Source: Macrostomum lignano | Lineage: Eukaryota | Direction of reading: 5' to 3' | Assembly: GCA_002269645.1 (NCBI GenBank) | Contig: NIVC01000384.1 | Span: forward strand, 248,001 to 312,000 | Length of the DNA stretch: 64,000 nt | Part shown: one piece after another, positions 1 through 64,000 of the stretch | Numbering within the stretch: the stretch's first letter is position 1 | How the letters are laid out: each line of letters starts with the position of its first letter | Position numbers and translations under genes: made by a program | The notes under the pieces: generated by a model | What the model was told of the DNA's origin: nothing | Seen by the model: only the letters and a program-made list of their open reading frames with translations | The model's database searches: none

Positions 1-214
1 ATTTGTATAGTTTCTATTTTTAGCCCACAGGGGCAGCAAGTGCGTCAGCTGGCCCGCGGGCTGCAGCAACTCACGCTGAAATGCATAGAAAGTCACGTTG
101 AGTCTGTTGCGAGCTGTTGTGAGCCACAGCCTGACTAATATTGACCCTTCCAGCCCCTCCATTATTAGACTCTGTCGATACAAATAGGGGTCCAATAGCC
201 CTTCTCCTCTGGCA

Positions 215-287
215 GCCCGTGTGGCCTAATGGATAAGGCGTCTGCCTCCTAAGTAGAAGATTGCGGGTTCGAGTCCCGTCACGGGTA
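215..287 (+). tRNA. trnR-CCT: tRNA-Arg, anticodon CCT
   Basis: 73-nt cloverleaf: acceptor stem GCCCGTG/CACGGGT, A-box TGGCCTAATGG (222-232), anticodon stem TCTGC/GTAGA with loop CT-CCT-AA (anticodon 248-250), T-loop GGTTCGAGTCC. An oligo-T Pol III terminator follows at 301-308. Confidence 0.95.
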
Positions 288-659
288 GCGTTTGAATAAA
301 TTTTTTTTGTCAGCTGACTGAGCCATTCCAGTTCGGTGTCGGTCTGTTGGATGATGCCGGTCTTAGAATCATTACCAAATTTAGTTGAAGGTGTGCCAGC
401 GGCCCAGGCTCGATTCCAAGTGCAGTCACATTTAATATTGGGACTAAATTGGAATCTCGGCTTGGCTCTGCTCATGCAATTAACGCCCGGCCCAGATTGA
501 GGGCCAACCCCCAAGGCACAGTGAAGTGTACATGCCTAACGATAATATAAAGTTAGGGCCGCTGTACACTCCTGTGTGAGTGTGTGCCTGTGCGAATGAC
601 TGCGTACGTTTCCGCGCGCCGCCGGTTGTGTGACAATGTCGCTTTAAGTGCGCCAGGTG

Positions 660-1141
660 GGCTGCTTTCACAAACGCAAAATTTCACAACCGCTAAATCA
701 CCTACTTTCACAACCGCGAAACTTCATAACCGCGAAACTTCACAACCGCTAAAAAGACTGCAGTATATGAGAGTAAGTAAAAAATTTTTAGCGGTTGTGA
801 AGTTTCGCGGTTATGAAGTTTCGCGGTTATGAAAGTAGATGACATTTAGCGGTTGTGAAGTTTCGCGGTTATGAAGTTTCGCGGTTATGAAAGTAGATGA
901 CATTTAGCAGTTGTGAAAGTGACTGCAAAAAATTTAGCGGTTGTGAAGTTCCGGTAGATGACATTTAGCGGTTGTGAAGTTCCGCGTTTGTGAAAAGTGA
1001 CTGCAGAAAATTTAGCGGTTGTGAAGTTTCGCGGTTGTGAAAGTGACTGCAAAAAATTTAGCGGTTGTGAAGTTTCGCGGTTGTGAAAGTGACTGCAAAA
1101 AATTTAGCGGTTGTGAAGTTTCGCGTTTGTGAAACACACCC
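660..1141. mobile_element. Foldback/MULE-like MITE made of inverted arrays of TTTAGCGGTTGTGAAGTTTCGCGG subrepeats
   Basis: The left arm (TTCACAACCGC repeats, ~670-755) is inverted relative to the right arm (GCGGTTGTGAA repeats, ~787-1135). Termini are GGCTGCTTTCACAAACGC and GCGTTTGTGAAACACACCC. Flanking 9-mers CGCCAGGTG/CGGCAAGTG match at 7 of 9 positions. Confidence 0.55.
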
Positions 1142-1468
1142 CGGCAAGTGCCCGCGCAGCCCCCAGTCTCCTGATAAAAGCTAGGCTTTTCAGTTTCGGC
1201 CATAGACACTATAGGCAGCAATTTCTAAGAACCAATTAAAACTCGGATTAAATTCAAGTACATTAATTCAGATATCTCGCATTTTATTTGTTAGAATGAT
1301 TAGCCCGCTAATACCAAAACTTGCGCCTGGCGCGCCTATATATATAAAGTTTTTTTTGGCTAGACTAATAGACTAAGTAACTAATGCTATATGCTACTAA
1401 AATGTGTTATTCGAAAATTTTACCGACGTACTTTCATATTTCGATCCATTCGGCTACCCCCCCCCCAG

Positions 1469-4400
1469 CGTGCAAAGCTCGGAAAGCCTGAACTGTCGGC
1501 AGGTGATCGCACGAATTCGCGACTTCTACATGGCGCCCGTAATTCGATTCGTGTACAATACGGTGAGGACCGAGAAATTGCTTGCCATGCTACTCACTAG
1601 CACAGTTGTTAGCAGTGTAGCTCAGATAGGAAACATGTAAATTTCAGAGATTATTTTTAAGGTACCGCTTTGAGTGTTGAAATATTGTCATAAGCTCATT
1701 CATGGCTTCACAGTTTCGAGTTTAGAATATTAAAGTTTGAGCTTAAAGCTTTTGAAGATTGGAGCTTAGCTTTTGAGGCTTGAGCTTAGCTTTTGAGGCT
1801 TGGAGCTTAGATTTTGAGGCTTGGAGCTTAGATTTTGATGATTCGAGCTTAGATTTTGAGGCTTGGAGCTTAGATTTTGAGGCTTGGAGCTTAGATTTTG
1901 AGGCTTGGAGCTTAGCTTTTGAGGCTTGGAGCTTAGCTTTTGAGGCTTGGAGCTTAGCTTTTGAGGCTTGGAGCTTAGATTTTGAGGCTTGGAGCTTAGC
2001 TTTTGAGGCTTGGAGCTTAGATTTTGAGGCTTGGAGCTTAGATTTTGAGGCTTGGAGCTTAGATTTTGATGATTCGAGCTTAGATTTTGAGGCTTGGAGC
2101 TTAGATTTTGAGGCTTGGAGCTTAGCTTTTGAGGCTTGGAGCTTAGCTTTTGAGGCTTGGAGCTTAGATTTAGAGGCTTGGAGCTTAGATTTTGAGGCTT
2201 GGAGCTTAGCTTTTGAGGCTTGGAGCTTAGATTTTGATGATTCGAGCTTAGATTTTGAGGCTTGGAGCTTAGATTTTGAGGCTTGGAGCTTAGATTTAGA
2301 GGCTTGGAGCTTAGATTTTGAGGCTTGGAGCTTAGCTTTTGAGGCTTGGAGCTTAGCTTTTGAGGCTTGGAGCTTAGCTTTTGAGGCTTGGAGCTTAGAT
2401 TTTGAGGCTTGGAGCTTAGATTTTGAGGCTTGGAGCTTAGATTTTGAAGATTCGAGGTTAGATTTTGAGGCTTGGAGCTTAGATTTTGAGGCTTGGAGCT
2501 TAGATTTAGAGGCTTGGAGCTTAGATTTTGAGGCTTGGAGCTTAGCTTTTGAGGCTTGGAGCTTAGCTTTTGAGGCTTGGAGCTTAGATTTAGAGGCTTG
2601 GAGCTTAGATTTTGAGGCTTGGAGCTTAGATTTTGAGGCTTGGAGCTTAGATTTTGATGATTCGAGCTTAGATTTTGAGGCTTGGAGCTTAGATTTTGAG
2701 GCTTGGAGCTTAGATTTTGAGGCTTGGAGCATAGCTTTTGAAGATTCGAGCTTAGATTTTGAAGATTCGAGATTAGATTTTGAAGATTCGAGCTTCCACC
2801 CCTTGCAGATCTCCTACGTGGCATTTCTAGTCATATTCAGCTACATGCTGCTGTACGAGCTCACTCACGCTATTAAACCTCTGGAGTACGTGGTGATCGG
2901 CTGGATGGTCACCCTGCTTCTAGAGGAAATCAAGCAGGTGAGGCATTGCTTGATTATAATTTCTTGAAAAAAAGTTGATCACATCCATGAGAAAACAAAG
3001 AAGAATTAAATCGTTAATTTTTGTCACACCTTCATTTTCGCCCCTATTTCAGATATTAACAGTACGTCAGAACCCTTCCAACAGCGCTGTGTCTTCCCGC
3101 CTTTCATAGCACCCCTCCCAGCGACTCTATAATACGCACACTACTATTATTAGTATGATGCAAGAGTAATCGTTTTTAGTTTTCTCTTTTTTCCGTTTTC
3201 GTTGAATTGAGTTTCTGATCTGGTTAAAACAGTTTTCCTATTCGGTGATAGAGATTCGCACTCATGCTACTTATTAGTAACTATAGTACGTGCACAGTTT
3301 TGACTCTTGAAACATCTAGGCGTGCTTCTTTTAGAGGCAATTAGAAGTTACAACTATTCGTCTAACTATTAATCTCTGAAAATTGGTTTAATGCGACTAT
3401 ATCGCTTACCGTAATTGTCACACAGTTAGAGACTTAGCAATCTAAAGTTGTCGTTGCATCGCTTCCATCATATGATTTTTTTTCTAATGTTGAGTTTATC
3501 AGCAACTATATGAATGTTACTTGTTTACAGAAATGTAATAATATGTCTGAACATGGATCAGACGGATGTCAAAGTTGAGGGTACGAATGGGGGGAGAGTT
3601 CAGATAAGAAATGATCGATAATAGGGTGTATGGGAACGCGTGGAAGAGGTGGGTGTCGAGATTGGGATAGGAATTAAGAAAGAGAGAAAGAATTAACAAA
3701 CGAACGATAATAGGGGGTGTGGAAAGGCGTGGAAGGGGTGGGTGTCGAGAATGGGGTAGGAATTGAGAAAGAGAGAGAATGAACAAGCGATCATAGGGGG
3801 TGTGGAAAGGCGTGGAAGGGGTGGGTGTCGAGAATGGGGTAGGAATTGAGAAAGAGAGAGAATGAACAAGCGATCATAGGGGGTGTGGAAAGGCGTGGAA
3901 GGGGTGGGTGTCGAGATTGGGGTAGGAATTGAGAAAGAGAGAGAATGAACGAGCGATAATAGGGGGTGTGGAAAGGCGTGGTAGGGGTGGGTGTCGAGAT
4001 TGGGGTAGGAATTGAGAAAGAGAGAGAATGAACGAGCGATAATAGGGGGTGTGGAAAGGCGTGGAAGGGGTGGGTGTCGAGATTGGGGTAGGAATTGAGA
4101 AAGAGAGAGAATGAACGAGCGATAATAGGGGTTGTGGAAAGGCGTGGAAGGGGTGGGTGTCGAGATTGGGGTAGGAATTGAGAAAGAGAGAGAATGAACG
4201 AGCGATAATAGGGGGGTGTGGAAAGGCGTGGTAGGGGTGGGTGTCGAGATTGGGGTAGGAATTGAGAAAGAGAGAGAATGAACGAGCGATAATAGGGGGG
4301 TGGAAAGGTGTGGAAAGGGTGGGTGTCGAAGGAATGGAGAAACTGAGATCAGATAAGGAACGATTGTCATCGGGTGTATAATACACTGTAGCGCCCAAAT

Positions 4401-7400
4401 TTTGAAAATATAATTATGACTGAACTTGCTTAACCACACATACACAAGTTAGCTAATCCCAAACAACTAATTATTCAAAAAGACGCGATGTACTTCCCTT
4501 GGTTAGCTTCATAGTTTACCAAAAGTGCGTTTGCATGCAATTATCAAAGATAATCATAAGCTGGGTGTTGTATCCTGTCTGTTTATTTCGATTATTACGC
4601 CTAGATGTTGCTCAATGAGTCTGTATCTCCAGATTAGAAATGCCTGCTCGTTATCATTGCGCAAAGGAAATTGTATGCAAAAACATGTTATTGCTGATGT
4701 TTATGAGAGTCCCAGCTGGATTACACAATCTTATTAATGGAAGCCCCCTTCGCATTTTGATGATCCAGCTATAGTATTCAGGAAATTTCGTTGCCATCAC
4801 AATTTTTTAAAGATTTCTGGAGTTTCCCGTTGCTGTAAATGCATGTAGAGAGATTTCTGTTGCTATAGAAACAGTTCAAAAAATCTTCGTGGTAATGAAA
4901 ATAGTTAGAGAGATTGCATCTCTAATATATATAAAAGTATCTAGAAGACACCCATTGCTAGGGCAATTATTTTTTTAAATATGAGCGTATAAATTGCTAT
5001 GGAATATCTAGGGAAATCCTAGTTGCTATGGGAGTATCTAGGAAAATCCCTAGTTGCTATGGAAGTATCCAGGGAAATCCTTGTTGCTATGGAAGTATCT
5101 AGGGAAATCCTAGTTGCTATGGAAGTATCTAGGGAAATCCTGGTTGCTATGGAAGTATCTAGGGAAATCCTTGTTGCTATGTAAGTATCTAGGGAAATCC
5201 TTGTTGCTATGGAAGTATCTAGGGAAATCCTGGTTGCTATGGAAGTATCTACAGAAATCCTAGTTGCTATGGAAGTATCTACAGAAATCCTAGTTGCTAT
5301 GGAAGTATCTAGGGAAATCCTAGTTGCTATGGAAGTATCTAAGGAAATCCTGGTTGCTATGGAAGTATCTAGGGAAATCCTGGTTGCTATGGAAGTATCT
5401 AGGGAAATCCTGGTTGCTATGGAAGTATCTAGGGAAATCCTGGTTGCTCTGGAAGTATCTAGGGAAATCCTGGTTGCTATGGAAGTATCTAGGGAAATCC
5501 TAGTTGCTATATGGCCAACTCCAGTTGCTAGGGGAGATACTTAAAGCAGAAATACTTTACTCCCAAAGTAAACCGCCCCCAATCAAAAACGCAGGCCACA
5601 ATGTCTGGCATCAGCTTCTCAACGTACATCTCGGACAGTTGGAACAAGCTGGACTGCATAGCTGTCGGCCTGTTCACTCTGGGCTTCATCTTGCGCATGA
5701 TCTCCCTGATAAGCGACGTCCAATCAGACGAGCCCGGCTATGACGTCATTCTGACTAGCGAGTTCTTCATCATAGCGAGAATCTGCTACGCTTTCAGCTT
5801 GTTCGCTTACTACATCAGGCTAATGTACATCTTCAGCTTCCACATCGCCCTGGGGCCCAAGCTGATCATGATTGGCAAGATGGTCATCAACGATCTGGTG
5901 CCGTTCATGGTCATCCTGCTGGTCTTTGTCCTGGGCTACGGCGTGGCGGCCCAGTCCATCGCCTACCCAACGGGTCTCTACACCCCGGAGATCGATTACA
6001 ACAAAACTTTTCCGCCAAGGATGAGCCAAATGGAAGTGTTGGTCAACTTTTTGACCAAATCCTATTTTCAAATGTTTGGCGAATTTTCGTTGGAGACGGT
6101 CCAGGCTAGGGGTGAGTTCCTTTGAAAATTTGAATTCTATAATCAAAATCAGCCAATCAGCAGTCAGAGTCAACCAATCAGATTCAACCGATCAGAATTA
6201 GCCAATCAAAACCAGCCAATTATAATTAAACAATAGGAATTGACCAATCAGAACGTACCGATCGCAATGGGCCAATTAGAAACAATAGATTGGAACCAAC
6301 CAATCAGAATCGATTGATCGGAACCAACCAATCAGAACTAATTGATCGTAACCAACCAATCAGAATCAATAGATTGGAACCAACCAATCAGAATCGATTG
6401 ATCGAAACCAACCAATCAGAACTAATTGATCGTAACCAATAAATCAGAATCAATAATGGATCGGAACCAACCAATTAGAATCGATCGAGTTGAATCAACC
6501 AATCAAAACCAATCGATCGGAAGCAACCAATCAGAATCAGTCAATTAGCATTGACTAATAGGAGTTCCAAATGTACTTATACAGAACCGACCAATCAGAG
6601 CTGACTAATTAAACCACTGCCTTATAATCTGAGATTAAACCAAATTCCAGATGACGGATGCAAGAATGATGGCCAGTGCCCTCACTGGACGGCCACCTGG
6701 CTGGTTCCCGTGATGCTGGGAGTGTATGTCCTGCTAACCAACATCCTCATGTTCAACTTGCTGATTGCCATGTTCTCCAGCACCTACGAGCTCATCAACC
6801 AGTTCTCGGCGTTGCACTGGAACTACCAGCGGTACAGCATGATCAAGGAGTACATCGAACGGTCGCCATTGGCGCCGCCTTTGATCTTCATCTGGCACGC
6901 GTATCAGCTGGGTTTCTACATCCAGCTGCGCTACAACGGCCTCAGGCGGTCGGACCTGTACGACCCGCTGAAAATCAAGTACATCGACAACGTGAAGAAA
7001 GAGCGCGAGCTCATCAAGTGGGAGCACATGAAGGCCATGGACTACTTGAGAAATGGCCAGGAGGCTCAACAGAAAAGTCGGGGCGGTCGAGGCGATTCAA
7101 AGTCCATCATCGTCAGAACCTCGGGACCGCAGCCGGCCGCTGGAGGCGGTCAGTCGATGTTTCCCAGTGCAGCGATGGACATGGCCAAGCAGATGACGGA
7201 TGCCACCAGTGGCATCGGCATGGAGCTGGAGAAGAAGTTCAAGGTGCAATTTCCGTGTCTGACAGAATGGGATTTCCCTGTATGACAGGCGGGATTCCGG
7301 TGTCTGACAGGCGGGATTTCCGTGTCTGACAGGCGGGATTTCCGTGTCTGACAGGCGGGATTTCCGTGTCTGACAGGCGGGATTTTCGTGTCTGACAGAA

Positions 7401-10400
7401 TGGGATTTCCCTGTCTGATAGAATGGGATTTCCCTGTCTGACAGGTGGGATTTCCGTGTCTGACAGAATGGGATTTCCCTGTCTGACAGGCGGGATTTCC
7501 GTGTCTGACAGGCGGGATTTCCGTGTCTGACAGGCGGGATTTCCGTGTCTGACAGAATGGGATTTCCGTGTCTGACAGAATGGGATTTCCCTGTCTGACA
7601 GAATGAGATTTCCGTGTCTGACAGAATGGGATTTCCCTGTCTGACAGGACGGAATTTCGGTGTCTGACAGGCGGGATTTCCGTGTCTGTATCTAACAGCT
7701 CAGTTGTGTATCTAACAGCTCAGTTGTGCATCTAACAGCCCAGTTGTGTATCTAACAGCCCAGTTGTGCATCTAACAGCCCAGTTGTGTATCTAACAGCC
7801 CAGTTGTGTGTCTAACAGCCCATTTGTGTATCTAACAGCTCAGTTGTGTATCTAACAGCCCAGTTGTGTATCTAACAGCTCAGTTGTGTATCTAACAGCT
7901 CAGTTGTGTATCTAACAGCCCAGTTGTGTATCTAACAGCTCAGTTGTGTATCTAACAGCTCAGTTGTGTGTCTAACAGCTCAGTTGTGTATCTAACAGCT
8001 CAGTTGTGTATCTAATAGCCCAGTTGTGTATCTAACAGCTCAGTTGTGTGTCTAACAGCTCAGTTGTGTATCTAACAGCTCAGTTGTGTATCTAATAGCC
8101 CAGTTGTGTGTCTAACAGCTCAGTTGTGTATCTAATAGCCCAGTTGTGTATCTAACAGCCCAGTTGTGTATCTAACAGCTCAGTTGTGTGTCTAACAGCC
8201 CAGTTGTGTATCTAACAGCCCAGTTGTGTATCTAACAGCCCAGTTGTGTATCTAACAGCTCAGTTGTGTATCTAACAGCTCAGTTGTGTAACCAACAGTC
8301 GTGTTCCTTGTCTCCCCCAGGGTGTCGACACTCAGTTAAACAAACTCGGTGCGGATTTGGACGGTCGGGTTGGCGAGCTGTCTACAGCAGTGCAGGGCGT
8401 CTCCCAGCTGCTGGCGTCAGTGCAGGAGACTCAGCGACAGATTCTCGAGAAGTTGGGTGAGCGGCCCACGGAGCCCATTCCTGCTGTGGACCCGCAGCTC
8501 GAGTCGCGAGTACGCAGTGTGGTGCTGGAGATGTACCAGGCGCCGCCGGCCTGGTTTGAGGAGGCGGCCAGACAGGCTGCATCAGCGGCTCTGCAGGTGA
8601 GAGGAGCGGCGAAGATTTTTTACATCTTTCCACATATTTCTATGTTTTTCCACTTTTTTACCACATTTTCCACGTCTTTCCACATCTTTCCACATCTTTC
8701 CATATCATTCCACATCTTTCCATATCTTTCCACGTCTTTCCACATCTTTCCACATATTTCCACATCTTTCCACGTCTTTCCATATCTTTCTACATCTTTC
8801 CACATCTTTTCAAATCTTTCCACATCTTTCCACATCTTTCCACATTTTTTCTGCGTCTTTCCACGCCTTTCCACATCTTTCCATATCTTTCCACATCTTT
8901 CCATGTCATTCCACATTTTTCCAAATCTTTCCACATCTTTCCACATCTTTCCAAATCTTTCCACGTCTTTCCACATCTTTCCACATCTTTCTATGTTTTT
9001 CCACTTTTTACCACATTTTTTCACGTCTTTCCACATCTTTCCAAATCTTTCCACGTCTTTCCACATCTTTCCACATCTTTCTATGTTTTTCCACTTTTTA
9101 CCACATTTTTTCACGTCTTTCCACATCTTTCCACATCTTTCCATATCATTCCACATCTTTCCATATCTTTCCACGTCTTTCCACATCTTTCCACATATTT
9201 CCACATCTTTCCACGTCTTTCCATATCTTTCCACACCTTTCCATGTCATTCCACTTTTTTCCACATCTTTCCACGTCTTTACATATCTTTCCACATTTTT
9301 TCTGCGTCTTTCCACGTCTTTCCACATTTTTCCACATCTTTCCACATCTTTCGATAACTTTTCACTTCATTACACATCTTTCCACATCTTTCCACGTCTT
9401 TTCACGTCATTCCACCTCTTTCACATCTCTCCACATCTTTTCACATCTTTTCAAATCTTTCCACATCTTTCCACACATTTCCACATATTTCCACATCTTT
9501 CCATATCTTTCCCACATCTTTCCACATCTTTACACCTCTTTCCACATCTTTTCACATCTTTTCACATATTTCCACGTCTTTCCACCTTTTTCCACATTTT
9601 TCCACATCTTTCCACGTCTTTCCACCTTTTTCCACATCTTTCCATATCTTTTCCACATCTTTCCACATCTTTCCACCTCTTTCCACATCTTTTCACATCT
9701 TTTCACATATTTCCACGTCTTTCCACCTTTTTCCACATTTTTCCACATCTTTCCACATCTTTCCACGTCTTTCCACATCTTTCCACATCTTTCCATATCT
9801 TTCCACATTTTTACACGTCTTTCCACATCTTTCCACATCTTTCCATAACTTTCCACTTCATTACACATCTTTCCACATCTTTCCACGTCTTTCCACGTCA
9901 TTCCACCTCTTCCACATCTTTCCACATCTTTTCACGTCTTTTCATATCTTTCCACATCTTTCCACATATTTCCACATATTTCCACATCTTTCCATATCTT
10001 TCCACATCTTTTCACATCTTTTCACATCTTTCCACGTCTTTCCACCTTTTTCCACATTTTTCCACATCTTTCCATATCTTTCCACATTTTTCCACGCCTT
10101 TCCACAACTTTCCACTTCATTACACATCTTTCCACCTTTTTCCACGTATTCCACGTCATCAAACGAATTTCCACACATTTCCACTGTCAAGGCCACGCCG
10201 GTGTCGGTGCGGGAGCTTGGATCCCCGGTTCTGGAGCAGCTTCGCCCGGTTCAAGCGCCGCCGCCGAAGCCGCCGACGCCGCCGCCTCCCCCGCCGGAGG
10301 AGCCGCCGAGCCCGGAGGAGGAGAGCAGCAGCTCCGAAAGCGACGACGACGACCGGACGACGGTGCGGCCGCAGGTGGACGATCCGACAACCGGCCGGAT

Positions 10401-13400
10401 CATCCAGTACCTGACTTCTGATCACCGGCTGTGGCGCTACGCTCCCTTCAACTTTGAGCAGTACCCCGGCATGCGGATGAACGTGCCGCCCGACCGCATC
10501 CCCTGGGAGGTGGGTGGCGCTGGCTGGGTGGCTTCAATTTTGGTAGCGCCAATGGGGATAGCGCCGGTGGGGATGGCGCCGATAGAGATGGCGCCAAAGG
10601 GGTTGCCGATGGGGACGGCGCCGATGGAATGGCGCCGATGGGGTGGCGTTTTATGGAGGTGGCGCCGATGGGGTGGCGTTTTATGGAGGTGGCGCCGATG
10701 AGGTGGCGTTTTATGGAGGTGGCGCCGATGGGGATGGCGCCGATCGGTGTGGGGCCGGTGGGGGTGGCGCCAATGGAGATGGTGGCGCCGATGGAGATGG
10801 CGCTGGTGGGGTGGCGTCAATGGGGTGGCGCCGATGGGGGTGGCGCCGATGGGGGTGGCGCCGATGGGGGTGGCGCCGATGGGGGTGGCGCCAATGAGGC
10901 TGGCGCCAATGAGGCTGGCGCCAATAGAATTTACACAGCCAACGGTCATCTCCGCTCCGCTCCAACCGCAGATCGAATATCGGGAATATTTTGCATTTGA
11001 CGCATCAGACGAAGTGCTGGTCTACCCGGGACCGGACGCTCACGACAACCCGTCTGTGTGAGTTCACCTGCAGATTCTTGTAGCCAGCGATTGTTCTTAA
11101 AATTTTCCACATAATATTCTATTATAAATACTTGATAGTTTCAATCACCACTAATGATAGTACACCAGCGCATAATTATCGATCACACAAGCCCTTAATT
11201 ATCGATAACACTAGCCCTTAATTATCGATGACACCAGCCCATAATTATCGATAACACCAGTCTTTAATTATCGATAACACAAACCCTTCATTATTAATAA
11301 CACCAATCCTTTATTATCGATAACACCAGCCCTTAATTATCGATGACACCAGCCCATATTATCGATAACACCAGCCCATATTATCGTTAACACTAGCCCT
11401 TAATTATCGATAACACTAGCCCTTAATTATCGATGACACCAGCCCATATTATCGATAACACCAGCCCATATTATCGTTAACACTAGCCCTTAATTATCGA
11501 TAACACTAGCCCTTAATTATCGATGACACCAGCCCAAAATTATCGATAACACAAACCCTTCATTATTCATAACACCTATCCTTAATAATCGATCACACAA
11601 GCCCTTAGTTATTGATAACACCAGCCCTTCATTATTGATAACACCAATCCTTAATTATCGATAACACCATCCCTTAATTATCGATGACACCAGCCCATAT
11701 TATCGATAACACCAGCCCATATTATCGTTAACACCAGCCCTAATTATCGATAACACTAGCCCTTAATTATCGATAACACCATCCCTTAATTATCGATGAC
11801 ACTAGCCCTTAATTATCGATAACACCATCCCTTAATTATCGATGACACCAGCCCATATTATCGATAACACCAGCCCATATTATCGTTAACACCAGCCCTT
11901 AATTATCGATAACACTAGCCCTTAATTATCGATGACACCAGCCCATAATTATCGATAACACCAGCCTTTAATTATCGATAACACTAGCCCTAATTATCGA
12001 TAACACCAGCACTTCATTATTGATAACGACAAATCCTTAATTATTGATAACAACAATCCTTAATTATCGATAACACTAGCCCTTAATTGTCGATAACACT
12101 AGCCCTTAATTATCGATGACACCAGCCCTTAATTATCGATAACACTAGCCCTTAATTATCGATGACACCAGCACTTCAATATTGATAACGACAAATCCTT
12201 AATTATTGATAACAACAATCCTTAATTATCGATGACACCAGCCCATAATTATCGATAACACCAGCCTTTAATTATCGATAGCACTAGCCCTAATTATCGA
12301 TAACACCAGAACTTCATTATTGATAACGACAAATCCTTAATTATTGATAACAACAATCCTTAATTACCGATAACACTAGCCCTTAATTATCGATGACACC
12401 AGCCCTTAATTTTCGATAACACTAGCCCTTAATTATCGATGACACCAGCCCTTAATTATCGATGACACCAGCCCTTTATTATCGATAACACCAATCCTTA
12501 ATCATCGATTTCGGCAAACCCTTAACTATTGATGACACCAGCCCTTAATTATCTACAAAATCAACCCAAGAATCGACAATTTACACTCCACTCCAACTTA
12601 TCCAATACAATAGACTCAAAATACCAACAACTCAAGCTAAAAGATTGTTCCAAATTTTTATACCCATTAAATGACAGCACAGATTCCATTATCGATGCTA
12701 CAGACATTAGGCTCTTTTAGTTGGAGAAAAACTTTGAAAATTAGTTATCGCTCAATTACGCAATTTTCTCGCATCACACTACTATCAGCGGCACAAATTG
12801 AATCTGCAATCCGCAGGTCGGTCCACTCGCTGCCATTCAACCAATACGACAGCGCGCACAAGCTCCGTCGCCAGAGCATGATGGGTCGCTACCGGCTAGA
12901 CTCGAACTCCGGAGCACCGCTCAACCCGATGGGCCGGACGGGGCTGAAAGGCAAAGGCCTGCTGCCCAGGTGGGGCCCCAACAACGCTGCCGTGGTGGTC
13001 ATGACCCGCTGGAACCGGGCGCCATCCGGGGCGGTCATCCACCGGCTGGGCAAGCCGATCCTGCAGGTGGTGTCGCTGTTCCGCCACAAACAGTTCTGCC
13101 TGCCCTGGGTGAGTGGACTGGGACGGGGACGCTGGGGGGTGTCTAGGAAAGTCCTTGTACACTCACATACATGAGCAACGCTGGGGCACGCACTCGTACA
13201 CAGCACACTCAGCACTCAGCACATTTGCGTGTAAGCTACTTTCAATTCAGTAGTAAGTTTAACATACCATTTTAATGTATTTTTAAAGCCTAGGCTCATT
13301 TATTGCCTCTTAACCCTCCAATTAAACCCTCCAACCGCGCCTTTCCACACTACCCCCCGCCCCGCCCCAATTTTATTGCCTTTCTCGAAATTCCAGCCTA

Positions 13401-16104
13401 AAGCGGCCATGTACATTTCAGTGGACTGGCTAATGTACATTACTGCCGAACCAATTAGCAAGTTGTTTACGCCTGCAAGCTTGGGCTTCTAAACTTATCA
13501 AAGTGATTTCAGCTGCCTTATTTATAAAATAGCTTATGCATTCTTCTTTGCTACCGAACTGAAAGTAGAAAGCTGTTTTGCTAAGTACGAGCGTATATAT
13601 GCCTGAGTGGCCCATCTAGTTATTTTAGTATCTGTGGTCGTGGAGCAGGGTCAGATGGGTAACATTAAAGGTCACCTTGAAGGTCACCAAATTTAAGTCG
13701 GCCTTGGCAATCAATCAGCCAATCATAATTTAACCTGCCAATCAAACTCCGCACCCGCAGTACCTCACGGATCACCAGTCGCACTGCGACTACGACCAGT
13801 GCGTGGCCCAGTTTCTCAAAGTCTTCGTCAGTCGGCGATTGAAGCAGCTGATGCAGCATAGGGGCGCTCGCCAGGAGATCACGGCAGTTCAGAAGGGAAG
13901 AGCGGAACAGGTACGAAGTCGTTGTTGGTTCCTTGGGGCCGCAGGCAGCGGACAGAAAAGAAACATTTTCGAGTTATAACAAAACGGGTAAATTTGACCG
14001 CGCTTTTGTAGGCAATTCGGCATTCGGAAACTGATTTGGTATGAAAGAAGAATTCATAAATCGCGAATAAAACTTTTTAGTTGGCAATGATAGTACTTTT
14101 AAAATAAGTTTTTACTATTCCTTAAATTTTATTCCGTTGAATACGTTCTGCCACCCTATCAAGTGGTTCTTATGTTTCTGTTTACCTGCATTTTATTTTT
14201 TCTTTTGGACAAAAATAAAATAAAGAATGAATCATAAATACGAAATGGGGAATCCCGAATCCGAAATGGGGAATGCCGAATACGAAGTTGGAAATCCCGA
14301 ACCAGAGATTGGGAATCCTGAACCCGAAATGGGAAAACCCGAATCCGATAGGGGGAATCCCGAATCCGATATGAGGAATCCCGAATCCGATATGGGGAAT
14401 CCCGAATCCGATATGGGGAATCCCGAATCCGATATGGGGAATCCCGAATCCGATATGGGGAATCCCGAATCCGATATGGGGAATCCCGAATCCGATATGG
14501 GGAATCCCGAATCCGATATGCGGAATCCCGAATCCGATATGTGAAATCCCGAATCCGATATGCGAAATCCCGAATCCGATATGCGAAATCCCGAATCCGA
14601 TATGCGGAATCCCGAATCCGATTCGGAGAATCGCGAATCCGATATGGGGAATCCTGAATCCGAAATGGGGAATCCCGAATCCAAATGAGGAAATCCGGAA
14701 TCCGAATGAGGGAATCCCGAATCCGATTCGGAGAATCGCGAATCCGATATGGGGAATCCTGAATCCGAAATGGGGAATCCCGAATCCAAATGAGGAAATC
14801 CGGAATCCAAATGAGGGAATCCCGAATCCGAATGAGGGAATCCCAAATCCAAACGAGGGAATCCCGAATCCAAACCAGGGAATCAACATCCCAGGTTAAA
14901 GTATTATTTTTTGGAATCCCTGTTGCTTTCTTAGAAATGCCAATACCTCACCTTAACCCTCTCTTCTTTGCATCATTTTTCTGTTTTTTTTAATAATTCC
15001 TGTCCCAGTATTCGCTGCTAACTTTTTCTATCAATGTGTTGGCGATGAAAAATTTGTTATAATCTCGGGCATTTGACACGACTTGGTGCATAAACAAATT
15101 TCAGATATTCAAAGGCTACCTGGATGACCATCTAAATTCGGACAATGCCTGGATTGAGGCGGTGGTCATCAATATTCACGAATCTGAGGGCTGGAAATTC
15201 TCTGACGCTATGCTCAAGGTGAGCTCGAGGGGGCGCTACCGATCAAGCTACGATAATAGTTACTGGTGATTGGATGGCTTGCCATCCCACATCCAGGTGT
15301 AGGGTGTAATAAAATGGGTTGCCAGGCCTCACACCAGCAAGTCGACGGCCTTTTATGGAGTGCCATCCCCCACCAAAAGAAGTGTCATCCCACACTAATG
15401 GGTCATCCCACACTAATGGGTCATCCCACACTAATGGGTCATCCCACACTAATGGGTCATCCCACACTAGAAAGTGCCATCCCACACACCAAGAAGTGTC
15501 ATCCCACACTAGAAAGTGTCATCCCACACACCAAGAAGTGTCATCCCACACTAGAAAGTGCCATCCCACACTAGGAAGTGCCATCCCACACTAGAAAGTG
15601 CCATCCCACACTAGGAAGTGCCATCCCACACTACGAAGTGCCATCCCACATTAGGAAGTGCCATCACACACACCAAAAAGTGTCATCCTAAACACCAAGA
15701 AGTGTCACCCCCACACCAAGAAGTGTCATCCCACACACCAAGAAGTGTCATCCCACACACCAAGAAGTGCCATCTCACACACCAAGAAGTGTCATCCCAC
15801 ACACCAAGAAGTGTCATCCCACACACCAAGAAGTGCCATCTCACACACCAAGAAGTGCCATCTCACACACCAAGAAGTGTCATCCCACACACCAAGAAGT
15901 GTCATCCCACACACCAAGAAGTGTCATCCCACACACCAAGAAGTGCCATAAGTGCCAAAATACCCACCCAACAACCAGGTATTCGCGGAGGCAGACTGCG
16001 ACGAGCAGGTGAAGTGGATGGAGGTGGCCTACAGCACGGCACTTCGGTCCAGCCACTGCGAACTCTTGAAAACCGTGGCAGGCAATCACAATGCCTATTT
16101 TTGA
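1469..16104 (+). CDS. TRPM2: TRPM cation channel with C-terminal NUDT9-homology domain (TRPM2/TRPM_PZQ-like); the 5' exons lie upstream of the window
   Basis: Phase-consistent GT-AG exons: 1469-1562 (FYMAPVIRFVYNT), 2809-2937 (S1-S2, EEIKQ), possible microexon 3053-3061, 5595-6111 (SWNKLD S3, IRLMYIF S4, LGPKLIMIGKM, pore YFQMFGE), 6651-7243 (NILMFNLLIAMFS, TRP box WNYQRY), 8321-8596 (coiled coil), 10192-10509, 10972-11057, 12817-13108 (NPMGRTGLKGKGLLPRWGPN), 13761-13910, 15105-15218 (GYLDDHLNSDNAWIE), 15979-16104 (stop TGA). The symbol denotes the family/architecture; strict orthology was not tested. Confidence 0.93.
1738..2795. repeat. 21-bp minisatellite (GAGCTTAGATTTTGAGGCTTG)n, about 50 copies, TRPM intron
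   Basis: Direct tandem periodicity; it produces the spurious LQASKSK/FEAWSLD ORFs. Confidence 0.95.
3590..4335. repeat. 83-bp purine-rich tandem repeat, about 9 copies, TRPM intron
   Basis: Unit AGGGGGTGTGGAAAGGCGTGG...GAACGAGCGATAAT recurs at about 83-bp spacing. Confidence 0.9.
4995..5525. repeat. 30-bp minisatellite (GGAAGTATCTAGGGAAATCCTGGTTGCTAT)n, about 17 copies
   Basis: Tandem periodicity; gives the MEVSREILVA ORF. Confidence 0.92.
6150..6610. repeat. Degenerate CCAATCAG-rich repeat, TRPM intron
   Basis: Many AACCAATCAGAAT units with irregular spacing. Confidence 0.8.
7250..7690. repeat. 22/23-bp minisatellite (GTGTCTGACAGGCGGGATTTCC)n
   Basis: Tandem array that begins a few nt after the donor at 7244. 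Confidence 0.92.
7690..8297. repeat. 20-bp minisatellite (CAGTTGTGTATCTAACAGCY)n, about 30 copies
   Basis: Tandem periodicity; ends about 25 nt before the acceptor at 8320. Confidence 0.95.
8612..10185. repeat. Degenerate (TTCCACATCT)n pyrimidine-rich repeat filling a TRPM intron
   Basis: About 10-bp unit with 9/11-bp variants; source of the FHIFPHLST ORFs. Confidence 0.92.
10512..10925. repeat. GGCGCCGATGGGGGT-type 15-bp repeat, TRPM intron
   Basis: Repeated GGCGCC(G/A)ATG units. Confidence 0.85.
11175..12555. repeat. About 23-bp minisatellite (TTATCGATAACACCAGCCCTTAA)n
   Basis: Tandem periodicity with higher-order variant blocks. Confidence 0.93.
14240..14885. repeat. 21-bp minisatellite (GGGAATCCCGAATCCGATATG)n
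   Basis: Tandem periodicity. Confidence 0.92.
15365..15958. repeat. 18/22-bp CATCCCACAC-core minisatellite
   Basis: Units CATCCCACACTAATGGGT, then CATCCCACACACCAAGAAGTGT, running up to the last TRPM acceptor. Confidence 0.9.
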
Positions 16105-16424
16105 GGCCTCAAAATCCAGCTGTATGAGTAGTAATCCTATACGGATATCTGATATCTGATTTTATATCCTATTGTTAGTAGTAAATATGCTGATGCAGAG
16201 GTTATATTTGCCTGAAAATATTCAACTTTGCACATCTACATGTGATTCCTGCCGTAAGCCTCGTATTACATGCAGACTTGGTTGTTGCTGTTGCTGCTGC
16301 GAGGGACACTTCGTGTTCTTGTATTCTGTTGCCATTAAGCAATTGGATTTTAAATTTACATTGTCACTTCAGCTCTAATTGGTCATCTATAGCTAGACTC
16401 TCTAGTGCCACTTTCCTGTGCTTG

Positions 16425-16930
16425 ACACGTCTTAGTGTCTGTCTTAGTGGCTGTCTGTCTCTTTTAGTGTCTGTCTCAGTGTCTGTCTCAGTGTCTGCCC
16501 AGTGTCTGTCTTAGTGTCTGTCTTAGTGGCTGTCTGTCTCTTTTAGTGTCTGCCCAGTGTCTGTCCTAGTGTCTGCCTTAGTGTCTGTCTCAGTGTCTGT
16601 CCTAGTGTCTGCCTTAGTGTCTGTCTCAGTGTCTGTCCTAGTGTCTGCCTTAGTGTCTGTCTCAGTGTCTGTCTTAGTGTCTGTCTGTCTCTTTTAGTGT
16701 CTGTCTCAGTGTCTGTCTCAGTGTCTGTCTCAGTGTCTGCCCAGTGTCTGTCTTAGTGTCTGTCTTAGTGCCTGTCTTGGTGTCTACCTTAGTGTCTTAG
16801 TGTCTGTCTCAGTGTCTGTCCGTCTCTTTTAGTTTCTGTCTCAGTGTCTGCCCAGTGTCTGTCCTAGTGTCTGCCTTAGTGTCTGTCTCAGTGTCTGTCT
16901 CGGTGTCTGTCTTAGATAATGTCTTCCTCG

Positions 16931-16971
<41 letters not shown>

Positions 16972-17012
16972 GCCTCAGTGTCTGTCTGTCTGTCTGTCTG
17001 TCTTTCCGTCTG
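16425..17012. repeat. Degenerate (AGTGTCTGTCT)/(GTCT)n repeat
   Basis: Low-complexity tandem sequence. Confidence 0.85.
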
Positions 17013-17749
17013 TCAAATGAGCACACCAGGCCCGTCAGCGCGGTACACGGCGGTCACAGCAGCAACCCGAACTCCTGTACACTCACGTGCATGCCCAACA
17101 AAATTGTCTGTGACAAAACCTACGAACTCTTCTTCCTTATTAAAAAAGCAACGCTGCTTTTCTTTTTATAAAAAATTGACTTGCTCCGAGGCTGTTCCAC
17201 TGCAACTCGTCACAGCCATGAGCACCGGCCCATCGCTCATCTCTATGTGATTATTGCTTTATCGACATCGCCCCCCCGTCATCCACTTACTGCTGGTCAT
17301 CAGTAGTGTAGCAGTAGTAAGTAGTATATATTATGCAAAATGGCGATTTTCACTGTTGTCATTTCTGAGAAATGCAAATTATTAATAAATATACTAAAAT
17401 TTATATTTCTTATTTACTCATTTCGCAGGCCAGTATTTTGCTTAATTATCTGTCATCAATATGAAACCCATTGCAATGACACTAATTGCCATTGATGTCA
17501 CAAATAAATAAATAAAATGCTTACTTTTATGATTGCAAATTTTTTCAAATCTAAATGTTTTTTGCTGAACTAGAAAACTTGTATTTTTTCCTTGATGAAT
17601 ACGAAGCGTATATTTATACCTTTTAATTTTCTGTCTGGCGTCTTGACTAATCTAAGGTGAGTAGTCTTGGCTAATTATCTGGTAGCTTCATCAGGAAAAC
17701 TTTCAATAGATTAATCCAACTTGAGGATTAAAAGGTATTTGGAGGGTAA

Positions 17750-18066
17750 ATTGAAGAATCACGGAGGGTAAATTGAAGAATCACGGAGGGTAAATTGAAG
17801 AATCACGGAGGGTAAATTGAAGAATCACGGAGGGTAAACTGAAGAATCACGGAGGGTAAATTGAAGAATCACGGAGGGTAAATTGAAAAATCACGGAGGG
17901 TAAACTGAAGAATCACGGAGGGTAAATTGAAGAATCACGGAGGGTAAATTGAAGAATCACGGAGGGTAAATTGAAGAATCACGGAGGGTAAACTGAAGAA
18001 TCATGGATGGTAAATTGAAGAATCATGGAAGGTAAACTGAAGAATCATGGAGGGTAAACTGAAGAA
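17750..18066. repeat. 22-bp minisatellite (ACGGAGGGTAAATTGAAGAATC)n
   Basis: Tandem periodicity, about 14 copies. Confidence 0.92.
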
Positions 18067-18188
18067 CGGAGCGACTGAGGGTAAGATTACAGCACAGGGG
18101 TTAGACAAAAGTTACAAGACAGCAACTCTGAGTCACTTATAAGTTTTCCTAGCAGGCCCAAGACCATTGTTCACAAGTTCGCAAGCGG

Positions 18189-19694
18189 TCAGCAGATGGT
18201 CTCGCACACGTTGCTGTAAACCAGATCTTGGTGCACCAGAACGGAGACCATCCTGTTCAAGTCAGCATCTTCGCCGACCCCGCCGCTGCCGCTCGGCTCT
18301 ACAATGGTGTGTTTGCCGCGGCCGCAGATGGCGCTGTTGTTCCTGAAACGGACCATCTCGTCGGCGGTTCCGACCGCGCCAGCTTGAAGTTGTCGGCGAA
18401 GACGCCGCAGGCGCATTCGCTGCTGGCGACGCTGAATCGGGCCGCCGTAGGAGAGCGACGGACTGGCGCCGGCGGTCTCGTCAGCCGAGCCGCCGTCGTT
18501 GTTGGCTGCGACGGCGGCAGCAGCGTCGGCAGCGTTGGCTGCGGCGCTGATGCGGGCGGCAACTGCGGGACAAAAAGTTTTCAAGAAACAGCGTCGAAAA
18601 TCGCGATTAAAGCCGACGTAGAGAAAGAAGTTGAGCGCAGAGTTCAGGCTGAGCATCAAGTCGCTGATCTCGCGGACGCCCCGGCGAAAATTGCTGGCCG
18701 TCTCGACGTAGCCCCAGCCAAGCAGGGACAGCAGGGCGTCGGGCAGGCTGAACACGATGGCGCAGAGGATCACCACGGCCAGCATGAGGGTCACGCGGTT
18801 GCGGGTGGCCAGCCGCTTGTTGGCCCGAGTGGCTCTGACGGCCATGGTGATTCGCACGTTCAGGCAGAACAAAATCAGTAGCGGCAGAGGCGACCGCACG
18901 AGGCTCTGGGCTTTGGCATAGATATTGGAATACGGAAAATTGGTCCAAAGTTTGCTTGGCATCGGCCACGGTGTGCAGTTAGTGCTAGTAGAATTGCTTT
19001 CGGGCCATGTATAATTGTCACGCAGAGAGCGCGTGATTTTGCTGCTAAAAATAGCATCTTCTGTAGGGATCGATGAACTGACGTCACTGTTAGGTCGCGC
19101 GGAGCTATAAATAGCAACATCCGAAGTGACATCATGGCTAGTGATGTTTCTAAAAATAGCATCATCGGGTGCCGTTGCCGGCTGTTTGCAAACGGTCTCG
19201 TAGCGCAGCAAGTAGGGCCAGGTGATGATCAGCACCAGCAGGAAGGTGACCAGAGACGCTTTCCGGGCTTTGGCTACGGTGAGCGAGTAGCGACTCCAGC
19301 CCGGTTGAGTCACCATCAGGCAGCGTTCGACGGCCACGGCCACGGTGAGCCAGGCAGCGCAGCCTGAGGCGTACTGCGACAAGAAGAATGAGTAGGGATA
19401 CAGCCAGGCAAATAGACGGTGGCCGGGCATCAGGCTGGCCGGGAAGTAGAGAAAATCGTTGCCAAGTTTGAGCAGGTCCGCCCCGGCTAGGCCGGTCAGG
19501 TAGGCGTTGGTGCTGCTGCAGCGGAGGGCCCGGCGGCTGAACACCGCGACGCACAGGACGCTGCCAACGCAGCCGAGAATGGACACAAAGGGACAGAGCA
19601 GGACGCCGGTGACAAACTGGGCTCGCTGGAAGAATTCCTCGGCAGAGGCGTCAGAGGCGTCGGCCTCGGAATCACTCAGACTCTGCAGGGACAT
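18189..19694 (-). CDS. Intronless rhodopsin-class GPCR, peptide-receptor type (FMRFamide/myosuppressin/sex-peptide-receptor-like), about 501 aa
   Basis: Seven hydrophobic segments. Motifs: TM1 GCVGSVL, TM2 YLTGLAGADLL, TM3 WLTVAVAVERC (DRY equivalent), TM6 FSLPD, TM7 LNSALNFFLY. First ATG at 19694. Confidence 0.9.
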   Translation of the reverse strand: MSLQSLSDSEADASDASAEEFFQRAQFVTGVLLCPFVSILGCVGSVLCVAVFSRRALRCSSTNAYLTGLAGADLLKLGNDFLYFPASLMPGHRLFAWLYPYSFFLSQYASGCAAWLTVAVAVERCLMVTQPGWSRYSLTVAKARKASLVTFLLVLIITWPYLLRYETVCKQPATAPDDAIFRNITSHDVTSDVAIYSSARPNSDVSSSIPTEDAIFSSKITRSLRDNYTWPESNSTSTNCTPWPMPSKLWTNFPYSNIYAKAQSLVRSPLPLLILFCLNVRITMAVRATRANKRLATRNRVTLMLAVVILCAIVFSLPDALLSLLGWGYVETASNFRRGVREISDLMLSLNSALNFFLYVGFNRDFRRCFLKTFCPAVAARISAAANAADAAAAVAANNDGGSADETAGASPSLSYGGPIQRRQQRMRLRRLRRQLQAGAVGTADEMVRFRNNSAICGRGKHTIVEPSGSGGVGEDADLNRMVSVLVHQDLVYSNVCETIC

Positions 19695-19964
19695 GCCGCA
19701 GTTTGGGGACAATCGAGATGAGCAAGGTGTAGCAAATTTGGCTTATTATTAGCACCTGAGGCGGGCTGCTCGAGGACTCAAAGCGGAACCTCATTCGACT
19801 GAGGAAGAATTAATTTCCTTACCCAATGGGAGCAATGCAGTTGAAAATCTTTCAAAAATGCATGAAGCCATGCGTGAATTCATAACAGAAACTCGAAAGT
19901 GGCACTCAGACTTTCCTAGCGGTTTTTTATAGCTTTTCCATCGAGAATTCGGTTAGTGTTGCAT

Positions 19965-20445
19965 GGACATACCCTCAGGGTTCAGGAAAGCCGTAATTAT
20001 CCCTCAGGGTCCTTCAGGAAGCCGTACTCATCCCTTCAGGGTCCTTCAGATAGCTGTACTTATCCCCTCATCCCCTCAGGGTCCTTCATGTGACCGAACT
20101 TATCCCCTCAGGGTACCTCATGTGGCCGAACTTATCCCGTCAGGGTCCATCAGGAAGCCGTACTTATTCCCTAAGGGTCCTTCTGGAAAGCCGTAATTAT
20201 CTCCTCAGGGTCCTACAGGAAAGCCGTAATTATCCCCTCAGGGTCCTGGAAAGCCGTAATTATCCCCTCAGGGTCTTACAGAAAAGCCATAATTATCCCC
20301 TCAGGTCCTTCATGTGGTCGAACTTATCCCCTCAGGGTCCTTCAGGAAAGCCGTAATTATCCCCTCAGGGTCCTTCATGTGGTCGAACTTATCCCCTCAG
20401 GGTTCTTCAGGAAAGCCGTAATTATCCACTCAGGGTCCTTCAGGT
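19965..20445. repeat. About 33-bp minisatellite (ATCCCCTCAGGGTCCTTCAGGAAAGCCGTAATT)n
   Basis: Imperfect tandem periodicity. Confidence 0.85.
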
Positions 20446-21104
20446 GGCCGCTGAGCTGATTGAGGGCTAAGTCAATATTTTCGAAAATCACGCGACTCCT
20501 TCGAAGTTCGAATCCGGTTCTCGAGGCCTTTTGTAAATCTTTTGCCACACTGAGCTGTACAACTGAGGTCATCACAGTCGAGTTCGTGGCCGCTGACGGC
20601 GCAGAGGTTCGCTTCCCGTTTAAAATGGGAAACGCATCCTGTCACACTGATGGAAAAATGTGAATTCTAAGGAAAAAACTGTTTCCTGTAAAAATTGAGG
20701 AAATCGAAACACTCTTGGACAGGGAAAATTTAATTAAAAAATTATAGCGAATTTGGCTTTAACGACGGAACATTCGGCCCACGCGGACCAACCCAGGGCA
20801 GTTCGTTCGCAAAAAATGCTTGGCAAATGGCAAGATTATTGATAATTGACAAACTTCGGTGTCCACACCGGATACGAGTGTGATTGAAATATAAGCCAAG
20901 TTCATAATTTATGCTCCCGGAAAGTTGGAATAAAAACCCAATCCCTCAGTTGCACGCTTTGAAAATCGACTATGTTTTTTTTGTACTGAAAAGAACTCTG
21001 GTTAAATCAGTTCCATTTGAATCTGTCAGTCCCGCTTCTTCCGCAGTAACAGCGTTTCTTTACTGATTTGCTTGTTTCGTTACAAACCTTTTATCTCAAG
21101 TTGC

Positions 21105-21792
21105 CGGCTGTCTGTCTGTCTTTCTGCCTTTGTGTCTGTCTGTCTGCTGTCTGTCTGTCTGTCCTTCTGCCTTTGTGTCTGTCTGTCTGCTGTCTGTCTG
21201 TCTGTCCTTCTGCCTTTGTGTCTGTCTGTCTGCTGTCTGTCTGTCTGTCCTTCTGCCTTTGTGTCTGTCTGTCTGTCTGCTGTCTGTCTGTCTTAGTGTC
21301 TGTCTTAGTGTCTGTCTTAGTGTCTGTCTGTCTGTCTGTCTGTCTGTTTATCTGTCTGTGTCTGTCTGTCTGTCTATCTGTCTGTCTGTCTGCCCTTCTG
21401 CCTTTGTGTCTGTCTGTCTGCTGTCTGTCTGTCTGTCCTTCTGCCTTTGTGTCTGTCTGTCTGTCTGTCTGCTGTCTGTCTGTCTTTCTGTCTGTCTGTC
21501 TGTCTGTCTGCTGTCTGTCTGTCTGTCTGTCTGTCTGCCCTTCTGCCTTTGTGTCTGTCTGTCTGCTGTCTGTCTCTCCTTCTGCCTTTGTGTCTGTCTG
21601 TCTGTCTGTCTGTCTGCTGTCTGTCTGTCTGTCTGTCTGTCTGCTGTCTGTCTGTCTGTCTGTCTTAGTGTCTGTCTGTCTGTCTGTCTGTCTGCTGTCT
21701 GTCTGTCTGTGTGTCTGTCTGTCTGTCTGTCTTTTTGCCTTTGTGTTTGGCTGTCTGTTTTAGTTTCTGTCTTTCTGTCATCTATCTATCTA
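21105..21792. repeat. Degenerate (GTCT)n microsatellite
   Basis: Low complexity; source of the LSVC ORFs. Confidence 0.9.
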
Positions 21793-22213
21793 TCACCATT
21801 TGCACCATCTAGCATATATGGCTCAAATTTCCACAATTTTAGCGACATGACAATTTATAATTTTAATGCTACAAATGAAAGCAAATTGAGACTGACAGTG
21901 TATTTATATTATAATGAAACGGCGAACAGCACCAACAATTTAATTAATAATTATTTCGAGACACAAGTACGAGTACACGCTAAACAGAACTGCAATTTAC
22001 AAATATGAATTAGCAACATGTTACAGGAAATATTTGCAGAAGAAATTTCAAATCCAATGAAATGCTTACTTACAAGAAATTGCCGTTAAGAGAATTAGCT
22101 AAGGAGCCGTCAAGGGCCGCTCCAACGGCTCTGAACAGCGAATGAAAAAAATTGTCAGCAAATTTTTGTCCAAACAAAAACAACAGCAACAAACACGCAC
22201 AGGGAGCAACTTG

Positions 22214-24765
22214 TCAGAGGCGTCGTTTCTTAGAAACCGGCTGACCGCCAGCTGCACCCGAGGACGCCCTGCTGCCTGACGCTGAAGGCCCCGGTCCTGG
22301 CTGATCATCCGTGGTGACCGCCGAACTGCTGCTGTGGCTGGCGGTTCTGCGGCGTTGAAACTGCGACAGGTCGTCAGCTGTGGCGGCGACATCGCCAGTG
22401 GAGCCGTGAGACTGCGAATGCTGCAGCTGTACGACATGGTGATGTTGCTGCTGCAGCTGATGAAGCTGCTGATGCTGCAGCTGCTCGCTGCGTCTGGCGT
22501 GGTGATGGCGCAACGCTTTGGCCAGATGCGACTGGCTGGCTGAGTCGCCCGCCTCGCTGCCGCCTTCGCCTGGTAGGTAGGTAGGTAGGAATGCAAGTAG
22601 GTAAGTAGGTAGGAAGGTAGGAAGGCAGGTAAGTAGGAAGGTAAGTAGGTAGGTAGGTAGGTAATTAGGTAGTAGATAGGTAAGTAAGTAGGTACGTAAG
22701 TAGACAGGTAGTTAGGTAGGTAGACAGGTAATTAGGTAGGTACGCAAGTAGATGGGTAGGTAGTTAGGTAGGAAGTAGACAGGTAAGTAGGCACGTTAGT
22801 AGATAGGTAGGCAGTTAGGTAGGGAACTCCAACAAACCCAGTCCCAGGTCGCCGCCTCCGTCGCTGCCGCCGGCGCCGCCGCCACTGCCGACGCCTCCGC
22901 CAGCCGACAGGCCGCCATCGATCCGGCCGAGCATCTCGTCAACGCTGACGCAGGTGTCCGCCCAGATCTCCAGCGCCATGGAGTGCACAGGCTGATCGGC
23001 ATTGTTGTACATCACCGCATTGAAAAATATCAAGTACAGCCGGCTGAGGAACTGCCTGGTGCTGGTCACCTCGCCGGCATCGACTTGGCGCTTCAACGTG
23101 GTCAGGTCCATCGGGCGGAGCACCACCTTGTTGTAGCCAGGCGCGATGTCGTCGGTGACTGGGTGAAGAAACACGGATCCGTGCTTGTGGCTCATGGCGG
23201 TGCGAAGGACGGAGAGAATCTGATAGGATTTAGGCGGATTAGTAGGCAATTATTATCCGACATCCAGCGCTGACGGCAACTCAGACCATACCTTTGACTC
23301 CTGAGCACATACTGGGGCCCTAATTACTCTAGAATCCCCATAATCCACTCTAAAATCCCCATAATCCACTCTAAAATCCCCATAATCCACTCTAAAATCC
23401 CCATAATCCACTCTAAAATCCCCATAATCCACTCTAAAATCCCCATAATCCACTCTAAAATCCCCATAATCCACTCTAGAATCCCCCTAATCACCCTAAA
23501 ATCGTCCTAATCCACTCTAGAACCCCCCAATCACTCCAGAATCCCCCTAATCACTCTAGACTACCCCTCATGACTCTAGAATCCCCTAATCACTTTAGAA
23601 TCCCCCCAATCACTCTAGAATCTCCCTAATACACCCCAGAACCCCCCTAATCACTCTAGACTCCCCCTTATCACTCTAGAATCCCGCTAATCACTCCAGA
23701 ATCCCCCTAATCCACTCTACAATCCCCTAATCACTTTAGAATCCTCTCATCCACTCTCTAGAACCCCCTAATCCGTATGAAACTCCAACAGACCTGCTTT
23801 CGCCAGTGTTTGACAGCCTTAGCATCGCTGGGTTCCGGCGAGTCAACAAACTCTTTGCCAACAGCAGCAGCAGGAACAGCGGGAGGAGCCGCAGAGGGTG
23901 CAGCAGTACCGGAGGCTGCACTAACGGCTGGAGTTGTCGAAGCTTTCGTTTCAACCGCCTGCAACGCCGCCGCTCCACCGGAGCTGTCAGCAATCGCAGC
24001 AGCAGCAGCGGCGGCAGCGGGCACCAGCGTCGACATCATCGACACCGACGAAGCGTTCAACGATGCCGACAGCGAATCGGGCGCCGATTCGTCCATACCG
24101 ATGTCGGATTTTCGACTCGACAGTTCGTGGAAACCGCTGCCGGCCAATGGCGAGATTGGCTGATCTTCTTCTTGCTGCTGCTGCTGCGGCGGCGGCGGCT
24201 CGACCGACTTCCTCGGCCGGCCCCGACGACCACCGCTTGCGGTTGATGTCGCCGACGGGGTGGCGGCCAGATCAGCCAGTTCGGCGTCGCTGACAACAAA
24301 AAGTCCGCCGCTGACGCGCCTCTGAACCGGGGCGGCGGCGGCGGCGGCTGCCTCGGACACGGCGGCCAGTCTGTACCGCTCGGCTACTGAGTCGATGAGC
24401 TGTCGCAGCTGAACAACTCGCTCCCGGCTGAGTCGCTGCACCAATGACTTGGCGGCGGCGTCGTCATCGTCCTCGGTCACGTGACTCAGCTCGTCAACGA
24501 GCTCGGCGTAGCGCTTGGCGCAGGCTCTGGCGCTGGGCTGGCCGCCCTGGCACTCAGCCAGCGGAGCCACCAGACGGGCCACGGAGGTCCAGGCTCGATC
24601 CCCGACCCGATCGACCGCGCTGGCCAAGGCGAGGTCTTCTCGGCGAGTCCAGCGCCGATCTTGGTCATTGTCGGTATCGTTGTCTTGCTCGACAACTGTG
24701 TCGGGAGTTTTCAAAGACGGCGCAGAGGCGACTTCGGCGGCAGCGCTGATTGCTTCTGTTGCCAT
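22214..24765 (-). CDS. BRD8: BRD8-like SANT + bromodomain protein (NuA4/TIP60 subunit), about 569 aa
   Basis: Exons 24765-23794 (N-terminal SANT-like WTRREDLALASAVDRVGDRAWTSVAR), 23219-22838 (bromodomain VFLHPVTDDIAPGY...RPMDLTT...FFNAVMYN, close to the human BRD8 motif) and 22569-22214 (ends SKKRRL*). Splice phases 0 and 1 are consistent. Confidence 0.88.
22572..22825. repeat. Degenerate (TAGG)n microsatellite, BRD8 intron 2
   Basis: Low complexity. Confidence 0.85.
23325..23775. repeat. 21-bp minisatellite (CCACTCTAAAATCCCCATAAT)n and variants, BRD8 intron 1
   Basis: Tandem periodicity. Confidence 0.88.
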
Positions 24766-25341
24766 GGCAATGCTGTCGATAAACAATCGCAGAATAATGT
24801 ATGGAGCAGTTTTATTTCAGGTTGAAATGTATTAAAACAGAATTTCTACCATGGCAACCGCTTTTAAAACCAACTATAACAAATGGGTTGCTATGGCAAC
24901 CGCTTTTAAAACCAACTATAACAAATGGGTTGCTATGGCAACCGCTTTTAAAACCGACTATAACAAATGGGTTGCTATGGCAACCGCTTTTAAAACCAAC
25001 TATAACAAATGGGTTGCAATGACAACCGCCTTTAAAACCAACTCTAACAAATGGGTTGCTATGGCAACCGCTTTTAAAACCAACTATAACAAATGGGTTG
25101 CAATGACAACCGCTTTTAATTTTAAAGCCAACTATAACAAATGGGTTGCCATGACAACCGCCTTTAAAACCAACTCTAATAAATGGGTTACTATGGTAAC
25201 GGATTAAATAGTAAAATTAAAAATAGTTTTTTTTCACTCACTGTAACTAATAGTTGTTGCTATAGCAACAAAAATAACAACAAAAAGTTAAGATATCGAC
25301 TCAATTCGGCTTTTAGTCTACAAAATGGTTACCATAACAAC
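24758..25341. promoter_or_regulatory. Cluster of 11 RFX X-box-like palindromes (GTTRCYATRGYAAC type), eight of them within a 42-bp tandem repeat
   Basis: Sites start at 24758, 24887, 24929, 24971, 25013, 25055, 25097, 25145, 25187, 25256 and 25328. They lie immediately 5' of, or overlap, the BRD8 ATG. The motif match is seen directly; function is inferred. Confidence 0.5.
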
Positions 25342-25779
25342 CATATTTTTCAAATAGAAAGCTTTCTATTCTATTCTGATAGACTAGTCTATCACACCCA
25401 GCTACAAAATAAATTATAAGGCAAGACAGTCATTAAAGCAACCAACAAAAGCGTTTTTATTAATCAGAAAACTTCCCAAAGTCCGCCTGTCGAACAGCAC
25501 AAAATATTATATCGTTCTGGAACAGCTCGTCAAATTAATTATTAACACGCAGAGCAAAGACCCCCCCCCAGCAACAACAAGTCAATATTTTATATGGAGA
25601 CAAAAATGCCTATTTCAGTTCACAATGGTCACATTGTTGCGGTACACGCAGAAATCTAAGGAATAGAGCAATTGACTGATTCGAGCTCATATCATTTTTA
25701 GTGCTCACATATCGAATGGAAACTCAAATTGATCTCACTAGTTTATTAACTCTTTGCTAAGTACAAGGACAGAAAATAG

Positions 25780-26135
25780 GAGGGGGATGGACGTAGGGAA
25801 GAAAAGGGATGAGAAGTAGGGAGGGAAGAAGAGATGAGAAGTAGGGAAGGAAGAAGGGATGAGAAGTAGGGAAGAAAGAAAAGGAATCAGAAGTAGGGAG
25901 GTAAGAGATGAGAAGTAGGGAGGGAAGAAGGGATGAGAAGTAGGGAAGAAAGAAAAGGGATGAGAAGTAGGGAGGGAAGAAGAGATGAGAAGTAGGGAAG
26001 GAAGAAGGGATGAGAAGTAGGGAAGAAAGAAAAGGAATCAGAAGTAGGGAGGTAAGAAGAGATGAGAAGTAGGTGGGCAAGAAGAGATGAGAAGTAGGGA
26101 TGGAAGATAGGAGATGGGAATAAGAGACAAGAATT
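25780..26135. repeat. Purine-rich GATGAGAAGTAGGGA repeat downstream of the ABCF1 stop
   Basis: Imperfect tandem units. Confidence 0.8.
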
Positions 26136-26353
26136 AGGGGGAAAAGGGGAAATTATTAAACGTAGCCCAAACCCACAACAAACAGAAAGTATTTCGCAGA
26201 AATACCCTGTCGATATTACTTTCAACACCGTCATTCATACTACTTATCGAGACAGACTCAAAAATAAACAACAATCGGGTAAACGGCGCGAGTAACTATC
26301 ACTTTTGTAAGCCTAGTCCGGTGCCTCGCCAGCTAATTTACTGCATACAAGTC

Positions 26354-29300
26354 TCAGGTCGCGGCGAAATCCGGCCTAGCAACCACAGTCTCGCCCAGAG
26401 AGTCCAGAATCTCCTGCCTGTAGTCATCGAATCCGCCGTCAATCTCTTCAACGGACTGGTTCTCCACAACCCACAGCCGGCAGTCAGTGTCGCGGATCAG
26501 CCGCTCATCGTGGCTGACAATAACAACGCCGCCTTCGAATTCGTTGATGGCCTCGGCTAGAGCGTCGATACTCTCAATGTCGAGATTGTTAGTCGGCTCG
26601 TCCAGAATGAGGATGTCGGGCGCTCGACAGGACAACAGGGCGAAGGCTACGCGAGACCGCTGGCCTCCGCTCAACAATTTCATTTTGATTTCGTGAGCAT
26701 GCGATTCCAGACCGAATCGGCCAAGTGTTTTCCTGGCGTCCTGGTACTGCAGGTTGAACAGGGAGCGCAGGAATTCCACCGGGGTGGCCTCCATGTCCAG
26801 CTGGTCGCCGCTGTGCTGATCGTATTTGCCAATGCGAGCCCGATGGTTCAGTCGGCGCTCGCCTCTGGTGGGCTCCAGCTCGCCAGACAGCATCTTCAAC
26901 AGGGTGGACTTGCCGACACCGTTGGGGCCGACTATGGAGATGCGCGACTGCATGTCCACACCGAAGTTCAGGTCCACGAATAGCGGCGTCTGCGGGGGCG
27001 GTAGGGGAGGCGGTCGGCTCCAAATTAATGTGACTGCACTTGGAATCGAGCCTGGGCCGCTGTCACATCATCACAGCATCTTTATCCTATTTACAGACTG
27101 CTCCGGAGGCCGCAAACCCCGAGAAAGGAAAGGAAATTTTAGTTACCACATTAAATTTAAGTGGCATGCGCAAAAAAACTACTGATAAATGAGTAGACGC
27201 TCTACTTTTTCACACCTTTAAATGGCGAGTGACATATTAGTTATTCTAGCAGCCTCTAGTTAGCATGTGTCTTATTTACACTGGTCCACCAAGTTAGATA
27301 GTGGGCGCTTTCTGATTTTTTTTAACTTCATTCGCATCGTCTGCCTTCTCTTCCCGATTTTCTGTCTACATGTACTCAAACCCAATCTTCTCCCTACCCT
27401 TCAGTCTTCTCTACATCTCTCTCTTTACTCTTCCCTACACCTCTCACTTCTCTTCTCTACACCTCTTGATTCTCTTCTCTACATCTCTCCCTTCTCTTCC
27501 CTAAATCTCTCCCTTCTCTTCCCTACAATTCTCTTTCTCTTCCCTACACCTCTCACTTCTCTTCTCTACATCTCTCCCTTCTCTTCCCTAAATCTCTCCC
27601 TTCTCTTCCCTACAATTCTCTTTCTCTTCCCTACACCTCTCACTTCTCTTCTCTACATCTCTCCCTTCTCTTCCCTAAATCTCTCCCTTCTCTTCCCTAC
27701 AATTCTCCCTTCGCTTCCCTACAATTCTCCCTTCGCTTCCCTACAATTCTCCCTTTTCTTCCCTACTTCTCTCTGTTCTCTTTCCTACTAATTTTGTTCT
27801 CTTCCCTACAATTCTCCCTTTTCTTCCCTACTTCTCTCTGTTCTCTTTCCTACTAATTTTGTTCTCTTCCCTACAATTCTCCCTTTTCTTCCCTACACCT
27901 CTCTTTCCTCTTCCCTTCCCTTCCTCGATCTTTTTCTTTTGACTATCTATCCACTTTTTCACTACTAAACTAGAACTGACTACAAAACATATCGGCAGAA
28001 TGGCTCTCGGCCTCATGCAAAAGAAATTCCCAGCAAAAAAGACCAACCTGATTAGGGTAGCTGAAAAACACGTCGTGCAAGCCGAGAATTGGCGGACTGA
28101 GCTCAGGCGGCTGAGGAAAGGTGAACTTGACCACGTACTCCTTGGGCCGTTCAAGCAGCTGTTGAACTCCGGTCGCTTCACCAGCCGCGGACGAGCCGGC
28201 TTTCTGCTGCTTGTTGGCCGATTTCGCCTGCTTTCGCGTTAGCAACTCTTTCTGCTTTTTCTCCGCCTGTTTATTAGACCTTCCGGCTGCTTTCAATTCT
28301 TTCAGCTTCTTCTCCTGCTTCTCGTACTCCTTGATCTGCTCGCGGCGCTTTTGCACAGACATTTTCTTGAAGGTGGCATAGTTGCCGCGGTAATAGAACA
28401 GCTTCTTCTGGTCCAGATGGACGATATCGGTGCACACGTTGTCAAGGAAGCTCTGATCGTGCGACACAATCAGCAAGGTTTTCCGCCACTGTTGCAGGTA
28501 ATTGTCCAGCCAGATGACCGCATTCAGGTCCAGGTGATTAGTGGGCTCGTCAAGGATTAACAGCGTGGGCTCGAGAAACAAGGCTCGAGCCAGGGACACG
28601 CGCATACGCCAGCCTCCTGCGATTGCAGACGGGGATTTTCAGTGTAATTGTTGGATAAAAATTGACAGGTAGCTAGCGGAATCAGAAATCAGGGAGGCTA
28701 GCGGACCAATCAGAGAATCCGAGAGGCTAGCGGACCAATCAGAGAATCCGAGAGGCTAGCGGACCAATCAGAGAATCTGAGAGGCTAGCGGGACCAATCA
28801 GAGAATCTGAGAGGCTATCGGACCAATCAGAGAATCTGAGAGGCTAGCGGAGCAATCAGAGAATCTGAGAGGCTAGCGGGACCAATCAGAGAATCTGAGA
28901 GGCTAGCGGACCAATCAGAGAGTCTGAGAGGCTATCGGACCAATCAGAGAATCTGAGAGGCTAGCGGACCAATCAAAGAATCACCAGATCTCACCAGACA
29001 GAGCCCTAGTCGGGCGCTCCATCATTTCTTTAGTAAACTGCAGACCGGCTAAGATTCTCCGCGCTCGGCCCTCGGCCGAATAGGCGCCAATCGCCTGCAG
29101 CTCAGCCGACACCTCCTGCAGCCGGTGAACCTCAGTCTCGGTGCATTTGCCCCGCTCCATTGTCTTCTTCAGCTGAGCCTCCTCCTCAAGCAGGGCCAGT
29201 CGCTTCTTGTCCGACTCGATGACCACAGTCAGGGCCGGGGTCTCGTCAGCCTGGACGTCCTGCTCGCACAACAGCACATCGATGCCGCGTGGGATTCGCA

Positions 29301-31512
29301 GCGCCCTGGAGGCGATGTGGCGCAATAGGGTGGTCTTGCCGTGACCATTGGGCCCGACAAGGCCGTAGCGCCGGCCGGCGGTGATGTGGAGGTTGGCGTT
29401 GACAAACAGCGGCTTGCCGCCGGCCGAGATGGAGAAATCTTCAACCTTGATGTCCGTCTGGGAGTCCAGGATTTCGTCCTTGATGTTGCGCTCCGCCTGG
29501 GACAGGGCAAACTGACCGATGCCGCCTTTGGAGGTCTCTGCTTGGTTCAGCTCGGCCTGGAGGGCGATTGGGATCTCTGAGTAGTGATTGGGATCTCTGA
29601 GTAGTGATGGGGATCTCTGAATAGTGATGGGGATCTCTGAGTAGTGATTGGGATCTCTGAGTAGTGATGGGGATCTCTGAGTAGTGATGGGGATCTCTGA
29701 ATAGTGATGGGGATCTCTGAGTAGTGATTGGGATCTCTGAGTAGTGATGGGGATCTCTGAGTAGTGATGGGGATCTCTGAATAGTGATGGGGATCTCTGA
29801 GTAGTGATTGGGATCTCTGAGTAGTGATGGGGATCTCTGAGTAGTGATGGGGATCTCTGAGTAGTGATTGGGATCTCTGAGTAGTGATTGGGATCTCTGA
29901 GTAGTGATTGGGATCTTTGAGTAGTGATGGGGATCTCTGAGTAGTGATGGGGATCTCTGAGTAGTGATGGGATATCTATGTACTTATCGGGATCTCTGAG
30001 TAGTGATGGGGATCTCTGAGTAGTGATGGGATCTTTGCGTAGTGATGGGATCTTTGCGTAGTGATGGGGATCTCCGAGTAATTATGTAGATTTCTTGAGT
30101 AGTGATGGGATCTCTGGGTAATTATGGGGATCTCTTAAGTAATGATGGGATCGCTGTGTACTTATGGGGATTTCTGAGTAGTGATGGGGAATTGAAATTC
30201 TCCATCACTAATCAGTAATCTTGACACGTTGAGGATTTGACTTTTTTAGCAGCACTATAGATTTGTTCTGGTGGTAGAAACCCACCTGCATTTTCTCCAG
30301 CTCCAGCTTCTTTAAATATTTGGCCAGGTCCTTCTTAGTCATACGCGATCGTTTCTCCTGCTCCAGTCGCTCCTCTTCAGCAAGGCGCTTCTGCCGCTCT
30401 TCATCCGAGTCGTACATGGCCTCCTCCTCTTCTGCGGCCTTCTGCTCAGCCAGCTCCTTGGCTTTAGCGGCCGCCGCCGCTGCAGTGGCTGCCGCTACAG
30501 CTTTCTCAGCGGCAGCGGCCAGCTTCTCAGCTTCATCGCTGCCTGCCGCAGCGGATTGCTGCTTCTGCTCTTGACCAGCTTCAGCTGGCAACAATTTCAA
30601 CGCTTTGGGATCGTCTTCCTCATCTAGCCAGGCCATCGACTTGGAAACTTTGCCGCTTTGCTTTTTACCTTTTTTAGCTTCCGGTTTAGCTTCCGGTTTG
30701 GTTTCCGGTTTAGCTTCTGGTGGTTTAGATTCCGATTTCGAATTTTTATTATTCTTTACTTTCTCCACTTTCTGTGGCTCAGCTTCCTTGTCGCTCATGT
30801 CCTCATCGCTAGCTTCCTCATCATCATCAGCTCCATCCTCAACATCCAGCATAGCGAAAGCATTAACCGGCTTTTTAACTGGCTGGCTCTTCTTATTTTG
30901 CTTCTGTTGCAACTCGTCCTCTTCAGAATCTTGAGATTCTGGCGCAGCAGCTTTGCTATTTTTTGTTTTACCGCCGCCTTTCTTCTGCTTTGCTGACTTT
31001 TTGTTGCCAGCCAGATCTGCTTTGAACTCGTCGTCAGAATCTGCAACAGTCAGCGCTTTCAATTTTCCTGTTAGCTCAGCCTCGCGCCTATTAAAGAACT
31101 CTTCGTCATCGTCGATGGCACCTTTTTTACCGGCTCCTTTTCTCTGCTGCTGTTTCTTATTACTGGCAACTGGAACTGCAGACTCTTCGTCAGAGTCCTG
31201 GCCGCCACCTTTTTTCTTTCCGCCGCGTTTAGCCTCGCCATTATCGCTAGGCTGGGCCTTCTTCTGCTGCTTTTTCTTATTTCCGCTTTCAATGTCGGAG
31301 TCGTCGCCGGAATCTGGGCCACCTCTACCGGCTTTGCCGCCAGTCTTATTAGCCTTGGGTTTCCCTCCGCCGGATTTCTTCGACTTATTATTGGCGGCGT
31401 CGCCATCATCTGGCTCGGCGGACTTCAACTTGGCGCTGAGATCGGCTTCGCGCTTATCGAAATGATCATCATCGTCTGCGCCTTTCTTTTTCGCGTTACG
31501 TTTCGGCGGCAT
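26354..31512 (-). CDS. ABCF1: ABC-F family ATPase ABCF1 (ABC50), about 997 aa
   Basis: Exons 31512-30286 ([10 protein letters not shown]..., Lys/acidic low-complexity N-terminus), 29556-28995 ([14 protein letters not shown], Walker A GPNGHGKT), 28616-28048 (signature [16 protein letters not shown] across the junction, Walker [11 protein letters not shown]) and 26989-26354 (second [29 protein letters not shown]). No transmembrane domain. Splice phases are consistent. Confidence 0.95.
27385..27935. repeat. Pyrimidine-rich CTCTTCCCTACA-type repeat, ABCF1 intron 3
   Basis: Imperfect tandem units. Confidence 0.8.
28678..28980. repeat. About 29-bp minisatellite (GAGAGGCTAGCGGACCAATCAGAGAATCT)n, ABCF1 intron 2
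   Basis: About 10 tandem copies. Confidence 0.9.
29566..30195. repeat. 19/20-bp minisatellite (GGGATCTCTGAGTAGTGATK)n, ABCF1 intron 1
   Basis: About 30 tandem copies, ending about 10 nt from the acceptor. Confidence 0.92.
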
Positions 31513-31784
31513 GCTGGAAGCATCGTGCGAGTAAACAGGGGACATCTGGTTAGCTCTAGTTAGCTTGGTTTGATTCCTAAGGGGGCCGTGGATGTACATT
31601 GAGTGCACATGCCTAACAATTAGAAATTCAGGGCCGCTTAGGCTCAGGGCCCTGCGTGAGCCGCGTGTGTAGTCAGCGGAGTAGGCTATGGGCAGAATTG
31701 CTTCACCACTGGCTATGGGACGATGTAGCCGAAGACGTTGGGCCAAAGTGCCCTCAACCCTCCTTTTCTATATTCTTACTAATA

Positions 31785-32143
31785 ATATGCAATAATATGC
31801 AATAATATACATTAATAATATGCAATAATAATAATTATTATTATTAATTACACCTGCCCCACTTGGAGCAATTGGGCCAGATGTGCAACCGACAGCTCAG
31901 CCGCAGCTATTGCGCGGCGCATCTGAAGGCTGCGTACGGCTGTTCAGTCCAAGGACGGGGGGGTCACCACACAGCCCCAATTACTCCAGCTAATGCTGGC
32001 ACCCATTTTACAGCTGGGTGAACTAAAGCAATGCAGGTTTAACTGTCTTGCTTAAGGACACAAATTATTCCAGTGGGATCGGGAATCGAACCCCCGACCT
32101 TTAAGTCGTGGGTCCGACGCTCTGACCACTAGTCTACAACCCC
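31785..32143 (-). mobile_element. tRNA-derived SINE with a conserved central domain and a simple-repeat tail
   Basis: On the minus strand: head GGGGTTGTAGACTAGTGGTCAGAGCG with A-box, B-box GGTTCGATTCCC, then TGTGTCCTTAAGCAAGACAGTTAAACC...CACCCAGCTGTAAAATGGG (resembles CORE/V-type SINE central domains), and a (TAA)/(ATTATTGC) tail. It does not fold as a complete tRNA. Confidence 0.8.
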
Positions 32144-35050
32144 ATGCGGAATTGTTTTTAATATACAAAAAGCAATCATAGTAATTAGAAAACAAAAGTT
32201 AAAAATTATGACAAAACGGTTTAAAAATTCTGTACTGTACTTTGCACAAACAATTATGCAAATTATTTTACCCCATATTAGAAGGGCATGCAAATACATT
32301 ACATCAAATAGCAATTAAGCTTAATTCGATCTAAGCATTAGCCTGATTAATAATAGAAGTCAGATGAAATTTCACTACTTAAACAAATTATACGAGGACT
32401 TGATGCGAAGTTTCCGCAATGGTGAAGCCATATAATTGTTAGCCCAAAGAAATACATGCAGTGCTACAATGTCACAAAGTCAGGCGCAGTCAGGGTAGGT
32501 AAATTATTTAACCCTGAATTAGTAATTACAGCTCTAGAGAAAAGCCGATCTATCGTATTAGTGAAGGGATTGCATTACCCTAACTTATCAGAATCGGTAC
32601 AGATTGCACAGAGAGTAAGCAGTTATTGGCTACACCTATACACATTTTCCAGGCGATGCATTTATTCTAAAAAAAGACTAGCTAAAGTTACATGGCGCCA
32701 AGTTGCCTTAGTGGCTGGTATACTGCCCAGAAACTAAAATAAACATAACTGTGCCTTGATTGACTGACTGTCGGACCATTTTGCACTGTTCAAACGCTTT
32801 TAAAGCTTTCCAACACGAAATTTCCAAGTGGAAATTTTGGTTTCGTGGTCTGACTTGGATTATTCTAAAAGTACATTAGCTACGGGTCATGCGTACCTAA
32901 ACGCTAATACATAAGACAGCACGCACTCTACTCTTGTCCCAACTCTGATGCTCGAGATAATAAAGTAGCTTTAAGCTACAGTGCGGATCGATAGGAAAGA
33001 AAAAATGAGATGGGATAGACACGCTATACAGCTGTTGGACTCATACAGTAAAGCAGAGAGACGCTAAGCCGCGCATATATTTTATAAATTTAATTTATGC
33101 TTTAGATAGCAGTTAGCAGGCCTAAAGCTTGAGCAAACACAAACTACTAAAGTACAAGCAACGTTAAACTGATTTCGTTAAATTTTACTGTGCCAATGCT
33201 AATAAAAATCGCATTACTCATCTGCTCTTAGTCCTACTGATGACACGCCTAATCCAATTTATTATATATTTTTTGCAATGTCGCATTCGTCCGATTTCGA
33301 CGCAGCAAAAAAGCCATTCATATTTCCTTCCGCCTTTCCAAGCCTAAAAGTAAAACATATACACTGTAGAGCCATGCAGTGCTGCGCGCGGCCTCTGGCC
33401 AACATTGAATTGTTGACAAAGGCAAGCAACAAAAAATGCCTACACGCCCAATATAAGATAAGGCCAAGATTCGAAGTTCTAAAGACGGCGAGGAACTCGC
33501 GGGAACTCGAATCGCAGATTGGCACGAAGTTAAGGCTCGACCCAAAGTTAGCAGTCAAAGCAAACTGTCGCAGAGTTAGGGGAAAGCGCTGCACACTGGG
33601 TACACTGGGTCCGGGGAGCAAGCAATCCAGCAAGCAGCAAATGATCAACGCTTCAGCCGCTGGCCTCAGACTGGGACAGTTAATCTTAAACTGCCCTTCT
33701 CTCGGGATATATGCGACACAAATGCAAGTTATTTATACTCGGCAGAGGACGTTTTGCTCGCTTTCTCTTTCGCTCCCTCGGGAAAAGAGGAGAGTCAGGA
33801 TTCAGGAGCTTCATTGGAGTTGGGAGCTAAATCGCTATATAGGCCAGTAAGACAGGACTGCTTGCGCCTTACTGAAGAGAACAAGGGCATAGAAAGGCTG
33901 AGAACACTAGAACAAGAAAGCAAGCAGACGGGAAGTTAAGAGAGAAAAAGGGGGAGAGAGACCAAGGCATGCGCTTTGGATTTCTCCGCCCAAAAGCCGC
34001 CGCTACTGCCTTCCCAATGCCGTTTCCACTAAAATAGGAAGAGAATCCGTGCCCGACCACGGTCACGAAAAGAGAGAAAAAGGAGAGCACTGGGGTAGAA
34101 AAAGAGAAATACCTACGAATAGACTTGGCTAGACAGGTTAGAAGGGGAAACTGCGGCAAGCGGCGCCAAAAAATTGGCGGGAAATATCGAGAACGGATGG
34201 ATAGGACTAAAGGAAATTAGATGGCAAAAAGAGCCAGTCTGAGGGGACTCCCCTCACAAGCATGCAGCACTGGAGAAGGAAACAGAGAACTGTTGAAGGA
34301 AGGCTGCATAGGGTGGGATCAGCGACTGCGCACACGCACATCGTGGGTCCATGTGGGTGGGCGGTCTGGGGTGGAGAGATGAGAGAGAGGGACTTGTACG
34401 TTTGAACCACGACCAACCCCTACGGCCTAAGCACAGCCAAGCCTTGCAGCCATTCCCCAACTAGGCCAGAATTTGCATGCAAGCAAGCGACGAAAAGCGG
34501 TAGGCAACCCATTGCACAGGGGCAGCCACTGTTGGGCTTAGCAATAGCATTATACACATCACAAAAAGCTATATATAAAAGATATATAAAAGCATGCGCA
34601 AAAGCCTATTATAATCAAGTGTGCGCAGTGGGACGTGTGCGCAAGATTCAGAGTAAATAAAAGACGGGGTGCGGCTCGCAGCGCGTGACCTCGAGAGTCC
34701 ACCTCAACTTAGTGAGTATCCTAAGTATTACACTTACGAGAGAGAAAAAAGCAGCAAGGCGCATCAGTTGTCTCCGCCCTGACCCCTATGCTGTCCAGCC
34801 CGTCACGCCATTTGTCTAACAGAAACAGGACGGGGCAGAACAGACTATCCAATACGCGCAGCGACTCTCAGGCTTGAAGCATATAATACATTACCAAGAG
34901 GCAACCAGAGCAGAAAAGATATCAGACAATTAAATAATAATCGTTGCAGACTACGAACACAGCAGCAAGACACATGAACGCCTAAACAGCCAAGAGCCAA
35001 GTGAGACCATATCGAAGGGTTTCTACTGTCTTCATGCGTGGCTGGTTGTC

Positions 35051-36799
35051 ATGACAACAGCCAGGTCACAGACGCAGCAACAACGCGTTAAGCTGCGCAA
35101 TGGTGCAACAACCTACGACCTTGGTCAGTGCCTCGGTCGCGGTGGCTTCGGCATCTGCTACGAGGCCATCGAGCGAAGGTATGCAAGTTGCTGCCGTCGT
35201 GGTGGCGACGCAACTGATGGCCAAGAAGCGGAAGAAAGCGATGTAGTAGTATCTGAGAGAACAGTCGCCATTAAACGAGTCTGCATGCAACAGGTGCGAC
35301 AGGCATCAAAGGAGCCGCATCTATGGTACGAGATAGGGCTGCACAGTCAGTTAAGGCACCGCAACGTGGTGGAGCTAATCGACCACTTTGTATTTGAGGA
35401 AAATGTTTACTTTGTGCTGGAGTACTGCAACAATAGATCTCTGGCGGATATTGTTCATAACGTTAAAAGCCTGCCGCTGGAACTTGCTGCCTATTATTTT
35501 AAACAGCTAATAGATGGCCTGCAATATCTTCACGATAACAGCGTCTTTCATAGGGATCTGAAGCTGAGCAACATTCTGGTTGGTGCAGATGACACTGTTA
35601 AGATTACAGACTTTGGGCTGGCGTGCACATTTACAAGGGCTTATTTGGAACGCCACATAGCCTGCGGCACGCCCAACTATCTTAGCCCAGAGGTTCTACT
35701 AAGACAGGGTCACACAACCAAAAGCGACATCTGGTCATGCGGCGTAATACTCTATGCCATGTTCGGCGGTGTGCCACCATTTCAGACAGAAACTATAACT
35801 GCAATCTACAATAATATTGTTAACTGCAGCTACACTTTCTCAAGCCGCTATCATACTGATGAAAATCAAAAAGATCTTATAGCTCAAATTCTACAGTTGG
35901 ACAGCAACGAAAGACCTAGTCTAGGACAGATCGCTGGACACCCATTCTGTCAGTATGCCACGACTTACAAGGCCCTATTGAGCAAGGAGAGCAACAGAGC
36001 AGCCAGTTGCATTGGTCTTCGTCGCTCTAAAAGTATGCGAAACTTATCAAAAAGCCTTTCAAACCTGTTCTCCAAGCAATCAAGAACCGACCTGCGAAAG
36101 TCCACTGAAAAGCTATTCAATCGGCATGTTGCGTTGCCGCTATCGAAAAGTCTGACAGTGGTAGATCTGAGAATAGTGCGCACTACACAGTTAATTGACT
36201 ACTTTCGCGGAGAGCTAGCCTGGCAGAAGCGAGTGACAGAATTTAGCAGCGAGTGGATAACTTGGTGGCGAGACTGTTCAAACGTATGCGGTCTGTACTA
36301 CCAGCTCTCCAATGGTTTCAACTGCGCGCTGTACAATGATCAGACTGGTTGCTTAAGATCAACGCGAACTGGGCGCTATTACTTTGTCAATTTAAAAGCG
36401 CAGCGTCAACTTTTCCACGAAACGCAAGCAGAGTCGGCAGAGAGATTCTTCCAACCGCTAGTGAAAGACATTGATGAGGCCTTTAAAGGTGTAAAAACTA
36501 ATAGCAAATTGCAGGAGCAGCTGAGCTGGGTTAGTCAAAGCCGAAGCACCGGGACGCCAAACTACCTAGTGAACTGGAGGAATTTCTCCAACGGCTACTA
36601 TCACGTGTTTCACATGCGCGATCAATCGGTACAAGTGAACTTTGCCGACTGGTTCATACTACGCATATGCGGCCAGCTTTGCTATTTTTATCAGCCAGCA
36701 AAAAAAGGCTTTGTAGTCGAAACGGCCGACTTTCAGGCTTGGTGTTCGCAAGATCACAATGCGGAACTAGTTGAAGTGTTGTGCAGCATTTTCCTGTGA
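35051..36799 (+). CDS. Intronless divergent polo-like kinase, 582 aa (kinase domain plus two degenerate polo boxes)
   Basis: GRGGFGICYE, VAIK, HRDLKLSN, DFGLA, CGTPNYLSPE and DIWSCG. PB1-like WITWWRDCSNVCGLYYQLSNG...YND and PB2-like SVQVNF. Single ORF. Confidence 0.9.
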   Translation: MTTARSQTQQQRVKLRNGATTYDLGQCLGRGGFGICYEAIERRYASCCRRGGDATDGQEAEESDVVVSERTVAIKRVCMQQVRQASKEPHLWYEIGLHSQLRHRNVVELIDHFVFEENVYFVLEYCNNRSLADIVHNVKSLPLELAAYYFKQLIDGLQYLHDNSVFHRDLKLSNILVGADDTVKITDFGLACTFTRAYLERHIACGTPNYLSPEVLLRQGHTTKSDIWSCGVILYAMFGGVPPFQTETITAIYNNIVNCSYTFSSRYHTDENQKDLIAQILQLDSNERPSLGQIAGHPFCQYATTYKALLSKESNRAASCIGLRRSKSMRNLSKSLSNLFSKQSRTDLRKSTEKLFNRHVALPLSKSLTVVDLRIVRTTQLIDYFRGELAWQKRVTEFSSEWITWWRDCSNVCGLYYQLSNGFNCALYNDQTGCLRSTRTGRYYFVNLKAQRQLFHETQAESAERFFQPLVKDIDEAFKGVKTNSKLQEQLSWVSQSRSTGTPNYLVNWRNFSNGYYHVFHMRDQSVQVNFADWFILRICGQLCYFYQPAKKGFVVETADFQAWCSQDHNAELVEVLCSIFL

Positions 36800-39164
36800 C
36801 ACCTGCTATCTATATGCTGACTAAAATTAGATAAAGCCGACATTATACCAATGCAATTTGGTTGATAATGTCTTTTCTAGTTAATCAGTCATATTGATTT
36901 ATAATTTCTTAATTTCCCTAGATATCATCTTGATGGTGCCCATAAAGCTACTACTTTGTACTCAAAGAAACTCAAATTAACTACTTTGTACTCAATATAA
37001 TCAATGCACGAGTTTGCCTTGAAGGCACAAACTTTTTATAATAATAACTTAGAGCACAGTATGCTCATCCCTATTATCCTTCGTGATGTCACTACAGCCC
37101 AAAAACATTGTAGGATTGTAGGCCTGCAACAACCTGCAGCAGCTGCTGTACAATACAGCTTGTATTACACAATGTCACTGACTACTTCCCAACTACTAAA
37201 TAGAAGTGCTTATTCAATCAATTCTTACAGTTCTGCTCCTGTAATTTATTAAACCTAATGCTTTCATTTTTGTAAGTACTTGAACTGAAATAAATGCAAA
37301 GCGCACAACAAATATACTATTTTAGATTTCCAATAGGAATAAACGAATAACAGTAAATACAATCAGACACGTGGAGCCATTTTTTCAAAAGAGCAAAATT
37401 ATACCTTCTAATAAAAATATGCATCTACTACTACTGATTCCAGTAAGTAGCAAGCTAAAGCCTTAACCAAGCTGTAAGTGTCTAAGTGAAATTATATTTA
37501 TGGTTCTCATTTATTTTCTTATTGGGGGCAAGGGGAATGAATGCACCTTGGCACTTGCACTTAAATTAACATTGTCACACAACTTGGCAAGTGACACTAT
37601 TGCCCAATCTGCTAACTTTCTTGAGCAGACACAATTGCATAGATATGTAGGCATTCCTATACATATATACATGTGCAACACCATAAATTTTACCTAGACA
37701 GTGCAATTAAGGTTGCAAGAAAAATTACATTTGTTTCCAGAAAACCCTATTACAGCTCTGCTCAATATAAAATTTAAATATTTCATTGCCCCTTCTTTTG
37801 TGGCCACTAACTTATAAGAGAACTATGCTAGACTACTAGGCTATGGCCCTTTTTATCTATAGTTAAGATCAGCTAATAGAAAATTAGAACCTATAATCTT
37901 GGGAATGCCTAAGGAATAGACAATCGATTGCTTAAGTAATTGCTAAATGATACAAGAGTTATTCTAAGAAACACAAGAAATAGTAGACTGCTTAGTATAT
38001 TCTAAGAATATTATCAAAAGTAAATACTCAAACTTCTCCTTAGATTTATACTTAGACTTATATTTATAATTACATAGACCTATAATACTCAGGCCTTATT
38101 CTAAGATATATACATAGAAGTTTATTATAGTTTAGTTCAAAAGCTTGGTGGCATTAGTGGGATTTCAGAGGACAGGGATAGGGAGACAGGTGACCCTTGC
38201 CTTCCTGTTATCTCTATGGACCATCTTGCAGCTATGTTGGTTACAATGATCAAGATTTAAAGGGAGAAACTTAGCCCTGTAATAGCTTGGTGTTAGCAGT
38301 GAGACTATTTTTGAGTAGAACTAACCCCTATGACAGTTGTAAATAGACAAAGGCCAATAAGACAAAGGAAAGAGGACATCATTAGGAAATTTCAATCCAT
38401 TTCAAATGCCACTCTAGTACTTAGTCATAATGTCATGAATGTGTTATTGTAACTTAAGTTAAGTGTACTATTCTACCTCGGGCCAGTCTAGCTAGCCTCT
38501 CCCCCTTCTCTGCCTAGGCCTTGTTTGTTATTCAACCCCCATTCTCTGCATGTGACCCCCCCATTCTTTGAGTACAACCCTGCCCCATTATTTTGTTAGC
38601 CTAGCTGCCCTGCCCCTATAGATTGTGATTGGCTGCCAGTCCCAGTCTGCCATGCTACACCCCAGCAACAGCTATAACAACTTGGTGGCATTGCTAAGAT
38701 TAGACAAATACCCTCCAACAACTTAGTCACAATGGTGAGATAAACTTTGTGAAAAGAGTCAGCCTGTTACAACTTGGTGGCATCATTAGGATCAAGATGA
38801 TTTAGGAATAGAAACTGAGATAGTGCATCAATGATACTGAATATATGTTACATGTTTCTTTTTATCTTTCTTAGAAAGCCTTATTTTAAATCCATGCTAA
38901 AAACATTTTTCTTTGTTTAAATGTTGTGAATTACAAAAATTTTTTTGTAATCAATCCTTGTTATAAACAGTAAAGAATTTTTGTATAAAAAAAGCCTAGA
39001 GCAGGTCAAAAAAGCAACCATCTACGAGCTAGCGAATTTGCTTAGCAAACTAATATAATTGTTCTATATTAAAATCACTATTTTCAGTATTTAAAAGACT
39101 TATTCATTTCTTAGAGTTTCAAATTCAAAGCCCCATATTGGGAATATCAGAAATCTACTGAAAG

Positions 39165-39420
39165 TGAGAATTGCCTCAGGGGAGTAATCACTATAGAGTG
39201 GCAGAATCATCTCAGGGAGTTATCACTATAGAGTGGCAGAATCACCTCGGGGAGTAATCACTATAGAGTGGCAGAATCATATCAGAGAGTTATCACTATA
39301 GAGTGGCAGAATTGCCTCAGGGAGTTATCACTATAGTGGCAGAATCACCTTAGGAGTTATCACTATAGTGGCAGAATCGCCTCAGGGAGTAATCACTATA
39401 GAGTAGCAGAATTGCCCTAG
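39165..39420. repeat. 33-35-bp tandem repeat (GGAGTWATCACTATAGAGTGGCAGAATCRCCTCAG)n, about 7 copies
   Basis: Tandem periodicity. Confidence 0.88.
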
Positions 39421-39601
39421 GGCAATGAAATCGTTTTGAAGCTGTGATCCTAGGAATACCCAGGACCGAGAGAGAAATCCCTATAAGGAGTCAATAGTGA
39501 GAGTAAAATAGACAGTGCCATTAGACCACTTAGGCTAGAAGTACTAATACATGTACAAATGCTACCAATAGATAGATATATGCTACTTATACAAAGTAGA
39601 T

Positions 39602-39902
39602 CATACATGCGCAACAGTCGGCCGAGTCGGCCGATCCGGCCGACCGATTTGGCAGCCAATCAAGGAAGTCGCAAAAATGCCCACCCGAAAAAATACCAAA
39701 GTAGTATTACTAAGTAGCTGACGAGGCATTTTGACCTAATAAGACAGTCATAGTTACTCCTGCCGTTTACCCAAAGTTGCGTTAATTTTGCGTATGGTTT
39801 TTTTAATTACATGTAAGTCGCATTTTTGGCCAAAAACTACGTCGCATTTTTGTTAAAACTAAGTCGCATGGCCGACTGAATTTTGGAGGTTGCGCATGTA
39901 TG
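39602..39902. mobile_element. 301-bp hAT-type MITE
   Basis: Perfect 14-bp TIRs CATACATGCGCAAC/GTTGCGCATGTATG and a perfect 8-bp TSD AAGTAGAT (39594-39601, 39903-39910). Confidence 0.9.
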
Positions 39903-41234
39903 AAGTAGATAGAGAAGTAGATAATCTACCAGTAGACATAAGCATTAAGTACATTCATGCGCTACTAGTAAAAGTACATTAATAATTGTCAATAGTAGAA
40001 CAAATGAATTACCCCTAGCACAGCTTTTGGTGGCAGCAAATAAGATTACCCCAGAATAAAGAAGAGAGAGCCCTGAGACAGCTTTTGGTGACAGTGAAAA
40101 GATTGTTTTAGAGGAAAGAAGTACCCCTACGTCAACTTGGTGGCAGCGGTAGGATCTCTTATTATATAGGAATCAACCCTATGTCAAAACCTATAACAAA
40201 TTGGCAGCAACAGTGGAATTATTTAAAAATAGAAATACCCTTGCAACAAAGACTTAAAGCCATTAAGGCAATGATTTGATAGGTAGAGGATACAATTAAT
40301 TTTTTTTAGATATGAATGAATACTACTAATTTTAAGCCTTTGAAAGATAAGCTTGAAAGTTCCTAGAGAAGTTGAGGACTCAAGCAATTAAGATAGTTAT
40401 AAACATTTTTTATCATGTATAAGCTTAATACTTGATTAAAAACTGCCATAATTGGCTTTAGCCTTGTATTATTATAAGACATGATTAATAAGTGGATAGA
40501 ATGATTCAAAAGGGATATAAAGCTAAACATAATGTTATAATATATATTAGATTCTATTAGGCCTATATTGTAAAGTTCATAGTGCTTTTAATAATAAAAG
40601 CTAATTAATCCTATTTAAAGGCTTATTATACCTAATATTTAGCCAATATACTAGGATAACATTTTTGTACAAAATTGTAGATTCATTATATGCACACTAA
40701 AAGGAACTTGTGCACTTGCCTCTACAATGTTAACAAACTTGTGCAGCTATGCAGACTTTTTATAAAACATTTTGTGCAATAGGAAAACTGGAAATAAGTA
40801 TGAACTATTTGAAAAAGTTTGTATTCCACTTATGACACAAAGTTTTAGCAAGTAAGAGGCAATTTTGACTTCATAAAAAGGTCATTTATTGTTGAAATCA
40901 CAAAAAAGTATTTATTAGGCCTATTAAAACTGTAGAAAATTTTATTGTCAAATGTAGAAAAAACTTGCACAAAAAAGTCATTGATTAATTTATTTATAAA
41001 AGGTAGTGTTCCGCCATAGCCATAGCTATGGCTATGGGATCCTATGGCAAATTATATGCCTATGGTAGCTAGCTGCCAGAACACTAATAAAAGGACAAGA
41101 ATAGAATAATAATATCTGTGGTCTAAAGGTTACCATTCCATTTATAGTACTCTATTATAAGAAAAAATAAAAGTTGTATAATTGTATCTTGCTCCTATTG
41201 GAATAGAATCACCAAAACCTGCAAACACCACACA

Positions 41235-41836
41235 GTTTCAACCTACTTCGGCAAAAGAATTTTTTGGCGAAAGTCAATAATGGCAAAAAATACTTATGCA
41301 ATGACCATTTCGTCTAAAGCTGACCATTTTGGCGAAAAATTTATTCTAAGCTTTGCTGAGAAGTTTTTTGTTTTAGAAGTAAGTTAAAAAAAATGATGAA
41401 CTTTAAAAAGACTAATTTTATCTAAACATGTTATTGTTTTGTCGCAGTTTAATTTAGTTGTTTTATTAGATGCCCTTCCATTATGGCGGAATTTCAAAGT
41501 ATGATTTTAGGAGCCTGGGATTTAATCTAAAAAACCACACCATCATCATCCTTAATCTATCGACTGCATATCGATAGATTGCATGTACATAACATAGCTA
41601 CGAGCTAAGTCATGAGTTTTTTAATTTTTTTAACTGCAAATAATTTGCAGCAATGAACAATTTATTAAAAGCTTTAATCACCAAAGTGGTTTATATGCAA
41701 TATAATACGTAGTAGCCCATCTTTTCACTGAGCTGGTCACTTTCTTTCGCTGAAATGTACATCTATTGAAACTTAAAATTCACTTTTGCTGAAGCGTCTT
41801 TCGCCAAAAATTCCTTCGCCGAAATGGGCTACACCC
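41235..41836. mobile_element. About 600-bp MITE with imperfect TIRs (MULE-like)
   Basis: TIR core TTCGGCAAAAGAATTTTTTGGCGAAAG versus CTTTCGCCAAAAATTCCTTCGCCGAA. Flanks CACCACACA/CACCACGCA match at 8 of 9 positions. Confidence 0.65.
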
Positions 41837-44800
41837 CACCACGCAAGGGTACTTCAAAGGGCCACACCTATATAGCCCTATTTGAATAAGTGGCTTGGAC
41901 ACTCTTGTGCAAGACTAAGAAAAGTTAAGTTATTTATGTGCATATGCAACTGGGTAAATGGCAGGAGACTAAAGGGCAGCACACGCGCAGGTCCACAGTT
42001 TTACAACTTTTTCATATAGGGGCAGGAGTAACTATGATTATCTTATAAAAGATAAATGCCTTGTTCTGTTGTTTAATTAAAACTACTTTTATATTCTTTT
42101 AGGTAGGCATTTTTGTGACTCATCCCTAGTCCACCTACTCTACCACAATTTATAAGCCTAGTTACTGCTACTGGATCAGTCAGGTTGGCCAGCACTGCCA
42201 AGCAATTACGCATTTATGATATTTCCTTTTCCTATGAAATTTATACATAGAAAAAAGATTGTAAGATGAAATTATAAATAGTAAAACAGTCTTAGGCTTA
42301 AACTAGGCTAGGCCTATCATTGGCAATTAGCATTGTATCTGGGTGAAAGTATATATATTATATAGGCCTAAATATAGCCCTAGGCCAGTAGGCCTTATCC
42401 TACCCTAAGCTAAGGCTGGCTAGGCCTATACTATACTAGGCCTACACAATGTCACAATGACAATGATCTCCACTACACCCTCCGGGTAAATCTCAAATTG
42501 AAATATACGTAAGTTATAAACAAATTTTTTCTTTCAGCATGAATTTAATTGTTAAACCAGAAGTATTTGTACATAAATTTAACTTTTATTTATAAAAAAC
42601 TGATTGAAAAATGTGTCTTTAAACTTTTAGCCAGAGCTTATGCTTTTATCGTGGCGATAGCGACCGAAAACGTATTTTTCTGACTTGTACTTTAAGTACG
42701 TTTTTTGTTTCATAACGCTCTTTTGTGTACGTGTACTATTTTTGTCTATGGGACAATGACTGAAAATATAGGGGAAAACCTTTATCTGTGAGCTTGTGGA
42801 TATTTTACGGCTGTGTTTTCAATATTTATGAACTTATTTAGCCCTGTCTTAATTGCATGACACTTGTCTACTGTTGAAAAATTCCTGTAAGGTGTAGGTT
42901 TTCTGATAAACAAGGCCAAACATTTTGATCTTTAGTGATTCATTCTTTCAGAGACATTTTAAATATTGTTATTTTGTTTTATCTGCGACTGTCAATGCAT
43001 TGTTACTTACTTATGCCTATTGATGTTACATTTTGACTTTTTTCATGAGCACAAAATTTCCTGTAAGGTGTAAGTTTACTCAGCTCATAAGCATGTAAAT
43101 GTTCCCAAAACTTGTTATTATGTAGAAAAATACTAAACAAAGAGTAGTTTTTTATTGCATGTTCTTGTGATTTTACTAAAGAAGTATAGACCTTATTAAG
43201 TTCATTATATGGGTTTTTACCATTTATAGCCAACTAACATACTTAAGTAAGCAGTTTGTTTATTTTTGTATGAAAATCTTTGATGAATTCGCTTGTAATG
43301 ATATTCAATTTTGATCTTATGTGTATATTTTGAGCTCTAATGTTTGGTAATCCATAGAAATATTCTAATTTGTTTTTGCCAATGTATTTAATATATTCCT
43401 CTAATGTTATCATATTTGAATGCCTATTTGGGCTAGCAAAAGACAATAGGTATGGCAGGAACAGGAACCCTTAGAAACAGTTTGCATGGTTAGGAGAAAG
43501 CAAAAAGAATCCTGGTATTGCATACTTTTATTGTATTTAATGACACCTTAGAAAGCCTTTTTACTCATAATTAGGAAGCACAATCTATCTACTTCTATTT
43601 GTATTTATATCTCAATATCTGTGTGTAGCAGTATATGTTTACCTTGCAATTTGAATGCCATATCTATTATTTCTATTTAGTCATTTTCAATTGTACTCTG
43701 CTATCTTGGTATTCATTTACAAAAATACAAAGTGAGAGTCTATCTGTCTATTTGTAAATTTTGGCAATTTTCAATGTAGACATTCCTAAAATTACTACAG
43801 TTATTTTCTTTAAATTGATACCAGATAACATTAAGATGATAATACCTCATTCTTATATGGTTTCTATTTTCTACAATACACAAATTTACTTCAAAAGTTC
43901 AAAATTCATTTCTTGTCTGGAATAAAAGTGGATATTGCATGATAATAGAATATATTTATATGTATCTCTATAGTACAGTGCAAGAAGGGAGTGTTGGCCA
44001 TGATGGCATAGCAGTCATGAGGGTAGAAAGAATTGCTGGGCTGGGCCAATGCCAAATGCCACACATGCACATTGTTTCACATGTGCACTGTGTAGTTACA
44101 GTGTTGGGCATAAAAACTAACACATCTATGTAAGAGTTTGAAATCCTATATACTGTATTTGTACTGTCAGTTGCATCTTATCCTGGCCTGTACATCTGTT
44201 GCTTTCTCTTAGCATACTGTATTACCTTTCTCTCAGCATATATATGTTTTAGTTTCCAGTTTAACATTTGCCATTTGCCATTTACATTTTTCTTAGTTTT
44301 CAGTGCCATATCTGCTTTATATAGTATTTTTCAGTCTGTAAGTTTTCTGTTTTTTTTCTTTTTGCCAGTATCTTTTTGGCTTTTATTTACTGTTGTACAT
44401 TTTCCCAGTGCGAGTAACTGTACGCTTTTAATTTCATTGCATTTTTATGGTCTGCACTTCTTTATATAAGTCCAGTGCAGTTCAAGTATCTGTTTCAGTC
44501 TGTTTTTTCTTGCACATTTTAAAGTAGAAATGGGAAATACACATGCAATTTTTTGTTTTGCTTTAATTTACAAACAAACATCTACATTCTACAGACGATA
44601 TATTTGATCAGTGATGGAAACCTTTGTCAAAACTTCAAAAGTAAAATGTATAAGTATATTTTTTAACTTCTAGCTTTTTAGCAGTATGAGAGAACAGCAG
44701 CTTCGAGTTCTTTGTCAAGAAATTAAGGGAAAGTATTGGTGTTATTTTTGTGGTATGGCTTGCAATTTGATAGTTGCAAAACTTGATTCAGTTGAATTAA

Positions 44801-46181
44801 AGAGACAAACGTGTAATTTAAAGAAAATTCAATACATTTGCTTAATTAAAATATGTTCAAGTTGAATACTAGATCCATGATCCATCGGTGTCAGTCTGAA
44901 TATTACAGAATTTGTAGGTTTCGCCATATTAAATTTTAGTAAAGATAAATAACCCAATTGGCATCGTTTCATTGCCATCAATAATAAACTCCGTTCGTTA
45001 TCAGTCCGTCAACGGGATATGTTGTCGATATATATATAAAAAATGGTTTAGGTACCGTATATTCCGTTTATATTAAATCAGGCAGATTCTTAGCACGTTA
45101 AATTAAGTAACTATAAACAGCCTCAATTTATAACAAAATGTTTCTTAAAAACAAAGAATATTTTGTGTATACTACAAACCAATAGAAATTTAACTCTAAA
45201 AAAACAAAAACTACAATTTTGTATGTTAAATAAACAAACAGTTTATCTTCGGTATTAATCGTTGTCAGAATACCCTTCGAAAAAACAAACAGCATTCTTT
45301 CTTGAAATTCAGGCCTACTTGTGGTTTTAAGTAGAAAAATTATTATATTATTGTTTAATCTTCAGAGGTAAAGCATTATTTTGCATGCCACAGAACTTTT
45401 ATTTTTTGTCAATTTTTTTACTTCTGTGTTTGAGATTTACCCCTCCACCCAATGATTTTGAGGTCTTTTAAATTTAAACTGAATAGGTCTATGCTCTTTA
45501 GACTATGGCTATGCAATCACATAAAAAATAATTTCCTAAGCTAATAATAAGCCCCTAATAAATTAAATATTTAATAAAAAAAAACAATTATACAAAACAC
45601 AATACACAATACAATACACAATTGTTTAGGCCTACACAATTCACAATTATACAATACACGTCATATCTAGGCTGCTTTAGTTGAGTGAGTGGCGTCTGCT
45701 GCCTTTTCATCTGCTGGCAGAAAAATGACTTTCTAAAAATAAAACCTAAATAAATGTTAAATAGATTGTTACATTTTATTAATATATTACAAGACATGTC
45801 AAGATTTATCATGATTAGAATAGATTATCCTTTAGGTGTAATTTTGTTTCTCAAAATATGTCAGAGAAATATGATAACTCTCTATATAATATTTAAAACA
45901 TCTGGTAAGAAGAGATTGTCACTGTGACGAATTTAGATCGATTAGTAATGGACGATATCGATGTTGCGTCGGATGTCGAGAGTTTATTTTAATCAATTCA
46001 AAATTGATTAACAACCTCGTATGTCTGATACTATAGATAGCAGCGAGCGTAGCGTAGTACTAGTAGTATTGTAATAAGACGGTACAGCATGAGCTAAGCG
46101 ATCGAGCAAGAAAAATATTTGAATACGTTTTATATTGAGGTGGGGGTGAAGAAAGAAAAATAAAATAAGGTAGGTGGGCCG

Positions 46182-46561
46182 GGGTCTCCCTAAAACACGC
46201 CCCGAACCGCCCTGCAGCGCTACACATTAAAACAAATTGGACTATAACTGAAGACAGTTCAGAATGCGTTTTCTGTTAAGCTTCAAAGTTTTTATTAAAT
46301 TTAGTTTTTTTTACTTTGAAATATAAAATTCGGTGAGTAATAAGTGATATTAATAATATTATTAATAAAAATAATAATAATTTCATTTAATAATGAGAAC
46401 GAGAATATAAAAAATAAAATAATATTTTAAATAATAATTCAAGATATTTATTCCATTACTCTTACAACAAATAGTTTTTCTTGCAATCAAATACTGCATT
46501 GACAAAAATGTTATAATGTGTAGCGGTTCGGGGCGGTGCGGTGCGTGTTTTAGGGAGACCC
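46182..46561. mobile_element. 380-bp Mutator-like MITE
   Basis: Imperfect TIRs of about 60 bp, with a perfect outer 19 bp (GGGTCTCCCTAAAACACGC/GCGTGTTTTAGGGAGACCC), an AT-rich core and a perfect 9-bp TSD GGTGGGCCG (46173-46181, 46562-46570). Confidence 0.88.
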
Positions 46562-47899
46562 GGTGGGCCGTCGGGTTTTGAAGTTGGGTTTCTTAGAAAA
46601 ACCGATCGGCGTCGCGTTCGCACGAATGAATCCGGAAAATCGTGCAGACGAATCGCAACAAAATTATTCTCCTGTTATACTCCGGCAGCCGGGTTCTCAA
46701 GTCCGGGGGAGGGTAGTCGTAATCGTAGCGGAGCGGTCGTTAGCGGCACGGTCGTTCAAATGGTAGACACCGAAGATTCTGGCGTCGTAGAATTAATGCG
46801 TTGATTTGTTGAGCTTATTACTTTCAGTAGGGTAGTTGCTGCCACCACCGTAATTTCGTATTACGGAACGAATGAAGTCTCAGAGCTTTCGTTAAGATGA
46901 GAACTTTGGTTGCTTTACGCCCCACGGCAAAAAACTTAAGATAAGCTATAGGCTTCTTATTAGTTAATGAAAAAGTACTATTGCTGAATATTAATTATTA
47001 TTATTATTAACTGAGTGTTTAAATATTTAGCAGGCAGGTAATAAATATTATGGTGCGACCAAAATGATTCGACGAACAGAGCCGGAAAATAGGAAGAAGC
47101 AGACGACGAGAACAACAACACCATTCCTCTCTCGCTTTTCCTCTCTCTTCAAAAACTGATTAGCAGCGCTTGAAGCATGCAATATAAATAGTTAGCATAA
47201 TTTACGCAGAAATTAACGAGGAAAAATAACAAAACAGGAGTGGGGAAACATTGATTCATAGGTGGGACATATTGGAGGAACAAAAATTGGGACAAAGGAC
47301 AACATACGGGAAAGTGACGAAATAAACAACTGTTGAAAAGAAAAATACGCAACATTTCCGGGAGTTGGGGCACGTAATTAATTCTCAGGAACTTAGTAAA
47401 TTAAACGCGAAAAAATTATTAAAGGAATTGCAAAATCGAAGTGGCAACCCGACTGCCACAATATACTGCAAGATATTTCTATGAACTATACGGTATAGTA
47501 TAACAAAAAATACGTTAACGCTAAATAAGAAAGTAAATTTAGGTGTAATGATGTAAAAAGAGATAAATATGCTGTACATGTACGACGCAGAATAAGAGTT
47601 TAGAAGCATGAAAGAAAGTGAAATCGTCACACTCACCATGAACGTGCGACCGAGAGAATGCTTGTATTTGTCAAAGTATCATAAGTATATATAGAAATAG
47701 AAAGTATGCATCCGTGCGAGGGGCGCTGAGCAATTGATCGCTGAGCAACATGCTGAGCAACATGCTGATCGCTGAGCAACATACAACGTACATGTACATG
47801 TACATGTACATGATTGTGGTTTGGGAATGATTGGGGGTGCGGGGGGAGCATACAATAAAATACAATTACGGCATCTCGATCTCTTTTAATTGGTGAAGC

Positions 47900-49290
47900 G
47901 ATCGATATTCCATCAGCGCAATTTCTGACTGATCGGCTTCCTCATGATGTTCTTCGCTACCTTCTTTGACTGCCTTCTCAGCCATCGATCCCGTTTGGAT
48001 TGCGCGTATCCCGGTGTCGTCCACGAAACCAAACTGTGAAACTTAAACGAGAGAATGGGGGACCATTAGCACTGACCAGTTCTTGGATGATCCCGAACCT
48101 GGCGAACATCGGACTGATTAAATGCGAGAAATTATCGACACCGATCGTCAGCTCCAAACGCCATTGACCCACGTTCCCATTGAAGTCCAGCAGATGACAG
48201 TCCATGCATGTTCCATGGTGTATTTGCAGAATCTGGTTCCTTCGGGTTGGCCGGCTGAAACGTCTGACGCGTGCTGCAGTGCTTCGTGAAGTTCTTAATG
48301 TCCGTTGACATACCAGCTGCAGCCAGTATAGAATTTGACGATCGAGCTCAGGCCTCCGTCTTGCCCACACCAGCATGCAAATGACCTTGTGTAAAAGTTG
48401 GATGCAGAATCTTCTGCCGCAAGGAGGCTGGAACAATAACGCGATCCAACTTCGTCGGTACGCCATCATATATATTGTAAGTCAAGTCCTCTTTGAATCT
48501 CCAATGGACGGACAGATAACCAACCTGAACAAACCGCGCGAACAGCGCGGGCTACAACATTCAAGTCAGAATATTTGCGGGTCTCGTCTCGGCCGGATTT
48601 CCTGCAAGCGAATGGCAGAAATCGGGAGGCTCAATTGCTCATCTGATGCAGCCTCGGCCTCCGAAAGGGGAAAGGTAAGCTCTTGAAAGCGTAACGGAAT
48701 CAGCATCTTAGATTCCGCTGCCCAGAATTACACTCGAATCGAGCTGTTCAGTATTCGAGCAACGCGTGGCGGAACATGCAACAATTAGTCACGCTTAAAA
48801 ATAACCTCCAAGGGGCTTGTGGTAGCTGTAGTCACTCGTACTACACTGGAAGGCCAAAAGTAGTCAGGAAATTTCTTGCAGGCAATATAACAGCAGCCAG
48901 CTAGCAGAGTCCTACTACTCAATTGCTGCTTCTCTTGACAGTCGAAAACACCTATGAGCAGTGCACGAAGAGGGTCAGTAGTGATGTCCGACGCATTCGG
49001 AATGAATCTTTCCCATCCTAGGTAGGTTGCCATTCCAAGCAGCCGCAACCACTAGCTGCCTGCTTATCGTCTGGAACCGGAAGCTCCAGATCTGGACTGA
49101 ACGAACACCGTCAGATGAAATGACCGACCGACATAACCGACATAGTTTACTGAAGAAACACCAACTTTCGGATTCTTGCGATTAAGCTTTTTAGATTCGA
49201 CTGACATGTCTCATTGAGCACACAGCTTGAGAAGCTTTTTATCGTTTCGTCCCCAAACAATTAAGTATATTGTGACGTCTTCCAATAAGA
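47900..49290 (-). pseudogene. Decayed Ty3/gypsy pol remnant (RT C-terminus/connection and integrase core)
   Basis: Minus-strand fragments RLLGMATYLG..FIPNASDIT.PLRALL (RT thumb/connection) and FARFGIIQELVSANGPPF (integrase, consensus FARFGIPEELVSDNGPQF). Many frameshifts and deletions. Confidence 0.75.
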
Positions 49291-50029
49291 CTATAACACA
49301 GAAAGCCGCAATTAATTGGGCAAAGTAAGAATTAAAAAAGTTCGACAAGACCGCGCTTAAATTTGCATCAGAGCAGAATTATTTACACGATTCATAATTT
49401 TTCGCGACAAAAGAAATATTATTTATTCGCGTAACATTTTATTTACGCAAAAGCCTACTTATAGTAGAGTAGTAAGAAAAAACTCTAATAAAAAACTAAA
49501 CTTGTTATTTTGTTAAACGGGCCTCTTTCTATAGGGCCTCTTTGTCACGACCAACACATCATCAAAAATTACCTCAGTCCAGCTACTGAATATTTTGCTT
49601 AGCTCACATTATGGTAAACTTCTGAAGCATCAATAGTTCCCGGGGCAGGCAGGTTAACTTTGAATAACGGTACAAAATTACCATTTCCATTAATTCGTTC
49701 ACTATAATCTTACATTGCTACTTGTAATAGTAAGCAATGCAACATACAAAGCTGGTACATAATGATGTGTTTCAGATTTATCAGACAAAAAAATCCACTA
49801 ACAAAACTCCAAGAGTAAACACAACACTCTACAGTTACATAGAAGTTCTGCAGCTGTGCAAACTTTTGGTAGGTAAAAAAATCCAATAATGAAGAATAAG
49901 AAATGTTTGCAGTTGAATGAAAACGTTGGATCCCAGGGATTAGCGATGTATATCTATACACAGAATCTGTGCTACATACATGTATAAAAGTTCTGTTTTT
50001 TTCATATACACGTATATAAGTTAACAGAT

Positions 50030-51137
50030 GTCCTACCCCTGATCTGTCTCACTCTACCCCTGATCTGTCTCACTCTACCCCTGATCTGTCTCACTCTACC
50101 CCTGATTTGTCTCACTCTACCCCTGATTTGTCTCACTCTACCCCTGATTTGTCTCACTCTACCCCTGATCTGTCTCACTCTACCCTTGATCTGTCTCACT
50201 CTACCCCTGATCTGTCTCACTCTACCCCTGATTTGTCTCACTCTACCCCTGATCTGTCTCACTCTACCCCTGATTTGTCTCACTCTACCCCCGATCTGTC
50301 TCACTCTACCCCTGATCTGTCTCACTCTACCCTTGATCTGTCTCACTCTACCCCCGATCTGTCTCACTCTACCCCTGATCTGTCTCACTCTACCCCTGAT
50401 TTGTCTCACTCTACCCCTGATCTGTCTCACTCTACCCCTGATTTGTCTCACTCTACCCCCGATCTGTCTCACTCTACCCCTGATCTGTCTCACTCTACCC
50501 TTGATCTGTCTCACTCTACCCCCGATCTGTCTCACTCTACCCTTGATCTGTCTCACTCTACCCCGGATCTGTCTCACTCTACCCCCGATCTGTCTCACTC
50601 TACCCCTGATCTGTCTCACTCTACCCTTGATCTGTCTCACTCTACCCCTGATCTGTCTCACTCTACCCCCGATCTGTCTCATTCTGCCCTTGATCTGTCT
50701 CACTCTACCCCCGATCTGTCTCACTCTACCCCTGATTTGTCTCACTCTACCCCTGATCTGTCTCACTCTACCCCTGATTTGTCTCACTCTACCCCTGATT
50801 TGTCTCACTCTACCCCTGATTTGTCTCACTCTACCCCGGATCTGTCTCACTCTACCCCGGATCTGTCTCATTCTACCCCCGATCTGTCTCACTCTACCCC
50901 TGATCTGTCTCATTCTACCCCTGATCTGTCTCACTCTACCCTTGATCTGTCTCACTCTACCCCCGATCTGTCTCACTCTACCCCTGATTTGTCTCACTCT
51001 ACCCCTGATTTGTCTCACTCTACCCCGGATCTGTCTCACTCTACCCCGGATCTGTCTCATTCTACCCCCGATCTGTCTCACTCTACCCCCGATCTGTCTC
51101 ACTCTACCCCTGATCTGTCTCATTCTACCCCTGATAC
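50030..51137. repeat. 21-bp minisatellite (CTGATCTGTCTCACTCTACCC)n, about 52 copies
   Basis: Tandem periodicity; gives the RVRQIRG ORFs. Confidence 0.95.
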
Positions 51138-51509
51138 TTTTTGCACTCGTTTCCTTTATCTTTCTAGGAACTCATTTCTGTTGACTAACCATGCAGTCAA
51201 TTGGTGCTGCCCACACGCCTCAGTCAAAGCGGCATGGTGTATCGAAAATTCTCACAGAGGTAGAGTTTTTGTATCTGAAGCAGATCTGCAAAAGAAGATA
51301 CGAACACCTACCTAGCTTGTGCTTTGATACACTAAGCGCTGAAAACTTCAACAGTAAATCGATCATCTCCGCCGTGTTAATTTTGAATCGAAGCACAGCG
51401 CAGATTGACGTCTTTGACTTGTACATGTAGCGTTGCCAGTGCTTATTGAAGCTGAAAATAAAATATAGAAACAACTTTTTAGGTTGACTGCTTGGGAGTT
51501 ACTAACGCC

Positions 51510-52508
51510 TCACAGCATCTCTACAGCATCACTACAGCACCTCTACAGCACCTCTACACGCCCCTACAGAACCTTTACAGCACTTTTACAGCACCTTTAC
51601 AGCACCTCCACACAGAACCTTTACAGCATCTCTACAAAACCTTTACAGCACCCCTAGAGAACCTCTAAAGCACCTTTACAGCACCTCTACAGCACCTTTA
51701 CAGCACCTCTACAGCACCTCTACAGCACCTCTACACGCCCCTTCAGAACCTTTAAAGCACCTCTACAGCACCTCTACAGCACCTTTACAGCACCTCTACA
51801 GCACCTCTACAGCACCTCTACACGCCCCTACAGAACCTCTACAGCACCATTACAGCACCTCCACACAGAACCTTTACAGCACCCTTACAAAACCTCTACA
51901 GCACCTCTACAGCACCTTTACAGCACCTCTACAGCACCTTTACAGCACCTCTACAGCACCTCTCTACAGCACTCCTAGAGAACCTTTACAGCACCCTAGA
52001 GAATCTTTACAGCACCCCTAGAGAACCTTTACAGCACCCCTAGAGAACCTTTACAGCACCCTAGAGAACCTTTACAGCACCCCTAGAGAACCTTTACAGC
52101 ACCCCTAGAGAACCTTTACAGCACCCCTAGAGAACCTTTACAGCACCCCTAGAGAACCTTTACAGCACCCCTAGAGAACCTTTACAGCACCCTAGAGAAT
52201 CTTTACAGCACCCCTAGAGAACCTTTAAAGCACCCCTAGAGAACCTTTACAGCACCCTAGAGAATCTTTACAGCACCCCTAGAGAACCTTTACAGCACCT
52301 CTATAGCACCTTTACAGCACCCCTAGAGAACCTTTACAGCACCCTAGAGAACCTTTACAGAGCCTTTACAGCACCCATAGAGAACCTTTACAGCACCCCT
52401 AGAGAACCTCTCTACAGCGCCCCTAGAGAACCTTTACAGCGCCCCTAGAGAACCTTTACAGCGCCCCTAGAGAACCTTTACAGCACCTCTATAGCACCTC
52501 TATAGCGC
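51510..52508. repeat. 11/22-bp CACCTTTACAG / CCCTAGAGAACCTTTACAGCAC minisatellite
   Basis: Tandem periodicity with a unit change along the array. Confidence 0.9.
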
Positions 52509-53159
52509 ATCCCAAACTCCCAAATGCATTCCCTGGCACCCCTATGACGCTTTCACAACAGATCAGCAATTGCACCTCCTCAACACTGATGCGGTGAAAT
52601 CAGGTAATATTTTATTTTTATATTGAAATCAGGCCATCTAAAAATTAAATTGTTTTGCAGCAAAAAATATAATTTGAAACACGAGCGCCACTTTGCTCCG
52701 GAAAATATTGATTTTCAACATTTCTAGAAGTCCAATAGAAGTCAATTTGGTTTATTAAAATTCTGGTTGAACAAGCCCAAAGTCTTGCATCAATAAGATT
52801 GAATAGGTCATAATTTATTGTTTTGGATGGTCAAAAATATCTTTATTGCTTATTTATAGCTTGGCAGAAACCTTCCGACCCATGGAGTCTCCACAAAAAA
52901 TACACTTTATTGCATTTTGTCTTCTGGTGTAATAATATAAAGATAAATTTCAAAATAAATTGAAGCATAACATCATTCAAATTTTGACGGGTTATGACAT
53001 ACGGGCTGAAAAAAATCTAATAAATCCGATCTGTAGCTAGCGGGTGCTCCCGAAATTTGCTTTGTTAAAATCGTGTCATTCTAAAAACGAGCAGCAGACT
53101 TTGTTGTCAAGCACTCGGCTGTGTTGCTTCTCGTCTCGCTTCAACCAGCTGTCAAGGTA

Positions 53160-53714
53160 TTAGAGACCATTGTTCACGTGATGACAGATCACTGCGCACC
53201 GACGCATGACGCATCGATAGCTCAGGCTGTTGTGCCGCCTGGCGCAGTCCCTGTTGGTGAAGCACTGGACACGAAGCACGAAGCAGTCACCGTTAGAGTG
53301 AAACAAAAATCGCTTGCTGATGGCAGGACCCTGCTGCTGCGGCTGGTTCTCCGACTGCTGCAGGTTGCGGGCTCTGGGGTCAATGCTGAGCCACTCGAGT
53401 GCTGGGTTGGGGTCCTCATCCACTGCGCGGTTGGTTGGTTGGTTGGTTGGTTGGTTGGTTGGTTGGTTGGTTGGTTGGTTGGTTGGTTGGTTGGTTGGTT
53501 GGTTGGTTGGTTGGTTGGTTGGTTGGTTGGTTGGTTGGTTGGTTGGTTGGTTGGTTGGTTGGTTGGTTGGTTGGTTGGTTGGTTGGTTGGTTGGTTGGTT
53601 GGTTTGTTGATAAAAAGACTTACCCAGTCCAACGTGAAAGCCGCCAACAAAGACTATTGGGCCAATGCCAGCTACTAGAATCGCAAGCAGAGCAGTTCTC
53701 AGTTGAGTGTGCAT
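53160..53714 (-). CDS. Two-exon gene for a 117-aa secreted Cys-rich prepropeptide
   Basis: Exon 1 is 53714-53624 (ATG, hydrophobic signal-like [24 protein letters not shown], donor G|GTAAGT). Exon 2 is 53422-53160 (acceptor CGCAG|TG, phase 1 matches). An acidic/Gln propeptide is followed by a KR site and a 49-aa tail with 6 Cys. Confidence 0.7.
53429..53603. repeat. (TTGG)n microsatellite making up most of the 201-bp intron
   Basis: Perfect tetranucleotide run. Confidence 0.95.
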
Positions 53715-54014
53715 ATTAAAAACTAATAATTCTGTCTAAGGCTGTTGGTCCTGCCGCCTTGAACTAGTCAGTGACTTGCATTGGCCCCCTGCTCATCCTT
53801 ATTTAACCATTCGCTATCTGGAATTTTCCCTCTTGATTCGGAGGTTCAACCTGATTGGCTGGCAGCAAGCTGGGGCTTGCGTTCTCTCATGTCTTCTATT
53901 GGATCAGAAATACTTACTGAACTTTTCAGTGCAGAATTGTGAAGCATGAATTCTTTTGGATAATAGTTTAATAAGGTAAAGAAAGAAAAATGTTAGATTG
54001 GTGTGAACTATTTC

Positions 54015-54657
54015 AGATGCACAGGGGATCAGATAGATGCACAGGGGATCAGATAGATGCACAGGGGATCAGATAGATGCACAGGGGATCAGATAGATGC
54101 ATAGGGGATCAGATAGATGCACAGGGGATCAGATAGATGCACAGGGGATCAGATAGATGCACAGGGGATCAGATAGATGCATAGGGGATCAGATAGATGC
54201 ATAGGGGATCAGATAGATGCACAGGGGATCAGATAGATGCACAGGGGATCAGATAGATGCACAGGGGATCAGATAGATGCATTGGGGATCAGATAGATGC
54301 ACAGGAGATCAGATAGATGCACAGGGGATCAGATAGATGCACAGGAGATCAGATAGATGCACAGGGGATCAGATAGATGCACAGGGCATCAGATAGATGC
54401 ACAGGGCATCAGATAGATGCACAGGGGATCAGATAGATGCACAGGGGATAAGATAGATGCACAGGGGATCAGATAGATGCACAGGGCATCAGATAGATGC
54501 ACAGGGATCAGATAGATGCACAGGGATCAGATAGATGCACAGGAGATCAGATAGATGCACAGGAGATCAGATAGATGCACAGGAGATCAGATAGATGCAC
54601 AGGGGATCAGATAGATGCACAGGGGATCAGATAGATGCACAGGAGACGATATAGATG
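54015..54657. repeat. 20-bp minisatellite (GATGCACAGGGGATCAGATA)n, about 32 copies
   Basis: Tandem periodicity. Confidence 0.95.
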
Positions 54658-55344
54658 TAAATGAGATTCGATAGAAGGATAGGAAGACTTATAGACAGGC
54701 AAGTTTAAGTACAAGTCAACATTTAAAAAAATATCAACATCATAGACAACCGCCTACCCCATACCGGTACAGCCTCCCACTCTTCATCGGAGCCGATTCC
54801 AAAGGATGTCCAAAATAAGGGTTAAAGATGTTTCTGCTGGCAGGACTGGGCCCACACTCACTTGAGCTGAAGAGAACCAACGACTATTGGTGAGTATAAG
54901 ACACAAAATTTTCAAGCAAACAGCCCTGCTGGATAATGTCGGCTTGCATGCGGGCTGCATGTGTTTATGGATAGCAAGGGGGCTGGAGGGCGAGGCGGTG
55001 GGGATCGATCTGAGGCGGACCGGGTAGCTATTAGTTAATTGACAAATTTTAGATAAACAGACTGGCTAGTTTGTTTTTGGCGTCAATGCTGGTATTTTTT
55101 ATGCTTGTGTAAACAGAAGAGAAATGTCATACGTTTTAGATAGGAATTAGGGAAGGGTAAAGACAGATAGAAAGAGAGGGGAGAGACAAGTAAAAGAGGG
55201 GAGAGACAGGTAAGAGAGGGGAGAGACAGGTAAGAGAGGGGAGAGACAGGTAAGAGAGGGGAGAGACAGGAAAGACAGGGGACAGAGTAAGAGAGGGAAG
55301 AGGAGAGACAGGTGATAGAGGAGAGAGAGATGGGTGATGGATAG

Positions 55345-57075
<1,731 letters not shown>

Positions 57076-60000
57076 AGACAGGGCGGTGAACTGTAGCGGT
57101 GCTAACAAAACATCAATCAGTGGTTAATCGCTATTTATTGCAATAACAAGCAATATCCGGTGAGCAGTGGGTCTAATGCAATCGCCGGGGCGCACCGCAC
57201 AGTCAGAGAGGCCTATAGGCATCGGACGCACACAAAATGCCCAGCTGACCATCAGCCAGTCAGCTGTGCTGCGGGCTACGCAGATTTGCTATACAAGTAG
57301 CTGAGTGGGCGGACTCGATCACTCGATCGAGGTCGCGACCCCTCGAGGCGGCAATCGAGCATCGAGGCTTTATTTTGACCCGCGCAAACCGCAAGGCGTC
57401 CCCGATGCAAGAAATTATTGTGTATTGTATAATAATTTTACAGGCTGAGAGGTCAATGAGGATATAGTAAGTTGTTTTTGCTTCTGACTTGGAATGTATA
57501 AAAATAGCAACTGCCTTATATGGCTTCGGTTGTAAGGGCTGATTCATGCTAGTATTTACGGGTATTGATGGTCAGCGCTACTTCGATTCCTAATCCAAAA
57601 TTGAGTAAACTATATATGTAGTGTTCCATTATAGATGCCTTCTCTTGGTTCTGGCGCCCCTGCTGAAGCCGCCCCTGGTGCTGGCACTGACCCAATTAAA
57701 GTAGCGCTCCTCAAGATTCCTCAGTAATAAGAATTCATGGCCCTATACGCCACTCTGTACATACATTGTATATGCACTTAGAGGTTTCTACAGTATGTGC
57801 ATGTACGAGTATTTTCAACGCCAATCTTTGCGAAGTCAATTTCATATGTTGATGTTGATTGATGCCAAAAAACTGTGGCACAACCATGTACACATAGTAC
57901 ATGTAATTGCTGTACATGTGAGGACAATTAAATAATTTACCGATATATCGCCGCTGTTCTAAGTAAGTATTTTTTAAATGATGACGTTATCGATCCTAGC
58001 AACAACTATAACAGCGGAAAATTCGCAGCTACAATGTACATGCTACATGTTACATGTACCAAAGTTCAATTAAGATAGTTTCGCTGCGTGTTTGCCGATA
58101 TGGCTGAGATCTGGAAAATTCAAAGGCTTTTCCCTGGATTTTCCATGAATTTTCCATGAATTTTCTTTATCGTATATTCCCTTAATCTCGACGCTTTCAA
58201 AGCGCTGAAAACCTACGGGTGATATGGATGCAGCAGTGCGGTAAACTGTTGTGTTTTGGCTTAGCTTACTGCTGCTAGGATCAGGATCAAAATTCGCAAG
58301 CGCTCGTGTCAGTTTGCATGGTAGGCAGTGGATGAAGCACCAAGCAATCAAGCCTTTTCGATTGCGTGCAGCAGCATCAATGCAACGGCAGCACTCCCGC
58401 CTTGCATGCATGTACATGTAAATGCATGTATACAGTACTAGTTTGCGACTATTTTTTTTATGTCATATAGTTGATAGAGTGAAAAGGCGTCTTGCCTCGT
58501 AGAATACAAAAACGTTTTGTAGATTAATGTTTTTGGCTAAATGTCTGCTTGAAATTTTCAAAATATTGGACTACACATTTTGATGTACATCTAAATATAC
58601 TAAATCTCTAAGGTTTGTATGCTTGTCCATAACGCTCTAGAGCGAGCAATTCTTGACCAATTTTGATCGCGTTTTCGCCAAAATTCAATACTAAATACTG
58701 AACTAAATGTACAGGGCCGTAAATTATTCGAAATAGGTTACCTTATATTTTTGTATAAAAATTATCTAAATATCTAATTATCTAAAATTATCTAAATAAT
58801 TTTTTAGCTTTTCGATTTCATTTTTTAGTTTTTTTAGCTTAACCGGTAAAATTTATTGTTTTTCGTTGCTTTGTTTTATTTTGTAATAGTTTATCATAGC
58901 AGTGCGCAAGATTTTAAAAAGGAAATATTTTAGAGTTTTGACAGGTGGAAATTATTAATTATATACACAGTCGAGTCGCTCTCCTCTTATAATATACTTG
59001 CAAGAGTGCAAGACATAGAAAGTTTGTCTGTTTATTGCTTGGTACAAGCGAGCGACTTTTATAGTGCTAAGTGTTAATTTAATACTTTCCTAACAATAGA
59101 AGGGCTTACTTGTGATAGAAGAAAATTTATTCTATACTTTGATTTCATCATCTTTTATGGTTAGGTCTATATCCATATGAGTTATGTAGGATTTGATCTA
59201 GATCTCGTAAAAAAATCACTATTAAGCATATCGTATTAGGATTATATCAAAGAGTTAAAAAAGCAATGTTTATAATTTTGTTCCTCTTCAAAGACAAAAG
59301 ACAAAATCAAAGAACGTAAAATACATGAAATGTGAAATTTGGCATAAATTTACTTTCATTTGCAATTTTTTTTCTTTTAAAATGGTGCCAATAATGCGGA
59401 ATGACAAATGGGAGTTTTCTATGGCCCATACTAGCTGTGTAGAGTTGTTTGGGGCACAAAAATTTGGCTGAGTTTTATTGAGCTCATAACGTCAACTAGT
59501 AATATAACTGGTGAAAAACATTTTTAAACGGCATTGAGCATTGCAAACGAGCCACCACATAGTCTCGTCAGTACTTGCTGTCACTTTTATCAGATCCCTT
59601 GAATTCATATTTAGTTCTGTCAGTGCCTGTGTCCGGCGCACACATAGCATGATCCTGACTTTAGTTATTATAAAATATTTTTAGTAGAATGATAGTTTGT
59701 GATTTGTATTAAATTTACCTTATTTTTGAAGCACTCAAATTTTATTTAAATTAACTGCTTTACCACAGTTTATTTTGTATGTGTTCAACTATTTAGTTTC
59801 TAAGAAGCACAAAGAGATTGTACTATAAAGCTGTTATAGCATAAGTTCAATTGTATGTCAAAACTTTTACACTGCCAAGATAGGAGCAAGAATGATCTTA
59901 TCCTACAATGGCTTTATAAAATGGGCCCAATATTTTTCAAATCTAGTTTCTAAGAAATACAGGATGTTTTGGAACCTAGTTTCTAAGAATTGCGTGTGCT

Positions 60001-60160
60001 GTTTAAAATTCATAGTTTTTTTAGAAACGATTTGTAGCTGTAATGAGAATGCACATTTTAAAATTTCAAAATCACTACTGTAATGAGAACATCCATTTGA
60101 CAGTTCAAGGACTCTACAAGGCCTAAAAGTACACTGCACAGTAGTAGCACACTGACTGAG

Positions 60161-60882
60161 ATGCCCTCATCAGGCAATGGCGGCAGTTCTAGCGGCAGTT
60201 TGCATCATCGGAAAAGGAAAAGCCGACGGCACAGCGGTGGCAGCGGCTCTGCTGCCCCCAAGGTTTGCCCCGTGTGCGAGACCCTCCTCCCAGCTGACAG
60301 CCGGCACCGCCAGCCGGAGGACCACATCCTTGACCAGCTCCGCTCTGTGTTCACCCGCGGTGCCAGCCAATCATTTTACCATCATGCTCTGCAAATTCAC
60401 TGGGATTCCTTTTTCATGGCCATGCCGGCAGACTTCCCCTTACCCTACTGCCGGCTCTGCTGCATGCACTTTCCCGGCTTTGTGCCGTTCGCGCACCACC
60501 TGTGCCATCGAGCCAGCCTGATTGTGGACACCAAAACTGACCGACTGCACACTGAACTGCTGGGCCATTTTGTAGTGTTTCTAGCCGGAGTTGGCAACCC
60601 AGCGCTGGAACTGCGCCTGCAGGCTGAGAGAGCCGGCGAGTTCCTGTGCCGCCGCTGCCAGCCGGGCATCGAGAAGCTGCAACTGAAATCTGCCGCAGCC
60701 AAGGCGGCTGCCGCTGCCAACCGGTCTGCCGCTACCGCCGCCACCGCGGTGACCTCTTCGTCTGATTTTGCTGTCAAGCTGGAGCCCACCGGCACCCCGT
60801 CCGTGCTGCTGCCGCCACCTGCTCAGCCTGAGCAGCAGCAGCAGGAGCAGCAGCAGGAGCAACAGCAGCACTCTTCTTATCA
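60161..60882 (+). CDS. First or internal coding exon of a putative nuclear Cys/His-rich (zinc-binding) protein
   Basis: GC-rich 241-codon ORF with an NLS-like HRKRKSRR, CPVC, CRLC..HH.C and CRRC motifs, and poly-Ala/poly-Gln. A GTGAGT donor at 60883 indicates the gene continues. Confidence 0.7.
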
Positions 60883-61654
60883 GTGAGTTCTGTACTTCCG
60901 TAATTTCCGGTTTCTATTAAAATAGCAAGATACAACGGAGTCTTTTTTTAAAGAATTTAATAATATTTTGGAATCTCTTCAATAATTGCATATTATATTT
61001 TAATATGGTTTCTAAAAATTGGGTGAAACTTCTATAATCTAGTTTCTATAAAATAGATGACTTTTTGAAATCTAGTTTCAGCGTATTAGGTAAACTTTGA
61101 GATGTATTTTCTAATCACGTAGGGGTTACTTCTGCCTTCTGGAATAATTCTACAGCTGACACCAAGCTTTCGCAGGGATTTTTCCTGTATTATGGGAAAT
61201 CCCACCCGGTTAGCCACTAAGCCTAACAAGTGTACAAGCTGTGATTCCTTCTCTCTGAAATCTCTCTCAAAGAACTGCGACAACGGAAACGAATTATTTG
61301 ATCTGGCTCTCAGTTGGCTCCTATTTATAGTAAAAATTTTCCTAACTATTTTAAACAAAACAAGATATACAAAATATTTCAAAATATTCGTTCGGTATAA
61401 CAAAAAATAAAGCTTTGCAATTATAGGTTTCTAAGAAAGTTTGCCTACTAAAAGCGAAGCCTATTACACTAAGAAAAGCAATGCGTTTTAGAATCTACTA
61501 GCAATCTTCGCCCCCCGATGGGGGACATCTGGTTAGAATCCTTGTTCTTTACAAATAACAAATAGACAGCGAACTAAAGCCTTCAAAAAACAACAACAGA
61601 CATTCCCTCTAAAAACAAAACATCCCAAGACAGCAAGCATCCTCAGACAGCATT

Positions 61655-61870
61655 CAAGCATCGATCCCAAAATAGCAAGCATCCCCCAGGTAGCAAGCAT
61701 CCCCCCGATAGCAAGCAACCCCAGATAGCAAGCATCCGCAGATAGCAAGCATTCCCCCAGACCCCAGATAGTAAGCATCCCCAGATAGCAAGCATCCCCC
61801 AGATCGCAAGCATCCCCCAGATCGCAAGCATCCCCCAGATAGCAAGCACCCCAAATAGTAAGCATCCACC
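61655..61870. repeat. About 19-bp CCCCAGATAGCAAGCATC repeat
   Basis: Imperfect tandem units. Confidence 0.8.
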
Positions 61871-61971
61871 ATACAATAAGTAAAGTAGCTAGTGCTACAA
61901 TTTCCTTAGCTCTATAGTGGCTCCTTTAAAATTGGCATGACGCTTACTTTTACGTTTGAAATTGTGTAAAT

Positions 61972-64000
61972 TTTATGTTTGACATGGTGGCTCTTTAATG
62001 TTTGACATGGTGGCTTTTTAATGTTTGACATGGTGGCTCTTTAATGTTTGACATGGTGGCTCTTTTATGTTCTACATGGTGGCTCTCTTATGTTTGATTC
62101 AGGGTTTTTTTAATGTCTGACATGGTGTCTCTTTATTGTTTGACATGGTGGCGTTTTACTGTTTGACATTATGGCTCTTTAATTTTTGACATGGTGGCTC
62201 TTTTATGTTTGAAATGGTGGCTCTTTATGTTAGACATGGTGGCTCTTTAATGTTCGACATGGTGGCTCTTTAATGTTAGACATGATGGCTCTTTAATGTT
62301 TGACATTGCGGCTCTTTTAATGTTTGACATGGTGGCTCTTTTATGTTGGACATGGTGGCTCTTTTTTGCTTGACATGGTGGCTCTTTACTGTTTGACATG
62401 GTGGCTCTTTAATGTTCGAAATGGTGGCTCTTTAATGTTTGACATGATGGCTCTTTTATGTTTGACATGGTGGCTCTTTTATGTTGGACATAGTGGTTCT
62501 TTAATGTTCGGCATTGGTTGCTCTTTTATGTTCAAAAAGGTGGCTTTTTAATGTTAGACATGGTGGCTCTTGAATGTTCGACATGGTGGCTCTTTAATGT
62601 TAGACATGGTGGCTCTTTATTGTTCGACATGATGGCTCTTTAATGTTTGACATTGCGGCTCTTTAATGTTTGACATGGTGGCTCCTTTATGTTTGACATG
62701 GTGGCTCTTTTTTGATTGACATGGTGGCTCCTTTATGTTTGACATGATGGCTCTTTTATGTTTGACATGGTGGCTCTTTAATGTTTTACGTGGTGGCTCT
62801 TTAATGTTCTTCATGGTAGCTCTTTTATGTTTGACATGGAGTCACGAATATACTTGACATGGTGACTCGTTATTGTTCGACATGGTGGCTCTTCTATGTT
62901 TGACATGGTGGCACTTTAATGTTTGACATGCTGGCTCTATAATGTTTGACATGGAGTCACATATATGTTGGACATGGTGGCTCTTTAATGTTCGACATGG
63001 TGGCTCTTTAATGTTTGACATGGTGGCTCTTCAATGTTTGACATGATGGCTCTTCAATGTTTGACATTGCGGCTCTTTAATGTTTGACATGGTGGCTCCT
63101 TTATGTTTGACATGGTGGCTGTTTTAAGTTTGACATGGTGGCTCTTTTTTGATTGACATGGTGGCTCCTTTATGTTTGACATGATGGCTCTTTTATGTTT
63201 GACATGGTGGCTCTTTTATGTTTGACATGGTGGCTGTTTTATGTTTGACATGGTGGCTCTTCTATGTTTGACATGGTGGCTCTTTAATGTTCTACATGGT
63301 GGCTCTCTTATGTTTGATTCGGGTTTTTTTTAATGTCTGACATGGTGTCCCTTTATTGTTTGACATAGTGGCTCTTTTATGTTTGACATGATGGCTCTTT
63401 AATGTTCGACATGGTGGCTCTTTAATGTTTGACATGGTGGCTCTTTAATGTTTGACCTGGTGGCACCTTAATGTAATGATGGCTCTTTAATGTTTGAAAT
63501 GGTGGCTCTTTAATGTTCGACATGGTGGCTCCTTTATGTTTAACATGGTGCTCTTAAATGTTTGACATCGTGGCTCTTTAATGTTTGACATGGTGGCTCT
63601 CTAGTGTTTCACATGGAGTCACGTCTGTGTTTGACATGGAGTCACGTATATATTTGGCATGGAGTCACGTATATGCTTTTCATGGTGGCTCTTTTATGTT
63701 TGACATGGTGGGTCTTTAATGTTTGACATGGTGGCTCTTTAATTTTTGACATGATGGCTCTTTAATGTTCGACATGATGGCTGTTTAATGTTTGTTATGT
63801 AGTCATGTGTATATGTTTTACATGGTGGCTCTTTTATGTGTGACATGGAGTCACGTATATATTTGACATGGAGTCACATATATGTTTGACATGATGGCTC
63901 TTTTATGTTTGACATGGTGGCTCTTTTATGTTTGACATGGTGGCTGTTTTATGTTTGACATGGTGGCTCTTCTATGTTTGACATGGTGGCTCTTTAATGT
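61972..64000. repeat. 23-bp satellite (TTTGACATGGTGGCTCTTTAATG)n, more than 80 copies, running off the window
   Basis: Tandem periodicity. Confidence 0.95.

Follow-up and report, generated by a model that had tools for sequence, protein, structure and literature searches.

The stretch of DNA analyzed here, referred to as the window, comprises 64,000 nucleotides of contig NIVC01000384.1 in the Macrostomum lignano assembly GCA_002269645.1. On its minus strand lies Mlig006190.g3, a small gene with two coding exons. An in-frame stop lies 8 codons ahead of the ATG start codon at 53714. Coding exon 1 (53714-53624, 91 nt) carries Met1 to Leu30 and the first base of codon 31, and it is followed by a phase-1 GT-AG intron of 201 nt (53623-53423, GTAAGT...CCGCGCAG). 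Coding exon 2 (53422-53160, 263 nt) includes the TAA stop codon, read directly at 53162-53160. Splicing exon 1 to exon 2 gives a precursor of 117 aa. An initial annotation, made from the sequence alone, had proposed these exons, the GTAAGT...CGCAG intron and the 117-aa product, and direct reading of the sequence placed all of them where it had put them.

The gene has candidate regulatory elements on both sides. A candidate core promoter with 5'UTR (54014-53715) lies in the short stretch that separates the ATG from a 20-mer minisatellite (54015-54643). This putative upstream region contains two CCAAT motifs (53858-53854 and 53784-53780) and a TATA-like TAAATAA (53805-53799). The first candidate poly(A) signal downstream of the stop, an AATAAA at 52911-52906, is approximately 250 nt away, and further AATAAA motifs occur within 100 nt beyond it. 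The CCAAT boxes and the AATAAA had been claimed at these places, and they are kept in two other genomic copies of the gene as well. Sequence comparison found the upstream region to be near-identical in the three copies. Because the copies are recent duplicates, this conservation says little about promoter function.

The peptide had been described as hidden, a description that does not hold. The precursor is 100% identical over 117/117 aa to the public protein PAA84257.1 ("hypothetical protein BOX15_Mlig006190g3", Macrostomum lignano; UniProt A0A267GFQ1), and Mlig006190.g3 is thus already annotated but uncharacterized. The GenBank annotation of GCA_002269645.1 was built solely from RNA-seq-derived transcript assemblies, and TransDecoder was used to call the ORFs (PMC5730564). 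Because of this origin, an annotated junction stands for transcript evidence, and the annotation carries the same junction that had been proposed from the sequence, 53624->53422. The agreement with a GenBank-annotated product, together with a Lys-Arg (KR) site and a cysteine framework that are kept in three diverged paralog groups, puts the gene far beyond chance. Mlig006190.g3 is a real two-exon gene that encodes a 117-aa prepropeptide and is transcribed according to the transcript-derived annotation.

A repeat-filled intron in three genomic copies

The intron is almost entirely repetitive. Tandem Repeats Finder (TRF) counted 45 copies, at 98% matches, in a (CCAA)n array at 53429-53609 that nearly fills it. 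In the window copy, the intron is divisible by 3 and free of stops, so that the unspliced ORF would encode 184 aa containing (TNQP)n. Consequently, splicing is not proven by the ORF alone. In the protein encoded by the two other copies, g1 and g2 (loci L002 and L003), the only changes are S66N and F78Y. Their introns are 235 nt (L002) and 125 nt (L003) long, compared with 201 nt in the window, and hold 50 and 26 CCAA units, compared with 43. When L002 and L003 are read without splicing, the frame shifts and stops follow ahead of the Cys-rich part, which shows that the repeat is intronic. A translated (CCAA)n, with no intron at all, does have the in-frame, stop-free 201-nt stretch of the window copy in its favor. 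Against it stand the broken frames of the other two copies, the consensus GTAAGT donor and CAG acceptor, the spliced form of the GenBank product, and the unrelated introns of 685-2201 nt that the paralogs have at the same phase-1 position. We consider the unspliced (TNQP)n protein effectively refuted and assign it practically no probability; the spliced 117-aa precursor is the form considered below. The window copy is the only one in which the repeat happens to be in frame and stop-free, which leaves a misleading continuous ORF of 184 aa.

Between any two of the three copies, 2-7 positions of the coding sequence differ, and most of these changes are synonymous. For the most divergent pair, the window copy and L003, 5/7 of the differences are synonymous. 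Identity among the copies is 98-99.4% in the coding sequence versus approximately 91-98% in the aligned flanks.

Architecture of the precursor

The precursor begins with a putative signal peptide (residues 1-25, 53714-53640), which has the n-region MHTQLR followed by an uncharged stretch at residues 7-26. Signal cleavage would probably take place at VGG|FH, between Gly25 and Phe26. The sequence V-G-G|F fits the rule of small residues at -3 and -1, and cleavage before Phe26 is further supported because the closest paralog, which reads ...CSC|FHINE-intron, aligns with ...VGG|FHVGL-intron. The propeptide (residues 26-68) is encoded by exon 1 bases 53639-53624 and exon 2 bases 53422-53310. It is acidic and Gln-rich and ends in the pair K67-R68 (53315-53310). 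The remainder is the predicted mature peptide (residues 69-117, 53309-53163), with 49 aa, a reduced mass of approximately 5.77 kDa, a pI of 9.25, a net charge of +5, 4 His, and 6 Cys in the framework C-x6-C-x5-C-x10-C-x4-C-x3-C. Two internal RR pairs, at 92-93 and 104-105, lie inside the mature part and could in principle be cleaved too. The precursor sequence has no C-terminal amidation signal and no other neuropeptide hallmark, a point against the signaling role proposed below. The overall layout that had been read from the sequence, with a putative signal peptide, a propeptide, a KR site and a 6-Cys mature peptide, is supported by the four paralog groups described below, which have the KR and the Cys framework in common.

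A family of paralogs in M. lignano

To place the precursor among known proteins, we relied on an exhaustive phmmer scan of 1.84 billion representative sequences. It returned five more proteins, all from M. lignano, two of which are chimeric or frameshifted models from an older assembly and were set aside. The other three represent further paralog groups: Mlig017203 (E 1.6e-12, 61% core identity), Mlig004136 (E 9e-7, three copies) and Mlig025436 (E 7e-5, three copies). A word-indexed protein search found nothing beyond Mlig006190 itself. A word-index profile search meant to find members beyond M. lignano returned only two family clusters; this negative result carries little weight because the search seemingly missed the query's own cluster, and the exhaustive phmmer scan provides the better negative. 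Within the 64-kb window, tblastn and a relaxed Cys-pattern scan in six frames recovered the gene itself only, and the paralog loci that were fetched lie on different contigs, with no tandem array. The family comprises four paralog groups that diverged long ago, and each of them has up to three recent copies. As far as the sequence collections reach, it is so far found only in M. lignano, and these collections hold few other macrostomid sequences.

An alignment of eight sequences from the four groups separates what is kept in the family from what is not. Signal regions are not conserved, and the pro-regions are unalignable and of very different lengths. The dibasic site lies conserved between this variable pro-region and a conserved mature peptide: K-R is invariant in 8/8 sequences, directly before an invariant Phe, and one group has a full furin-type RAKR at this place. 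The family motif is KR followed by F-[LM]-[FY]-x-S-[NG]-G-x-C-x6-C-F-x3-D-C-x9/10-C-x4-C-x3-C, where the [NG] position may also be given as x. Over KR and the mature part, 13 columns are invariant in the eight sequences, seven of them being residues other than Cys (K, R, F, S, G, F and D). In the mature part, the invariant residues are F69, S73, G75, C77, C84, F85, D89, C90, C101, C106 and C110. The three diverged M. lignano groups thus keep the Cys framework, whose loss among homologs would have spoken against the initial reading. The gene structure is likewise kept. In every group, a single GT-AG intron in phase 1 follows the hydrophobic segment at a distance of a few residues, as had been noted for the window gene, and the intron lengths of the four groups are 201, 2201, 685 and 902 nt.

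Several public models of related proteins are faulty. The models P0003, P0007, P0008, P0011 and P0013 (UniProt A0A1I8...) apparently come from an older annotation in which the peptide genes were fused to unrelated upstream ORFs or were frameshifted, as P0003 is after GDCYV. Names such as BRICHOS, Ion_trans, DUF4149, BPTI/Kunitz and ShKT, which UniProt gives to such models, are misleading for the peptide domain. We rejected the UniProt and UniRef names of related models because they contradict each other or stem from chimeric models in the older ML2 assembly, and they could not be reproduced. For Mlig017203g3 (PAA81298.1, locus L006, 6001-7451), the annotated "partial" protein begins 49 residues before the likely start Met (MPSITDGSL...), and the true precursor is probably 133 aa long.

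To gauge constraint, Nei-Gojobori estimates were made between paralogs over the 44 codons of the mature core. dS was 1.05-2.0 (saturated), dN was 0.29-0.61, and omega was 0.17-0.56. The low omega shows that the mature core is under purifying selection, and because dS is saturated, the duplications that gave rise to the paralogs are old. Venom peptides and many defense peptides evolve fast, with a conserved signal and a hypervariable mature part. The variable signal and pro-region and the conserved mature core of this family are the reverse of that pattern. Charge is not kept. The predicted mature peptides of the four groups have net charges of +5, +3, +1 and -1, with pI values from 9.25 down to 5.5. 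The mature peptide had been described as cationic, which is correct for the window paralog (+5, pI 9.25) but not for the family. Because charge in the family runs from +5 to -1, cationic character is a trait of the window paralog.

Comparison with known families and folds

A structure prediction for the whole precursor from its single sequence with AlphaFold2 was unusable (pLDDT 45). A model built with the family alignment, which is shallow with seven sequences in four groups, reached a pLDDT of 74.6 overall and 85-88 in the core. It has a predicted helix at 87-94 and a predicted beta-hairpin at 99-104/107-112. A Foldseek comparison of the model with the PDB gave nothing at E ≤ 0.001, and a profile search of PDB sequences gave chance matches only (nitric oxide synthase at E 0.86, and LDL-A modules of the VLDL receptor at E 1.5). 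In Pfam at E ≤ 10, the sole relevant match was a sub-threshold Nodulin_late, found in the Mlig006190 group only. A match of Mlig004136 to DUF5556 at E 0.065 was judged to be chance, and the Pfam matches in the chimeric model P0011 fall in its N-terminal part, which is unrelated. The family had not been recognized at the outset, and the lack of significant matches in Pfam, in the PDB sequence search and in Foldseek agrees with this. No membership in any known family can be claimed.

The resemblances that had been suggested did not fare well. For Nodulin_late (PF07127), the window protein matches over residues 69-106 with E 0.0011 and 19.7 bits (19.5 bits for a second Mlig006190 variant). The gathering threshold of 30.4 bits is not reached, and the three other groups have no match at E ≤ 10. 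The NCR peptides are likewise small and secreted, with 4 or 6 Cys. However, they are specific to legumes and lack a propeptide delimited by KR, and the host here is a flatworm, compared with the legume nodules in which NCR peptides occur. With a match below the cut-off in one of four paralog groups, the proposed NCR likeness cannot be upheld; most likely, the Cys spacing is similar by chance. The knottin likeness is unsupported, since the only cystine-dense match in Foldseek, the designed peptide 6atu_J, is not significant at E 1.9. The same can be said of scorpion K-channel toxins. CSab defensins and scorpion toxins are, as the peptide is in its model, small disulfide-rich scaffolds with a helix and a hairpin. 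This assignment was rejected because the framework has no CxC, CxxxC falls in the hairpin, and the predicted helix 87-94 holds a single Cys. With the CSab signature absent and the Foldseek matches of the predicted structure to scorpion toxins not significant (E 3.9-7.8), the proposed likeness falls away.

Other six-Cys or small disulfide-rich domains were considered as well. ShKT (PF01549) and BPTI/Kunitz (PF00014) are also six-Cys domains, of 35-58 aa, and UniRef100 labels the identical Mlig025436 mature domain as "ShKT" (A0A267DLA0) and as "BPTI/Kunitz inhibitor" (A0A1I8I8A7 and A0A1I8G0A0). We rejected both labels: they contradict each other, and none of nine family proteins has an ShK or Kunitz_BPTI Pfam match at E ≤ 10. 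Neither fold was found among the Foldseek matches at E ≤ 10, and the model has a helix and a beta-hairpin. The best Foldseek matches were to WAP domains (SLPI and elafin; 4doq_B and 2z7f_I), with TM 0.45-0.51 over 40 columns. WAP was rejected in view of E values of 0.7-1.1, a probability of approximately 0.5, 8 Cys in WAP versus 6 here, and no WAP match in Pfam.

At the level of general layout, the resemblance is closer. Metazoan prepropeptides such as prohormones, pro-defensins and venom precursors have a signal peptide, putative in this family, and the same variable propeptide, dibasic site and C-terminal Cys-rich peptide of approximately 50 aa, and a phase-1 intron adjoining the signal boundary is common to generic prepropeptides and to the window family. 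The family differs in having no sequence or fold match to curated families, one peptide per precursor, and no amidation signal. The family itself is new, and it appears to be of a familiar kind, that of disulfide-rich secreted peptides processed by a convertase.

The literature offers no earlier description. Neither the Mlig gene IDs nor the N-terminal strings of the mature peptides gave a match in the searchable full-text literature, and the gene IDs are absent from the supplements of PMC5816591, PMC7336406, PMC5730564, PMC8662610, PMC5977470 and PMC6410801, whose tables are possibly incomplete. Searches of the literature on M. lignano neuropeptides, antimicrobial peptides and cysteine-rich gland peptides returned nothing relevant. 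Within searchable papers and their supplements, the four-group peptide family is previously undescribed.

Proposed processing and role

We infer secretion, the signal cleavage site, cleavage at KR, disulfide formation and a signaling role from the features described above. The N-terminal hydrophobic segment would take the chain into the ER co-translationally and would probably be cut off at Gly25|Phe26. The C-terminal domain would fold oxidatively with three disulfides, and a subtilisin-like proprotein convertase would cut after Lys67-Arg68 in the secretory pathway. The 49-aa peptide released in this way, starting at Phe69, would act extracellularly.

With somewhat better than even confidence, we read Mlig006190.g3 as a convertase-processed secreted prepropeptide of a four-group family whose peptides are most likely specific ligands, hormone- or neuropeptide-like, for a conserved partner. 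Specific recognition by such a partner is suggested by the conservation of the cleavage site and of the residues that follow it, by purifying selection on the core, by the variation in charge, and by the dispersal of the paralogs. A specific ligand also fits better than an antimicrobial that acts on membranes through its charge, because the core and the newly formed N-terminus are constrained while signal, propeptide and charge drift. Taken as a matter of function alone, the hormone- or neuropeptide-like role is ranked first, host defense second, and a gland secretion or toxin third. This ranking is tentative, and we put the chances of the ligand role itself at rather less than even. A more specific form of the idea, which we hold to be improbable as a whole, is a peptide hormone or neuropeptide family restricted to Macrostomum or to macrostomorphs, with a fold absent from the PDB, release at KR, a dedicated receptor, and F-L-Y/F-x-S-x-G as the activating end.

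Other roles would use the same precursor in different ways. In host defense, identical processing would yield a cationic, disulfide-rich antimicrobial or defensin-like peptide that acts on microbes at the epidermis or gut, killing them or holding them in check. The mature peptide of the window paralog, small and with three probable disulfides, is strongly cationic and has 4 His; its predicted helix and beta-hairpin form a common defense-peptide shape; the sub-threshold Nodulin_late (NCR) match points the same way; and innate immunity typically involves multi-copy families restricted to a lineage. However, cationicity is no trait of the family, and a variable signal with a conserved mature part at omega < 0.6 is the opposite of the usual defense-peptide pattern, even if old host-defense families can show the same conservation. 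The invariant F-[LM]-[FY]-x-S-x-G right after the cleavage site suggests specific recognition instead, and no defensin family was matched in Pfam or Foldseek. We regard host defense as unlikely. Less probable again, and in our judgment doubtful, is a gland product without a signaling function, such as a seminal-fluid (prostate), adhesive, rhabdite or pharyngeal-gland peptide, or a toxin against prey or predators. The family fits the layout that is standard for many venom and gland peptides of invertebrates, in which a signal and a propeptide are followed by KR and a mature part on a 6-Cys scaffold. Many lineage-specific gland transcripts are known from M. lignano (PMC5977470 and PMC6410801). 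The mature region of this family, however, is conserved and not diversifying, the paralogs are dispersed with no tandem array, and the toxin matches in Foldseek are not significant (E ≥ 3.9). The four gene IDs also do not occur in the supplements that accompany the papers on the seminal-fluid screen, on adhesion and on reproduction genes. This counts for little, since the tables there list transcripts mostly under older IDs and are possibly incomplete.

The N-terminal segment also allows for a reading in which the protein is not released at all. Residues 7-30 could act as an uncleaved signal anchor of a type II membrane protein, with the Cys-rich domain on the cell surface and possibly shed at KR. 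The window paralog has 20 consecutive uncharged residues (7-26), enough length for such an anchor, and Arg6 on the N-side with DEDP on the C-side fits the positive-inside rule. Against this, G16, G18, P19, G24 and G25 interrupt the hydrophobic segment, and V-G-G|F is a good cleavage site that is aligned with C-S-C|F-H of the closest paralog. In each member of the family, a basic or polar n-region leads into a hydrophobic core and candidate -3/-1 sites, and the core of the window paralog is unusually long. In the three other groups, the core has 7-12 uncharged residues only. Cleaved signal peptides typically have cores of this length, which could not span a bilayer. A signal anchor is therefore very improbable, and a cleaved, secreted precursor remains our preferred reading.

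M. lignano is a flatworm model with working transgenesis that is used for the study of regeneration, stem cells, aging, adhesion and sexual selection. In this animal, the Cys-rich processed peptides of a conserved and lineage-restricted family provide candidate signaling or defense molecules, and they are directly approachable there through RNAi, in situ hybridization, and reporters made from the upstream region of approximately 300 bp. Because the family is without detectable relatives or a structural match, solving a structure could bring a new small disulfide scaffold to light. Orphan families of Cys-rich secreted peptides are common in invertebrate genomes, and no general principle is changed by this one. 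For flatworm biologists the Mlig006190 family is a sound lead and possibly a new small fold; to specialists it will come as no surprise.

Genomic surroundings

The window as a whole (1-64000) is extraordinarily rich in micro- and minisatellites, with 82 TRF rows. Examples of its arrays are (GATA)436, a 21-mer repeated 52 times and a 23-mer repeated 88 times, and satellite-rich stretches include 55336-57078, 50033-51135, 54015-54643, 8622-10145 and 61971-64000. The 20-mer array next to the peptide gene has 31 repeats, and only some 300 bp separate its end from the downstream ATG. All three genomic copies have kept it. A tRNA-Arg (CCT) gene is located at 215-287 on the plus strand. A long ORF on the minus strand at 18189-19712 encodes a rhodopsin-family GPCR domain (7TM_GPCR_Srw at E 3.3e-13 and 7tm_1 at E 7.4e-11). 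It belongs to a class that resembles peptide receptors and is approximately 34 kb from the peptide gene, and a link between the two is not indicated. On the plus strand, an intron-free ORF of 582 aa (35051-36799) shows a protein kinase domain (E 1.9e-61) along with a weak POLO-box match, which makes it a candidate Polo-like kinase. The neighboring annotated gene (approximately 60104-63714, plus strand; L001 1-3611) encodes a 679-aa product without a Pfam match and is syntenic in 3/3 copies of the region, where its products have 679, 679 and 681 aa.
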